From assembly GCF_036321535.1 (NCBI RefSeq), contig NC_087444.1:80414001-80478000 (forward strand): 64,000 nt of DNA. Direction: 5' to 3'. The stretch comes from Camelus dromedarius. Taxonomy: Eukaryota. The number at the start of each line of letters is the position of its first letter. Positions within the stretch are counted from its first letter, which is position 1. Both the position numbers and the translations under genes were made by a program. Shown here piece by piece: positions 1 through 64,000 of this stretch. The notes beneath the pieces were generated by a model that saw nothing but the letters and a program-made list of their open reading frames with translations, did no database searches and had not been told where the DNA came from.

Positions 1-1062
1 AGGTCTGCAGGGATGGGGCAGAGGAGGAACTTAGGAGAAGGGACCCGAGACCCAGAGATGGGCAGGGGAACCACTGCTAGTCACAGAGGAAGCAGCCAGC
101 AGAAAAAAAAAAAAATCACCTGTCTAAGCTCTAAAGAGCCCCATAATTAGTTTTTTGGGGCAGAGAAGATTGAAATGTCCATGGTGAAGAAAAAACAAAA
201 CTGGTGCCCACAGAATGACTTCCCAGTAGCTAAGTTTTGACCCTAATTGCCTGTGAGGGTGGATAGGGTGCACAGAGCCCTTGTCCAGGCCCCACCAGGA
301 CCCTCTGAACAGCAGTCCTCCACGTCTGTCCCCAGTCCCTGTCCCCACCCCCTCCGACCTCCGCTGGTCTCTGTGGTCCTCACCTGGGTCCACTATCAGC
401 ACCTGAGCCCCAGAGCTCAGCACTGCGTGCACCAGAGGCGCCCCCCGGCTGTGCGGGTTGATCCAGGCCACCGGACAGCCCAGCTTGGCTAGCCCCAGCC
501 ACAAGGCCAGGGCAGCCATGGTCTGTGAAGGCAGCATCAGGAGGGCGGTGGGCTCCCTGGCATGCAGGCCCAGGGCACCACCCAGCTCAGCTCTCATGGC
601 CCATGCTGCCCGGCAGGCTTGGGCGTCCAGCTCCCTGAAGGTGACCGACTGGCTCCCTGGCCCCGTCCACACCAAGATCGTGCGCCCTGGCTGGGCTCGC
701 GCCCACCGCTCAAAGGAATCTACGAAGGTATCAGGCCTCCGACGGTTCAGGCGCACCCAGGTCTTCAGGCCCAGGCAGAGGATGCTGAAGGTGTAGTTCA
801 GGTCAGCAGGCAGCCAGCGCAGCGCTGGGGGTGGCTGTGCTGGCAGCAGGGCCAGTGTGATGGCCACAGCTGCCACACTCAGCCAGGGGGGCATCCAGGG
901 GCCCAGCCAGGGCCACCCCAGCAGGGCCAGCCCCAGAAGCACCAAGCAGATGGAGTCTCCCAGGAGCCAGCGCAGCACCAGGGCCACTACTGCTGGCCAT
1001 GCTGACTGCCCCAGGCCTCCCACCAGCAACAGCAAAAAGGCCAGACGCCACCCGATGTCCAT
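1..1062 (-). CDS. SLC27A5: Solute carrier family 27 member 5 (FATP5 / bile acyl-CoA synthetase), 5' partial: exon 1 CDS 384..1062 plus the first 4 nt of exon 2 (1..4)
   Basis: ORF 124..1062 gives MDIGWRLAFLLLLVGGLGQ...DTFVDSFERWARAQPGR...GLAKLGCPVAWINPH...VLIVDP, matching the FATP5 N-terminus. GT donor at 383 (CCAG|GTGAG) and AG acceptor at 5-6 (CTGCAG|ACCT) rebuild the expected ...DP-D-L... junction. Syntenic next to ZBTB45. Confidence 0.95.
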
Positions 1063-2505
1063 GGCACCTGCTTCTGCCTCAGAAATGTCCAGGAGTGCTC
1101 ACTGCCCAGGTTGACAGCCCATTGGCCCCACCCCCTGGCTGTGGCCCAGGCTCTGTTAACCAGGGTGCTGGCTTCAGGACTCTGCACGCAGCTCTTCTCA
1201 GCCCCACCTGTCTGCTTCGCTCTGCTGGGTCTTCTGCATGGCTCCAGTACCCCTTCCCCTGTCCCACCCACTGTGTGCCAGGCACTTGGGAAACAGGCAG
1301 AAATCCTTGCTTGCAGAGAACTGCACTTTCAGTCAGGCCAAATGCAAAATCAGCAGGCTACCAAAGCAACTCTGGCTGTGAGCACTGCCTACCTGTCTGC
1401 AAACCTCACCAGGAGGTTCTCCTGTGGCACCTACTTAATCTGATCCACGGGGAGATGGGGCCTGGCCAGGGTGAGCCACTAGACTCTTGCCAGGTACACA
1501 GCAGGTACTCTGTAAGCATGTGAAAACTGCAGTGCCTGAATTGAAACCTAGCTCTGACCAACCCCCCCCAACCCATGTGTTCCACTCTGCAGCACTCTAC
1601 ATCAGTGGGGACCATGCTCAGGATTCAGGAGGCTGAATGTGGGTCTGGCAGTCTATGCACCATTGGACCTGAAAAGCCTTCGCCCCTCATCTCTGGGAGG
1701 CATTCACGGGGTAGTGCAAGGAACTGTTGCTATTGGCCCAGGAGCACGGCAAGTTGGGCCAGGGCAGCACACCACTGACCACACCCCCTTCAACTGGCTC
1801 CCCATGCTTTGGATAGGGTGCCCAGGCCATGGCCGGCAATGGACAGAGGCAGGAGGAAAGTAGCCTGGACCTGACACTGGCCAGCCAGCTTCAGCAGCCC
1901 TGTGAGCAGTCGAAGAGTTCTGGCTGCTGCTTTCTGTCCTTCCCCCACCCAGCCCTGCCTGACACTACAGCACCTGCCGCCCAGGGCAGTTATCCTGGGG
2001 CTCAGATCCCCTAATGGCAGCATGGCCACAAAGACCCTCTGTGCTCTCCAAAAGTGAGGTGCTCAAACCATCATGTCCATAGGGAAGGGGGAGGGGAATC
2101 TGAAGGCAGGGAGTCTGGCTGGAAGAAAAGGGTAGGGGGGCGGGGGGTGCTTGAAATCTGCGCCTTGGACAGCAGTCGCAGGACTGTAGTCAGGGATTTC
2201 CCACACGTGGCCTCCTTCTCCGAGAACCACCTCAAATGGGGCTGGCCTGAACCCCTCCCCACAGGGCCGAGGGCTCTAGGAGAGCCAAGCACCAGTCATG
2301 AGCACCCCACTCCCACCCAGAGAACAGAGGTACGAGATGGCAAAGTGGACCATCCTGTCCCAACCCAAGGGAGCCCAAGGAGCGGCAGGGGTGCTGGCCA
2401 GGGATAGGGGCACCAGGACCCAAGGCCCACAGCCGATCTGTGAAGGCGAGGAACACAGGCGTCCCAGAGCTCGTAATTCAGTACTTGGGGCCCATGGTCC
2501 AGTCC

Positions 2506-2511
2506 TTTATT
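2506..2511 (-). terminator. AATAAA polyadenylation signal, probably of ZBTB45
   Basis: TTTATT on the + strand about 480 nt past the ZBTB45 stop. Confidence 0.65.
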
Positions 2512-2986
2512 ACAGAGCAGGGGCTCCCAGACTAGGCCTCTGTCCATGACGGGTCCACCTGAGGCTCCTTAGATGCCAGATGAGGGAGTAGCTCGGGGTG
2601 GGGCGCCAGGGACCTCGACCGGCCTAATACAGGAGCAGCCCTAGACTCCGCCCACTCACGGGAGAGGGAGGGGAGTGAATCCCAGCTGGAGTCAAGAATC
2701 CTGGGCTCGGCACCATGGGTGAGTCCTGGTTCAGGCTGGAGATGATCCAGTTTCCAGAGGTGGTCGGGTCCTCGACCAGCCCGCCACCGCCCCGAGGGTC
2801 TGAATACGTGGGAGGAGAGGAGTGAGGCGAGCTGGGCTGGAGAAAAGGGTGGAAGCAGAAGGAAGGCCTGCGCTGAGGAAAAAGCGTGGTTTGGCTGCGG
2901 GAACGTGGTCCAGGTGCCGCAGCAGGTGTCGCCTCCTCGGTGCGCGCTGCCGACCCCGGGGGGAGTGGTCAGGCCCCAGGCCAGGG

Positions 2987-5135
2987 TCAGGGCGCAGGGT
3001 GCGCTGCCAGGTGGCGCTCCAGCAGCGCGCGGTGCGAGAAGACCTTGCCGCAGGCAGGGCAGGGCGCGCGCTCTGGCCGGTGGGTGCGCATATGCACGTT
3101 GAGCGAGCTCTTCTGCGTGAAGCGCTTGGCGCAAACAGCGCACTGGAAGGCGCGCACGCCCGTGTGCGTGACCATGTGCTTGAGCAGGTAGTCGCGCAGC
3201 GAGAAAGATCGCCAGCACACGGCGCACTGATGGGGCTTCTCCCCTGAGGGCGACAAAGGCAGGCAGCGCACTCAGGTCAGCTGGGAAGGGGCCCCGGGGT
3301 GCCTTTGTCAGGCAGGGACTCTACTCCTCACCCGGACCAACCTTCAACCCAGAATCCCCCCGCCCGGCAGGGACGGACCTCTCCCAGACCCTTAGGGTCA
3401 AACCTGTGTACCACTGCCTGTCAGTGTCCCACAACTCCAACAGGTAGAGAACCCCGCAGGTCTAGGACATCGTTCCCCATCGAGGCTGACCACTCAGGTC
3501 TACCCCACCTCCAGGGACCTCCCAGCCCCCAAACGCACAGCATCTGGCACAGGGCTGGGTGCCCCTCCCCCACCCCTACCACGCCAAGAGAGCATTCTGA
3601 ACTCTCTGGACGCTGGCCACCGTTCTGAGGACAGTCCAGCAAGGCCAGTATCTTTACACTGGGTGAGACCCAGGCATACCTGCCCCCTCTCTGCTGGCCG
3701 CCATAATGTCCCCGGGGTGAGAGTAGGATGCCCCCCTCACCTTGAATCAGAGAAGGGATGACAGGCTGTGTCTACCCCTAAGGTCTTCAAGTATTAACAA
3801 AAAAGCCTGTCTCCAATGATCAAGGGGCTCAGAGACCCACCCCGACTCACCCGAGTGGATGAACATGTGCTTGGTGTAGTTTTTCCGAGAGCTGAACGTC
3901 TTGCGGCAGTGACTGCACTCGTAGGCGGGCGGCTCGGCCCCCGGGGCGCGCGCAGTGGTTGTCGAGGGGGCCACGGTGGGAGCGGCCGGTGGGGCCGAGG
4001 CTTCCCCCAGAGGCGCGCTGGGAGCTGCGTCTGGCTGGAGCGAAGGGTAAAAGGCGGGCGGGGGCGCGGGGGCCGGCCCAGAGGGCGCGGGAGGGGTTTG
4101 CGCAGGTGTCCCGGGAGCGCCCAGATGAAAGGGGAAAAGCGCGACAGGCGGCCCAGGGGTCTTCACGCCAGGTGGACGGGGTACAGACAGGACGCAGTCG
4201 GGCGGGGCCGGGGTCTCGGTGGGACAGCCTTCAGGGGCGGTTTGATCCCGGTCTTGCCAAGAGGAGACGTAGCTGTCGGGGAACACGTCCTCGGCCGCAG
4301 AAGTCCCCCGGAGGAAGTCCCTCCCGTCTCCGCCGTAATCAGAGAGGCCGGCGGGCGCAGGCGGCTCCTCGCGCGCTGCATCAGCGGCCGCGGGGAGGAA
4401 GCCCGCGGTGCAGTCGGGGAAAGAAGGGGGCGCCTGGCCCTCACCCGGGCCGCCACCTTCGCCATCCTCGCCGTCGGTCTCGTCATCTGTCTCCTCCTCG
4501 TCGTCGTCACCGCCGTCGTCTGGGGCCGCGGTCAGAGCGGGGTCGGCATCTGAGCCCTCCGCCTTGGCAGAAGCGGGGGGCGCAGGCAGCTGCAGGCGCG
4601 CGGGCTGGCGTTGCTTGCGGCTGTGCGCGGCACCGGTGTGGCCTGGGGGTCGGGCGGCCAGCAAGTGGCGCAGGCGGTGGCGCAGCTGCGCGGGCGCGAG
4701 CGGCGGGGGCACTGGCGTTGGCAGGGGCGCGGGCGCGGGGGTGCCCGAGGCAGGGGCGCGGGCGCGGGCGATGATCTGTGTGCATTCGTCGATCACCGTC
4801 TGGATGCGCAGCACCGACGCGGCTGTGAGCACCTGCAGCGCTTCACCCTGCGCCACCACTAGCGAGCCGCTGTAGAGGAACTCGACGAGCTGGCGCACTG
4901 TCTGCGCGGGCACCACAGGGGGCACGCGGATCTCGGAGTGGCCGAGCAGCAACTTGTCCTGGAAGAAGGGCGAGCCAGCGGCCAACACACAGCGATGTGC
5001 ACGCAGTGAAGCCTCGCGGATGCGCACAGTCACGTCACAGAAGTGCCCACCCAGCCGCTGCCCGTTGAGGGTCTCAAGCAGAGAGCGGGAGAAGTTCTGC
5101 AGGTGAATGTGATGCACCGCCTCGGTCGCCGCCAT
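2987..5135 (-). CDS. ZBTB45: Zinc finger and BTB domain protein 45, 513 aa; join(complement 3851..5135, 2987..3243)
   Basis: [39 protein letters not shown] (BTB), Pro/acidic linker, four C2H2 fingers (YECSHC, HQCAVC, FQCAVC, APCPAC). CAG acceptor directly before ATG 5135, GT donor at 3850, AG acceptor at 3244-3245. Total 1542 nt = 514 codons. Confidence 0.96.
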
Positions 5136-6739
5136 CTGCACCGAACAAGGGGGTGTGAGTGAGGGGAAGTCAGACGGGGACCGCCCCCCTCTCTGCTTCA
5201 GCGTTCCCATCCCTTCAGCGGGACAGGGCCCAAGGGTGACCCACACCCCAGGCTCCAGGAGCCTCAGCCCTCTCCAACGCCCCTGGTCTCCTCGAAGTCC
5301 TGGTCACCAACACAGCAGGACGCCCCGCCCCCACTCCAGGACTTCTGCAGCCCCCTCTGCCTCCACAGCCCCCAGCACACCGCTGGGAGAGGGTTGGGGG
5401 TACCAAAGGTTTGCCCCCTCCCGTTCTTGCTTCCTGCCAGAAGTGGGGAGGACCAGGGCTCCTGTCCCCCATCCTGCCCCACCCATTCACCCTTTCCCTA
5501 ACTCCCAACATCCATAAGCCTTCCCCACGTCCCCTTCCCGTCGTCCTCCGAGGGGACAGTCCTGTGGAGAAGAGGGCAGAAACCCTTATCTAGAACAGGC
5601 TGCCAGGTCTCACCCACTCCCCACCCTGCTGGCTGTGGCTCCCACTGCTAGAAACTTCTTTCTGATCTCCCCTTGACACAGTCCTCAACCTTTGGAGCAT
5701 CTAAGGCCCTGTGCAGACCCAGGTCTGCTGCCTCAAAACCTGGTTGTATTAACGAGTGTATACGGAGGTCTTTGCAGCGGGGAGGCTGGCACGACCTGCC
5801 TCTGGGGCTAAGCGATTGGGGGTGAGCATAGTCACAAAGAGCTGAGAGGCGGTTGGGCCTTAGTCTGGCAGGTGCCCTACTAGAGGAAGATACATGGTCT
5901 CTGGCAGACCCCAGCACAGCTGGTAGGAGATGCCTCCTGCAGCCTGGTGCTTCCTGGAATCTTGATGGAGCCTGTGGGGTGCAGGGTGTGAGTTTGCCAT
6001 AGAAAGGGGGCCTGTGCACTGCACAGAGGGGTGTAATTGGCTGAGTGCAGCTGGAGCAACAGAGGCCTCGAGATAGGCATGGCTGAGCAATCTGGAAGCT
6101 TCTTGTTAAACTGTGGCCTTGAAACCCCAGCACTGCCCACCCTCAGGTACCGGAAAGGGGAGGGAGTACTGCCCCCCAGGAAACTCTAGGAATCTGAGAA
6201 GCTCTGCTGCTTCACCATCAAACAGGCACCATGCCTGCTAGGCCTGTTTCCCCTCTATCAGATAAGGCTGAGATACCTGGCTCACCTTGCACTGAGGCCA
6301 CACACACCTCCAGTCAATCCAGACACAGGATATACCCTGAGACCCGCCCATTCTGCACCAGCCTGGCTCAGGTGGGGTCACAGCCCCAGAGTGAGGCCTC
6401 TCTTAACCCTTGGGGTCTACTGGGGTCTCAGACTCACGCCCTCTGGCTCCTTATGCCCAAACCACCTTTCCTTTGCTGAGGTCATGCATGCTCCACATCT
6501 GACCCCTCAGACCACTTTGCATACCTCTACTGCCCCAGTAACCTCCTCCCGGCCCCCCACCTCCTGGTCTATTCCCTACGCGACAGGCAGAGGGAGCCTG
6601 TTCAGACCTAACAGATCAGGACCCTCCTTAGCTCAGAGCTCCTCATGGCAGTTCCTTGAACAGGCCAAGTCTTTGCACGTGCCATTACCTCTACCACAAA
6701 CACTCTTCACTGTCTTTATTCACCCAGCATCTAAAGAAT

Positions 6740-7760
6740 TCCAAATCCGTGCCCGGGCGACGAGGGAAGAAACCTGCGCCTCAATCCGTGGGGACTGAAC
6801 CCTTCCTCTTACGATCCTTCCCCTCCCTGCTCCCCGGCAGGCTCCGATTACAGGGCAGGTGCAGCAGAGCCTTCTGGGCGCTTCGGAACAAAGGCCCACC
6901 TTGAGACGCTGCACCCAAGCATCCTCACCACCACGCTTTGGTGCACACCATGCTCATTGCTGTGATCACCCTCTCCCGTTCTCTGCGCCATTGCTCATGC
7001 CTCACCCTGAGACCAGCGCCCTTCTCTGATCTGCTGCCGCCGTACCCGCTCCAGACCCAGCCGGCCTAGGTTTCCCGCCTCCGCGCCCTGCCCCAGTCCT
7101 GCAGCGCCCCCTCACGTATGCAGCGCGCGCTCCAAGCCTAGCGCGGCCGCCCCTGCCGTGGCACACCCCAGCCTCCCCGCCGGCCCTGCGGCAGGGGGAT
7201 GCCCGCCTGACCCCACCTCCGGCTCCTCCTCAGGCACCAGGCCGGGCAGTGGCCGCCTCCAGCTCACCACCTCCGGGGCTGCACTTCCGGGCCACAAGGC
7301 CCGCGGAACCAAATTCCGCAGCCGCTGCGGCGCGGGGAAGTACTAGGTCAGTGCACGTTTCCGGTGTCTCCATGGAGATCAGCCGCCGCCACCAGGACGC
7401 ACTTCCGGCTCTCGTCTGGGAACCAAAGTCGCAGGAGCGAGGGAAGCTTGCGGCGTCCCCTAGAGACGGGGCGGGGGCGGGGCCTGCGCTGTCACTCTTC
7501 GGGCCACGCCCCCTCACGTGTGCTGGGCGAGAATGAGGGTGAGAGGGCTCTCTGCGCTGAAGACCCGGGAGGGTCCCGGCAGGCTTGAACCCAACCACAT
7601 CCGGGAGTCGGTTTCCTCCTCGTAACCTGGGTGCGAGCAGCGGCAGGGCTCGCCCTGGTGTCGGACTCCAGCCCAGTGTGGGGCCTGGGGGCTGCGAGTG
7701 GGATGCGGCCCGGCTCTGAGCCGCGTCCCAGGTAGAAGGTGGAGGCAGCTGACTCGATGC
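6740..7760 (-). promoter_or_regulatory. CpG-island promoter and non-coding first exon of ZBTB45
   Basis: CpG-dense; ETS-type ACTTCCGG motifs near 7283 and 7401; GC box GGGGCGGGG near 7468; candidate minus-strand donor GTGAG near 7264-7268. Confidence 0.75.
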
Positions 7761-9039
7761 CCCTACAGCAGGCCCACCTTCCCCAGGGCGAATAGTGAAC
7801 AAGTAAACGTCCACTGAACGCCCTCTGCAGGCCCCACTCTGGGGCGGCACTCAGAAGAGAAAGGGAGTTGGGGCCGAGATGGATGGTACGTCTTCCAGGA
7901 GGGTGGTGCGTGCGTGGCCAGACTCCAAAGACCAGAAGGCACTTTAGGGGACAGAATCGTGGGAAGAGTTCTCTGGGCAGAGGAACAGCCTTGGTCTGTT
8001 GGCTGTCCACCACACCCATGACCCAGGCCCCCTAAATGGTGAGGCTGCGGTGGTAGGCTTCCTGGGCCCACACATGGGGGCTGAAGGGTGGCAGGCGGGC
8101 CTGGACCTCAGTGGACCCCAGGCCTTTTGCAGCAGGCGTGGAATCTGGCGCGGAGGGGCCTGACTTCTCAGCTGCCAGTATAGGGACAAAGTCAGCGTGC
8201 TTGCTTCCCACCTTAGGTAGCTGCTGAGCCAGTGTGATGAAGGTTAGGAAAGGGAGGGGATATGCTGGTGGGGAGACCACTGTCCCCAGCGGCAGCCTGT
8301 TCCATGGCCCGTGCCCTGAGGAACCTCATTAAAATCCGAATCTCATGGCCTTATTGTCCTCATCCAGAATCTGGGCCCCTCACCATGGCCTACCCAGCTC
8401 ACAGGGTCTCCTCCATCCAACCTCTCCTCCCCAGTTCCTATCACTGCTAATTCTTCTCTGGCTTTACAGGCCCCTTGCTGTGCCCACCTCGACCTGTGAG
8501 GCCAGGGGTTCAACTGTGTCCTTCACCTTGACAGGCAGCTGCTGCCCAAACTGTGACCCAAACAGGAGTGGAGGTGCCAACAGCTGCTTCACCCTGCCCT
8601 GCACCTGATTCCATAGGACTCTGGGGCATTAGGTCAGAATTCTGAAAATGCCTCTTCCAACATTCTATGCCCAAATGCCCAGACCTGTGAACAGTTACAG
8701 TACATGGCAGACATAATAAAGGTTACTAATCAGCCGACCTTAAAGGAGGAGATGGTCCTGCAGTGTTTGAGTGGGCCCAAGGGAACCATGAGGGCCCTTA
8801 GAGGCAGAAGCAGAAACAGACTTGAAGGAGGAGAAGGAGGCCAGGGCTTTGAAGGTGGGAGGCCCACGTGACAAGAAATATGGGGGGGGGGTTGAGTCGA
8901 GAATCTGAGAAGGGCCCTGGGAGACAGCCAGCAAGAAAACAGGGACCTCATTCCTACCCTGCATGGAACTGGGTTCTGCCAACAACCTGACTGAGATAGG
9001 AAGCCGGCTCTTCCCCAGAACTTCCAGATGAGAGCCCGG

Positions 9040-9188
9040 CCCTGCCCACAGCATCATGGCATCCTGTGTGAGATCCAAGCAGATTACGCTGCCCAGGTTT
9101 CTGACCTACAGAACGGTGAGCTAATAATTGATGTTTTCAGCCACAGAGTTTGTCGTAATGTGTTAAGTAGCAACAGAAAATGAACACA
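9040..9188 (+). mobile_element. MaLR (MLT1-like) LTR 3' fragment
   Basis: ...ttctgacctacagaacggtgagctaataattgatgttttcagccac...gtagcaacagaaaatgaacaca resembles the MLT1 LTR terminus. Confidence 0.55.
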
Positions 9189-10718
9189 GCTGCCAGAGAC
9201 TCAGGGCCTTCGCACAGGAAATCTGATAAATACCTGCCGATTGCCTGTCTCTTGCTGAATGCTTTATTCCTGCCTTACCAGCGTGTATTAGGCACTGTGG
9301 TGGTCTCATCTCCCATCCTACGAGCAGAGGGACTCCCGCGTAAGAGAGGGAACCAGCCATCCAGGTGTGGCTGAAACAGCATCAGGGCAAGTGGAAAGGC
9401 ATATGTGAGGGCTGTAAGCAGGGAGGGTGGCCCTCCTTTGGGAGAGGCAGGTGAGAGAATTGTGGGCTGAGCTGCTGTCGGGGTGGAGGTGGAGACCACA
9501 GTCCCATCAGCGTGTTTAAAGGACCGTGGGGACAGTGGCGGCCCACACAAGAGGCCCAGAAGACAGCAGTGGCTGCTCAGGCCTCAGTAGGGAAAGCCAG
9601 AAGGGGACAGATTCAGGGTAGGAAGGAGAGGGCAGAAAAGTTCTCAGCAGAAGAGGGTGAGAGGGAGGATCTGGCCAGGAAGGAGTGTGGGAGGCAGGAG
9701 GAAAATCCCAAACCTGACCCCTCTCAAGTGGCAAAGGGATTGGGAGCTGTGGCCTCCAGCATCACAAGCCTTGAGAAAAATATCTATTTCGCTTTTCTTT
9801 CCAAAGACCTTGTGCGGTGATTGTGGGGACATCTCAGGGAATAAATAGGGTGGCTGAGGACACAGGTTTAATCAGCTAGGGAGGGGCCGAAGTGGCCTGT
9901 GAATACTGAAAATGGCAGACCAGATCTGAGAGTCTTAGAGGCAGTCGGGGAGAAGGAGCAGGCGACACTGGCCAACCATCGAGGGAAGAACCCGTAAGCT
10001 CCTCCTAAGCCCACCAAGGCGGAGAATCCCGATCTACACACACACCGCTTATGTCAGGAGTCAGAGGGCTCAGCCTCTGCTCCCAGGTCACCCAGGGTCC
10101 CAGCCCCTCTCTACCCTTCTTCTGTAGCAGCCACTGCCCATGGGTGAAGCCCAGTGTTCAGGTCTCTAGGCCAGCCCTAGTCTAGGTGGGTGTGGGCTGT
10201 GCCAGGTGTGTGATGCAGGGCTCAGACCCTGGTGCACACCTCCGTCTGCTGGGAGCATCCCTCAGCCCAGGGGCTGAACACTGAGTGCGGCCCCAGAGGG
10301 ATGCCTTCCGGTCAAGGCAGATAGGGTGGAAGCAGGTACCTGTGGTCGGTCCTGAGAGGAAATGGGGAGCCCTCTGTGATGGGGGAGCTGCATGGCAGGA
10401 CCCCTATCACCCCAGAAAGCCCCTGGAGGCAGCAGGTTGGGGAGGGGGCGGGAGGGGAGCGCGGACCCAGGTCCCGGTGGAGCCCAAGGAGGCAGTAGGA
10501 ACAACAGGTGGGACCCAGCCAGGTTCCTTCAGGACTTACCAGAAAAGAAACATCCAGACCGGCCTCAGGGACTGCCACTGGGTCAGGATGAGGAGTAAGT
10601 GCAACTTAGAGAGTTTCACTTGCTTTCATATGTAAAAGACAACCCCCCAGTAGCCTTATGGACCCAGGCCTGAGGAAACCACAGGGGAAGGAGGAAACCT
10701 GAACTGAAATAATCACCA

Positions 10719-10878
10719 TTTTTGGGAGGGGAGGCAATTAGGCTTAATTAATTAGTTATTATTTTGTGGAATAATTTTAGGTATATTTCTTTCTTTATTT
10801 ATTTTAATGGAGTTACTGGAGAGTGAAGCCAGGACCTCATGCTAAGTGCGCACTCCACCACTGAGCTATACCCTCCCC
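10719..10878 (-). mobile_element. tRNA-derived SINE (camelid Vic-1-like)
   Basis: Reverse complement starts GGGGAGGGTATAGCTCAGTGGTGGAGTGCGCAC...GGTCCTGG (A/B boxes), with an AT-rich middle and ...AATTGCCTCCCC tail. Confidence 0.8.
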
Positions 10879-11130
10879 ACTGGAATAATAATCTTAACAG
10901 AACTACCACCACTGTCACTTCAGGGTCCCTGCACCCTAGTGTAGGCCTTTGGATTAATTTTCCAAAGGAAAAAAAAAGCAAGAAACACAGAAAACAATAT
11001 AGCACACACTGGAGCACTTAACATTCCCAAATTAGCATATATTCTTTTGTCTTTTTTTGTCCTATTTTTAGTAGATCAAAAAATTGTTTTTAATTAAAAA
11101 AAACCTTATTTTTCTAAAGTAAATCTTGTC

Positions 11131-11268
11131 GGGGGGGTGAGAATAGCTCTGGTAGAGCGCATGAGGTCCTGGGTTCAATCCCCAGTGCCTCCATTAAATA
11201 AACAAACAAACAAACAAACAAACAAACAAACAAACCTAATTATCCCTTTTCCCCCTCAAAAAAAGACA
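11131..11268 (+). mobile_element. tRNA-derived SINE (camelid Vic-1-like) containing a (CAAA)n tract
   Basis: ATAGCTCTGGTAGAG...GTCCTGGGTTCAATCCCCAGTGCCTCC B box; (CAAA)n at about 11200-11234; degenerate flanking duplication aaagtaaatcttgt / aaaggaaagcttgt. Confidence 0.8.
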
Positions 11269-12289
11269 AAAGGAAAGCTTGTAGGTGGAGGGAAAAGCCC
11301 CTGGAGGTGGCACACCTAGGCAGTTCTGTTCCTTCCAGACTCCTGCTCCATTCCCGGTTTAATGCACCCACTAAATAGGTTACAGTGTTTGTGCTAATCA
11401 GTGTTCCTCAGGTCCCTCCCATCTCATCTTTGCTCCTGGTGCCCTGGGGCTTGGAATTCCTGGCCCAGGGGCCCAGCACAGCCCTTCTTACCTCTTATCA
11501 CCAACTCTGTCCTATAATTCGCCCATCTCATGTGCACATATGAGCCAACCACTTTTAGTAAATTTGCCATTTTGTGTAACTCTTAGCATCTTCCTGTTCT
11601 AGAACATTTCTCCCATCCCCAGTGAGATCCCTGTGCCCATCCACTGTGAGTCCCTGGTCCCACCCTGTCCCGGCAACCACATATCTATTGTCACTATAGA
11701 TTTGCCTTGCTGGATATTTCATATCGAAGAAATTGCACACTGTGAGGTCTCCATCACTTTGCCTCTGGCCACTGTGCCTCCCACCCAGATGTTGTGAATT
11801 TTGTCTAGTTGGATTGTTCATTTTTTTCCACTCCGGAGCTGTGCCTTTGGCTTCTGGTCTGAAAGCACCTCCTTGCTGAGGTGGGAAACTGAGGCAGAAC
11901 AGCCTAGCCTTGCTCTTGCAGGCTGTCTTCCTCTGGGTCCATGGTGGCTGATGTCCACCCTGACCTGTTTGTGTTTAAGACATTGATTAAGTCTTCTCTT
12001 AAACTCAGGATGCATCTTTTAAAAAACAAGGATGGTTTCCTAGTGGTCTGTCCTTGGAAGCTGCCTTGCTCTTTGACAGGTCCATGTCAAGTCACCATCT
12101 GTCCACAAATGGGCCCTGATGGCTGGTTTGTCTCTGCCCAGGACCCGTTGTTCAGGATGTCTCAGGTCCTTTGCTCCCTGTTGATCCAGAAGCGTCACTT
12201 CCCCTTTTAAAATTAAGGTAATACCCCTGGCGCTCCCCATCCCCGTTTCCCGCGAGGGGGCGGGGCGGGGTCCTCCGGCAAAAAAAAAA

Positions 12290-13420
12290 AAAAAAAAAAG
12301 GTAATTCACATAACACAAAAATTAACCATTTTAAAGTAAACAATCGGTGGATTTTAGTATAGTCACAATATTACATAACCACCACCTCCATCTAGTTTCA
12401 AAATCTTCCTTGCCCCAGTAATTCCTCATTTTCCCCTACCTCCAGTCCCTGGCAACAACTGATCTCTACTTTATGTCTCTATTAGTTTGCATATTCTGGA
12501 ATTTCATATAAGTGAATTCATACAGTATGTGATGTTTTGTGTCTCATTTCTTCACTTAGTATAATGTTTTCTAGGTTCATGTATGTTGTAGCACATAGGA
12601 GTGCTTTGTTCCTTTTCCTGGCTAAGACTCCATTGTATGGAAATACAACATTTGTTTATTTATTCATCAGTTGGTAGACCTTGGGGTTGTTTCCACCTTT
12701 GGCTGTTGTGAATACTGCTGCTGTGAACAGTCCTGTACAAGGATTTGTTTGAATATCTCCTTCCAGTTCCTTTGGATATGTACCTAGGAGTTAATTGCTG
12801 GATCAAATAGTTAAATCTGTGTTTAGCCATTTGAGGAACTGCTGAACTTTTTTTCTAGGGTGGCTGCACTATGTTACATCCCCACCAGCAATGCAGGAGG
12901 GCTTCAGTTTCTGTACATCTCTGCCAACGCTTTTATTCTCTCTCTTTTTTTTTTTTTTTTTTGAGTAAAGGTAGATTTATTTAGAGAGATACATACTTCA
13001 TAGAGTGTAGGCTGTTTCAAAAGGCAAGAAAAAGGCCACAAGTTGTGGGGGTTGGGTGCTCAGGTTAAAGTAAAAGTAGGTACATACTCTATAGACAGAG
13101 TGTGGGATGTCTCCGAAGAGGAGGGAGCGAGAGGCGGCCTCTCTCTCTCTCTTAATAGCCATCCTAAGTGAATGTGAATCAGTATTTCATACTGATGACT
13201 AATGATGTGGAATGTCTTTTCATGTGCTTGTTGTCCACATCACTTGTGTATCTTCTTTGGACCTCCCCTCCCCTATAACAGTTGTATTGAGGTATAATTT
13301 ATATGCCATAAAAGACACCCATTGCAGGTACCCTTCAAAGAGTTTTAGTAAATTAATGTTCATCATTGTGTAGCCATCACCACACCATCACCACAATCCA
13401 GTTTCAGAACATTTCCTTCC
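12290..13420 (-). mobile_element. Old L1M-type LINE-1 3' fragment, interrupted by a younger insertion at about 12945-13140
   Basis: Typical L1M 3' motifs (cattttaaagt...cctggcaacaactgatct...tgtacctaggagt...gttacatcccaccagcaatg...tagccatcctaagt). Confidence 0.7.
12945..13140 (-). mobile_element. Poly(A)-tailed retroposed element, possibly the 3' end (U3-R) of an LTR transcript
   Basis: T tract 12945-12962 (A tail on -), AATAAA (- strand, 12976-12981) 13 nt before the tail, flanking ctctctct duplication, no tRNA-like head. Confidence 0.5.
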
Positions 13421-13815
13421 ACCTTAAAACTTCCTTTGTGTCGTCTGTGTTCGTCTCTGTGCCAGCCCCAGTGGCCACTGTTTCAGTGGCTGGCCGGAGG
13501 TTTATAGCCCCTCTGTGAGGACCTGATGGAGGGCAGTGGACCCTGGTTCTGGCAGGACATGCCCCCTGCCAGGTGGACACTCTGGTTGCCTCTCTGTCTC
13601 CCTCCAACATCCCCTGTAGCTCCCGTAGATGGAAAGTTAGCTCTAAAGACTTCTTGGGCTTCGGGCCAAATATTGTTGGTGAGAACCCCTCAGAGCGGGG
13701 GTCAGGCGAGCACCATTGCATGCCATGCAGGATCTCAGCAGTGCTGACCCTAACAAGGGGGCAGTGACAGTCTGACTGTGCTTACTTCTGTGTCCCCATT
13801 GCTAGATGACCACAT

Positions 13816-14225
13816 TGTGAAGGAAAAGCCCAGCTGGGCTAAGGAGCTAAGTCACAAATCTAAGTGTGATAAGTGTCGGTTTACTGATCTAAGTTCTGCT
13901 GGGCTAACTCATAAATCTGAAGTTTAGTGTCAGTTTACTGGGCTAACAAGCTAACTTGTAAATCCAAGCTCAACAAGTGTCAGTAACGTGATCTGTTCCA
14001 AATTGATAAGCTCCAGTGTACTGATCCCTTGCTTTTTGTTGTTTGAACCTTATTGGCTAATAGCCCCATACTTGTAATTAACCCTATAAAACCTCATGTG
14101 CACGTCTTGGAGGTGCTCAGAGCTTCGGAGCAGAAGCCCCTCTGAGCCCGCCGGCGTAATAGATCTGAGTACTCCAATCCTCCGAGTGGTGCTTGTTTCT
14201 TGGCTGGCCTGTCATTTCCGTAACA
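13816..14225 (+). mobile_element. Solo LTR, ERV1-like (410 bp)
   Basis: TG...CA termini (TGTGAAGG...CCGTAACA), perfect 4-bp TSD ACAT on both sides, ATTGG box, TATAAA at 14085, poly(A) signal mutated to AATAGA. Related copy at 61046. Confidence 0.9.
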
Positions 14226-14929
14226 ACATGACACCCCACCTTCCATTCACCTCATAGTGTGTGCAGTAGAGAATCCTAGCCTGCTCAGGGATCCCATTAT
14301 GGCTTGGGAAATGATGTTTTCTGAATTCTAGATTTAATTATCTTGGCCAGGACTGGGGCCATGTGTTCCCCTGAAATACAATTCCCTTGGGGAAGGCAGA
14401 ATCAGGGCTGAATTCTCAGAGTGAGGGGCTGCCTTAAAAGCGGCATGATATGGTGACAGATGAGCTTGTTTTTCTGACTTTTTCAGAAACGCTTAAGAAC
14501 TCATGGGTAGGGTGGATTCATTTATGTCAGTCAATGGCAGTCATATTTTTTTCTGATTCTTGAGTTGTAGCATCAGGTGTGGCCTCTGTGTCCTTTTAAC
14601 ATGCTCCAGTCATTCTTAGGGACTGACTTTGTGGCATAATGAGGTGTTCCAGGCTCAGCTGGGCTTTCCCCTTTTGTCCTGGAATCCTTTCTCCCAGGCT
14701 ACCTGGTTCCTCTCTGCAGGGGAAGGATGAAACTCTGAGCTCTGGATGTCTCCCATCCTTTCCCTCCTGCTGTCCCTGGGGGCCAGGGATTCACTTGAGA
14801 AGGCAGAAGTTGGAAGGGATGAGGGTACCCACCAAGCCCAGGACTGGGTTGAACAGTAGGCCCTGGACAGCACCTTCTGTTCTCTGGGGATTGGTTTTCC
14901 CATCTGTGAAATGTGGACTGCAGGAGGCA

Positions 14930-15690
14930 GAAAGATGGTCCCTGAAGCTATGCACATCCTAATTCTTGAAACCTGGAAGTGTTACCGTAATGGGAAAGAG
15001 GATCTTTGCAGTTGTGACTGTGGGTCTGGAAGTGGAGAAATGGGTGGGCTCTAAATGTAAATTAACGTGCATTCTAAGAGTGAGGCAGAGGAGATTGCCA
15101 TCTGNNNNNNNNNNNNNNNNNNNNNNNNNNNNNNNNNNNNNNNNNNNNNNNNNNNNNNNNNNNNNNNNNNNNNNNNNNNNNNNNNNNNNNNNNNNNNNNN
15201 NNNNNNNNNNNNNNNNNNNNNNNNNNNNNNNNNNNNNNNNNNNNNNNNGGCATGTCGGAGGCTGCCATGTTGCTGTATGCTCATAGTACCTCTTCTTTGT
15301 GATCATAGCAAGCTCTCTGGCATCTGTTCTTAATAGGACTTTAGTCCTATTATGAGAGCTTCTCGCTCATGACCCCACCCAACCCTGACTACCTCCCAAA
15401 GGCTCCATTACCAAATACTATCACATTGGCAGAGCTTCAACAGAGGCATTTTTGGGTGGACACAGTTCAGTCCCTAGCACAACACAGAGGCAAAGGCAAT
15501 ATGGAGTTGGAACCACAGAGTGAGTAGAAGACTTTGGCCTTGAAGATGGACATCATGTGGCCACAAGCCTAGGAACCCCTCGAGCCAGCAGATTTCAGAA
15601 TTCTGGCCAACAGAACTGTGCGTTAAATTTTTGTTTTAAGCTACCAAGTTTGTGGTAATGTGTTACCGTAGCCACAGGAAACTAAGGGAG
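14930..15690. mobile_element. Nested MaLR (MLT1-like) LTR remnants: a + copy interrupted by a - copy (about 15255-15480), spanning an N-gap
   Basis: MLT1-type motifs (gatctttgcag..., gacttt ggccttgaagatgg, gttttaagctaccaagtttgtggtaat) and inverse motifs (ctcccaaaggctcca...cagttcagtccctagca). Confidence 0.55.
15105..15248. other. Assembly gap (144 N)
   Basis: Run of N. Confidence 1.
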
Positions 15691-15821
15691 GAAAGATAGT
15701 TATTTTAAGGGGTGACTTCAGAGGCTCAAATGCCTTCTCTGCCTGGCCTGCATCGATGCTTATCTTCTGCATTCCACCTCCAAGCCATCTACTCCCTTCC
15801 TGGGAATCTGATCACGCCATC

Positions 15822-16377
15822 TGCTGGGGGACTCGGCGGCCGGTGCGTGGGCGGTGAAATAATTTATCAGAGACAAAGGAAAACTTAATAGATACGCTGC
15901 TACAGGCAACAGCGGCCACACAGATGAGGGGTGCCTGTGTGTGCACCGAGAGTTGGTTGCTGAGTTCTTTTATAAGGGAGGGTAAGCTTCAACTCCTTGT
16001 GCTTACATGGCACCAGGCACAAAGGGGTTGTGCTGAAGGTTTCTAGAGGTTAGTTGATTCATTACCTATGGGCTTAAGTTCCTTAAGGGAGAAGGTATAG
16101 TTTATCTTTAGGAGCAGGTAGGCAGTCTGATAATGCTTGAGGAATTTTGGGAGGGGGTTTGTTAGGTCATAACTCAGAGTTGTCAGTTTGGCTAAAATAA
16201 TTACATGTTGGGAGAGGAATGTTCTTTGGGTTTTCTGGTCTATGTCTTCACCAAGTGAGTGATTTGGGTACAGACAGCTATCTTGTTATTGTGGCCCCTT
16301 TGGCTCTCTCTGAGGTTTATTACTGGTCCTTGAACCCCATACCACCCTCTGCTAAAACCTTCTGTTAGCTCATCACA
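15822..16377 (-). mobile_element. Probable ERV LTR in reverse orientation
   Basis: Begins TG on + (CA end on -), CpG-retaining U5-like part, CTTTTATA (TATAAAAG on -) near 15967. No clean TSD found; the far end abuts an L1. Confidence 0.5.
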
Positions 16378-17035
16378 AAGAAAAGTCGAGCCACATATAT
16401 CTGGAGAGAACTCCAAATTGAAGAGTTNNNNNNNNNNNNNNNNNNNNNNNNNNNNNNNNNNNNNNNNNNNNNNNNNNNNNNNNNNNNNNNNNNNNNNNNN
16501 NNNNNNNNNNNNNNNNNNNNNNNNNNNNNNNNNNNNNNNNNNNNNNNNNNNNNNNNNNNNNNNNNNNNNNNNNNNNNNNNNNNNNNNNNNNNNNNNNNNN
16601 NNNNNNNNNNNATTATCATATTAAGTGAAGTTAAGTCAGGCAGAGAAAGAAACTATGGCTTGATATCACTTATATGTGGAATCTAAAAAAAAAATGATAC
16701 AAATGAACTTATTTACAAAACAGAAACAGACTCACAGACATAGAAAACAAACTTATGGTTACCAAAGGGGAAAGGCGAGAAGGATAAATTAGGAATTTGA
16801 GATTTTCAGATACTAACCACTATATGTAAAATAGATAAACAACAAGGACCTACTGTATAGCACAGAGAACTACATTCAATATCTTGTAATAACTTATAAA
16901 GAACAGGAATATGAAAAATAATATGTATATATACATTTATGACCGAATTACTATGCTGTACACAAGAGACTAACAGAACATTGTACGTCAACTATACTTC
17001 AACAACAACAACAAAAGAAACAAGAAAAAAAGGAA
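16378..17035 (+). mobile_element. LINE-1 3' end with A-rich tail, spanning an N-gap
   Basis: atcacttatatgtggaatctaaaa...acagactcacagacatagaaaacaaacttatggttacc...actatacttcaacaacaacaacaaaag. Confidence 0.85.
16428..16611. other. Assembly gap (184 N)
   Basis: Run of N. Confidence 1.
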
Positions 17036-17973
17036 AGCCCAGCCAAAAGCCATGTATGGTGTTGCTATAGCTGTGTTGGTAACAGCACAAGCAGGAGGGA
17101 AACCCAAGTGCAGTCAAGAGGAGAACAGGGAAATAAACTACAGCATATTTGTGGAATGGGGTTCTACACAGCAAGGGCATAGAAGGGGTCAAGGCCACAC
17201 GCCACCACACAGATGTGCACTCAGGGAAAGAAGTCAGACACTGACGTGCAAACCCTGTGTGGTTCCACGTATGGACCATAAAGTTTGTCTGTGGTGGGAG
17301 AAGTCAGGACGGCTGCAGCTGGGAGGGGCACAAAAGGCGTCTCAGCCACAGACATTCCATTTTTATCTCTGAGAGCTGGTTACTGAGGGTGCTCCCTGTA
17401 GGTACGATATGTATGCTTTTCTCGACATAGTAAAAGCCTCCATCAAAAGATTAAAAAGTTCATAGAAACAGAAGGCAGATTAGTAGTTTCCAAGGGCCAG
17501 TGGAACAGGGAGTGAGTGCTGATGGGTACAGGGTTTCCTTTTGGGGTGATGAAATTTCTGGAACAAGATGAGCACAACATGAATGTATGAAATGCTCCTG
17601 AACTTACACTTTAAAATAAGTAAAATGATGAATTTGAGGCTATGTAAATTTTAACACAATTAAACAAAAACTGACAGCCATCACCTTCAGGCATTTGTCC
17701 TTTTACACACTGACGGAGTGCCCCCTGGGGAGCAGGCCCTGGGTGAGGCATGGCAGTGCAGCAGTGACCACAAACAGCTTGGAGCGCATGTCCTGTGAGT
17801 CTCTCTAGATGAAGTGTAAAAGTAGAGAAGGAAGCAGCAAGAAAGAGAGGTGGGGAAGAATGTTCTGGGCAAGTGCAATGGCTGTGAGGTGGGAACCACA
17901 CAGTTGGCCTATGTGGCTGGAGCTGAGTAGTGAGGTCAGAGGTCAGAAGGACAGATTCATCAAAATCTGATTT

Positions 17974-18119
17974 ATTTTTTATTTTTAAATTTTTTCGTGT
18001 GTGAGGTAATTAGGTTTATTTATTTATTTACTTATTTATTAATGGAAGTGCTGGGAAGTGAACCCAGGACCTCGTGCATGCAAAGTACGCACTCTATCAT
18101 GGAGTTATACCCTCCCCCC
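17974..18119 (-). mobile_element. tRNA-derived SINE (camelid Vic-1-like)
   Basis: Same family head and tail; TSD aatctgattt at 17964-17973 and 18120-18129. Confidence 0.85.
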
Positions 18120-19760
18120 AATCTGATTTTTATGTGTGGGGTAAAATACACACAAAATTTCCATCTCAACTATTTGAAAGTATACAGTTTAGTGGCATTA
18201 AGTGCATTCATGACATTGTGGGACTATTACAACTATCTAGTTCCTGGATGAAATCTTTGAAGATGCAGAGATTGGAGAGATGTAGTCACAAGACTTCCCC
18301 AGGAAGTGGCTTTGGGGGTGACAGTTGAAGGTGGGAGAGGGAGCCAGGTGCAAGCATGGAGTTTGGGGAGGGAAGAGAGAGTGAGGGTGGCTGTCTGCAG
18401 GTGGGCCCCCAAAAGGGGCAGTGGTTCGGCTGGCACCTCCTGCACATTGTTTCACCCCTTGTGCCCTGTCCACAGAGCCAGAATATAGACAGCGTCCATG
18501 GGTCTGGGATTGGCCACGGTGAGAAGCTGTAAAGGGTGGACAAGGAGCACAGGGGATGAGCCTATAAGGTGACACTGGCCTACTGAGGGGCAGAGCCAAG
18601 ATGTACCCATGTCCTGCCATACACCTCTGGATAGGCTGGCTCCTCAGAGAGGACCTCTGAGTGAGGGTTCTGCCCTGGCCCGGCCCGGCCCTCCTGTATG
18701 CCCACCCTGGCTCGGCCAGTCGTAGGGTGTCTCCTTGTGCTCCCTGAGTTTGCCTGAGCCTGGTTTCCAGTTGACCTAGCCTCCATCAATGCTGTTCTGA
18801 ACAGTTGCTAGAGCCTAGCGAAGGGACTGTAAACAACCTATCTGCCCAGCAACCTCTAGACACCTCCCACCACTCCTCCTGTCACTGCCTCCTGTGTGCC
18901 TGGTTTGCCTCAGGGCATTTGTTGTCTTTGCCTGAATTGTTCTTCCCCCAGGTATTTGGTGGCAGCTGCTAGGGAAGTCCACTCCTACACTCTTTACAAT
19001 CATTGGCTTATTTTGACTGTCTGGCCCCTGACACCCCATGTCTGCCCAAGAGGCAAGGGCAGGTATGGATCACCCCTACCCCGCCCGACCCGGTAGTTTT
19101 GGGGCCCCTTGCAGAGTAGGTGTGGGGTCATGGAAAGTGCTCAGTAAATACTACTAAAGGATTCCACTCTTCACCCTGTGCAGAACCAGCCACCAACTTT
19201 CCTTCCCCGTTATTGGAGGAAGGAAGCTAGGGTCTGGGCCCTGGCCTTGGGGGAGTGGTTGGGAGGGGGCGGGCCAGCCGGTGGGGGCGTGGACTCGCGG
19301 GGACCCCGGTAGGCTGGGCGCTTAGGCAGCTGAAGGGGCGGGGCGGGGCGGGGCTCGGATTTGGGGGCCGCGCTGGAGCTGGAACAAAGGCAGGCGCGGA
19401 AACAAAGCCCTGCAGCCCCCCCAGGCCCTGCGGCGAACAAAAGCCCTAATCCGCCCGGCAGCCCCAGACACACTTCCACCACTGCCACCTCGCTTGGGCG
19501 TATGGGGAGCTGGGGTGGGGGAGGCTGCGTCCGGATAACTCCGAAGCTTTTAGGTGATCGAGCCTGCGAGAGGTGGAGCAGTCTTGGGGCCGGACGTGCC
19601 GACCCTCCAGGTTCTCTGGATCGTTTCAGAGCTGCCGCCCAGGCCTCATCCTGCACTGGAAACCCAGCCCTGCACAGGGGGCCAAGGCCCACCCAGGGAG
19701 CAGCTCCAAGTCACCCTTGCCTCGAGTTTTCTCCGTGCCCAGTGACTTAAGACAGTATCG

Positions 19761-19846
19761 CCTCCCACAGACCCCGATCTCATCTCCGACGGGATCCCCT
19801 CCCACGGACCCCGATCTCACCTCCGACGGGATCCCCTCCCACAGAC
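19761..19846. repeat. 37-bp tandem repeat, about 2.3 copies
   Basis: Unit cctcccacagaccccgatctcatctccgacgggatcc repeated with few mismatches. Confidence 0.85.
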
Positions 19847-20399
19847 GCTGCTCCCACTTCAGACAGGGTCCCCTCTCACTGACCTTGCTTTCCCTTCAGT
19901 CAGGACCCCTCCTCAGACAGGACTCTTCTATCCCCCACAGTCCCTGCCCCACCCCCAGGATTCTCACAGACTCGGCTTCTCCTTCAGACAGGATCCCTAC
20001 AAAAAGGCCATGTTTCTTTTACAGGATTTTGCCTACAAACCTAGCTCCCCCATCTGACAGAACTCCCCCCAGTCTACTTCTTTCTGTCAGGAACACCCTC
20101 CCACCCCCGACACAGAGCCTGCTGCCCACGGAGGCTGGCTTCCCCTCACTACAGAACCTTCCTCCACCCTCAGATGAATCTCCCCACACAGACCCAGCAT
20201 CCTTCTCGGAAGAGATTCACCCACCCAGACCCTTTTCCCCCCCTCAGAATGCCCCATTTTTGAGGTTTAGCCCACCCACCTTGAAGGGCGTCAAAGTCAG
20301 CGCAGCTTCTGTGTAAAAAAGGGGAAGGGGGCGCTTGGGGGGGCTAGGCGGGATTTCAGACTCGCTACTCTTGAGTCCCTTGGGATCTATTTGATTTAG

Positions 20400-27240
<6,841 letters not shown>

Positions 27241-27398
27241 GGCTGGGCACCCCCCTGAGCCAGCCCAACCTGGCTCTGTTGTCTATCCCATCACCCCTCC
27301 TCCCTCTCCTGTTCCTCTTGCCTCTGGTGGTCTGGCTCCCACTCCTTGGTGGTCCATATCCTATTCCCTCACAATATGGTTTTTACTTCTGTGGATTT

Positions 27399-27404
27399 AA
27401 TAAA
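27399..27404 (+). terminator. AATAAA polyadenylation signal of TRIM28
   Basis: About 160 nt after the stop codon. Confidence 0.8.
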
Positions 27405-28111
27405 AAGTTCACCAGTTAATCAGGCCTTGGTTGGTGGGGGCAGTTGTCCTGGGACCTGGTCTCTGCCTGCATCAGTTCCTCACCAAAGCCCTGGTCAGTA
27501 GGGGTGTGGCACTTGTCTCTAGCCATCTGGGTGTCCAGGGAGTGGGGAAGAGCATCCCTCCTGGGCCCTTCCCGATACGAGGAGTGCCTAGGTGGGTAGG
27601 GGTGATCTCACAGTAGGTGGGCAGACCCAGCATAACCCGTTGGTAGGCAGGGTGAATTCCCAGGTATATGGTGTGTGGTGGCCACTCTTCCACGTGCTTC
27701 CTGGCTGGGGTGTAACCATTTCTCATAACCAGAAAGGGTATCACAGCTGGGTGGGCTGAGACTCCCACTGGGCTGAGCCGAGTTGGGCACTGTATCCCTG
27801 GGAGACAGGCCTGGACTTGTAGCATCCTACCAAGGTATCTGGGGACCCTACCATCTTGGGAATGATGGTATTGAGACCAAGATGTTGGAGGACCAGAAGG
27901 AGTGCTGAGCCAATGCCTTTACCTCCCAAGTCCTGAAAATCCTGGGTGGGCTTGTCCTGTCCAGCCCTGCCCAAACCTGGAAACAAGCTAGCCTTCCTTA
28001 CCTCATACCCTGACACACTAAACCTTGGCTGAATGATTCCCACCTCAAGGGACCCCAGCCTGACCTACAACAGGGCAGTCACACAGGCCCAATAACTAGT
28101 GTTCAATGTCT

Positions 28112-28117
28112 TTTATT
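28112..28117 (-). terminator. AATAAA polyadenylation signal of CHMP2A
   Basis: TTTATT on +, about 65 nt past the CHMP2A stop. Confidence 0.75.
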
Positions 28118-28179
28118 ACGGAAGGTATAGTGAAAATGATGGGCCATCCTCCCTGGGGTAGGGGGTAGGGGATAGGGGG

Positions 28180-30139
28180 TCAGTCCCTCCGAAGGTTCTT
28201 GAGCCGCTCCTCGAGGTCTGCATCTGCATCAACTAGGGCAGAGGCTGCAGCCTCTGCTTTCTTCCCATTGGCGGCCACGCTGAGCGAGCCTCCAGTGGAT
28301 GGGAGGTCTGCAGAGAGTGGGAGTTAGGAAGAGAGCCCCTGCAGAAAGGAATAATGCTGGGAGAGGAAGGGTTGGGCTGGGGCGTGGGTGGGACAGCCCA
28401 CGGTTTGAGCACTCACTTGATAGCTCATCTGTCAGGCTCAAGCCTAGCTCATCCAGCACCTGGGCTACAACGGCATCACTAGGTAAGAAAACACAACTCT
28501 GAGGGTCAAGTACACGAAGGCCAGGCATCCATCCCCACCCCCTGACCCGGTGTCTCCAAACCTCTCCTCTTCATCGTCCTCATCACCCATGGCATCGTCG
28601 ATGGCGTCGTTCATCATCTCCTCCTTCATGTCCATGATCTCCGCCTGGCGCTCAAACTCCATCATGATCTTCTGGATCTGGGGCAGTTTCAGCTGGAAGT
28701 GGGAGGAGGGTGAGTCTGGTCCCTGAGGTTAGCCGGGGTAGGGAGGGGAATCGGGAGAGGCGCACCTGTCTGTTCATGGTGCCCATGGCCTTGGTGACGC
28801 CCTTCATGGCTTGTGCCATTGAGTTGTTAGACTTGAGTGTCTGGATCTTGAGGGACACAGCTTGGATGTTGGCTCGCATCAACACAAACTTACGCACGTA
28901 CCGCCGAGTGCGTACCAGGTCTTTTGCCATGATGCGCACGGCATCCTGAGGAGTGAACAGAGGTGGCAGGGAGTGAGCCTTGGGAGTATAACTCACTCCC
29001 ATCTCACCATTCCCGCTGAGGCTTTCAGAGTCTGTGTGCTAAACCTAGTGGCCACTTCTCCCTCGTGCCCTAATGCCTCTTGGGCCACCACTGCATAGAC
29101 TCCTCTGTAAGCTTCTCATTTCTCTGATCAGAAGTCCTTTTTTCTCCATGTCTAAAGTCAACAGCCATTCCTGAATTCCTATCCTGGCCAAAGAACATCT
29201 CTCCCTCTACCTCACACATGCCCACACCTCAGCTTCTAAATCCTGAAGTACTTAACATATCTAATGCTCAGCTTGTGACTTCCTACCAACCCAAACCTCT
29301 TTCTTGCCTTGCCTGTCCCAGGAACGGGCACCTCTCAAATCTAGCTGCTCAGGCCAAAACTTATCACCCATCAGAGGCTTAGCTCCCTCCTAGTTCAGGA
29401 TGTGTCTGTATCTTTTCTCACTGGCCTCCGGGGCCTCCTGATCACGTCTCTTTTTTTTTTTTAAATTTAATTTTGTTGTGAGGAGGAGGTAATTAGGAGA
29501 GTTTTGTTTTTTAAGAGGAGGTATTGGGGATTGAGCCCAGGACGTCATGCACGTTAAGCATGTGCTCTTGAGCTATACCCTTCCCCCGACCTCATCTCTT
29601 GAAATAAATCCTTTGACTCAGTTTAGCTCCCACTGTGGTCCACAATTCCCAGGAGCCTGGCCTACGCCCACCCCTCTGAGCTCACCTACCACTCTCTTTA
29701 TCTAACATTATTGTTGCTCCATCTGTTTGATAAACTTGACGATTGGATCTTTACAAGCTCACTCTCTTAACTACTTGAGGTTTGCCTCTATTAACTCCTC
29801 AGAGGCAGACTTTTAGGACCCTGAAACTAGGGAAGCCCTGCTCACCCTTCACTCCATTTTCCTAGAAGCACCTACCTGTTGTTTTTTTGTCTGTCCTTTT
29901 TGCCACAGTCAGTGTCTGACCAAGCAACAGCACCTAGCCCTGTGTCCCAGCCCCTGCCCAACTGAGCTCACCATCTGGCCCTGCTTGGCCATTTTCTTGA
30001 TGTCTGCGATGATTTTCTTCTCCTGGGTCTCTAGCTTCTGCCGCTCACGATCCAGCTCTCGCATGGCGCGGTTCAGGGCACGCTGGTTCTGCCGCAGCAG
30101 CTCTTCTGGTGTCTTCCGGCGCCCAAACAACAGGTCCAT
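28180..30139 (-). CDS. CHMP2A: Charged multivesicular body protein 2A (ESCRT-III), 222 aa; exons (-) 29972-30139, 28766-28945, 28562-28692, 28417-28478, 28180-28307
   Basis: MDLLFGRRKTPEELLRQNQRALNRAMRELDRER...DAVRIMAKDLVRTRRYVRKF...DADADLEERLKNLRRD*; 669 nt; canonical splice sites. Confidence 0.97.
29450..29588 (-). mobile_element. tRNA-derived SINE (camelid Vic-1-like) in a CHMP2A intron
   Basis: ggaggtattggggattgagcccaggac...ttgagctatacccttcccc preceded by a T-rich tail. Confidence 0.8.
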
Positions 30140-30719
30140 GGCCACGGGAGCCCACTGGTGTGCTGGAGACAAGTGTGAAGCCTAGATGCAGGGTGGCGTG
30201 GGGCGCAGGGAGGCAAAGAGGCAGAGCTGGGGTCACACTGGAACATGGGGTAGCCCCGGGGACATGAGTGGGGACAAGACTTGAAAGTCGTCCACAAGGT
30301 ACCCGCCCCAGCCCCTCCTTCATTACAGTGCCCCGACGGAGGTTCAAGGCTTCAGCCTCCCTCTCCAGACCCTAGGATGAAGCCCTGGAGCCTCCGGGGA
30401 ACCAAGACTGGAGGTGAATATGTGTGGATACACTAGGTCATTTGGAACCCTGAGCACCAACAACAGGGAAGTTAAGAGGGCCCTGACAGAAGCGCAGGCT
30501 CGGTGGAGGCCCCGAGTACCAAAACTAGGGTGGGTGTGGGGGCTCTGAAGCTGACAGCGAGTGGGTAGATTCGGATTGGAGGTTCTGAATGCTGAGGGAC
30601 TCTGGGTGCGGAAAATATGGCTGGGGGTGGTGGGGACCCCTGTACTGTGGACGGGATTATACGTGTTGGACGCCTTGCTCTCCCAGGGAAGCCTGGGGGG
30701 GACAGCTGGGGGCCCTGAG

Positions 30720-31230
30720 CACCGCAGGCAGGACGGCGTAGGGGACCCAGATGATGAGGCAGAGTCCTAGGAAGGGGCGAGGCCCTCATACGCCACCGCC
30801 CACACACCCACCCGGGACCCGCGCCCAGGCAGAGGCTACTCACCGGAGCTGGGACAGGGACTCGCTTCCGTTTCCGGGTCACGCTCCGCTCCTCTCGGAT
30901 CTCTGGAGCGCCCACCAACGACAGCCCCTCGGCTCGGTCGCCTCGGCCGTCGCCGCCGTTTCCGGATTACAGGACCTGACGTCACACGCCCCGCCTGGAA
31001 TGCTGGGAGGGGACAAGAGCGCGCGTGCGCACACGCCCAGGACAGGCCGACACCCAGGCGCATGCGCATCAGCTTCCGTTTCACTGCCATAGGCTCCGCG
31101 TTCCACAGGTTCAGTTCCCGCCTGTAGGAGTTACGTCTGGCGTTCCGATCCCCGCGGAGCTGATGCACCTTCGGTCTAGCCACCCACGAGGTTCCGCATC
31201 CCACCACGTCGCCCACTGTAGGGCCCAGCT
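30720..31230 (-). promoter_or_regulatory. CpG-island promoter and first exon of CHMP2A
   Basis: CpG-rich; NRF1 GCGCATGCGC near 31058; TGACGTCA CRE near 30977; minus-strand donor GTGAG near 30839-30843. Confidence 0.75.
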
Positions 31231-31614
31231 CATCTAAGGGACCCCGGCCTCCAATGCTTTTGGACCCCAGGCACCTGGCAGCACCAGGCAGGGTTTTACT
31301 CCACTGGCCCCCTCACGGTAGAAGGGGGGCAGGGCAGGAGTTGGTGCGGGCTTTCCACTATGCTGCCTCACTGGGCAAGAAGCCACTGGTTACTGCATCC
31401 TGCCCCTCCCTTGTCCCAGGGTGGGATTCATCCCACTCAGCCTGTCACCACTCCTGGGGCTGCCCTAGGCACTGGGCAGCCTGCTGAGGGGTGCCCCAAT
31501 ACCACACGTGACCAAAGAACTCCCATCACTCTTGCTGCAGCAGCCCTGGTGGACATCACCTGCTCCTCCCACCCCACAAAAGGAAGAGGCAGAAGCCATG
31601 CAGTAACATTCCCC

Positions 31615-31620
31615 TTTAAT
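31615..31620 (-). terminator. ATTAAA polyadenylation signal, probably of UBE2M
   Basis: TTTAAT on +, about 355 nt past the UBE2M stop. Confidence 0.55.
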
Positions 31621-31974
31621 AGCCTGGTGGGACCTCCAGTGGTGTAGGGGTGGGGTGCTGGGTCCCCAGCCACCCAGTCCCCTTGGCCACCCACCCCAGA
31701 GCCCAGAGTAGGAGGGCTGGATAGCACCCAGCGGGGGGCTAGACAAGCCAATTCATTTCCCATCGCTGAGCGGGTCGGGGGAGGCAGCGCCGACCGTAAT
31801 CACATGGTGGTTAAAAAAAAAAAATAACTAGGAGCGGGTGGCAGGGAGGGGTGGCAGGCCAGGGCATGGGATTTCCCCACTGACCGCCCCATGCCCCCCA
31901 CCTGTGGCCCCCAATAAATATTTGCAGGGGATGCCAGGGCTGATGGCCCTGGCAGGGGCAGGTCTGCGCCAACC

Positions 31975-34232
31975 CTATTTCAGGCAGCGCTCGAAGTAGG
32001 TGGAGCCGATATAGCCACCCCGCATGGAGCGCTGCACATTCTGCTCAAACAGCCTCCGGTTGTTCTGCAGGACCTCGGCGGCCTCCTTGTTCAGTGGGTC
32101 TTCAGGGTTGGGCTCCTGTGGCCAGTATGGGTGGGGGTCAACAAACCCAAGGGGAAGAGGGCCAACCTCCACCCCTCCTCAGCCCCCTACCCCTACTCAC
32201 CAAGAAGAGATACTGCAGGCCATAAATTATGGAGTTTATCGTAAGGACTGGCTTCCAATCCTCTCTGTGGGCAGAGAGCATCATGGTCAGGGGCTGGTAA
32301 GTGGGCCGTCACCACAGGCCCTGTTGGGACCAGGCAGGTCGGGCCCAGGGCACAGGATAGTGTAGATGTGAGAGGCTAGGGGAAGGGTGCAGAGAACAGG
32401 CCAGGGAGAAAGCCAAGGTCAAACCACCAAAAAGAAAATGTGGCGATGAAGAGACAGAGGGACACAGACCACAAGTGGGATAGAAGGGACAGAGACTGGT
32501 GCAGTACAAGGCCATGAGGGGAGCTGGGCAGGCAGGATTAGGGGAGCAGTGGAGGGCTCATTAATGCCCTCACCTGAGGATGTTGAGGCAGACGTTGCCC
32601 TCGAGGTCAATGTTGGGGTGATAAACCATCGTCTCACACTTCACCTTGGGGGGGTCATGCGGGTAACCCTGGCCCACCTGGCTCCAGGAAAAGAGAGGGG
32701 AGGTGGATAGGTGTCCAGGCAGTGCCTGGCTGAGGCCTCAGCTGTTGCTTCCTCAGCCCCAGGAGCCACCGCTGCCCACCTGGGACTTACCTTAAAACTG
32801 AACACAAACTTCCCACTCTTATAGAAACCCTGTGAGGGAAGAGAAGAGGAGTTAGGACCCTTTCCTACAGGCGAACCAGGTATCCCTACTTCAGGTGGGA
32901 CCACCTGCTTGTGCCTGGGAGTCCAGTTGAGTGTGCCCTCACCTCATCAGGACAGATAACCAGCTTGAAGTTGAGGAGGTCGTCTGGATCTGAGAAGCTG
33001 ATGTCACAAGTCTTGGGCAGATTCAGCTCGTTTATGTCTGGGTTTGCACAGCAGAAAAGGGAAACAAAGAAATGAAAAGGGAGAGAGGAGGGTGCTCAGG
33101 GCAGGTGCAGGTGCCAGGAGAGCCCCTACTGCTTCCTCCAGGACCCTCAGGGCTCTTTCCTGGGCTATGGGCCACATCTCCAACCCTCTCCTTACTCCTT
33201 CTGCTCCCCAGTCTCCAGGCAGGCTTCTCTGGATTTACAGTACACCCTCAATGTGCATCTTCAACTCTGGGCCCAGGGTAAGCTCCAACTCTTCTGAATC
33301 CACAGCCCTAAGTCCCATAACCCAACAGCTGGGACCCCCCCGACCAATTCCCCAATGTCCCTACTCCCATGTGGCCCCCAGGAGCCTCTGACAACCCCAA
33401 ACCCAGGATCCCTGGCCATAGCCTCCACTATCTAGTGGAGACCCACCTGTCTGCCCAAACTCAAGGACCCTGTCCCCACCACATACCCTAAATAAATCAT
33501 CCCCCAACCAAACCCTGGTCCCCACTGTCCATCTACTATTCTCTCTGCCTGTCATCCCAAACCCAGGTTCCCATCTGACCCTCAGATCTGTAAGTCTCCA
33601 GCTCTCCTACCCTATACTACTCTGATTATAAGATTATCAGCATCTCCAGCATGATGGTCTAAACCCAACCTTACTCTTACTTCTAATCTCTGGTACACAC
33701 TGTCGTTCCCTCCTTCTCCTGTCACCCCGAAACCCAAATTGCCATGTGACCCCCCGAATCCCAGGCCCCGGAACCTACTTCACCTTCTCTGACTCTCAGA
33801 TTCCCAGTGACCCCAGCATTAATACGCTGAATCTTCTCCCACGTCAACCCCCCCATCGCCAGCCCCCATTAGCCCTATATCCTGTGCCTGTCACCCAGGT
33901 TCCTGTCTGACCTCCTGACTCTTGAGAGTCCCCGGTAACCCCTCCTCCACCGCCTGACCCTCAGATTCTTGGTCCCTAATTTCAGACGCCTGGCTTTTCA
34001 AATACCCTCCTCGGTCCCCCCCATCTCTGACCGTCCACTGACTGTATTACCAGTCCTGATCCCCCAATACCCAAGCCCTGATTTCCGACCTCTCACATCC
34101 GCGGCCCCCCATTTCTGACATCTCTGACCCCTGGCGACCGCATTACCCCACACCTGACTTCTACATCACCCCAACCCAGGCGCTGATCTCCGACCCCCCA
34201 CCCCATCTGCCGACCCCCTACCCTTCTGAATC
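31975..34232 (-). CDS. UBE2M: NEDD8-conjugating enzyme Ubc12; exons (-) [exon 1 mostly in the N-gap, visible 34222-34232], 32943-33037, 32791-32829, 32574-32677, 32201-32264, 31975-32115
   Basis: ...IQK|[32 protein letters not shown]|[13 protein letters not shown]|[35 protein letters not shown]|EDWKPVLT...|[16 protein letters not shown]...YFERCLK*. The start codon falls in the gap. Confidence 0.96.
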
Positions 34233-34372
34233 NNNNNNNNNNNNNNNNNNNNNNNNNNNNNNNNNNNNNNNNNNNNNNNNNNNNNNNNNNNNNNNNNNNN
34301 NNNNNNNNNNNNNNNNNNNNNNNNNNNNNNNNNNNNNNNNNNNNNNNNNNNNNNNNNNNNNNNNNNNNNNNN
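34233..34372. other. Assembly gap (140 N) hiding the UBE2M start codon
   Basis: Run of N directly upstream (on -) of GATTCAGAAGG|GT. Confidence 1.
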
Positions 34373-35960
34373 CCGACCACCCGGCCCCCCGCCGCCGCCC
34401 GCGCCGCCTCCGCCACTCGGACCCGCCGCCGCGGCCTCCTCGGCTGCTGCCGCCGCCCGCCCGGCCTGCCGCGCCGCTCCGCTCCGCGCCCACCGCGCGG
34501 CCCGCGTCGGCTCCCGTAGTCCGGCTCCGGCCTGGCCCGCCGCCTCGGGCTCGCTCGGCGGCGCTCGGGCCCACTCGGCTGTTCTCGGGCCCGCTCGGCC
34601 CCGCCCCCACCCGCCGCTCCTTCCTCCCACTGGCCCGCTCCGGTCTCAGGCTTAGCTGAGGTTGCCGACGCGGGGTCCTTAGGCCGCGCTGCTGGCCCGC
34701 TCACTCGCACCCTCCGCGAGGGGGGTGCGGTTCGAGGTGGAAAGGGGAGGCGGGGGCCGCGGTGATGGCGGCCCTGTATTGGAGGACGGTGGGCTTCCGC
34801 GGTAACAGCAGCTTCGGCGGGGAGGTCCGCAACGGCCTCGGGCGCCCCACCACTTCGGGTATTTCCGCCGCCTGCCCGCTTCGGCTCTTCCCGCCCGGCC
34901 TGCGGTGTGCGCCTGCGCAGCCGCCGCCGCCCTGTGTAGCGCCCCGTTGGGACTTGGGGATCGGGCTCCTTCGGCTCGGCTCGGGTATTTCCGTTAGTGC
35001 GGGCCGTCCCGCGGTCACTTCCGGGGACGCCTTGGGGTCTTGGGAAGGGGCGGTGCCGCCGCCATCTTTAAGTGGGGCAGATGTGGTCGCTTTACTTGCG
35101 GGTTCAGCCATTCCCACTTGCTAGCGTGCAGACGGCGTCGGAAGTGGGACAGACGAGATAGTTGCCCCCGGAGGTCACAGAATGAGGCTGGGTGATCGTT
35201 GCGGGCCAGAGCCTGGGCAAGGGCAAGGGCGTGGGCCAGAGCCTGGACAAGGCCAGGGGTGTTGCCCAGAGGGTGCGGGGTGCAGCACATCCCATCGCAA
35301 ACCCAAAGAACCCGCTCGCGGAGACTCTGGTTGAGGTAAACTAACAAATAAAACATGCATTGTACAGGAGAGTGGTAAGCACTGTGGAGGTTTATACGGG
35401 CTGACAGTTGGAGGACGGAATGTGGGGCGGCGCCGCTCTCGGCGCGAGTCGTAAGTTCCAGCGGAGGCGTCCTACGACCTTCGCCTTCTGCGCCAACGGT
35501 GTGGGCGGGCCAGCCTCCGCTCCAATCAGAGCTCAGCCTGCCTCGCCGGGCTGGAGGAAGCGGTGTCGAGCGGGTTTGCGACTTCTGTCTGTCAGGCGGT
35601 TAGCGGCGTTCTGACGGCGGTTCCCGGCTAGGGGCCCGGCTCTGCCCTTCAGCTCAACCCCGTCCGAGTGAGGCTCCTGCCCATGTCCCATCCCGTCACT
35701 GGGGCAACGTGCCACCAGGGAAGATCGCCTGGAGCACTGTGGGAGTAGTCCCGGCAGCCCAGCCTGGCCTGCGGTGGGGGCGGGCAGGCGCGTCCTTGGC
35801 TTTCTCTTGGCGAACGACCCCGGCCCCATCCTCATCCCGGAGAGTCGTCTCCAACTCTTGGGGTTTTGGTTTGACGTCCATCCCGGCCCCAGCCTCCTCG
35901 GAGGCCTTGCGTGGGTACCCTCGGCGTCCTTGGCCCCGTGGACTGAGCCCAGCCGTGTCT
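34373..35960. promoter_or_regulatory. CpG-island promoter of UBE2M, possibly bidirectional
   Basis: CpG-rich; YY1 motif GCCGCCATCTT at 35058-35068; ETS ACTTCCGG near 35018. Confidence 0.75.
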
Positions 35961-38900
35961 GTACAGCTGTCGCCCCTTTTGGCCCTTCCGTTCTCCATCC
36001 ACCATCCCAGGCGCCCCCTTTAGCCCTCTACTCGTCCTAGCTATACACTCCCTTGAGAGCTGAGTGCTGGAGAGGCGCCGAGGTGAGGATTAATACCCAG
36101 AGCTGATATGATTGCAACCATCCCAGGGGGTCTCACGCTTCAGACATGGTTGATCCTGGGACCCACAGAGCCCCTTCAGACTTAATTTCTCTCTTCCTCT
36201 ATCCCTTCCTCTCCATTCTTCTCACCTGCTCTGCTCTTGCTGCTGCTGCTGTTGATGATTCTTTTTTGTATAGGACGTCTCCACATGAGAGTTGATGACC
36301 ATTCTGCAGTTTTCAGCCAAAGCCTCCGGTGGTTTCTGTTGCCCAGTCTGATTCATGTGTGCATTCTCGGGCCAGTTGCTGAGGCCCTTTAATTAAGGTC
36401 CCATCTAGGGATGTGATATTCACTGCCTGGAAAGGTGACACTGGAGTAACCAAAGCTAGACTTGTGTGATATCTGATCTTGTGGCTTCCCCGCCATCTGG
36501 TGGGGAAGACTTGAGCATGCAACAAAGTGCTGGGCAGAGGGGGCCATGGTGTCCAGACCAGGAAGGAGGCAATAGCCTAACTGGGGCAGGACTGGAAGTG
36601 GTGCAGCTAAGCTGTATATTCCTTGTCACTCTCATGGCAACCCAAGTGGCAGAGAGGCACAGGTGGCTTGGGTGGCAAGGGTGCCTGTAGCCCCTGGGCC
36701 TGCAGCCTCTTAGGAGGCAGCACAGGGTTCAGCATGTGCAAAGGCCTGAGGGAAGCTGGGGCCAGTACCTTGGAGAGACTAGGCAGAACGTGCTGGGCGA
36801 GTTGTGAGGGTGGAAGTGCATCTCAGGGTGGTAGAGTAGCCTCTGGGAGTGGGAAGAAAGGGTCTGCTTTGGGAATGAGGGACCAGGAGGTGGCAGGGAG
36901 TGGAGGTTGAGTGCTGTGGGCATCCAGGCTGGAGATGGATGGCTGGGATCAGAATGGAGCTCAGGGGTGAAGAGAATTGGATAGATTTGGGAGAGAACAG
37001 TATGGGCTCAGGTACAGACAGTCCAGGGACAGGGTGGCTGGGCACTGTTGTAGCTTTCTTGGATGACCAGTGCTTGGGTATTCCTCCCATGGCTCTGGCC
37101 AGGTGGGGCCGAGTGGTCATCTGTCCAAGCCCTCAGCGCTGCTCACAGTATGGTAACAGTTGGGTTTTCAACCTGCAGCCACATAACTAGAGTGCAGAGG
37201 TGTCCCAGGCCATCTGCAGAAAGGAGCTCTCATGGGCAGCTTTCACATAGCTGTTCATGGTTATTTCTTTTCGGCTGGTCTGGCAGGTAGGTCCATGGAC
37301 TTCTCACAGCTTCTGGTGTGGGGCCCTGGCTGAATGTCTCCATGTTTTTCATGTTTGTCCTGATTTTTCCTGTGTGGAGTATCATGTTTTTAAGTAGCTC
37401 TATCTGCACAGATTTCCCTTCATGTTCTTCACAACATGAAGGTGATCAAAGATGACAGCTTTCTTGTTCTTTTTGTTTGTCATTATAAAAATCACACAAT
37501 CTTGTAGAAAGTCCACATTACAGGATTTATAAAGTTCTGGCAACATTCCTCCAACCGGAGACCACTAGCTGACTCAGTGTTCATTCATGTGTCTTCCTTG
37601 ATGCAATACTCCCAGCCTCTCCCCACCTTCCTCTCCCTTCTGATTTTACCTATCCCAGACCAGGTTTCTTAGAATCCCCTTTGTGGTCAGAGAGAAGAGT
37701 GAGTGCTGTCAAAGGGCCCAGGGGACCTCCGGCCCTCCCCTGCCCTGGATTGTGCCACACAGCAGGCGTGCCCCTGCAGGAGGAAGTGCTGGCTTTGCCA
37801 GAGACAGTGGAGGCCAGAGTGGCTCTGGTCCTGGATGGCACTAGGCCGGCAGGGAGGTGGAGAGAGGAAAGGAGTAGGGAGGGGAGGAAGGGGAGGAAGG
37901 GGGCCGAGGCAGGGAGCATACCTTCCCTAGCATGATGGGTGGAAGCCCCTGACTCAGGCTGGCTTGTCTTTCCCTGATCCAGGGCCAGTCTTGTGGAGGT
38001 CAAGGTGACTTACAGTGGCCAGGGAAGGTCCAGCTGCACTTCTGGAAGAAGCTTGGACACACAGGCCTGGAAAGGCTGTTCCTGGAACTGTCTAGGACAA
38101 GGGCAGCCTGACATCTGCCTAAAGTGGGGTTTAAGTCCCAAGCCAGACCCTGCTGCATGAAGACCCCCTCTTTGGAACTGCTTCTTACCCCTTGTCTCTG
38201 GCACTAACAGCACCCACTGGTTGGGTGGGGGGCTGTGTCAAGAGCCTGAGCAATGGGATGGAAGAGGAAGATAGGGCAAAAGAAGCAATGGCATAGGAAA
38301 AGGCTGGAGGATTCTAGAGATACCTGCCCTCGAGTCTGCAGGATAGTGAACATGCACTGGCAGCGTCTGTCGGTTTTTATGTAAGCTGCTGCCAGCTGTG
38401 TTTCCTGACTTGCTATGGAATGTACTCCTGATGAAGACCTCCCAGTGTGCGGGGCCAGGGAGGGGCGAGAACGGCCCACAATGGGAACGATCACTAGAGG
38501 GCTGTGGAACTGGCCCTGAGCCTGCAGCCAACTTTGGTTCACAGACTGGATGCCGTCCCATCCTAAGCTCCCCCCACCCCCATCACCTGCGGGTAGTAAA
38601 CATGTGGGAATGGGGGAAAGCCCCACAAGAATATGAATTCCCAGATACAACCTTGAAGCTTTTACACCTAAGAAATGCCTTCCTAGGTTTAAAATTTCAT
38701 GAACACATCCTCAGGCTGGCTCCAGCCTGCTGGGCACCAGTTTGATAATTCTGCTGTGCCTGATGACCGCCAGCTGGGGAAAGCTGTGCCAGCCCAGGTC
38801 CTCCCCTGGCAGTCGGCTTGGCCAGCGGAGATATGGGTCAAAAGCAACATGGACAAACAGCACAGGAGTCCCTGTGCAAGGGGGGCACCCCAAGACCTGG

Positions 38901-39060
38901 GCAGGCGCCGCTCGAGGGGCCACCACTGCAGGGGGCCATGGCTGTTACTGGAACTGTGTGGTTGCAGAGGAAGTGGTGGATGGGTGAGGTAGGCAGAAAG
39001 GAAACCACGCGGACAGGGAGGCACCTACTGGGTGAAGATCCAGACGCAGATTCTGCGTGC

Positions 39061-39190
39061 TGTTTATTGAGCACCTACTGGTCGCCAGGCCCTAAGAGGA
39101 TGGGCTGGTACCCATGCCATCGCAGGCCTCACAACAAACCTGTGAGGTAGGTATTCTGCACCCAGGCTCCTGCACAGAGGACCAAGGTGA
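39061..39190. mobile_element. Degenerate MIR-like SINE carrying the probable MZF1 poly(A) signal (AATAAA on -, 39063-39068)
   Basis: tttattgagcacctac...ctcacaacaaacctgtgaggtaggtatt is MIR-like; 154 nt past the MZF1 stop. Confidence 0.5.
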
Positions 39191-39221
39191 AGGCAGAGAG
39201 TGGGTGCAGCCGGCACTGGCT

Positions 39222-42200
39222 TTACTCCGCGCTGTGGACACGCTGGTGCTGGATGAGCTTGGTGCTCTGGTGGAAGCGGCGGCCACAGTCCTGGCAAGCG
39301 AAGGGCTTCTCGCGCCTGTGGGTGCGCAGGTGCTGTGTAAGCGTGGGCCTCTGGCGGAAGGCCTTGCCGCACTCAGGGCAGGCGTAGGGCCGCTCGCCCG
39401 TGTGGATGCGCCGGTGTTGTGTGAGATTGGCGTGCTGCCGGAAGCTCTGGCCACACTCCGGGCAGGCGAAGGGCCGCTCGCCCGTATGGATGCGCTGGTG
39501 CTCGGTGAGCCTGGAGACCTGCGTGAAGCCTAGGCCGCACTCGTTGCAGTGGTAGGGCTTCTCGCCTGTGTGCGTCCGCTGGTGGCGGGTGAGCTTCAGA
39601 CGCTGGCTGAAGCGCTGGCCGCACTCCGGGCAGGCGAAGGGCTTCTCGCCTGTGTGGACGCGCAGGTGCTGCGTGAGCGTGGGCCGCTGGCGGAAGGCCT
39701 TGCCGCATTCGGCGCAGGTGAAGGGCCGCTCGCCTGTGTGGATGCGCCGGTGCTGCGTGAGGTTGGAGCGCTGCCGGAAGCTCTGGCCGCACTCGGCACA
39801 GGCGAAGGGGCGCTCGCTGCTGTGTACGCGCCGGTGCTGCAGCAGCACTGAACGGCGGCCGAAGCGCTCGCCGCACTCCACGCAGCCGAAGGACTTGTTG
39901 CCAGTGTGCACCGCCTGGTGCTCCAGCAGCACGGCACGCCGAGCGAAGCTCTCACGGCACTCGCTGCAAGGGAAGGGGCCTGGGGGCTCAGGTGCGCCTG
40001 GAGGCGCGGGAGGTGTCGCGCCGGGGCCTGGGGGGTCGCCGTGGATGCGTTGGTGCTGCAGCAGGTTGGAGCGCTGCCGGAAGCTCTGGCCGCACTCGGA
40101 GCAGTGGAAGGGCTGCTCGCCCGTGTGCACGCGCCGGTGCTCCTCCAGGCGCGCGCTGCGAACGAAGCCCTGGCCGCAGTCGCCACACACGAACGGCCGC
40201 TCCTCGGTGTGAGTAAGCTGGTGGCGCAGCAAGTGCGAGCTCCGGCTGAAGCTGCGGCCGCACTCGCCGCACACGAACGGCCGCTCTCCCGTGTGTATCT
40301 TCTGGTGCCTCAGCAGGTTGCTGCGTTGGCTGAACACCTTCCCGCACACGTCGCAACGGCCACCTCGCACGGCTCCACCGCCTGTGCTGGGGCGACCCCG
40401 ACCCCGGCTCCGGCCCCTGGGGGCGCGCCAGCGAGCAGCGGCCAGCCCCGGGCCCACGCCCTGGCAGGCGTCATTGGTGAGGCCCTGCTCAGCTACTGGG
40501 CCGCTAGGGAGCACAAGCGCTTGTGAGAAGCCACCTTCGCGGGAGGGCGATTCGAGTCGGCCCCTGAGGCTGGCTACGCCGAGGTCCCAGGGGATGTGGA
40601 GGTGGGGGCTCACAGTGCCCGGGCCAACAGAAACACTGTCCATCTGGAGTGTAAATCCTGCATTGCACAAGGAGACCCCTCACTCATGATGGAACCCACT
40701 TGTCCCCGGACCCACTCCAGCCCTGGGGAAAGGGTATCAAGTAGAGCAACCTGAATCTGACCAAGGAGGCGGGACAGACGTGGTGCTGCTGGGGCGGGGA
40801 TTCTATCCAGGCAGGCTTTCCTAAGGAGGTGACAACTAGACAGAACCTTGCCGGAGGTGGAAGACTGAAAAGCTGGGGACGACCTCTATAGATCTGACTT
40901 GGGTTTGCAAAACTGCCTTTCTGGAAGGGCAAAAGTCGGGCAGGTGGCCACTGCACTGTCTAGGTGGTGATGGTTGCCACAAATGCAGAGGAGTGGGTTG
41001 GTCTGAGGGAGGCTGAAAAAGTGGAGCCAACAGGAAGGGAATGAGGGACGGGAGGGAGGCAGGGGATACAGGCGCCAGGACTTTTGCCTGTGGTGCCTTG
41101 CCTGAGATGCCCACGGGGCGTCTGAGGGACCGACACCACGTGCAGGCTGTGTGGCACAGAATTTAGGGGCCCAGTCTTCAGAGAAATGTGAACGTGGGTG
41201 CCATGGCATGTACATGGCACATGGAGCCCTGGGCCTGCCTGTGATCAAAGAGGGGTGGGTGTCTGGAGGAAAGGAGCAGGTCTCAGCCATGCTGTAAGCA
41301 GGCCATCATCCGAGGCTGGGTGAGGGAGGAGGTGCGGGCGGAGGCAACAGACAAGGAGGAAGCCCCGAAGAAGTTAAACCAGGGAGACTGAGATAGCAGC
41401 AAGGGCTTCCGTAGGTGACAGAAAACGCGTATGCTGTCAAAGAAAACTCAGACAAATTATACTGCATCAGAGGCAATCATTTGTGCTCAGCAAAAACAAC
41501 CTTGGAGTCAAAAAATGAATGACAAACTGAGAAACTCTCCAGAGGCAAAGGGCCAGTTAACAAAAGTAAACGGTGCCCACCAATCAACAAGAAAAACCAA
41601 CGACCTGACAAAGGACAGGAAGAGGAAATGTAACTGAGGCTTAAATCCCTTAAAATACGCCCAGTCCCCTCCTAATAAGAAAACCGCGTCTTAGAGCCGT
41701 ACTCCAGGAACCTAGGCATCTGTGTGCATTGCTGGTGAGCATAAACAGAAGCCAGGGTGGCAAAATACATCAAAATGACAAATTTCCCACAATCTGATCC
41801 AGCAATTTCACTTCTAGGTACTTCTCTGACAGTTGTGTTTCCCCCGTGGGAAATGACCTGTGTAGGTGGTTTCTCGGTTCTCACTGAAAAATGACCCAAA
41901 GGAATGTCAGTAGGAGTCTGGGCGGATAAACAGGGGTGCCCCTAGTGACCATACCCAGGCTCTACGCCGCTGTCCAGAGAGGGCGCTGGCTGCCATGTGT
42001 TGAGGTGGGAAGATGCCCGGAAAATGTCAGGTGTGGAACAGGTGAAGATTAAGTATGGATTTATGTTTTAAAGACCGGAAACGAGTATACGTCTGAATTT
42101 GTGTTTGTTTTTCTATACACAGAACCCTTCTGGAAGGACACACCGAAAACTGGTGATGCGAGCTGTTGGGAAGCAGGACTGTGTGACACCAGCAGGGGAG

Positions 42201-45200
42201 GGGCATTCCACTGTGTACTCCCTTGTGCCTTTTAAATTTCCTAACATGTAGATGTATGAGCTATTCAAAATGTTCTCATGATTGGGTGGGAGGGTACAGC
42301 TTAGAGGCAGAGTAAGTGTTTAGCATGCACGAGGTCCTGGGTTCAATCCCCAGTACCTCCATTAAATTAATAAAGTTGATTACCACCCCTTCCCCTAAAA
42401 AAAGGCCTGAAAAAACATTCTCAATGAAAACACTGGGTGCACAGAGGACGCTGAGTTGAGGGCAAGGGGAGACGCCTACAGACCTGATGGTCCAAGGGAT
42501 GAATCTACATCCCTGAGACAAGGACCTTATGAGAAAGGAACGAGCTCAGACCCTAACTAATAACTAACAAGACACACAGCACGTGGGGAATTCTGGGTAA
42601 CAATGGTATCTATTTGAATTTGTTTCATCCTGAAACAACATTAAAAACCACAATAAAGGTTTTGTTTTGTGTTTCTTCAAGGCATAAAGTCCACAAAGAT
42701 GAAGAGAAGAGGAAACAAACAAAACCCCGACATTTTCTGCTCAGGAAAGCAAGTGGGAAATGGTAACTGTAGAGCAGACTGGAGAAGGTGAATATGAGCT
42801 AGCAGTGGAGAAAACTGACAAAAATCAACTTGTTTTACCCCAGAGGCTGGACAAGCTTAGGAGCTGAAGGTACCAGGTCCCTCGGGCCATGCAGGTGAAG
42901 CGGCAGGGTCCCTGCACAGAGCTGCCCTGGACTACGTCTGCACAGAATTCTGAGAAGGCTGTGGGCCCTGCTGCAACCCTGATCCTGGAGCCCTTCTCCC
43001 ATCCTGGCAAAAGGCTGGGTTGAGGGTGGGAAGCTGCACTGAGGAAGTCGTGGGAGTAAGGGAGGTCACACTGGGTGCTAAGATGCCAGCCTCTCTCCTG
43101 GGATGCTGAAAAGAGGCTCGAAGTGCCTTCTGGGAACACTCAGAGGAAGGAACTGAAGATAATCCCAGCAAGGCTGACTCAAGGCAGCCCAGCCAGACTG
43201 CCCAATGAATCCTCCAGTAGCATCCACTCATGCACCCCCACCCTCTCATGTCCCCTAAGAGGTAGGTCTCCCCCATGTCCCTCCCTGCCCTGGTTAGTTG
43301 TCCTGGCCACTATGGCCCTCCTCCACCTGCTCAGAGCTGCCAAATTTGTGGTCCCCTGTCTTACACATAAGCAGACAACTTGGAGGAGTCAGAGACCATA
43401 CTGGGAGAAGAAAACTTAAAAAACAAGTTATTGTCATCCTCAGAAAAATAAGGAAAGACGTTACAGCTATAAGTAACAACAGAAGGTCGTTATAAAAATG
43501 AACATTCAGGGAATAAAAACACTCCTGGAAAGGAAAACTATCATAGTAGGTAAGAAAATCTCAAATGAATGTCTGGAAGATGTAACTGAAGAAATTTTCT
43601 GGAAAACAGAGCAGAAAGTAAGGGATGGGGTATCACAACAAAGAGAACATTTGAAGACCTGTCCAAGAGGCCAATAACCAAGTAACAGGCATTCCAGAAA
43701 TAAGAGAATGAAACAACAGAGGAGAAGGAAATCAAACAATTCAAGCCCATTTCCCACAACTGAAAAATGGAATTTCAGACTGAAAGGGCTCACCAACAGT
43801 GGTGATAAAAAAAGGTTTGAGACTGAGTTAATAATAAAAAAAAAAATGCTTCATCCAGCCAAAATTCAATGCAACGTGGAGCATTAGACAAATTGTTCCT
43901 GCTACGTAACATATCCGAGAACAACCTCGTGCACCAAAGTTGACAGGAAGCTCTGGCAGGACAAGGGAGGGAACCAAGAAAGGAGGGTCCAGGGAACAGA
44001 GAGGAAGGGGAGGCTGTCTGGGTGACAGCAGATGGGGTGGTGTGGGAGGTGGATCACAGAGGGTCCCGGACAAAGCCTGACCCCTACGCTGTGTCAGGGT
44101 CCCTCTGCCTGCCCACCCTGTTCACTAACCTGCTGTTCTTGCCAGACCCCAACCCATCTACCCTGGCACCCATCAGTTGGATACCAGCCTGGAATCCGGG
44201 GGCCACCCAAGACAGCAGCACTGGGAGAGGATGGGGGCTTGGGGAACACAAGTCCTGCTCTCAGAGTTTTCACTGGTGGGAGCAGCAGCTGGAGGGGGCA
44301 TGAGGTGAGTGGAGGGCTTGGCTTTTGAGGGCAGAAGATGCTAAAACAGGTTGAATGGGGCAGGGGATACCCAGGGGATAGAGGAGCTCACAGGCCACTT
44401 GAACAGGTCCAGGAGTGGGATGGACAGATGTGCTGCTGCCCATGCAGAGGGCCCTGTGTTACTCACCTGGGGAGAAGATGCTCCCAGCTTCCTCCTGCCA
44501 CAGGGCCCCAGGGTGCTCCCTCCACAGGGGGCCCTCAGGCCCAGTCTCACTATGGGGAGAGGCCGGGTCCAGCGACATCCCACAGCCCTGCAACCACAGT
44601 GGTCACTGCACGTCTGTCTGGCTAGGCCCAGGGAGGAGCCTACCCAACCTCCACCCACTGAGGCTCCCAGCGCAGGGATGGGGCGTGGCTTGTGCTGGGC
44701 TCACCTGGGCCTCCTCAGGTAGGAGCGTGGAAGTGGCCTCCTGGGGGTTGGCTAGAGGCCCAGAATCCAGAAGCTCTGGAGAGGAAGGGTGGGGGGTCAG
44801 GTGGCCCAAGGGTGTCCCCTGCCCTGCTGCCCTCCTCAGTGGTGTGCCAAGTGCTGGGGTCCAGGTGGGGTGAGACCTGGGTGTAGACATGGGGCCAGGC
44901 ACGGCAGGGAGGCTCTAAGGGCTGACACGGGAATGGCGGAGACTGTGGGTGGTCATGTCTGGCACCTGCCTGGGAGGCACACGAGAGAGGGACAGGCCCC
45001 TAGCACTTTGGGTCCTCCCCCAGCTGTGCCCACCCATACTCCAGCCTGCTGTCTGCTCCCCAGCAACTAGCTAATGTCCCTGGGGAGTGAACCCCACATG
45101 CCTCCCACATACAGAAACCCCAACAGCCAGCTCCGTGTCAACAGAGGACATGGAAGGACAGTCAGGCTTGGTGTGCAAGGGATAATGGTGTCCACTGGAT

Positions 45201-46331
45201 GGGAGGGATGTAGGGTCCACTGATGCATGGGAACAGTTCCATCTGGCAGGTGACCGGCCCAGTGGGCTTCAGCCAAGATCCCCTGGTCCATCCACTAAGG
45301 CCCTGGGCCATGCCCACCTTGCCTGTCCTTACCTGGGTCCTCTGTAACCTCAGGCTCCTCTTTCATCCGAAGGCCCAGTGGCGACTCCTGTGTGGCCCCA
45401 GGGGGCATCTCAAGACCAGGTTCCGGAGTCTGAGGCTTGGTTTGATGGAGAGGCTGGAAGTCGGAGGGCTCCATCTTCTCTGATAGCACCTCCTGGCCCT
45501 GCACCTGGACTGTGACCTGGGGAGATGCCCCACCACCATCAGGAGCTCATGCAGAGATTTGGGCTGTATGCAAGCGTGGGGTCCATGGGCATACAGTCGA
45601 TCTCGGGTCCCCAGGGGTGCTGACTCACTGGGTCTTCCAAGGACCCACGTCCACCAGGGACTGAGCCAGGAGTTGAAGGGGCCACCTATAGTTGCTCTCC
45701 TGCTGCCGACAACCAAGGCTGCCTGGTGCCCTCCTTCCCTCCTCACCCTGCTTCCCATGTCTGTGACTCCAGGTGATGTAGCAGTGGGCCAGTGATGCTG
45801 GCCTTGGAACCCTGTCTACCCTGACTGCTATGGTGAGCCCTTCCAAACCACAAGGGACCAATGTCTGGCTGGGTTCAGCACCCCCCAGCACAAGGCAGAG
45901 ATGGATTCTGTTTCAGCTCAGGACCACTGACTCACCCATCTCCGGGGCCCTCCTGGCTCCCGGCGCAGCCCCTCGACCAGGGCAGCAGCCTCTTCAGGAC
46001 TGCTTGGCCGCTGTCCCCGCACGCGGGCCTGGATCTCAGGCGGCAGCGCGCCCAGGAACTGCTCCAGCACCAGCAGCTCCAGCATCTGCTCCTTGGAGTG
46101 CACCTCGGGCCGCAGCCACTGGCGGCACAGCTCCCGTAGCCGGGCCAGGGCCTCTCTGGGACCCACTGCCTCCTCATAGTGGAAGTGCCGGAAACGCAGT
46201 CGAGCGGCCTCGGGGCCAGGATCCCACGGGGCGCCTTCACCCTCCTCCTCAGAGTCCTCCAGCTTCACCATGACAGGCCCCTCATCTTCTGGGGGTGTGT
46301 GGCCTGGGGAGCCCAGTGCTGCGGGCCTCAT
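39222..46331 (-). CDS. MZF1: Myeloid zinc finger 1 (SCAN + 13 C2H2), 735 aa; exons (-) 45936-46331, 45333-45516, 44705-44775, 44467-44587, 39222-40657
   Basis: [32 protein letters not shown]...SCAN...; last exon has 4 fingers, a Gly/Pro spacer ([23 protein letters not shown]), then 9 fingers ending HQRVHSAE*. Total 2208 nt; canonical junctions. Confidence 0.97.
42284..42412 (+). mobile_element. tRNA-derived SINE (camelid Vic-1-like) in an MZF1 intron
   Basis: gggagggtacagcttagaggcagag...gcatgcacgaggtcctgggttcaatccccagtacctcc. Confidence 0.85.
43400..43900 (+). mobile_element. Old LINE-1 fragment in an MZF1 intron
   Basis: A-rich L1 ORF1-like text (ggcattccagaaataagagaatg...atttcagactgaaagggctcacc). 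Confidence 0.5.
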
Positions 46332-46419
46332 TGGAAAGACCAGGCCGGGGCTCTGAGGCTAGTGTCCACCCCTGGGGGAGGAATGGGATGAGGCTTCCGC
46401 GATGAGGACAGACAGTGGT

Positions 46420-46520
46420 GGCAGTGCTTATTGAGTGCCTACTGTATGCTGTGCTGTTCAGTCCTGAGACCTGCCCCGAGTGGAAGGCGGGTGAGGAAAC
46501 TGAGGCACAGAGAGGGGGTC
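46420..46520. mobile_element. MIR-like fragment
   Basis: cttattgagtgcctactgtatg...gtgaggaaactgaggcacagaga core. Confidence 0.55.
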
Positions 46521-47299
46521 ACACCAAGGACCTGTGGGACTGAGAAGCCCTTCAGGAGCCACCTGTGTCCCTGGCCTCTTTAGCTGGGCCTCTGCAGAGT
46601 CTCTGGTAGCCCCTGCTTCTTAGGCCCAGAAGACACCTCCTCTCTCCCCTAAATCCCACCTTTCTTCTACATGCACCACCTAATCCTGCCCTGCACCCTC
46701 TCCCTAACAGGTGAATGACACCTACACCACCACTACCGCTGCTGCCCCCAACGCCAGTCCAGCACTGCACCACCCAGCCTCTCACCAAGTCTCCTACCCT
46801 TCTGCTCCCAGCTCGGTTCCACAGGGCAGCCTCCCTCCACCTGCCCCACCCCACACCTGTGCAACGTCACCTGTGTGGCCCAGCCCCTAGACAGCATCCT
46901 CCCCCCATTCAGTCCCATTCTCTGAGCCCAACTTATCACAACATGCAATGCCCCATTATCTCCTCCATCTCCTGACTTAGGTGGGGCTAATAGGTAATGG
47001 GGGAGTTCCCAGGGGGAGGTACAAAGACCCCAAGAGACCACTGGACCCGGAGCCTGCAAGCAAAGTCACAGATTCTGATTCAGCCTATTGGCCATTTAAC
47101 CTTGGCATGTCGCCAAGAGCCTCCGTGAATCACTATTTCTTCATCTGCAAAAGTAGGCAAGCCCTGCCCCCACCCTACTCCTGCAGCAGGAGGTAAGGTG
47201 CGAGCTTTGTGAAGAAGTCTGTTTATTAAGGGGGTGCATTCGACTTCGAGGGCCGCCTGATCCCGTGAGTCTAACCTTCGCTCCTCAAGGTTTCAAGTC

Positions 47300-48260
47300 A
47301 ACCTGAAACCCTGGGAGAAAGTTGGGCCTCCCGTAAGCCGGCCAGCCCTGTGAGGTTTCCTAAACTACATTTACCAGAAGTCTTGGCAGGCACCTTCTGC
47401 TTTAGGGAACCGGGCAGGTCCGGGTGCCGCCATGGCAACGGGGGCGGGGCTGCCAGACTGTCGCCGTGGCAACGCGCAGTAATTGACGAGCCTCGCGCGA
47501 CAGCGCTGGGCCGGTCCACGGGGAGCGCCCAGGCCCCTGCCCCGCGCTCCCGGCCCCACTGGGCCGCCGCCCCGGTCCCGCCCGAACGTTCCCGGTTGAC
47601 GGGCCCCCGCCCTCACCTCCGCGCTCAGCGGGCCGGTCCGCGCTTCTGAGCATGCGCACTCGCCGATTCCCCCTCCCTGGCCGGACTAAGTCTCCCAGAA
47701 TGCTCCACGCACCAGCCTGAGCGCCGCCTTGCCCTCCCCCCAAACCCCGCTGCTTCCCGGGGCAGTGTCGTTCGCAACGCTCAGGTCACACTCCGGGCCG
47801 CGTCTTCCCGCGCTCCCGTCCTCACGTCCAGGCGTCCAGGCGTCCAGGCGCCCGTCGACGCGCGCTAGCTTCTCAGGGGGCAATGGGCGGCAGCACCCTC
47901 TCCCTAACCGCGCATGTCCCCCATCACGTCTCCCTCAATTCTCTGCGGGGCTTTCGAGGATTAGCAGGACTCTGCACCAATCACTGCCCTCGTCACGACG
48001 CCGTCAGCCCCCCATCTCCATGGCAACCGCCTGCGGAGCCTGGGCCACCTCGTCTACCGCCCTCGGGACAGCAGGAGAGCCTCGCCCCCTTTTGCCCTGA
48101 TAGAGGGGCTCGGCCCAGTCCTTTCCGGGGGGTGTGGTCGGCCCCCCTTCCGCGCTTGCGCTGGGCGGCGACGCTCCTTTGTGCTCGCGAGCGGTAGGCG
48201 GGCCCAGACATCTCCATGGTTACCGGTGGGCCGAGCCGTTGGTTTCCAGAGCAACCCTGG
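47300..48260 (-). promoter_or_regulatory. CpG island, MZF1 promoter and non-coding exon(s)
   Basis: CpG-rich; NRF1-like GCATGCGCA near 47650; several X-box (RFX)-like motifs. Confidence 0.7.
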
Positions 48261-49399
48261 GTACCCACTAGTGTCTGAAAGAGGATGGGAACGGTGGGTT
48301 GAGGGCAGAGATGCCGAGCGAGAGGCAGTGAGGAGAGACAGACGCAGAGACTCGGGGGTAGGGGGTGCTGCGAGGAGAGACAGTAAACGTAAGTGAACAG
48401 ACATAGCGACGGAGACACGGGCAGGACAGAAAGACATCGGAGAGGGATTCTACTCTCAGAGAGCTAGACAGTGATGAGAAGACAGAGGGTCAGAGTCAGG
48501 TCTGGGCAGACGTGTGGCAGAACAGTTAGCAAGACGGAGAGATATCAGGGCGGGATGGAGAGGAAAGGAGAGACAAAGAGGGAGAATAGATTTACAGCGA
48601 CAAGATGTGAAGATCGAGATTCAAGGGACAGACAAGGATCAGGAGTACATAAGCAAGAGGAAGAAAGGGACAGAAATTAGAGTCACAGTAAAATGGATCG
48701 AGAGTTTTCAAAGGCTCAGAGAAGGGTGATAGACAGCAAGAAGAGAGACAGATAGAGCTGGAGGGACACTTGAGGAAAACTTGTCCAAAACTTGCCAATA
48801 AGACAAAAAAGATGACTGGAAGACTTCTATGAGTTCCCTAGCACGTCCTCTACCAAGCCTTCTTCAGGTCATCTGATTCCCTAAGCGAAGCAACTCTTTT
48901 TCACTTAACTGCTTTTGATCAGAGTCCAGATACTGTGACATTGGATGCTAACTTGTAAAAGGCTGATAGGTTGTAAGTGCTTTCTGTCCAGTAGAAAAAT
49001 GTACCCCAAGGTTTTTACCACCCTGTAGGACACTAAGCAGGACACTAAGATGCCTTAGCCTGTCCACTGCCCTATAGGGCACTAATAATCCGACTTTGCT
49101 CTTTTATATCAGTGTTCGTTCTTTCTTTCAGCATCTCTGTTGTTCCTCCTCTCTTACCTTCCCGGAACCACCTATATCATCCTGTCACTTCCCACTGGTG
49201 GTGAATAAATCACGTGCTCACTCAGTTTGTTTCCAGCTGTTTTGAAATTTTTATTTTGACAGTCTGAAGAAATCTGGTTCTCCAGAATGGAGGACAGACA
49301 TGGAAAAAGAGGAAACAGTGAGACAGAGCCAAGAAGGGAAGGAGGTAGGATGACGGACAGAAAGAGACTGAAAGTAGATGGCGGGTGAGACTGGAGAGT

Positions 49400-50050
49400 G
49401 AAATAAATCGGCGAGAAAGCCAGCCTTGGAGAGAGACGTCCTGGGGCACCCCCTCCTGGACTCTGCGCTCTGCGGGCTGGCCGCCGAACTACATTCCCCG
49501 GCAGGCTCCGGGGCGACCAGGCGGGGCCCCTAGCCAGCCGTCGGGGGGCGGGGCCCACGCGGCCTCCTCCAATCACGGTCGTCGCTTGGCGACATTCCGC
49601 CTCCGCCGACAAGATGAAGGCTGGGCTCGGCCGCCGCCCGCAAGCGTCGCGTGAGGCAGGAGATACGGACAGCCTGCGGCCCCGCCGGCCTAGTTGAGGC
49701 AGCCGGCCCGTGTCGCGGTCCGGAGGTGAGGGCGCCAGGCCGCGCGGGGGCCTGGGCTTGGGGGTTGGTAGGGGCCGAGGCGTCTGCTCCTTCGGTGCCG
49801 ATGGGGGTAAGAGAACCGATGCGCACGAAGGGCCAATCGGAGCCTTCGGCGGCCCCGCGGCCTTCTGGGAAATGTAGTCTCGCGCCTTCCCGGGCGGCGG
49901 GTTGGTAGACGTTCTAGAGCGGGAGGGACAGAACGAATGAATGTGTGGGTGAATTTAACATACAGTTGTGGGTGAGCGGGCGAAGGCCTGGGCGCGAAAC
50001 AAAGAACAGAGGGAGGGGCGCGTGAGTGGTTCGGAATTCGGGCCTCCTAT
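49400..50050. promoter_or_regulatory. CpG island, probable bidirectional promoter (MZF1 upstream start / TIGD-like gene)
   Basis: CpG-rich; ZNF143-type sites at 49487-49506 and 49863-49879; CCAAT boxes near 49569 and 49832; plus-strand donors at 49651 and 49726. Confidence 0.7.
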
Positions 50051-50809
50051 GAGGCAGGACACCTGTCTCATGCCCACCCACCAAGCAGGTGCAGTCCACG
50101 GGTCCCCGATGGATCTCGTCCTCGGTGCTGTAGACACTCCAGAAATACAAAGACCTGTCAGACAACTGTCCCTGTTTTTTACACGCATTCCTTCAAAATC
50201 ATTTTTACTGTTTTGATCAGGTGCCTCTTTCACGTGTTTGAAGTCCAAGAGGGACAAAGTGAGAGAAGCCTGCCTTTTACCACTATACTTCATTTAATAA
50301 TTTAGTCAGCAAGTGACCACTGGATGCCTTCAAAGTGCCAGGCTCTCTTCCTGGGCCTGGGGACACAGCAGAGCGCTCAGCAGGCACAGCTCCTGCCCTC
50401 AGGCAACGTGCGACCACGCACAATAAAATATAGGCGGGGAGGACCTCTCTGATGAGGTTATTTTTGAGCACAGACTTGCAGAAAAGGGAATAAGCCATGC
50501 AGATGACGGAGAAGGGCCCCCACTGTGCGCCTAGGAGCCACAATAGTAAAGGCTCCGAGTCAGGAGCCCCGAGTCTGCCCTGAGAATGTGGTCAGGAGGA
50601 AGCAAAGGAGAGAAGCAGGCTCTGAGGCCCTTGACAAAGCTGGTGAGGACGGTAGCTTTTACTCAGGCAGAAGTGGGAGGCCTGGGAGGGGCAGAGAGGG
50701 GACTGGATCTGATTTAGTTATTACTGAATCATTCTGGCCTCTATGTGGAGAACTACCTTCCTCCTATATCCCCAGGTACTCCACGGTGGCGGCATGTATT
50801 AAGGAGGTT

Positions 50810-51220
50810 CCCTTCAGTGTTGGTTTCCTGTGACTGCTGTAACATATTACTACAGACTTAGGGTTTAAAACAACACAAATTTATTATCTTGGAGTCTTGG
50901 AGGTCAGATATATGAAGTGGGTCTCACTGGGCTAAAATCAAGGTATTGGCTGGGCTCGTTGGTTCTGAAAGCCCTAGTCTTCAGTGGTCACATTGCCTTC
51001 TGAGTGAATGAAATCTGCTTCCATTGATTCCTCTGATTGTATTTTGGGTCCATTCGGATAACCTGGGATAATTTCCACCACTCAAGATTGTTAGCTTAAT
51101 CACACCTGCAGTGTCCCCTTTGCCATATAAGGTAATTCATTCACAGGTTTCTGGGATTCAGACTTGCATGAGTTTAGGAGCTGTGTTCTGCCTCCCACAC
51201 TGATGTTTAACGTCTCTGAG
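50810..51220. mobile_element. MaLR (MLT1-like) LTR
   Basis: ttggtttcctgtgactgctgtaaca...aaaacaacacaaatttattatctt...ggtctcactgggctaaaatcaagg...atataaggtaa...cacaggtt. Confidence 0.7.
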
Positions 51221-51651
51221 GAGCATGGAGATGCTCCTCCCCCTCATCAGTGTCGGGCAGGTGGGTCAGGATTTCTAGACTTTCTTTGCACCCCCTTGTG
51301 ATTGCAAGAGGTTTGTTGGGGGAAGAGAGCAAAGACATTTTACTGATCTCATGGGCTAAAACTAAGCGAAACGCTTTTCTAGATGCAAAGAACGCTTGCA
51401 AATGCGTACGCAGTGTTTTTAGCATTAGAGAGTAAAGGGACTGGGCGGGCCCCTGAAGCAGTGGCAGTGCACTAGGTCAGAACACGGGAAGGCAGGCTGT
51501 GGTCCAGATTCCTGGGCACTTGCACATTAATGCCCATATGTTCCCCTCTTCAGGCAGAGGCAGGCGTGGCAGGAGAGGCCAAGAGGCTGCGGTTGTGGGC
51601 ACAGCGGTAGCTGCCGTGGATGGGCAGTGGGGAGAGAGCTTGCTGAGGTGC

Positions 51652-53556
51652 ATGGCTCGGGGAGGCGGCATGAAGACAGCCCCCTGCCCTCCGGGGTTGG
51701 GGAAGGCACCCCTCGGTGTTGGCCTCCGCCACAGCGCCAAGCGGGACCGGAAGTCCATCACTCTGCACGTGAAGTTGGAGGTGCTTCGGAGGTTTGAGGA
51801 GGGTGAGAAGTTGACGCAGATTGCCCGGGCCCTGGGGCTGGCCACCTCCACCGTTGCCTCGATCCGTGTCAACAAGGACAAGATCCGGGCCAATTCTCAG
51901 GCAGCTGCGCCTGTCAGCGCCACACAGCTGACTCGCTGCCGTGGTGTGTTGATGGGCCATATGGAACGCCTGCTGAGTCTGTGGATCGAAGAGCAGAAGC
52001 GGCAGAACCTGCCCGTCAGCACACTGCTGATCCAGGATAAGGCACGCCGGCTCTTCGCACAGCTGCAGCATGAGCAAGGCAGTGGCGTCCCCACCGAGAC
52101 CTTTGGGGCCAGCAATGGCTGGTTTGCCCGCTTCAAGTCACGCCACAACGTGCTGTTGACAGATGAGCCGGCCGTGGCTGATGCCCAGGCTGCGGCCTGC
52201 TACCCCCCGGTGCTGCGCTCCATCCTGGAGGAGGGCAGCTACTCCCCGCATCAGGTCTTCAACGTGGATGAGACGGGCCTGTTCTGGAAGCGGCTGCCTG
52301 AGCGCATGCTGCTGGAGCTGGAGGGGATGACTGGGCCAGGGCCCAAGGCCTCTAAGGACCACCTGACCCTGCTGCTTGGTGGCAATGCAGCTGGTGACTT
52401 CAAGCTGAAGCCACTGCTGGTGTACCCCTCGGAGAACCCACGTGCCCTCCGGGGCTGCTCCAAGGCCAGCCTGCCTGTGGTCTGGCGCTCCAACCGCAAT
52501 GACTGGCTGACACCCAGCATCTTCCAGGAGTGGTTTACTGGCTGCTTCTGCCCCGCTGTGGAGAGCTACTGCGCCAGCCACAGCCTCCCGCACCGCGCCC
52601 TGCTGCTGCTGGACAGCGCACCCTGCCACCCGGCCCACTTGGGTGGCCTCTCGGCCCATGTGCGTGTGGAGTTCCTGCCCAAGAACACATCAGCCCTGAT
52701 CCAACCCATGAATCAGGGCGTCATTGCCACCTTCAAGGCCCATTATCTGCGCCGCACACTCAGCCAGCTGGTCCAGGAGACGGCTGGTGCGGACCGGCCC
52801 TCTGTGCGGGAGTTCTGGCGCAGCTATACTGTCATGACCGCTGTAGACAACATCGCTGAGGCCTGGGCAGAACTGCAGCCCGCCACCATGAATAGTGCCT
52901 GGAGAAAGCTCTGGCCTGAATGCGTGCCTGCTGGTGCTGCTGAACCCAATGCTGTACCCCAGCTCCGCCGTAGCATTGTGGTGCTAGCCAGCCACGCAGG
53001 CCTTGGGGGTGTGGCTGAAACCGATTTCACCCCTCTGCTGCAGGCCCATGGGGAGCCCTTGCCTCGCAGCATCCCCCAGGATGTGGAGGATGGGGATGTC
53101 AGTGGCCCTGGGCTGCCCTGGGAGGCAGGGAAATGCCTGGCTTCCAGGAGAGCAGAGTCAGATCTCACGGAGGCCACGGTGGGCGTGGGGACTGAGGAGG
53201 CTGGTGTGGGTGCATTGAGCCCTGAGCACCTGGCACAGGCCCTGTCCCACTTTGCTGCTGGCCTGCGAGTCCTCGTAGAGAATGATCCCAACCGGGAACG
53301 TAGCCTGCGGGTGTCCCGGGGTGTCCACTGTGCCCTCACCCGCCTCCGGGAGCTGCACCGGGAAAAGAGGCGACAGGCTCGGGCAGCTGCATCCTCAAGT
53401 GGCCCCATTGTGACAACGAGGGAATTGGCAGGAAGCCTGTACTCACCCCAGGCGGGGCCTACAAAGGGTGGGCAAGTGGCTAAGGGCACAAACCCTGAAG
53501 GACAGACCTCTTTGGCTGTTCTGTGTGATTTGGGACTTGGGCCTGACCTCAGATGA
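51652..53556 (+). CDS. Domesticated pogo/Tigger transposase-derived protein (TIGD/CENP-B/JRK-like), single coding exon, about 630 aa
   Basis: CENP-B_N/psq HTH (KRDRKSITLHVKLEVLRRFEEGEKLTQIARALGLATSTVASI), Tc5-type HTH (LLSLWIEEQ...FGASNGWFARFKSRH), DDE_1 domain (FNVDETGLFW...LLLLDSAPCH...QPMNQGVI), Tigger-like C-terminus (ENDPNRERSLRV). No stop or frameshift. Splice acceptor at 51552-51553 makes ATG 51652 or 51670 more likely than 51499. Confidence 0.88.
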   Translation: MARGGGMKTAPCPPGLGKAPLGVGLRHSAKRDRKSITLHVKLEVLRRFEEGEKLTQIARALGLATSTVASIRVNKDKIRANSQAAAPVSATQLTRCRGVLMGHMERLLSLWIEEQKRQNLPVSTLLIQDKARRLFAQLQHEQGSGVPTETFGASNGWFARFKSRHNVLLTDEPAVADAQAAACYPPVLRSILEEGSYSPHQVFNVDETGLFWKRLPERMLLELEGMTGPGPKASKDHLTLLLGGNAAGDFKLKPLLVYPSENPRALRGCSKASLPVVWRSNRNDWLTPSIFQEWFTGCFCPAVESYCASHSLPHRALLLLDSAPCHPAHLGGLSAHVRVEFLPKNTSALIQPMNQGVIATFKAHYLRRTLSQLVQETAGADRPSVREFWRSYTVMTAVDNIAEAWAELQPATMNSAWRKLWPECVPAGAAEPNAVPQLRRSIVVLASHAGLGGVAETDFTPLLQAHGEPLPRSIPQDVEDGDVSGPGLPWEAGKCLASRRAESDLTEATVGVGTEEAGVGALSPEHLAQALSHFAAGLRVLVENDPNRERSLRVSRGVHCALTRLRELHREKRRQARAAASSSGPIVTTRELAGSLYSPQAGPTKGGQVAKGTNPEGQTSLAVLCDLGLGPDLR

Positions 53557-53879
53557 GCCTTATCTGATGATGTTTTATTTCTGGAGGAGAGACACTGCCA
53601 CCTCTCACCCATGGTTCTCGTACCTTATGCACTGCCATGTTTGTACAGTAAAACGCAGAGTGTCAGTCTTGGGGAACAAGAGGGTAGAGTTCTCTGATTG
53701 GCAGATGAGCTCCGGGGCCCAGGAGTGCCCATCCATGTCAGAGACACACCCTGTAGCACAGCAGTTGCCAAGCACAGCCCACCAGGGTAGCCTTCCTTGT
53801 GGTGAGGGGCCAGGGCTGAGAGGAGCCTCTATTATTTGCCAACCCTGACCTCTGGTTGCACCGCTGTGCCCCTTCCTAG

Positions 53880-54300
53880 CTAACTGTATTTATTTTTATT
53901 GAAGAATAGTCAGTTACAGTGTTGGGTCAATTTCTGGTGTAATGCGGATTGTTTCAGTTACACATGTACGTATGTAAATTTGGTTTCAGATTATTTCATT
54001 ATAAGTTACTAAAAGATACTGAATATAGTTCCCTGTGCTATACAGTATAAACTTGTTTTATCTGTTTCATATATAGTAGTATCTGCAAATCTCAAACTTC
54101 CAGTTTATCCCTTTCCACTCCCTTCCTCCTCTCCCCAGTAACCATAAGTTTGTTTACTATGTCTGTGAGTCTGTTTCTGTAGTTTTTTTTAAGATTCCAC
54201 ATATAAGTGATATATGGTATTTTTCTTTTTCTTTCTGGCTTAGTTAACTTAGAATGACTATCTCCAGGTTCATCCATGTTGCTGCAGATGGCTAGCCAAC
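53880..54300 (-). mobile_element. LINE-1 3' end fragment
   Basis: gatactgaatatagttccctgtgctatacag...gtaaccataagtttgtt...gattccacatataagtgata...gttcatccatgttgctgca. Confidence 0.85.
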
Positions 54301-54898
54301 TGTAGATGAGGGTTTCCTACTCTCCTTGCTCACCTTCCTCACCCTTTCTGGCTTCTGTGGCCTCTGCTGTCTGAGGTCCTGCTACCCTCCCTGTGCCCAA
54401 GCCTATGCTTGTGTGTGGCTGTTGATACCAAGGAACAATTGTGGTTTGGAGATGTTTTCTTCCTTGGGTTTCTATGTCATGGTTGTCTTGGCTTCCCTCC
54501 AGCCTCTGAGGCTGAGCCTTTTGTCACTTGGACGGTCTCCCAGATCTAGTGCTCTTTGGAAAAATCTCAGCTGCTCCTGACGGCTCAAGGGCTACCTCCC
54601 AGCAGGTTGGCTGCAGCCCAGCCTCTCCCTGAGGTTAGACCTATAGCTCTGAATCTGATGGATTGGCCCCATGAACAGTCATTATCTCCCCTCATTCTAG
54701 TTTGTTCTGTCTCCCCAAACTGTAACAAGCACTCTAGGGTGTCCACCTGACTGCAGACGTAGCACACTAGCCACCAAAACAGTCACCAAGGGAAGGTGTA
54801 CTTGTGCCCCAGCTAGATGAGCCACAGGTGGTGAGAGAAGGGCCCTCTGGACTTCTTTGAACACAGGTACGTGCATGTACCCATGCATATGGGTGCTC

Positions 54899-54941
54899 GT
54901 GCATGCGCGCGCGCGCACACACACACACACAGACACACGCA
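54899..54941. repeat. (CG)6-(CA)n compound microsatellite
   Basis: gtgcatgcgcgcgcgcgcacacacacacacacagacacacgc. Confidence 0.9.
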
Positions 54942-55549
54942 TGCCAAGAATAAAGATGTGGGAAAGGATTCCTGCCACCTCTGTCCCAGCTCACACTTGA
55001 AGTGATGGGCCAGTTATCAACACATAATAGGGGGCTGGGGCGCGAGAGTCCAGGGAGGGGCTCCAGGGTCCAGCCTTACTGAGAGAAAGGTCAGAAGAAG
55101 CCCCTTGCTTGCTTTCCTGGGGAGAGTGGCAAAAGGGATGGCAAAGAGAAGGGAAGGAGCTTTCCTTAGGACCCTGGTGACTGACTGGATTAACAGATTG
55201 CACAAATTTTGAGCACTTGCAGTGTGCTTGGTGTTGGGGAGACCAGGGTGGGAGAGACTGGCTTCAGGAGCTGCCAGTCCTGAGGTTGCAGCATTCTGTG
55301 ACAGTGGCTATGACGGGCGAGGGACCAGAACCTAGGCGGGGGCAGAGAACAGGACATGATAGAGAAGGCTTTCGGGGGAGGTTGGGGATGTTGCGGACAA
55401 AAAGGGAACTGGTCGTTTCAAAATGCCACGCGCCAGAGAGGGGCCTGTCAAGAGGCGGCCCAGCATGGTGAGTCTGGTGAAGGTCTGAGGACGGGGAGGG
55501 AGGAGCAGCCGGGATGGGGTTGAGTGCGATACAGCAGCTGAAGGAGCAG

Positions 55550-56620
55550 GTGCCCGGGCGGAAGGAGTAGGGGCAGTCGAGTGCACGGAGAGCCACGGGA
55601 CTTGAGGTCGCGCAGGCAGGGCGTGACGGAGACGACGCGCGCGTGGGCCCGCCTGGCTCCAGGGCTCGTTTCCTCGGAGCCAGGGACACCGCCGGAATCT
55701 CAGCGAACGCGCAGCCGGGCGCCGGGACTCGCACCACCAGCGCCCCCTGGTACGCCCCTGAAGGGAGCGCCGGTGCCCGCTGCTCCTGGGAAATGTAGTG
55801 TCTGCAGCTCGGCCGGGCCTTGGACAGGCCAAGAACTGCACTTCCCAGAGGGCCTCGCGGACAAGGCCGGTCTTGCGCACTCTCCACTTGCGGGCGCGGG
55901 ACGTCGCCGCACAGACACAGAAGCATCTGTTACCGCCCCCCTCGCTTCTTCGCGCGCTTGCGTGCAATGTGGGGAGGTGGGTGGCGCGCGTGAGGGAAGG
56001 GGAAGGTCAGAGGGCACAAGTCTCCGGAAGCAATCGGTGGGACGGGTGGAAGCTCCCGGTCCTGGGGCCCCAGGGTGGTTGGTCGTTGTTCCTGCTCGGC
56101 GTTGTTCCATGCCGTCCGCGTGGCTCCCGGGGGCGGCGAGTCCAGGCGCGACGCGAAGAGGCGTCAGAAAAGCCCGGGGTAGAGTGTGCACGTGGCCAGA
56201 GGGCGGCAGGGGAGGTGGGGCGAAGGAGCACCACCCGACTTCCGAGGAGCCCCAGCAAGTCTGAGGGGAAAGGCGTCGCGGGGGCTGATGGGATATGGAG
56301 TCTAGCGGGGCATGTCCTGACCCGGAAGTGGTTCCGGGTGGGGCTGGGCTCTCGCCACGCCTCCGACTCTGTGCCCGCGGACCCGCGCTGGTCCTTTCCT
56401 GGGAAGAAGTCCTGGTCCTCCGTCGGTTCATGGTCCTGTGCACGCGCTCGGTCCGCCTTTCCACCCAGCTACCCCTAAGCTTTCTCACCTCCCCTGGGAA
56501 GTCCTTCTGGTTTTCCGCAGCTCAGGCTCCCTCTTTACTCCCGCTGCACCGGCGCTCGTCCTTCCATAGAGTGAAAATGTGGCCGGCGACGCTCCCCGCA
56601 CTCGGAGATTAAAATTAAAA
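55550..56620 (+). promoter_or_regulatory. CpG island, probable promoter of the downstream SCAN-containing gene
   Basis: CpG-rich; ZNF143-type CTGGGAAATGTAGT at 55786-55799; ETS CCGGAAG motifs near 56023 and 56322. Confidence 0.7.
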
Positions 56621-57099
56621 TCCAGATCCTTCCCCGGCCGAAGGCTCTGCAAGATCGCCCTGGTAGTTGCATTTCCTGATTGCGCTGCCTAGTCTGTCTT
56701 CTCCTCTGTCATCTCAGGCACCTGAGGGTGGGGGCGCTGTTGAATGGGGTGGCCTGGTTCTGGGGAGCCCTGACCACTCTTTAAACACATGCATTGGCAT
56801 TAAAAAAGATTTTTATTATTTTTTAAAGTTATAATTGTAATAAATGGCCATTGCAAAAAAAAAAAAAATTCAGATGGAATGCAGACGTTACAAAGGAAGA
56901 AACAGACATCCTACAATTCCTTTCCTCAGAATTGCCAGCTGAAGGTTTGGTGGGTTTCACTATCCTTTTCTGAACATTTGTAGCAGTAGCTCCTGTTTGT
57001 TGGTTTAAAATTTTTGAATCGGTGGGATCACGTCAGGTGAGGAGGGGGACAGTTTGCCTTCTTGTTTAGCATTGTAGAGTGAACTTTTCTCCATGTCCA

Positions 57100-57228
57100 T
57101 GTTTTTGGTGGGGGGAGGTATTTAGGTTTAGTTGTTTATTTATTCTTAGAGGAGGTACTAGGGATTGAATCCAGGACTTCATGCATTCTTAAGCATGCAC
57201 TCTACCTCTTGAGCTATACTCTCCCCCT
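57100..57228 (-). mobile_element. tRNA-derived SINE (camelid Vic-1-like)
   Basis: ggaggtactagggattgaatccaggac...gcatgcactctacctcttgagctatactctcccc; degenerate TSD ttctccatgtccat / ttctcaatatccat. Confidence 0.85.
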
Positions 57229-57839
57229 TCTCAATATCCATTGTTGACCTTAACTAGTTGAGTTGAGCCAGGCCTTCCAGGCCCCACAGGAGTCTGCCAT
57301 GAGGGAAAGGCCTTCCAGGGTAGGGGTGCCTCTTGCTGTGCCTGTGTGGCTGGACTGCATTGATCTGTCACTGCATCTGTTCCCCACATTACTCTAGGGC
57401 CCCACAGACGGTATCCTTCACTTGCTCAGAGCCTTCCTGGGCTTGGACCCTCTGCTAGTTCCCGCCAGCACCTCTGCTTGTCTACTGGCAGGGTTCTCTC
57501 AGACACATGTTCACACTCTGTCCCCTGGAGCAGCTCTCCTGCCTTGGCCCAGTCTGGCCTGAGCTCCTGAAAGTGTCCCTGTCCTCCCAACCAGATTCCC
57601 AGTGTGAGGTGTCCTCTTGAGGGTGCAGGTGGGGACGTCAAGGCTGGAGGTGTCCCCTGCCAGGTTGCCAGCTGGCCAGGTCTGGGGACAGTTTCCCTCA
57701 CAGCAAGTGGCCTTGCAGGGTGTGCGTGGGTGGAGGGTTGTGAGTGGTCTGTGGCCCTGATTGGGTGGGTGTGTGTCCCAGGAAGACGGTGTGTGTGGCC
57801 TGCGTGAGGGCAGGGGAGGCCAGCTCCCCAGGGCTTGCC

Positions 57840-58235
57840 ATGGCGTCCGACCCAGCATCCATCGATCAGGAAGAGCTCATGGTCATCAAGATGGAGGAGG
57901 ACGAGGCCGCCCCATGGGACCCTATACTGTCCTCCACACCTCAGCCCCAGTTCCTGTTGCCTGGGCTTGGCAAGGATCACAGGCAGCGCTTCCGCAGCTT
58001 CCACTACCAGGAGACAGCAGGGCCCCGCGAGGCCCTGGCCCGGCTGCGAGAGCTGTGCTGCCAGTGGCTGTGGCCTGAGGTGTACTCCAAGGAGCAATTG
58101 CTGGAGCTGCTGGTGCTGGAGCAGTTCCTGGGTGCGCTGCTGCCTGACACCCGGGTCTGGTGGAGTCCCAGCGCCCCAAGAGTGGTGAGGAGGCTGTGGC
58201 GCTGGTGGAGGACCTTGCTCAGATGCAGGAGACCA
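57840..58235 (+). pseudogene. SCAN-domain exon with a 1-nt frameshift (pseudogene or assembly error); possible 5' part of a SCAN-pogo fusion gene
   Basis: gccATGG Kozak at 57840; [21 protein letters not shown]...[61 protein letters not shown], then in the shifted frame [25 protein letters not shown]. Acceptor at 57780-57781, donor GTGAG at 58236. Confidence 0.8.
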
Positions 58236-58889
58236 GTGAGCCCCAAGGGGTGGGGCTGGTCAGGAGGCCTGGGGGCAGGGGACATGCAAGGGGACACAAC
58301 CCCAGGCCCTGAATGCCTGTTCGCTCTGCCCAGGCCCCTGTGTCCTGATAGGTGGGAAGAGGACTCAGAAGTTACGATGTGTTTGGAGATTTTTCTAACC
58401 TCTGAGCCTCCCAGAGATGTGAGCCTGAGGTTGGCATGGCATCACCCCGGGTCACGGTTACTGGGCCTTTGTTCACTTCTATTTCTTCTTCCTCGCAAAT
58501 TCATCAAGTGCACACAGGCCCTGTGGGTCCAGCACGGAAGGGAAATAGGCAAGGTCCCTGGCCTGCTGGAGCCCAGTGGGTTAAGAGCTGGACAGTGAGA
58601 CCTAGTCACAGGTAGGGTGTCCATCTTTCTCCGGAAGTGGGTGGAGGCAAGAAGAGGTGAGCAGGGAGGTCAGCCTTGCTGGTGTGGTTTGCAGTTCCTG
58701 CACCTTGGGCCGTGCGTGTGCTCACATGCTGTGAGGAGGTGACAGCAGTGCAGCAGGCAGAAGAACGGTTGGCTACAGCTATCAGTTCTCCCTGGTGGTG
58801 TTTACTCGTTCACTCACACGTGTCGCTGCAGTTCCTTTGGTCCGCTTGGCTGCCTGTATTAAAGGGTAGAAACTGTAGCACTTAAACAA

Positions 58890-59460
58890 AAGCAGCTTTC
58901 TTAAGTTATAACCCACCTATCAAAAAATTGTACAATTTGTGGGTTTTCATGAGTATATTCAGAAGGTTTTACAACCTTCACCTCCTGTCTGATACCATAA
59001 CTTAGTCACCTTCAGAGAAACTCTGTGCCCCTTAGCAATCTCTCCCCATTCTCCCCTCTCCTAGTGCATTGGCAGCCACCAGTCTGTTTTGTGTCTCTGT
59101 GTGTTTTCTTACTGTGGATACGCTATCAAATGGCATCACATAGTATGTGGCTTCTTATGGCCAGCTCCTTTCATTGAGCATAATCTTTTCAGTGCTCATC
59201 CAGGCTGCAGCATGTCAGTACCTCACTTATTTTTGTGGCTAAAGAACATGCCATTGTATGGGCGTACCACACTGTGTATCTGCTTATCAATAAATGGACA
59301 TTTGGTGGTTTCTACCTCTTGGCTGTCGTAAATAACGCTTGTGTGAACTCAGGTATACTTTTTTTGTGCAAGCAGAGATTTACATTCCCCTTGGTTGTAC
59401 ACCTAGGAGTGGTATTGCTGGGTCAAATGGTAATGGTGTTTGTCCCTTTGAGGTACTGCG
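58890..59460 (-). mobile_element. Old L1M-type LINE-1 fragment
   Basis: ttcattgagcataat...gctcatccaggctgcagcatgtcag...ccattgtatgg...tacacctaggagtggtattgctgggtca. Confidence 0.7.
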
Positions 59461-60364
59461 AACACACCACTTGTTTTCACATAGAGAATTTAGTGTAAGG
59501 AGTATAACCTGGGCACTGAAGGAGTGAAAAAGTACAAGAAGGGCTCTAAGGTGTCGTGGCAGCAGGGACTGTGTCTGTCCTTAGAGCTGTGGGAACACCA
59601 GGAAGAGGTCGAGCTTGTGACAGAAACCCAAGGGAGGGGCCAGGATAAGGGGCCACTGCTGGGTGGTGCTGGGATCTCTGAGGGGGACAGAATGAAGCTG
59701 GTTCTGCACATGTTGGAAAAGTTGCAAACTGGATTTGGCTTCTGCAAAGAAAACCTTGATCACACAGGGCTGGTTTCCACCTAGGCATGAACGTGAGGTG
59801 TAGGGCAGACAGGGAACACACGGGTCTGCTCTCCTCCTGGGTTGTCTGGCTGCAGTGCTGAGCTCTCTTCTGAGCCCAATGCCAGCGTTTGGAGGTGGGC
59901 TGTCTTCCGAGCCGTGGCCAGCTGCTGTCTCCTTAGGGTTCCCAGCTTCCCGCTGAAGGGATGTTTGTGTGATACACACTATTAGAAGAGACTCTGCATC
60001 ATGCGTTGTGGATGTTGGGACAGCAGCCCACTGGTCACTGAGTGGACTCAAGCCTGGCACTCCCGTGGAGGCTATGGGGCAAGCATGGTTGTGCCACTCA
60101 GCCTGGAAACCACGTGGTTCCAAGTTTGCCACCGTTGACATTTACACAAAAACTCCTACATTTGTTCTGTGCCTTTACCTGACCTCAGCCTGTTGCTGGC
60201 CCCTTGCTGTGCCTGTGTGAGGGAGTGTTGCAGGGCTGGCCCTGGCGTTCTCGAGGAGCTCCTGGAGAGCACTTCTGTGAGGCTCAGGGAATCCAAAATG
60301 GTATCCCAAGCTCTCCCTTGGCTGTCACTGTTGCAGTGTGTTTGGGGTCCCCAAGGCCACCATT

Positions 60365-60800
60365 AGGCACATGGATTTGCTTGAAGGAGGCACAGAATTG
60401 AGCAAGGTATCATACTCATGGTTGTGGTTTATTGCAGTGAAAGGATACAGATTAAAGTCAACACTGGAGAAAGGTGCCTTGCCTGGGAGATACTGGGCAC
60501 GAGGTCTGGGTGTCCTTTCCTGATGGAGTCATGTTGGTCGTGCTTAATTCCCCAGCAAGGATGTGCTAGGTCTGGTCCACCAGGAGGCTCGCCTGAAGTG
60601 CTGTCCAGGGTTTTACTGGGGGTCAGTCACACAGGTGTGGAACATGACTGACCCTGGTTACTCAGCCTCAGCACCCCCCAGGGTTCAGACTGATATGGTG
60701 TGGCCCAAGGTCACTCTCCTAAGTCACGTTGTTGGCATAGCCATCTGGTATGATCCAGGGCCTTAGGTAAACAAAGATGTTCTTCTCAGGCAGACTCTTC
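60365..60800. mobile_element. MER21-like LTR remnant
   Basis: tactcatggttgtggtttattgcagtgaaaggatacagattaaagtcaac...gcagactcttccaagggcttagagg resembles the MER21 family as I recall it. Confidence 0.55.
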
Positions 60801-61045
60801 CAAGGGCTTAGAGGTCCCCTCCTGGGAGCAGGTCAAGGGCCAGACTTTTGTTTGGAATGTGTGGGGTTTGGACAGCTCAGGCCTGCGGTGTCAGCCCTTT
60901 ACTGAGACCGCAGCTGCAGCTGAAGGGTGCGTCTAGTGACTGTTTCCTTGGCGTTTCAGTGCCTTGGGTTTCAGGGGCTTGGGGCTTACTCTTGAGGTAT
61001 GCGTGCGGCTGTGGAGCAGAATGGGGCTGCGTGTTCCCAGGGCAG

Positions 61046-61492
61046 TGTGAAGGAAAAGCCGGGCTAGGCTAACAAGATAACTCACAAATCTAAGTGTAAC
61101 AAGTGTTGGATTACTGGTCTAAATTCTGCTGGGCTAACTTGTAAATCTAAGTTAATTAGTGTCGGTTTGCTGATTCCCTGTTCATGTGTTTTTTTTTTTT
61201 TTTTTTTTTTGCTAGCCAGCTGGATTTTCAGAGAGACATATCTGGCCTTGAAATGTTGGTTTGCTGCCTCCCTGCCTCTACTTTTGTGATAATGATGCTG
61301 CTAAAGCTGTTCCATGCCCATTGGCTGAACACCCCAAGCTTGTAATTAACCCTATAAAACCTCATGCACACGTCTTGGAGGTGCTCAGAGCTTTGGAGCA
61401 GAAGCCCCTCTGAGCCTGCTGGCGTAATAAATCTGAGTACTCCAACCCTCCGAGTGGTGCTTGTTTCTTGCTGGCCTGTCATTTCCGTAACA
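61046..61492 (+). mobile_element. Solo LTR, ERV1-like (447 bp), same family as 13816-14225
   Basis: TGTGAAGG...CCGTAACA termini, 4-bp TSD GCAG, ATTGG, TATAAAA at 61353, intact AATAAA at 61426-61431; 3' part nearly identical to the first copy. Confidence 0.9.
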
Positions 61493-61686
61493 GCAGGGTG
61501 TCGTGTGTGAATCAGAGGGCAGGTCCTTGTCTTATCCAGCTCCGTTCCAGGCCAGTGTCTAGCCCAAGTTGGTGCAGAGAATGCTCGGGGACACTTGCCA
61601 TGTGTTGACCTCGGGATTGATTCATTGGCTTGGGTGCCTGACCCTTTGTCCCCGCTAACAATCCTCTCCCTTCGGCACTGACCCAG

Positions 61687-61755
61687 GCCCCTCCTGAGGA
61701 CCAGCAGTCTGGAGACCTGGCAGAGCTGGCTAAGCCCTTCACGGAAGGAGCTCAG
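61687..61755 (+). other. Candidate 69-nt internal exon (phase 0-0; APPEDQQSGDLAELAKPFTEGAQ)
   Basis: Branch-like GCTAAC, pyrimidine tract, CAG acceptor at 61684-61686, strong CAG|GTGAGC donor; open in phase 0. Confidence 0.4.
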
Positions 61756-63815
61756 GTGAGCTGTGAGTCCTCGAGTCAGATGCCACATCCTGCTAAATCT
61801 CCCCCCAACCCTTCCTCACCCTGGGCTGGGCTGTGGTGGGGCGGGGGGGGGGGTCCCATTCAGGAGCTGGGCTCAGCCCCCACCGCTCCCACCTCTCACC
61901 CTCGGGCTCGGCCCTGCAGCCTTACCAGCTCCTCGGGCTGGATCGGTGCCCCCAGGCTCATTCCATCTGAATACAGAGTAGGTGCTTGTCCCCAGGGCAC
62001 CAACCCAAAGGCCCAGGAGCAAGGCTGAGGCCCGGACTTGGTTGCCTGGTCTTGGCTGCTTCTGGCTGGGGGCAGATGGTGCTGCCAGGAGAGCTGGAAT
62101 CCAGGTTTTCATTGAGGGCACCCAGCTCACAATTGAAAATGGCATCGGTTAGGCCCAGAGGACATATCTGTGGGCAGGATTGACCATGCTGGCCTGTGGG
62201 GGGCTGGGGCTCCTGCCATGTCAGGGGCACCAGCTGTGCCTCCTGGGCTGGCTTTGATCTTTGCTTCTCTCAGCCTCTGGGCAGCCCTGGCCCCGACCCC
62301 AGCAGGCTCGTCCTCTCCGGCTCACTGTCCACCCTAGGGTGCATCTTATTATATTTTGTTGTAGTTTCTGTTGCACAGAGATAGAAGAGGTACACCGGTC
62401 ATTATCTGTCCTCCCATTTACTAAAAAAAGTTTTTTTTTTTTAATGTAACATGTTTGCATTATAAAGTAATTCAGACCTTAACAAGAGTATATAAAGTTG
62501 AAGCCTCACATGTCTACCTCTTGGAGAATAACAACTGTTCACCGTTGTATGCCCTCCTCCATTCTCTTACATGCACACATGCGGTGCACAGACGTTTCCA
62601 AAGAGAACCCCACTGTTTGCACTTTGTCTCGTGTTGGGGTCCCTTCTGGTAGCACAGGCAGCTCCACCTGTTCTTTTTAGTGGCTCTGTTGGAGGCCGTT
62701 GTCCAGCCCAGCTGGGGCCCTTGGGCCACCGTCCATTTCTCATTCCAGGACACATACCTTTGTCTTGGCTGCTGCCCCTCTCTTTCTCTTCTGCCCTCTG
62801 CTGTCTGGATGGCCCTGAGAGATAGGGACCAAAGCTCATCTCTGTGGCACAGGGCACTTGCCTGTTTGTGATCCTGGGGGCTTCCCTGGGGAGAAAGGGA
62901 CTTGGTCACACATGGATGGAGGACAGATTAGCCAAGGAGCACAGCTGGAGTCTCTGGCCAGGTGAGGGGGGAGAGTGGGCTATATTCTGGCCCTCCCCAC
63001 CTGGGTCTTCCCGAGATACTGCAATTCCTGGGAAGGCCTGCGGTAACTCTGCCCAGATCTGCCCAAGTGGGGCCCTGGAGATATCCTGCTGGCTGCTGCT
63101 TTATGGTAAAATTCCCAGCACAGATCAAGAGTGCAGAGCTGGGCTCTGAGAGATGCTGTTCCTGGAAGAACGAGGTGCTTGGTCTACCCCATTGTGAAAG
63201 GACACAGGGGAAGACGTGCTCCTTGCCTGGTGCTCCAGGAGCCAGTCTGGGTAATTTACATGCACAGGTATTTCCTCCCTAAACAAACCAAAACCAACAC
63301 ACCCACAGAAGCAGAACAAAACCCATGGATCCTGACCCCCTTAATTACATTGCTTGAGGTCTCTGCAAGCTCAGGGCTGTGAAGTGTGTTTGCTGTACCT
63401 GGACAGCTGGTTCCCCTCTTGGCCTGGCTGCCCCGGAGCTCAGAGCTGGGGTTTATGCACAGTCACTGTCTGTTCCTGGCCTGGGCTGACGTGCTGTTAG
63501 TTTCTGGTGTCTGTATTTGCTCTGACACCTGCCACCCTGGGCCCTTCAGGAAGCTGGCAGGTAGGTGATTTGGGATGGTGTTGCCAGTTGGGGGCATCCT
63601 CATGAAGTGGTCCTGGGTTTTCAGAGGTCTGCTGCAATCCTGTGGATGAAGCTCTAGTCCACGGGGCTGGAATTCATCCAGTGGGAAGTGAACACTGTGA
63701 CTAGATGTGGCCCCAGATCTCCTACCTTGAGAGAGACTAGTGAGTGATCTCTTGGTTTTACTGGGTCCCATCGGCACTTCCCACCAGTAAACGTTGTCTC
63801 CCCATTTTATGGCAG

Positions 63816-64000
63816 GTCAGGGCCAAGATGCCAGCCGCCCTGAAGTCAGTGGGCAAGGGATGGGAACAAATATTCTCTTCCGGGGCCCGGAGAGAGGGAT
63901 GCCGGCCTCAAGACCCCCATGAAGAGGCTGCTGAGCGCAGGCCAGCGCCGAAGCATCAAGCGGGACCGTAAGGCCATCAACCTGCAGGTGAAGCTAGAGG
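63816..64000 (+). CDS. Start of a second pogo/Tigger-derived (CENP-B_N HTH) exon, 3' partial; apparent 1-nt frameshift at the C5 run 63914-63918
   Basis: From ATG 63919: MKRLLSAGQRRSIKRDRKAINLQVKLE, 15/23 identical to the first TIGD-like ORF (LGVGLRHSAKRDRKSITLHVKLE). Acceptor at 63814-63815. Too short for the supplied ORF track. Confidence 0.75.

What the first reader, a model, noticed from the sequence alone, without database searches (positions are those of the whole stretch)
51554..53556. Intact domesticated pogo/Tigger transposase gene head-to-head with MZF1, with a DD32N catalytic triad
Seen: an uninterrupted ORF of about 2 kb with two HTH domains and a DDE_1 domain. Triad positions are D (GAT 52267), D (GAC 52612) and, 32 residues later, N (AAT 52711; QPMNQGVI where Tigger-type proteins have QPMDQGVI). 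It is GC-rich, has a splice acceptor in front and no obvious terminal inverted repeats, which fits a host gene better than a fossil transposon. From memory, the matching human position distal to MZF1 holds the pseudogene CENPBD1P1/CENPBD2P (MGC2752). Inference: this is an intact orthologue of a gene lost in humans, retained as a DNA-binding protein without transposase activity.
Basis: partly seen in the sequence, partly recalled or inferred. Interest (0 to 1): 0.75.

Follow-up and report, generated by a model that had tools for sequence, protein, structure and literature searches.

The report
Conserved Tigger-derived gene beside MZF1
Next to MZF1 the camel carries a former jumping-gene enzyme (a Tigger/pogo transposase) that marsupials and many placental mammals have kept intact, spliced, expressed and under strong purifying selection, but that has decayed in a rodent, so it is a real and little-studied host gene of a familiar kind.

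Summary
Window 51499-53556 (+) is one open frame with CENP-B_N, HTH_Tnp_Tc5 and DDE_1 domains and a D-114-D-32-N triad.

- **Transcript:** They run on collinearly past the stop. The coding sequence is 51652-53556 (634 aa).
- **Synteny:** intact orthologues lie between MZF1 and a SCAN-Tigger paralogue in otter, cattle, elephant, mole and humpback. In Tasmanian devil the SCAN-Tigger paralogue also follows directly downstream. An intact possum orthologue was fetched too.
- **Selection:** ML omega is 0.09 over 505 codons in 8 species (lnL -6764.7, against -7419.6 at omega = 1).
- **Triad:** DDN is fixed from marsupials to placentals. Non-mammalian relatives have DD32D.
- **Transposon marks:** no terminal inverted repeats and no TA duplication.
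- **Loss:** a ground squirrel has a frameshifted, stop-ridden remnant at the same place. A rabbit has none within 10 kb of MZF1.

So this is a therian domesticated transposase gene. It is separate from CENPBD1 and from its SCAN-fused tandem sister, and it was lost in at least some Glires. RefSeq already models it as "TIGD1(-like)". The pogo-domestication papers I could search do not list it. Orthology to human CENPBD2P fits the literature but was not tested, because human sequence was off limits. DNA binding without transposition is inferred, not shown.

The parts
49400..50000 (+). CpG island holding the promoter and first exon of the gene. It is separate from a second island at 47400-48500 on the MZF1 side.
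   Evidence: CpG observed/expected is 0.86-1.18 with GC 0.61-0.75 in 200-nt bins. Exon 1 of the RNA contigs lies inside it.
49526..49725 (+). Exon 1, non-coding 5' UTR. The 5' end is a minimum. It holds an in-frame stop and a 27-codon upstream ORF (ATG 49614 to stop 49697).
   Evidence: Logan RNA contigs L002-L010 align to 49526/49581/49646..49726 and then jump to 51552. Translation of L009 shows the in-frame stop. The upstream ORF was located.
49726..51553 (+). Intron with canonical GT...AG ends, 1828 nt.
   Evidence: The donor reads CCGGAG|GTGAGG and the acceptor CTCTTCAG|GCAGAGG, and the contig junction was read directly.
51554..54034 (+). Exon 2, which carries the whole coding sequence and at least 478 nt of 3' UTR. 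The true 3' end is unknown.
   Evidence: Nine contigs are collinear over 51552-54034 at 99.84-99.96% identity. They stop inside a repeated element (53890-54257 resembles 16616-17011), so 54034 is probably an assembly break. No AATAAA or ATTAAA was found before 54100.
51652..53556 (+). Coding sequence, 634 aa plus stop. An alternative start at 51670 gives 628 aa.
   Evidence: This is the first in-frame ATG after the exon-1 stop in the spliced RNA. The MA(R/Q)GGGMK start is conserved in placentals. The same 634-aa protein is in NCBI nr, with 634-aa RefSeq models in its 90% cluster for Camelus ferus and Vicugna pacos.
51739..51894 (+). CENP-B_N helix-turn-helix DNA-binding domain.
   Evidence: Pfam PF04218, E 7.7e-9. 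Sequence match to CENP-B(1-129) 1hlv_A, E 4.4e-8. Pairwise dN/dS is 0.00-0.11.
51958..52152 (+). HTH_Tnp_Tc5, the second helix-turn-helix DNA-binding domain.
   Evidence: Pfam PF03221, E 2.1e-15. dN/dS is 0.05-0.23.
52267..52269 (+). First catalytic-position residue, D (ORF D257, protein D206), on predicted strand beta-1.
52354..52902 (+). DDE_1 (RNase H-like transposase core) domain.
   Evidence: Pfam PF03184, E 1.8e-40. The AF2 model's best Foldseek matches are Mos1, Metnase/SETMAR and Sleeping Beauty catalytic domains. dN/dS is 0.04-0.15.
52612..52614 (+). Second catalytic-position residue, D (ORF D372, protein D321).
52711..52713 (+). Third catalytic position, N instead of D (ORF N405, protein N354), 32 residues after the second D.
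   Evidence: N is present in 42 of the 45 orthologue-group sequences (P0001-P0045) listed, marsupials included; one has S and two are fragments that lack the position. D is present in most non-mammalian relatives (8 of 14).
53221..53397 (+). Conserved C-terminal helical hairpin (protein residues 524-582).
   Evidence: AF2 helices at 524-544 and 548-582. The motif is conserved from marsupials to placentals. dN/dS is 0.06-0.20 in most pairs.
39222..46295 (-). Context: the coding exons of MZF1 that were located here, with the zinc-finger exon at 39222-40670 and the SCAN exon at 45960-46295, oriented head-to-head with the gene.
   Evidence: A 735-aa SCAN + zf-C2H2 gene is called on the minus strand in L001.

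Best explanation
This is a single-copy host gene made from a Tigger-family pogo transposase. The transposase was immobilised next to MZF1 before marsupials and placentals split.

Shown: the gene is transcribed from its own CpG-island promoter, divergent from MZF1, as a two-exon mRNA. The 634-aa protein is encoded entirely in exon 2. The protein keeps the paired helix-turn-helix DNA-binding module (CENP-B_N plus HTH_Tnp_Tc5), an RNase H-like core and a C-terminal helical hairpin. All of these evolve under strong purifying selection. The third catalytic aspartate has been asparagine since the therian ancestor.

Inferred: the protein most likely acts as a sequence-specific nuclear DNA-binding factor, a transcription or chromatin regulator in the manner of CENP-B, JRK and the TIGD proteins. 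The crippled catalytic core and the C-terminal hairpin would then serve as structural or interaction surfaces and would not cut and paste DNA.

Also shown: the gene is dispensable in some lineages. It has decayed in a ground squirrel and is absent from the 10 kb upstream of MZF1 in a rabbit. The literature indicates that it is a pseudogene in humans.
For: Domain architecture. Triad D-114-D-32-N, with DD32D in non-mammalian relatives. Spliced RNA contigs from independent runs joining 49725 to 51554; four runs labelled RNA-Seq hold 0.90-0.91 of the stretch's sampled words. Conserved order MZF1(-) | gene(+) | SCAN-Tigger(+) in otter, cattle, elephant, mole and humpback, and gene then SCAN-Tigger in Tasmanian devil. 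Pairwise dN/dS 0.07-0.24 over 505 codons in 8 species. ML omega 0.090, lnL -6764.70 against -7419.59 with omega fixed at 1. The tree gives a clade with SH-aLRT 100 and a marsupial/placental split inside it, sister to the SCAN paralogue (94), and separate from CENPBD1 (99). No TIRs or TSD. The AF2 model shows two HTH bundles and an RNase H-like core, and its best PDB matches are the Mos1, SETMAR and Sleeping Beauty transposase domains and the CENP-B DNA-binding domain. A squirrel pseudogene lies at the syntenic site.
Against: No binding site, localisation or phenotype is known, so the DNA-binding and regulator role is inference from family knowledge. The first two aspartates and the residues around the N are themselves strongly conserved, so some metal-dependent activity cannot be excluded. 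Expression evidence comes from contigs of two studies of one tissue type ('reproductive system') without strand or abundance information, because the read-level check failed. Cetaceans and ruminants have lost the end of the C-terminal hairpin, so that part is not universally required. A homodimer test of the hairpin gave no answer.
Confidence: 0.82

Rival explanations
1. The protein is a domesticated enzyme that still uses its D-D-N site for a metal-dependent DNA transaction such as nicking, cleavage or strand transfer, so it would be more than a passive DNA binder.
For: D206, D321 and the QPM-N-QG motif are almost invariant for more than 150 My. The DDE_1 domain has dN/dS of 0.04-0.15, as low as the DNA-binding domains. 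N at the third position recurs in other retained pogo-derived genes: TIGD7 is DD34N and TIGD6 is DD30N (Gao et al. 2020, PMC7386202).
Against: By established knowledge of Tc1/mariner enzymes, replacing the third catalytic carboxylate abolishes transposition. The sister paralogue tolerates T or S at this position and CENPBD1 tolerates G or S. A deer orthologue has K at the second D and a muntjac has S at the third position. That variation argues the site is not catalytic.
Confidence: 0.12
2. It is a fossil or recent Tigger insertion, or a transcribed pseudogene or lncRNA, whose open frame survives by chance.
For: RefSeq names it after a transposon ('TIGD1-like'). Gao et al. set TIGD1-like clades aside as 'akin to pseudogenes'. 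The reported human counterpart is annotated as a pseudogene.
Against: A frame of about 1.9 kb is open in every Laurasiatherian, afrotherian and marsupial examined, at one syntenic site. Omega is 0.09, and the likelihood ratio against omega = 1 is 2*delta-lnL = 1310. There are no TIRs or TSD. The squirrel copy shows what a real pseudogene looks like: at least 4 frameshifts, in-frame stops and 45-59% identity.
Confidence: 0.02
3. It works only together with its neighbours. It would bind the same DNA sites as the SCAN-fused tandem paralogue, which can pair with MZF1 through SCAN, and would act as a SCAN-less competitor or partner of that module.
For: The three genes have stayed adjacent since the therian ancestor. 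The paralogue's SCAN exon is an inverted copy of the MZF1 SCAN exon, 80.6% identical over 227 nt. Some bat gene models splice this gene's ORF onto the paralogue's SCAN exon (P0020).
Against: The two paralogues are only about 55% identical, so shared DNA specificity is not assured. Camel transcripts run collinearly past the stop without splicing to the SCAN exon. No interaction was tested.
Confidence: 0.12

Closest known systems
[quoted passage not shown]
   Same: Same CENP-B_N + HTH_Tnp_Tc5 + DDE_1 architecture and the same D-114-D-32-X spacing. Its origin is therian and it is lost in most primates and rodents (Gao et al. 2020). It groups with this gene and the SCAN paralogue against non-mammalian transposases (SH-aLRT 91).
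   Different: It forms a separate clade (99) and is only about 51% identical. It is about 542 aa against 634. The third position is G or S, not N. Most camel and other mammal entries are named CENPBD1, whereas this gene is labelled TIGD1(-like).
The SCAN-Tigger fusion immediately downstream (window 57840 onward), probably 'TIGD-G1' of Cosby et al.
   Same: It is the sister gene (SH-aLRT 94) and a tandem neighbour on the same strand. Marsupial copies also carry DDN.
   Different: It has captured a SCAN exon copied from MZF1. It is about 55% identical, and placental copies have T or S at the third position. Cosby et al. date TIGD-G1 to Cetartiodactyla at 65-90 My, whereas the tree here puts both genes before the therian split.
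TIGD6 / TIGD7 / JRKL (retained pogo-derived genes with D-D-N)
   Same: They are domesticated, single-copy, under purifying selection, have two HTH domains plus DDE_1, and have asparagine at the third catalytic position.
   Different: They arose by different domestication events with different spacings (DD30N, DD34N). They are present in humans. The gene here has no Euarchontoglires protein among the listed hits.
CENP-B
   Same: The N-terminal DNA-binding module is homologous (1hlv_A, E 4.4e-8 by sequence, and also found by fold). It too is a pogo-derived host protein with a dead catalytic core.
   Different: CENP-B derives from the pogoR lineage, not Tigger. Its triad is unrecognisable, and it has an acidic region and a proven dimerisation domain. 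No centromere role is implied here.
Human CENPBD2P (formerly CENPBD1P1, MGC2752)
   Same: The literature places it at 19q13.43 with MZF1 and MZF1-AS1, as the last gene on 19q. The camel gene is likewise distal to MZF1, about 42 kb from the chromosome end.
   Different: It is annotated as a pseudogene. One paper states that it 'did not arise through pseudogenization' (PMC11929002). Sequence orthology was not tested here because human sequence was off limits.

Membership tests
Domesticated pogo/Tigger transposase genes (the class of CENPB, CENPBD1, JRK, JRKL, TIGD2-7) | [quoted passage not shown] | tested here: met
   Pfam E-values 7.7e-9, 2.1e-15 and 1.8e-40. The fold matches Mos1, SETMAR and Sleeping Beauty cores and the CENP-B DNA-binding domain.
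Domesticated pogo/Tigger transposase genes (the class of CENPB, CENPBD1, JRK, JRKL, TIGD2-7) | Single orthologous locus with conserved synteny across distant taxa | tested here: met
   It lies between MZF1 and the SCAN-Tigger gene in cattle, elephant, mole and humpback, and beside MZF1 in otter, where tblastn finds the paralogue downstream. In devil the SCAN-Tigger gene follows it.
Domesticated pogo/Tigger transposase genes (the class of CENPB, CENPBD1, JRK, JRKL, TIGD2-7) | Purifying selection on the coding sequence (Ka/Ks well below 1) | tested here: met
   Pairwise values are 0.07-0.24. ML omega is 0.090, and omega = 1 is rejected with 2*delta-lnL = 1310.
Domesticated pogo/Tigger transposase genes (the class of CENPB, CENPBD1, JRK, JRKL, TIGD2-7) | Loss of transposon ends (no TIRs, no TA target-site duplication) | tested here: met
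   The best flank pair matches 14 of 16 bases, reached in 6.5% of shuffles, without TA flanks.
Domesticated pogo/Tigger transposase genes (the class of CENPB, CENPBD1, JRK, JRKL, TIGD2-7) | Expressed as a host mRNA | tested here: met
   Nine spliced contigs from separate runs show the GT-AG intron 49726-51553.
Tigger family of pogo transposases (ancestry) | DD29-36D signature and grouping with Tigger-type transposases | tested here: inconclusive
   The spacing of 32 is shared with DD32D relatives from shark, lamprey and turtle, and Gao et al. assign the sister gene CENPBD1 to Tigger. The third D is N, and no reference Tigger or pogoR consensus sequences were available for a formal family-level tree.
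TIGD1 (the name RefSeq gives it) | Orthology to human TIGD1, a Tigger1-derived sequence present in multiple copies | not tested
   No human sequence was used. Gao et al. describe TIGD1 sequences as multi-copy, whereas this gene is a single syntenic locus of therian age. The name is probably only a best-hit label.
CENPBD1 | Falls inside the CENPBD1 clade with its DD32G signature | tested here: not met
   It forms a separate clade (SH-aLRT 100 against 99), is about 51% identical, and carries DDN, not DDG.
Active autonomous pogo/Tigger transposon | Intact DDD triad, TIRs, TA duplication, multiple copies | tested here: not met
   The triad is DDN, there are no TIRs or TSD, and the locus is a single syntenic one. 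Copy number across the whole camel genome was not counted.

The most novel reading that the evidence does not exclude
MZF1, this SCAN-less Tigger-derived gene and its SCAN-fused sister form one ancient three-gene regulatory module at the chromosome end. The sister borrowed MZF1's SCAN exon, so it can dimerise with MZF1. The SCAN-less copy would recognise related DNA sites, possibly relics of the ancestral Tigger ends, and would tune or oppose the module. Euarchontoglires then dismantled the module. Human CENPBD2P would be its decayed remnant, contrary to the published statement that CENPBD2P is not a pseudogenised gene.
Probability: 0.12. Interest if true: 0.65.

Novelty: new member of a known kind. 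Interest (0 to 1): 0.45.

Why it matters
The standard list of pogo-derived mammalian genes has 12 members (Gao et al. 2020). TIGD1-like sequences were set aside there as pseudogene-like. This locus shows that at least one "TIGD1-like" entry is a genuine gene of therian age, under constraint as strong as in the named members (omega 0.09). It was missed because it is absent or decayed in the model species, human and mouse.

It adds a further case of the recurrent D-to-N fate of the third catalytic residue. With its SCAN-fused sister it gives a natural pair, with and without a captured host domain, for studying how transposase DNA-binding modules become regulators. It also offers an evolutionary origin for the human CENPBD2P transcript, which is under study as a source of microproteins. 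The kind of gene is well known and no function has been shown, so the result is useful but not surprising.

Tried and rejected
- **Read laying:** No read-level depth, strand or end data could be obtained. Those 38 bases were masked in my local BLAST database and were sent to no search tool afterwards. The repeat finder was run beside them, from 50900.
- **The look-up of encoding contigs:** P0001 and P0014 were not on record.
- **Complex prediction:** a homodimer of residues 512-592, the C-terminal helical hairpin, gave no answer (score 0.02). This is neither support for nor evidence against dimerisation.
- **TIR search:** only chance-level inverted pairs were found.
- **Literature searches:** searches for TIGD1-like, TIGD1L, CENPBD2P and MGC2752 found no paper that describes this locus as a conserved gene.
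- **Cosby et al. supplement:** it lists a SCAN-Tigger fusion (TIGD-G1), which fits the neighbour and not this gene.
- **Rabbit:** no remnant lies within 10 kb upstream of MZF1. This may reflect deletion, or a location further away.
- **Steps not taken:** no human or primate DNA was fetched or compared. No 3' end could be defined, because the contigs stop inside a repeat.
Full report
**1. What is in the sequence.**
Window 51499-53556 (+) is one open frame of 685 codons. Pfam finds CENP-B_N (ORF residues 81-132), HTH_Tnp_Tc5 (154-218) and DDE_1 (286-468, E 1.8e-40). The spacing is D-114-D-32-N. Non-mammalian relatives from sawfish, lamprey and turtles have the same spacing with D at the third place, in QPMDQGVI. 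GC is about 0.636 across the ORF.

**2. Gene structure and expression.**
The exact 628-aa product (start at 51670) is carried by one 80.5-Mb chromosome record (GCA_036321535.1, CM070318.1). There the gene lies about 42 kb from the chromosome end. The same product is carried by 12 short Logan contigs of 2.5-2.6 kb from different runs.

Nine of those contigs were fetched. Each is 99.84-99.96% identical to the window and has the same structure. A first block ends at window 49725 and is joined directly to 51554. The contig then runs collinearly to 54034. The junction is canonical, with GT at 49726 and AG at 51552-51553.

Runs labelled RNA-Seq, from two studies of "reproductive system", hold 0.90-0.91 of the sampled words of 51400-53700. 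That is about what a spliced RNA lacking the 154 intronic bases would give.

Exon 1 (at least 49526-49725) lies in its own CpG island at 49400-50000. A second island at 47400-48500 lies on the MZF1 side. Exon 1 carries an in-frame stop and a 27-codon upstream ORF at 49614-49697. The ATG at 51538 is intronic. The protein therefore starts at 51652 (634 aa) or 51670 (628 aa). The first of these is conserved in all placentals aligned.

The contigs end inside a repeated element: 53890-54257 resembles 16616-17011. The 3' end is therefore undefined. I worked beside those bases from then on, and I have no strand or depth data.

**3. Neighbours.**
The minus-strand zinc-finger exon at 39225-40670 is 91-94% identical to "myeloid zinc finger 1" of many mammals. 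The MZF1 SCAN exon is at 45960-46295. The head-to-head arrangement with MZF1 is confirmed.

Downstream on the plus strand lies a second Tigger-derived gene. It has a SCAN exon at 57840-58250, a small exon at 61672-61755, and a transposase-derived exon that starts at about 63865 and runs off the window. Earlier notes of this scan, s1-178573 and s1-178541, treat that gene.

**4. Is it a host gene?**
The protein search returned intact proteins 76-93% identical from camelids, carnivores, bats, equids, cetaceans, ruminants, pig, mole, elephant, aardvark, tenrec and elephant shrew. Marsupial proteins are about 65% identical. Nearly all are labelled "tigger transposable element-derived protein 1(-like)". 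The identical 634-aa sequence is in NCBI nr, and its 90% cluster holds 634-aa RefSeq models for Camelus ferus and Vicugna pacos.

I fetched the loci of seven further species. In cattle, Asian elephant, mole and humpback whale the called genes run in the order SCAN-zinc-finger gene (-), this gene (+), SCAN-Tigger gene (+). In otter the SCAN-zinc-finger gene is called upstream, and tblastn finds the paralogue downstream. In Tasmanian devil this gene is followed by the SCAN-Tigger gene. No neighbouring gene was called in the possum locus.

A codon alignment of 505 ungapped codons from eight species gave these values:
- Pairwise dN/dS is 0.07-0.24.
- The ML estimate of omega is 0.090, with lnL -6764.70 against -7419.59 when omega is fixed at 1.
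- By domain, dN/dS is 0.00-0.11 in CENP-B_N, 0.05-0.23 in HTH_Tnp_Tc5, 0.04-0.15 in DDE_1, and 0.06-0.20 in most pairs for a conserved C-terminal segment.
- Only the first ~29 residues look unconstrained.

No terminal inverted repeats or TA duplications flank the ORF. The best pair matches 14 of 16 bases, a score reached by 6.5% of shuffles.

**5. Family relations.**
I built a tree of 48 proteins. It recovers three mammalian clades, and each has a marsupial/placental split inside it:
- this gene (SH-aLRT 100);
- the SCAN-fused neighbour (100);
- CENPBD1 (99).

This gene and the SCAN neighbour are sisters (94). The three together stand apart from non-mammalian Tigger-type transposases (91). The tandem pair therefore arose before the therian split.

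At the third catalytic position the three clades differ:
- In this clade N is present in all but three of the 45 sequences. A muntjac has S, and two fragments lack the position. A deer has K at the second D.
- In the sister gene it is N in marsupials and T or S in placentals.
- In CENPBD1 it is mostly G, with S, C or A in a few sequences.

**6. Structure.**
An AlphaFold2 model built from a 44-sequence alignment has mean pLDDT 67.8, and the core is mostly at 80-95. It shows two helical HTH bundles (38-85 and 99-164), a mixed alpha/beta RNase H-like core (strands between 202 and 341, with D206 on the first strand) and a long helical hairpin (524-582). Three segments are disordered: 1-33, 466-521 and 583-634.

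The best Foldseek matches in the PDB are Mos1, Metnase/SETMAR and Sleeping Beauty transposase domains and the CENP-B DNA-binding domain. By sequence, only CENP-B(1-129) and a fly HTH protein are found.

**7. Loss in other lineages.**
No Euarchontoglires or xenarthran protein appears among the orthologues. The same database does hold MZF1 from primates, rodents, rabbit, sloth and armadillo.

I fetched the MZF1 loci of a ground squirrel and a rabbit. Both show MZF1, then UBE2M-like and CHMP2A-like genes, close to a chromosome end, and no gene is called upstream of MZF1.

In the squirrel, translated search finds a remnant on the opposite strand about 7 kb upstream of MZF1 (L019:1182-2802). It is split over at least four frame changes, has several in-frame stops and internal deletions, and is 45-59% identical. 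It scores higher against this clade (517-518 bits) than against the SCAN sister (324-339) or CENPBD1 (297). It still shows N at the third position. The rabbit has no detectable remnant in the 10 kb examined.

This is direct evidence that the gene was lost by decay in at least one Glires lineage.

**8. The human side.**
From the literature, CENPBD2P is listed at 19q13.43 alongside MZF1 and MZF1-AS1 (PMC12125321). CENPBD1P1 is the last gene of a terminal 19q duplication (PMC5607249).

A 2025 paper found no nucleotide homology between the CENPBD2P transcript and CENPB or CENPBD1P. It concluded that the gene "did not arise through pseudogenization" (PMC11929002). The present locus suggests a different comparison, against this clade at the protein level, which could overturn that conclusion. 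The comparison remains to be done.

**9. How it probably works.**
These points are shown: the gene is a spliced, expressed, single-copy gene of therian age under strong protein-level constraint. It has intact DNA-binding domains and a fixed D-to-N change at the third catalytic position.

These points are inferred from established knowledge of pogo-derived host proteins (CENP-B, JRK, the TIGD proteins, POGK/POGZ) and of Tc1/mariner catalysis. The protein binds DNA sequence-specifically through its paired HTH module. It no longer transposes. Its constrained core and C-terminal hairpin serve structural or interaction roles. A residual metal-dependent activity cannot be excluded, because the two remaining aspartates are conserved. 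A homodimer prediction for the hairpin gave no answer, and I do not count it either way.

**10. Novelty.**
Gao et al. (PMC7386202) list 12 pogo-derived genes and exclude TIGD1-like clades as pseudogene-like. Cosby et al. catalogue a SCAN-Tigger fusion (TIGD-G1, dated to Cetartiodactyla) that fits the neighbour and not this gene. No paper I could search describes this locus.

The sequence itself is already modelled by RefSeq. The finding is therefore a new, unnamed member of a well-known kind. It is of moderate interest, mainly because it is old, strongly constrained and missing from the model species.

Noticed in passing
window 57840-58250, 61672-61755, 63865-64000 (+): A tandem paralogue: a SCAN exon, a small exon, and the start of a second Tigger-derived exon that runs off the window. 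It matches 738-743-aa SCAN + HTH + DDE proteins of whales, mole and marsupials at about 55% identity to the gene studied. Earlier scan notes already cover it.
   Followed up: partly
window 45971-46197 (-) versus 57986-58211 (+): The paralogue's SCAN exon is an inverted copy of the MZF1 SCAN exon, 80.6% identical over 227 nt. This suggests that the fusion gene captured a duplicated MZF1 exon.
   Followed up: no
window 49614-49697 (+): Exon 1 holds a 27-codon upstream ORF with a good start context (A at -3). It ends 28 nt before the splice donor and is in the same frame as the main ORF. The human CENPBD2P transcript is reported to carry translated short ORFs in its 5' part, but no comparison was made.
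   Followed up: no
L019:1182-2802 (-), ground squirrel, about 7 kb upstream of MZF1: A decayed orthologue with at least 4 frame changes, several in-frame stops and internal deletions. It is 45-59% identical and still has N at the third triad position.
   Followed up: yes
L018:1-10000, rabbit, upstream of MZF1: No remnant of the gene is detectable by translated search in the 10 kb upstream of MZF1.
   Followed up: partly
L016:11617-11907 (humpback); L012 to about 14099 (cattle): Cetacean and ruminant orthologues lose the reading frame at about residue 563, within the second helix of the C-terminal hairpin. In the whale the rest is still recognisable in another frame (56.7% identity), so a frameshift shortened the tail.
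   Followed up: partly
P0030 (Odocoileus), P0031 (Muntiacus), P0049 (Saccopteryx leptura): There are exceptions to DDN within the orthologue clade. A deer has K at the second D. A muntjac and one bat fragment have S at the third position.
   Followed up: no
P0020 (Hipposideros armiger isoform X2), mapped to window 51580-53451 and then 57942-58225: A bat gene model splices out of this gene's ORF, at the equivalent of about 53451, into the SCAN exon of the downstream paralogue. That would give a C-terminal SCAN. Camel transcripts show no such splice.
   Followed up: partly
window 53890-54257 versus 16616-17011: A repeated element in the 3' UTR is about 70% identical, inverted, to a copy elsewhere in the window. 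The RNA contigs break inside it at 54034.
   Followed up: no
They lie in the intron and were not studied or sent to any search tool.
   Followed up: no
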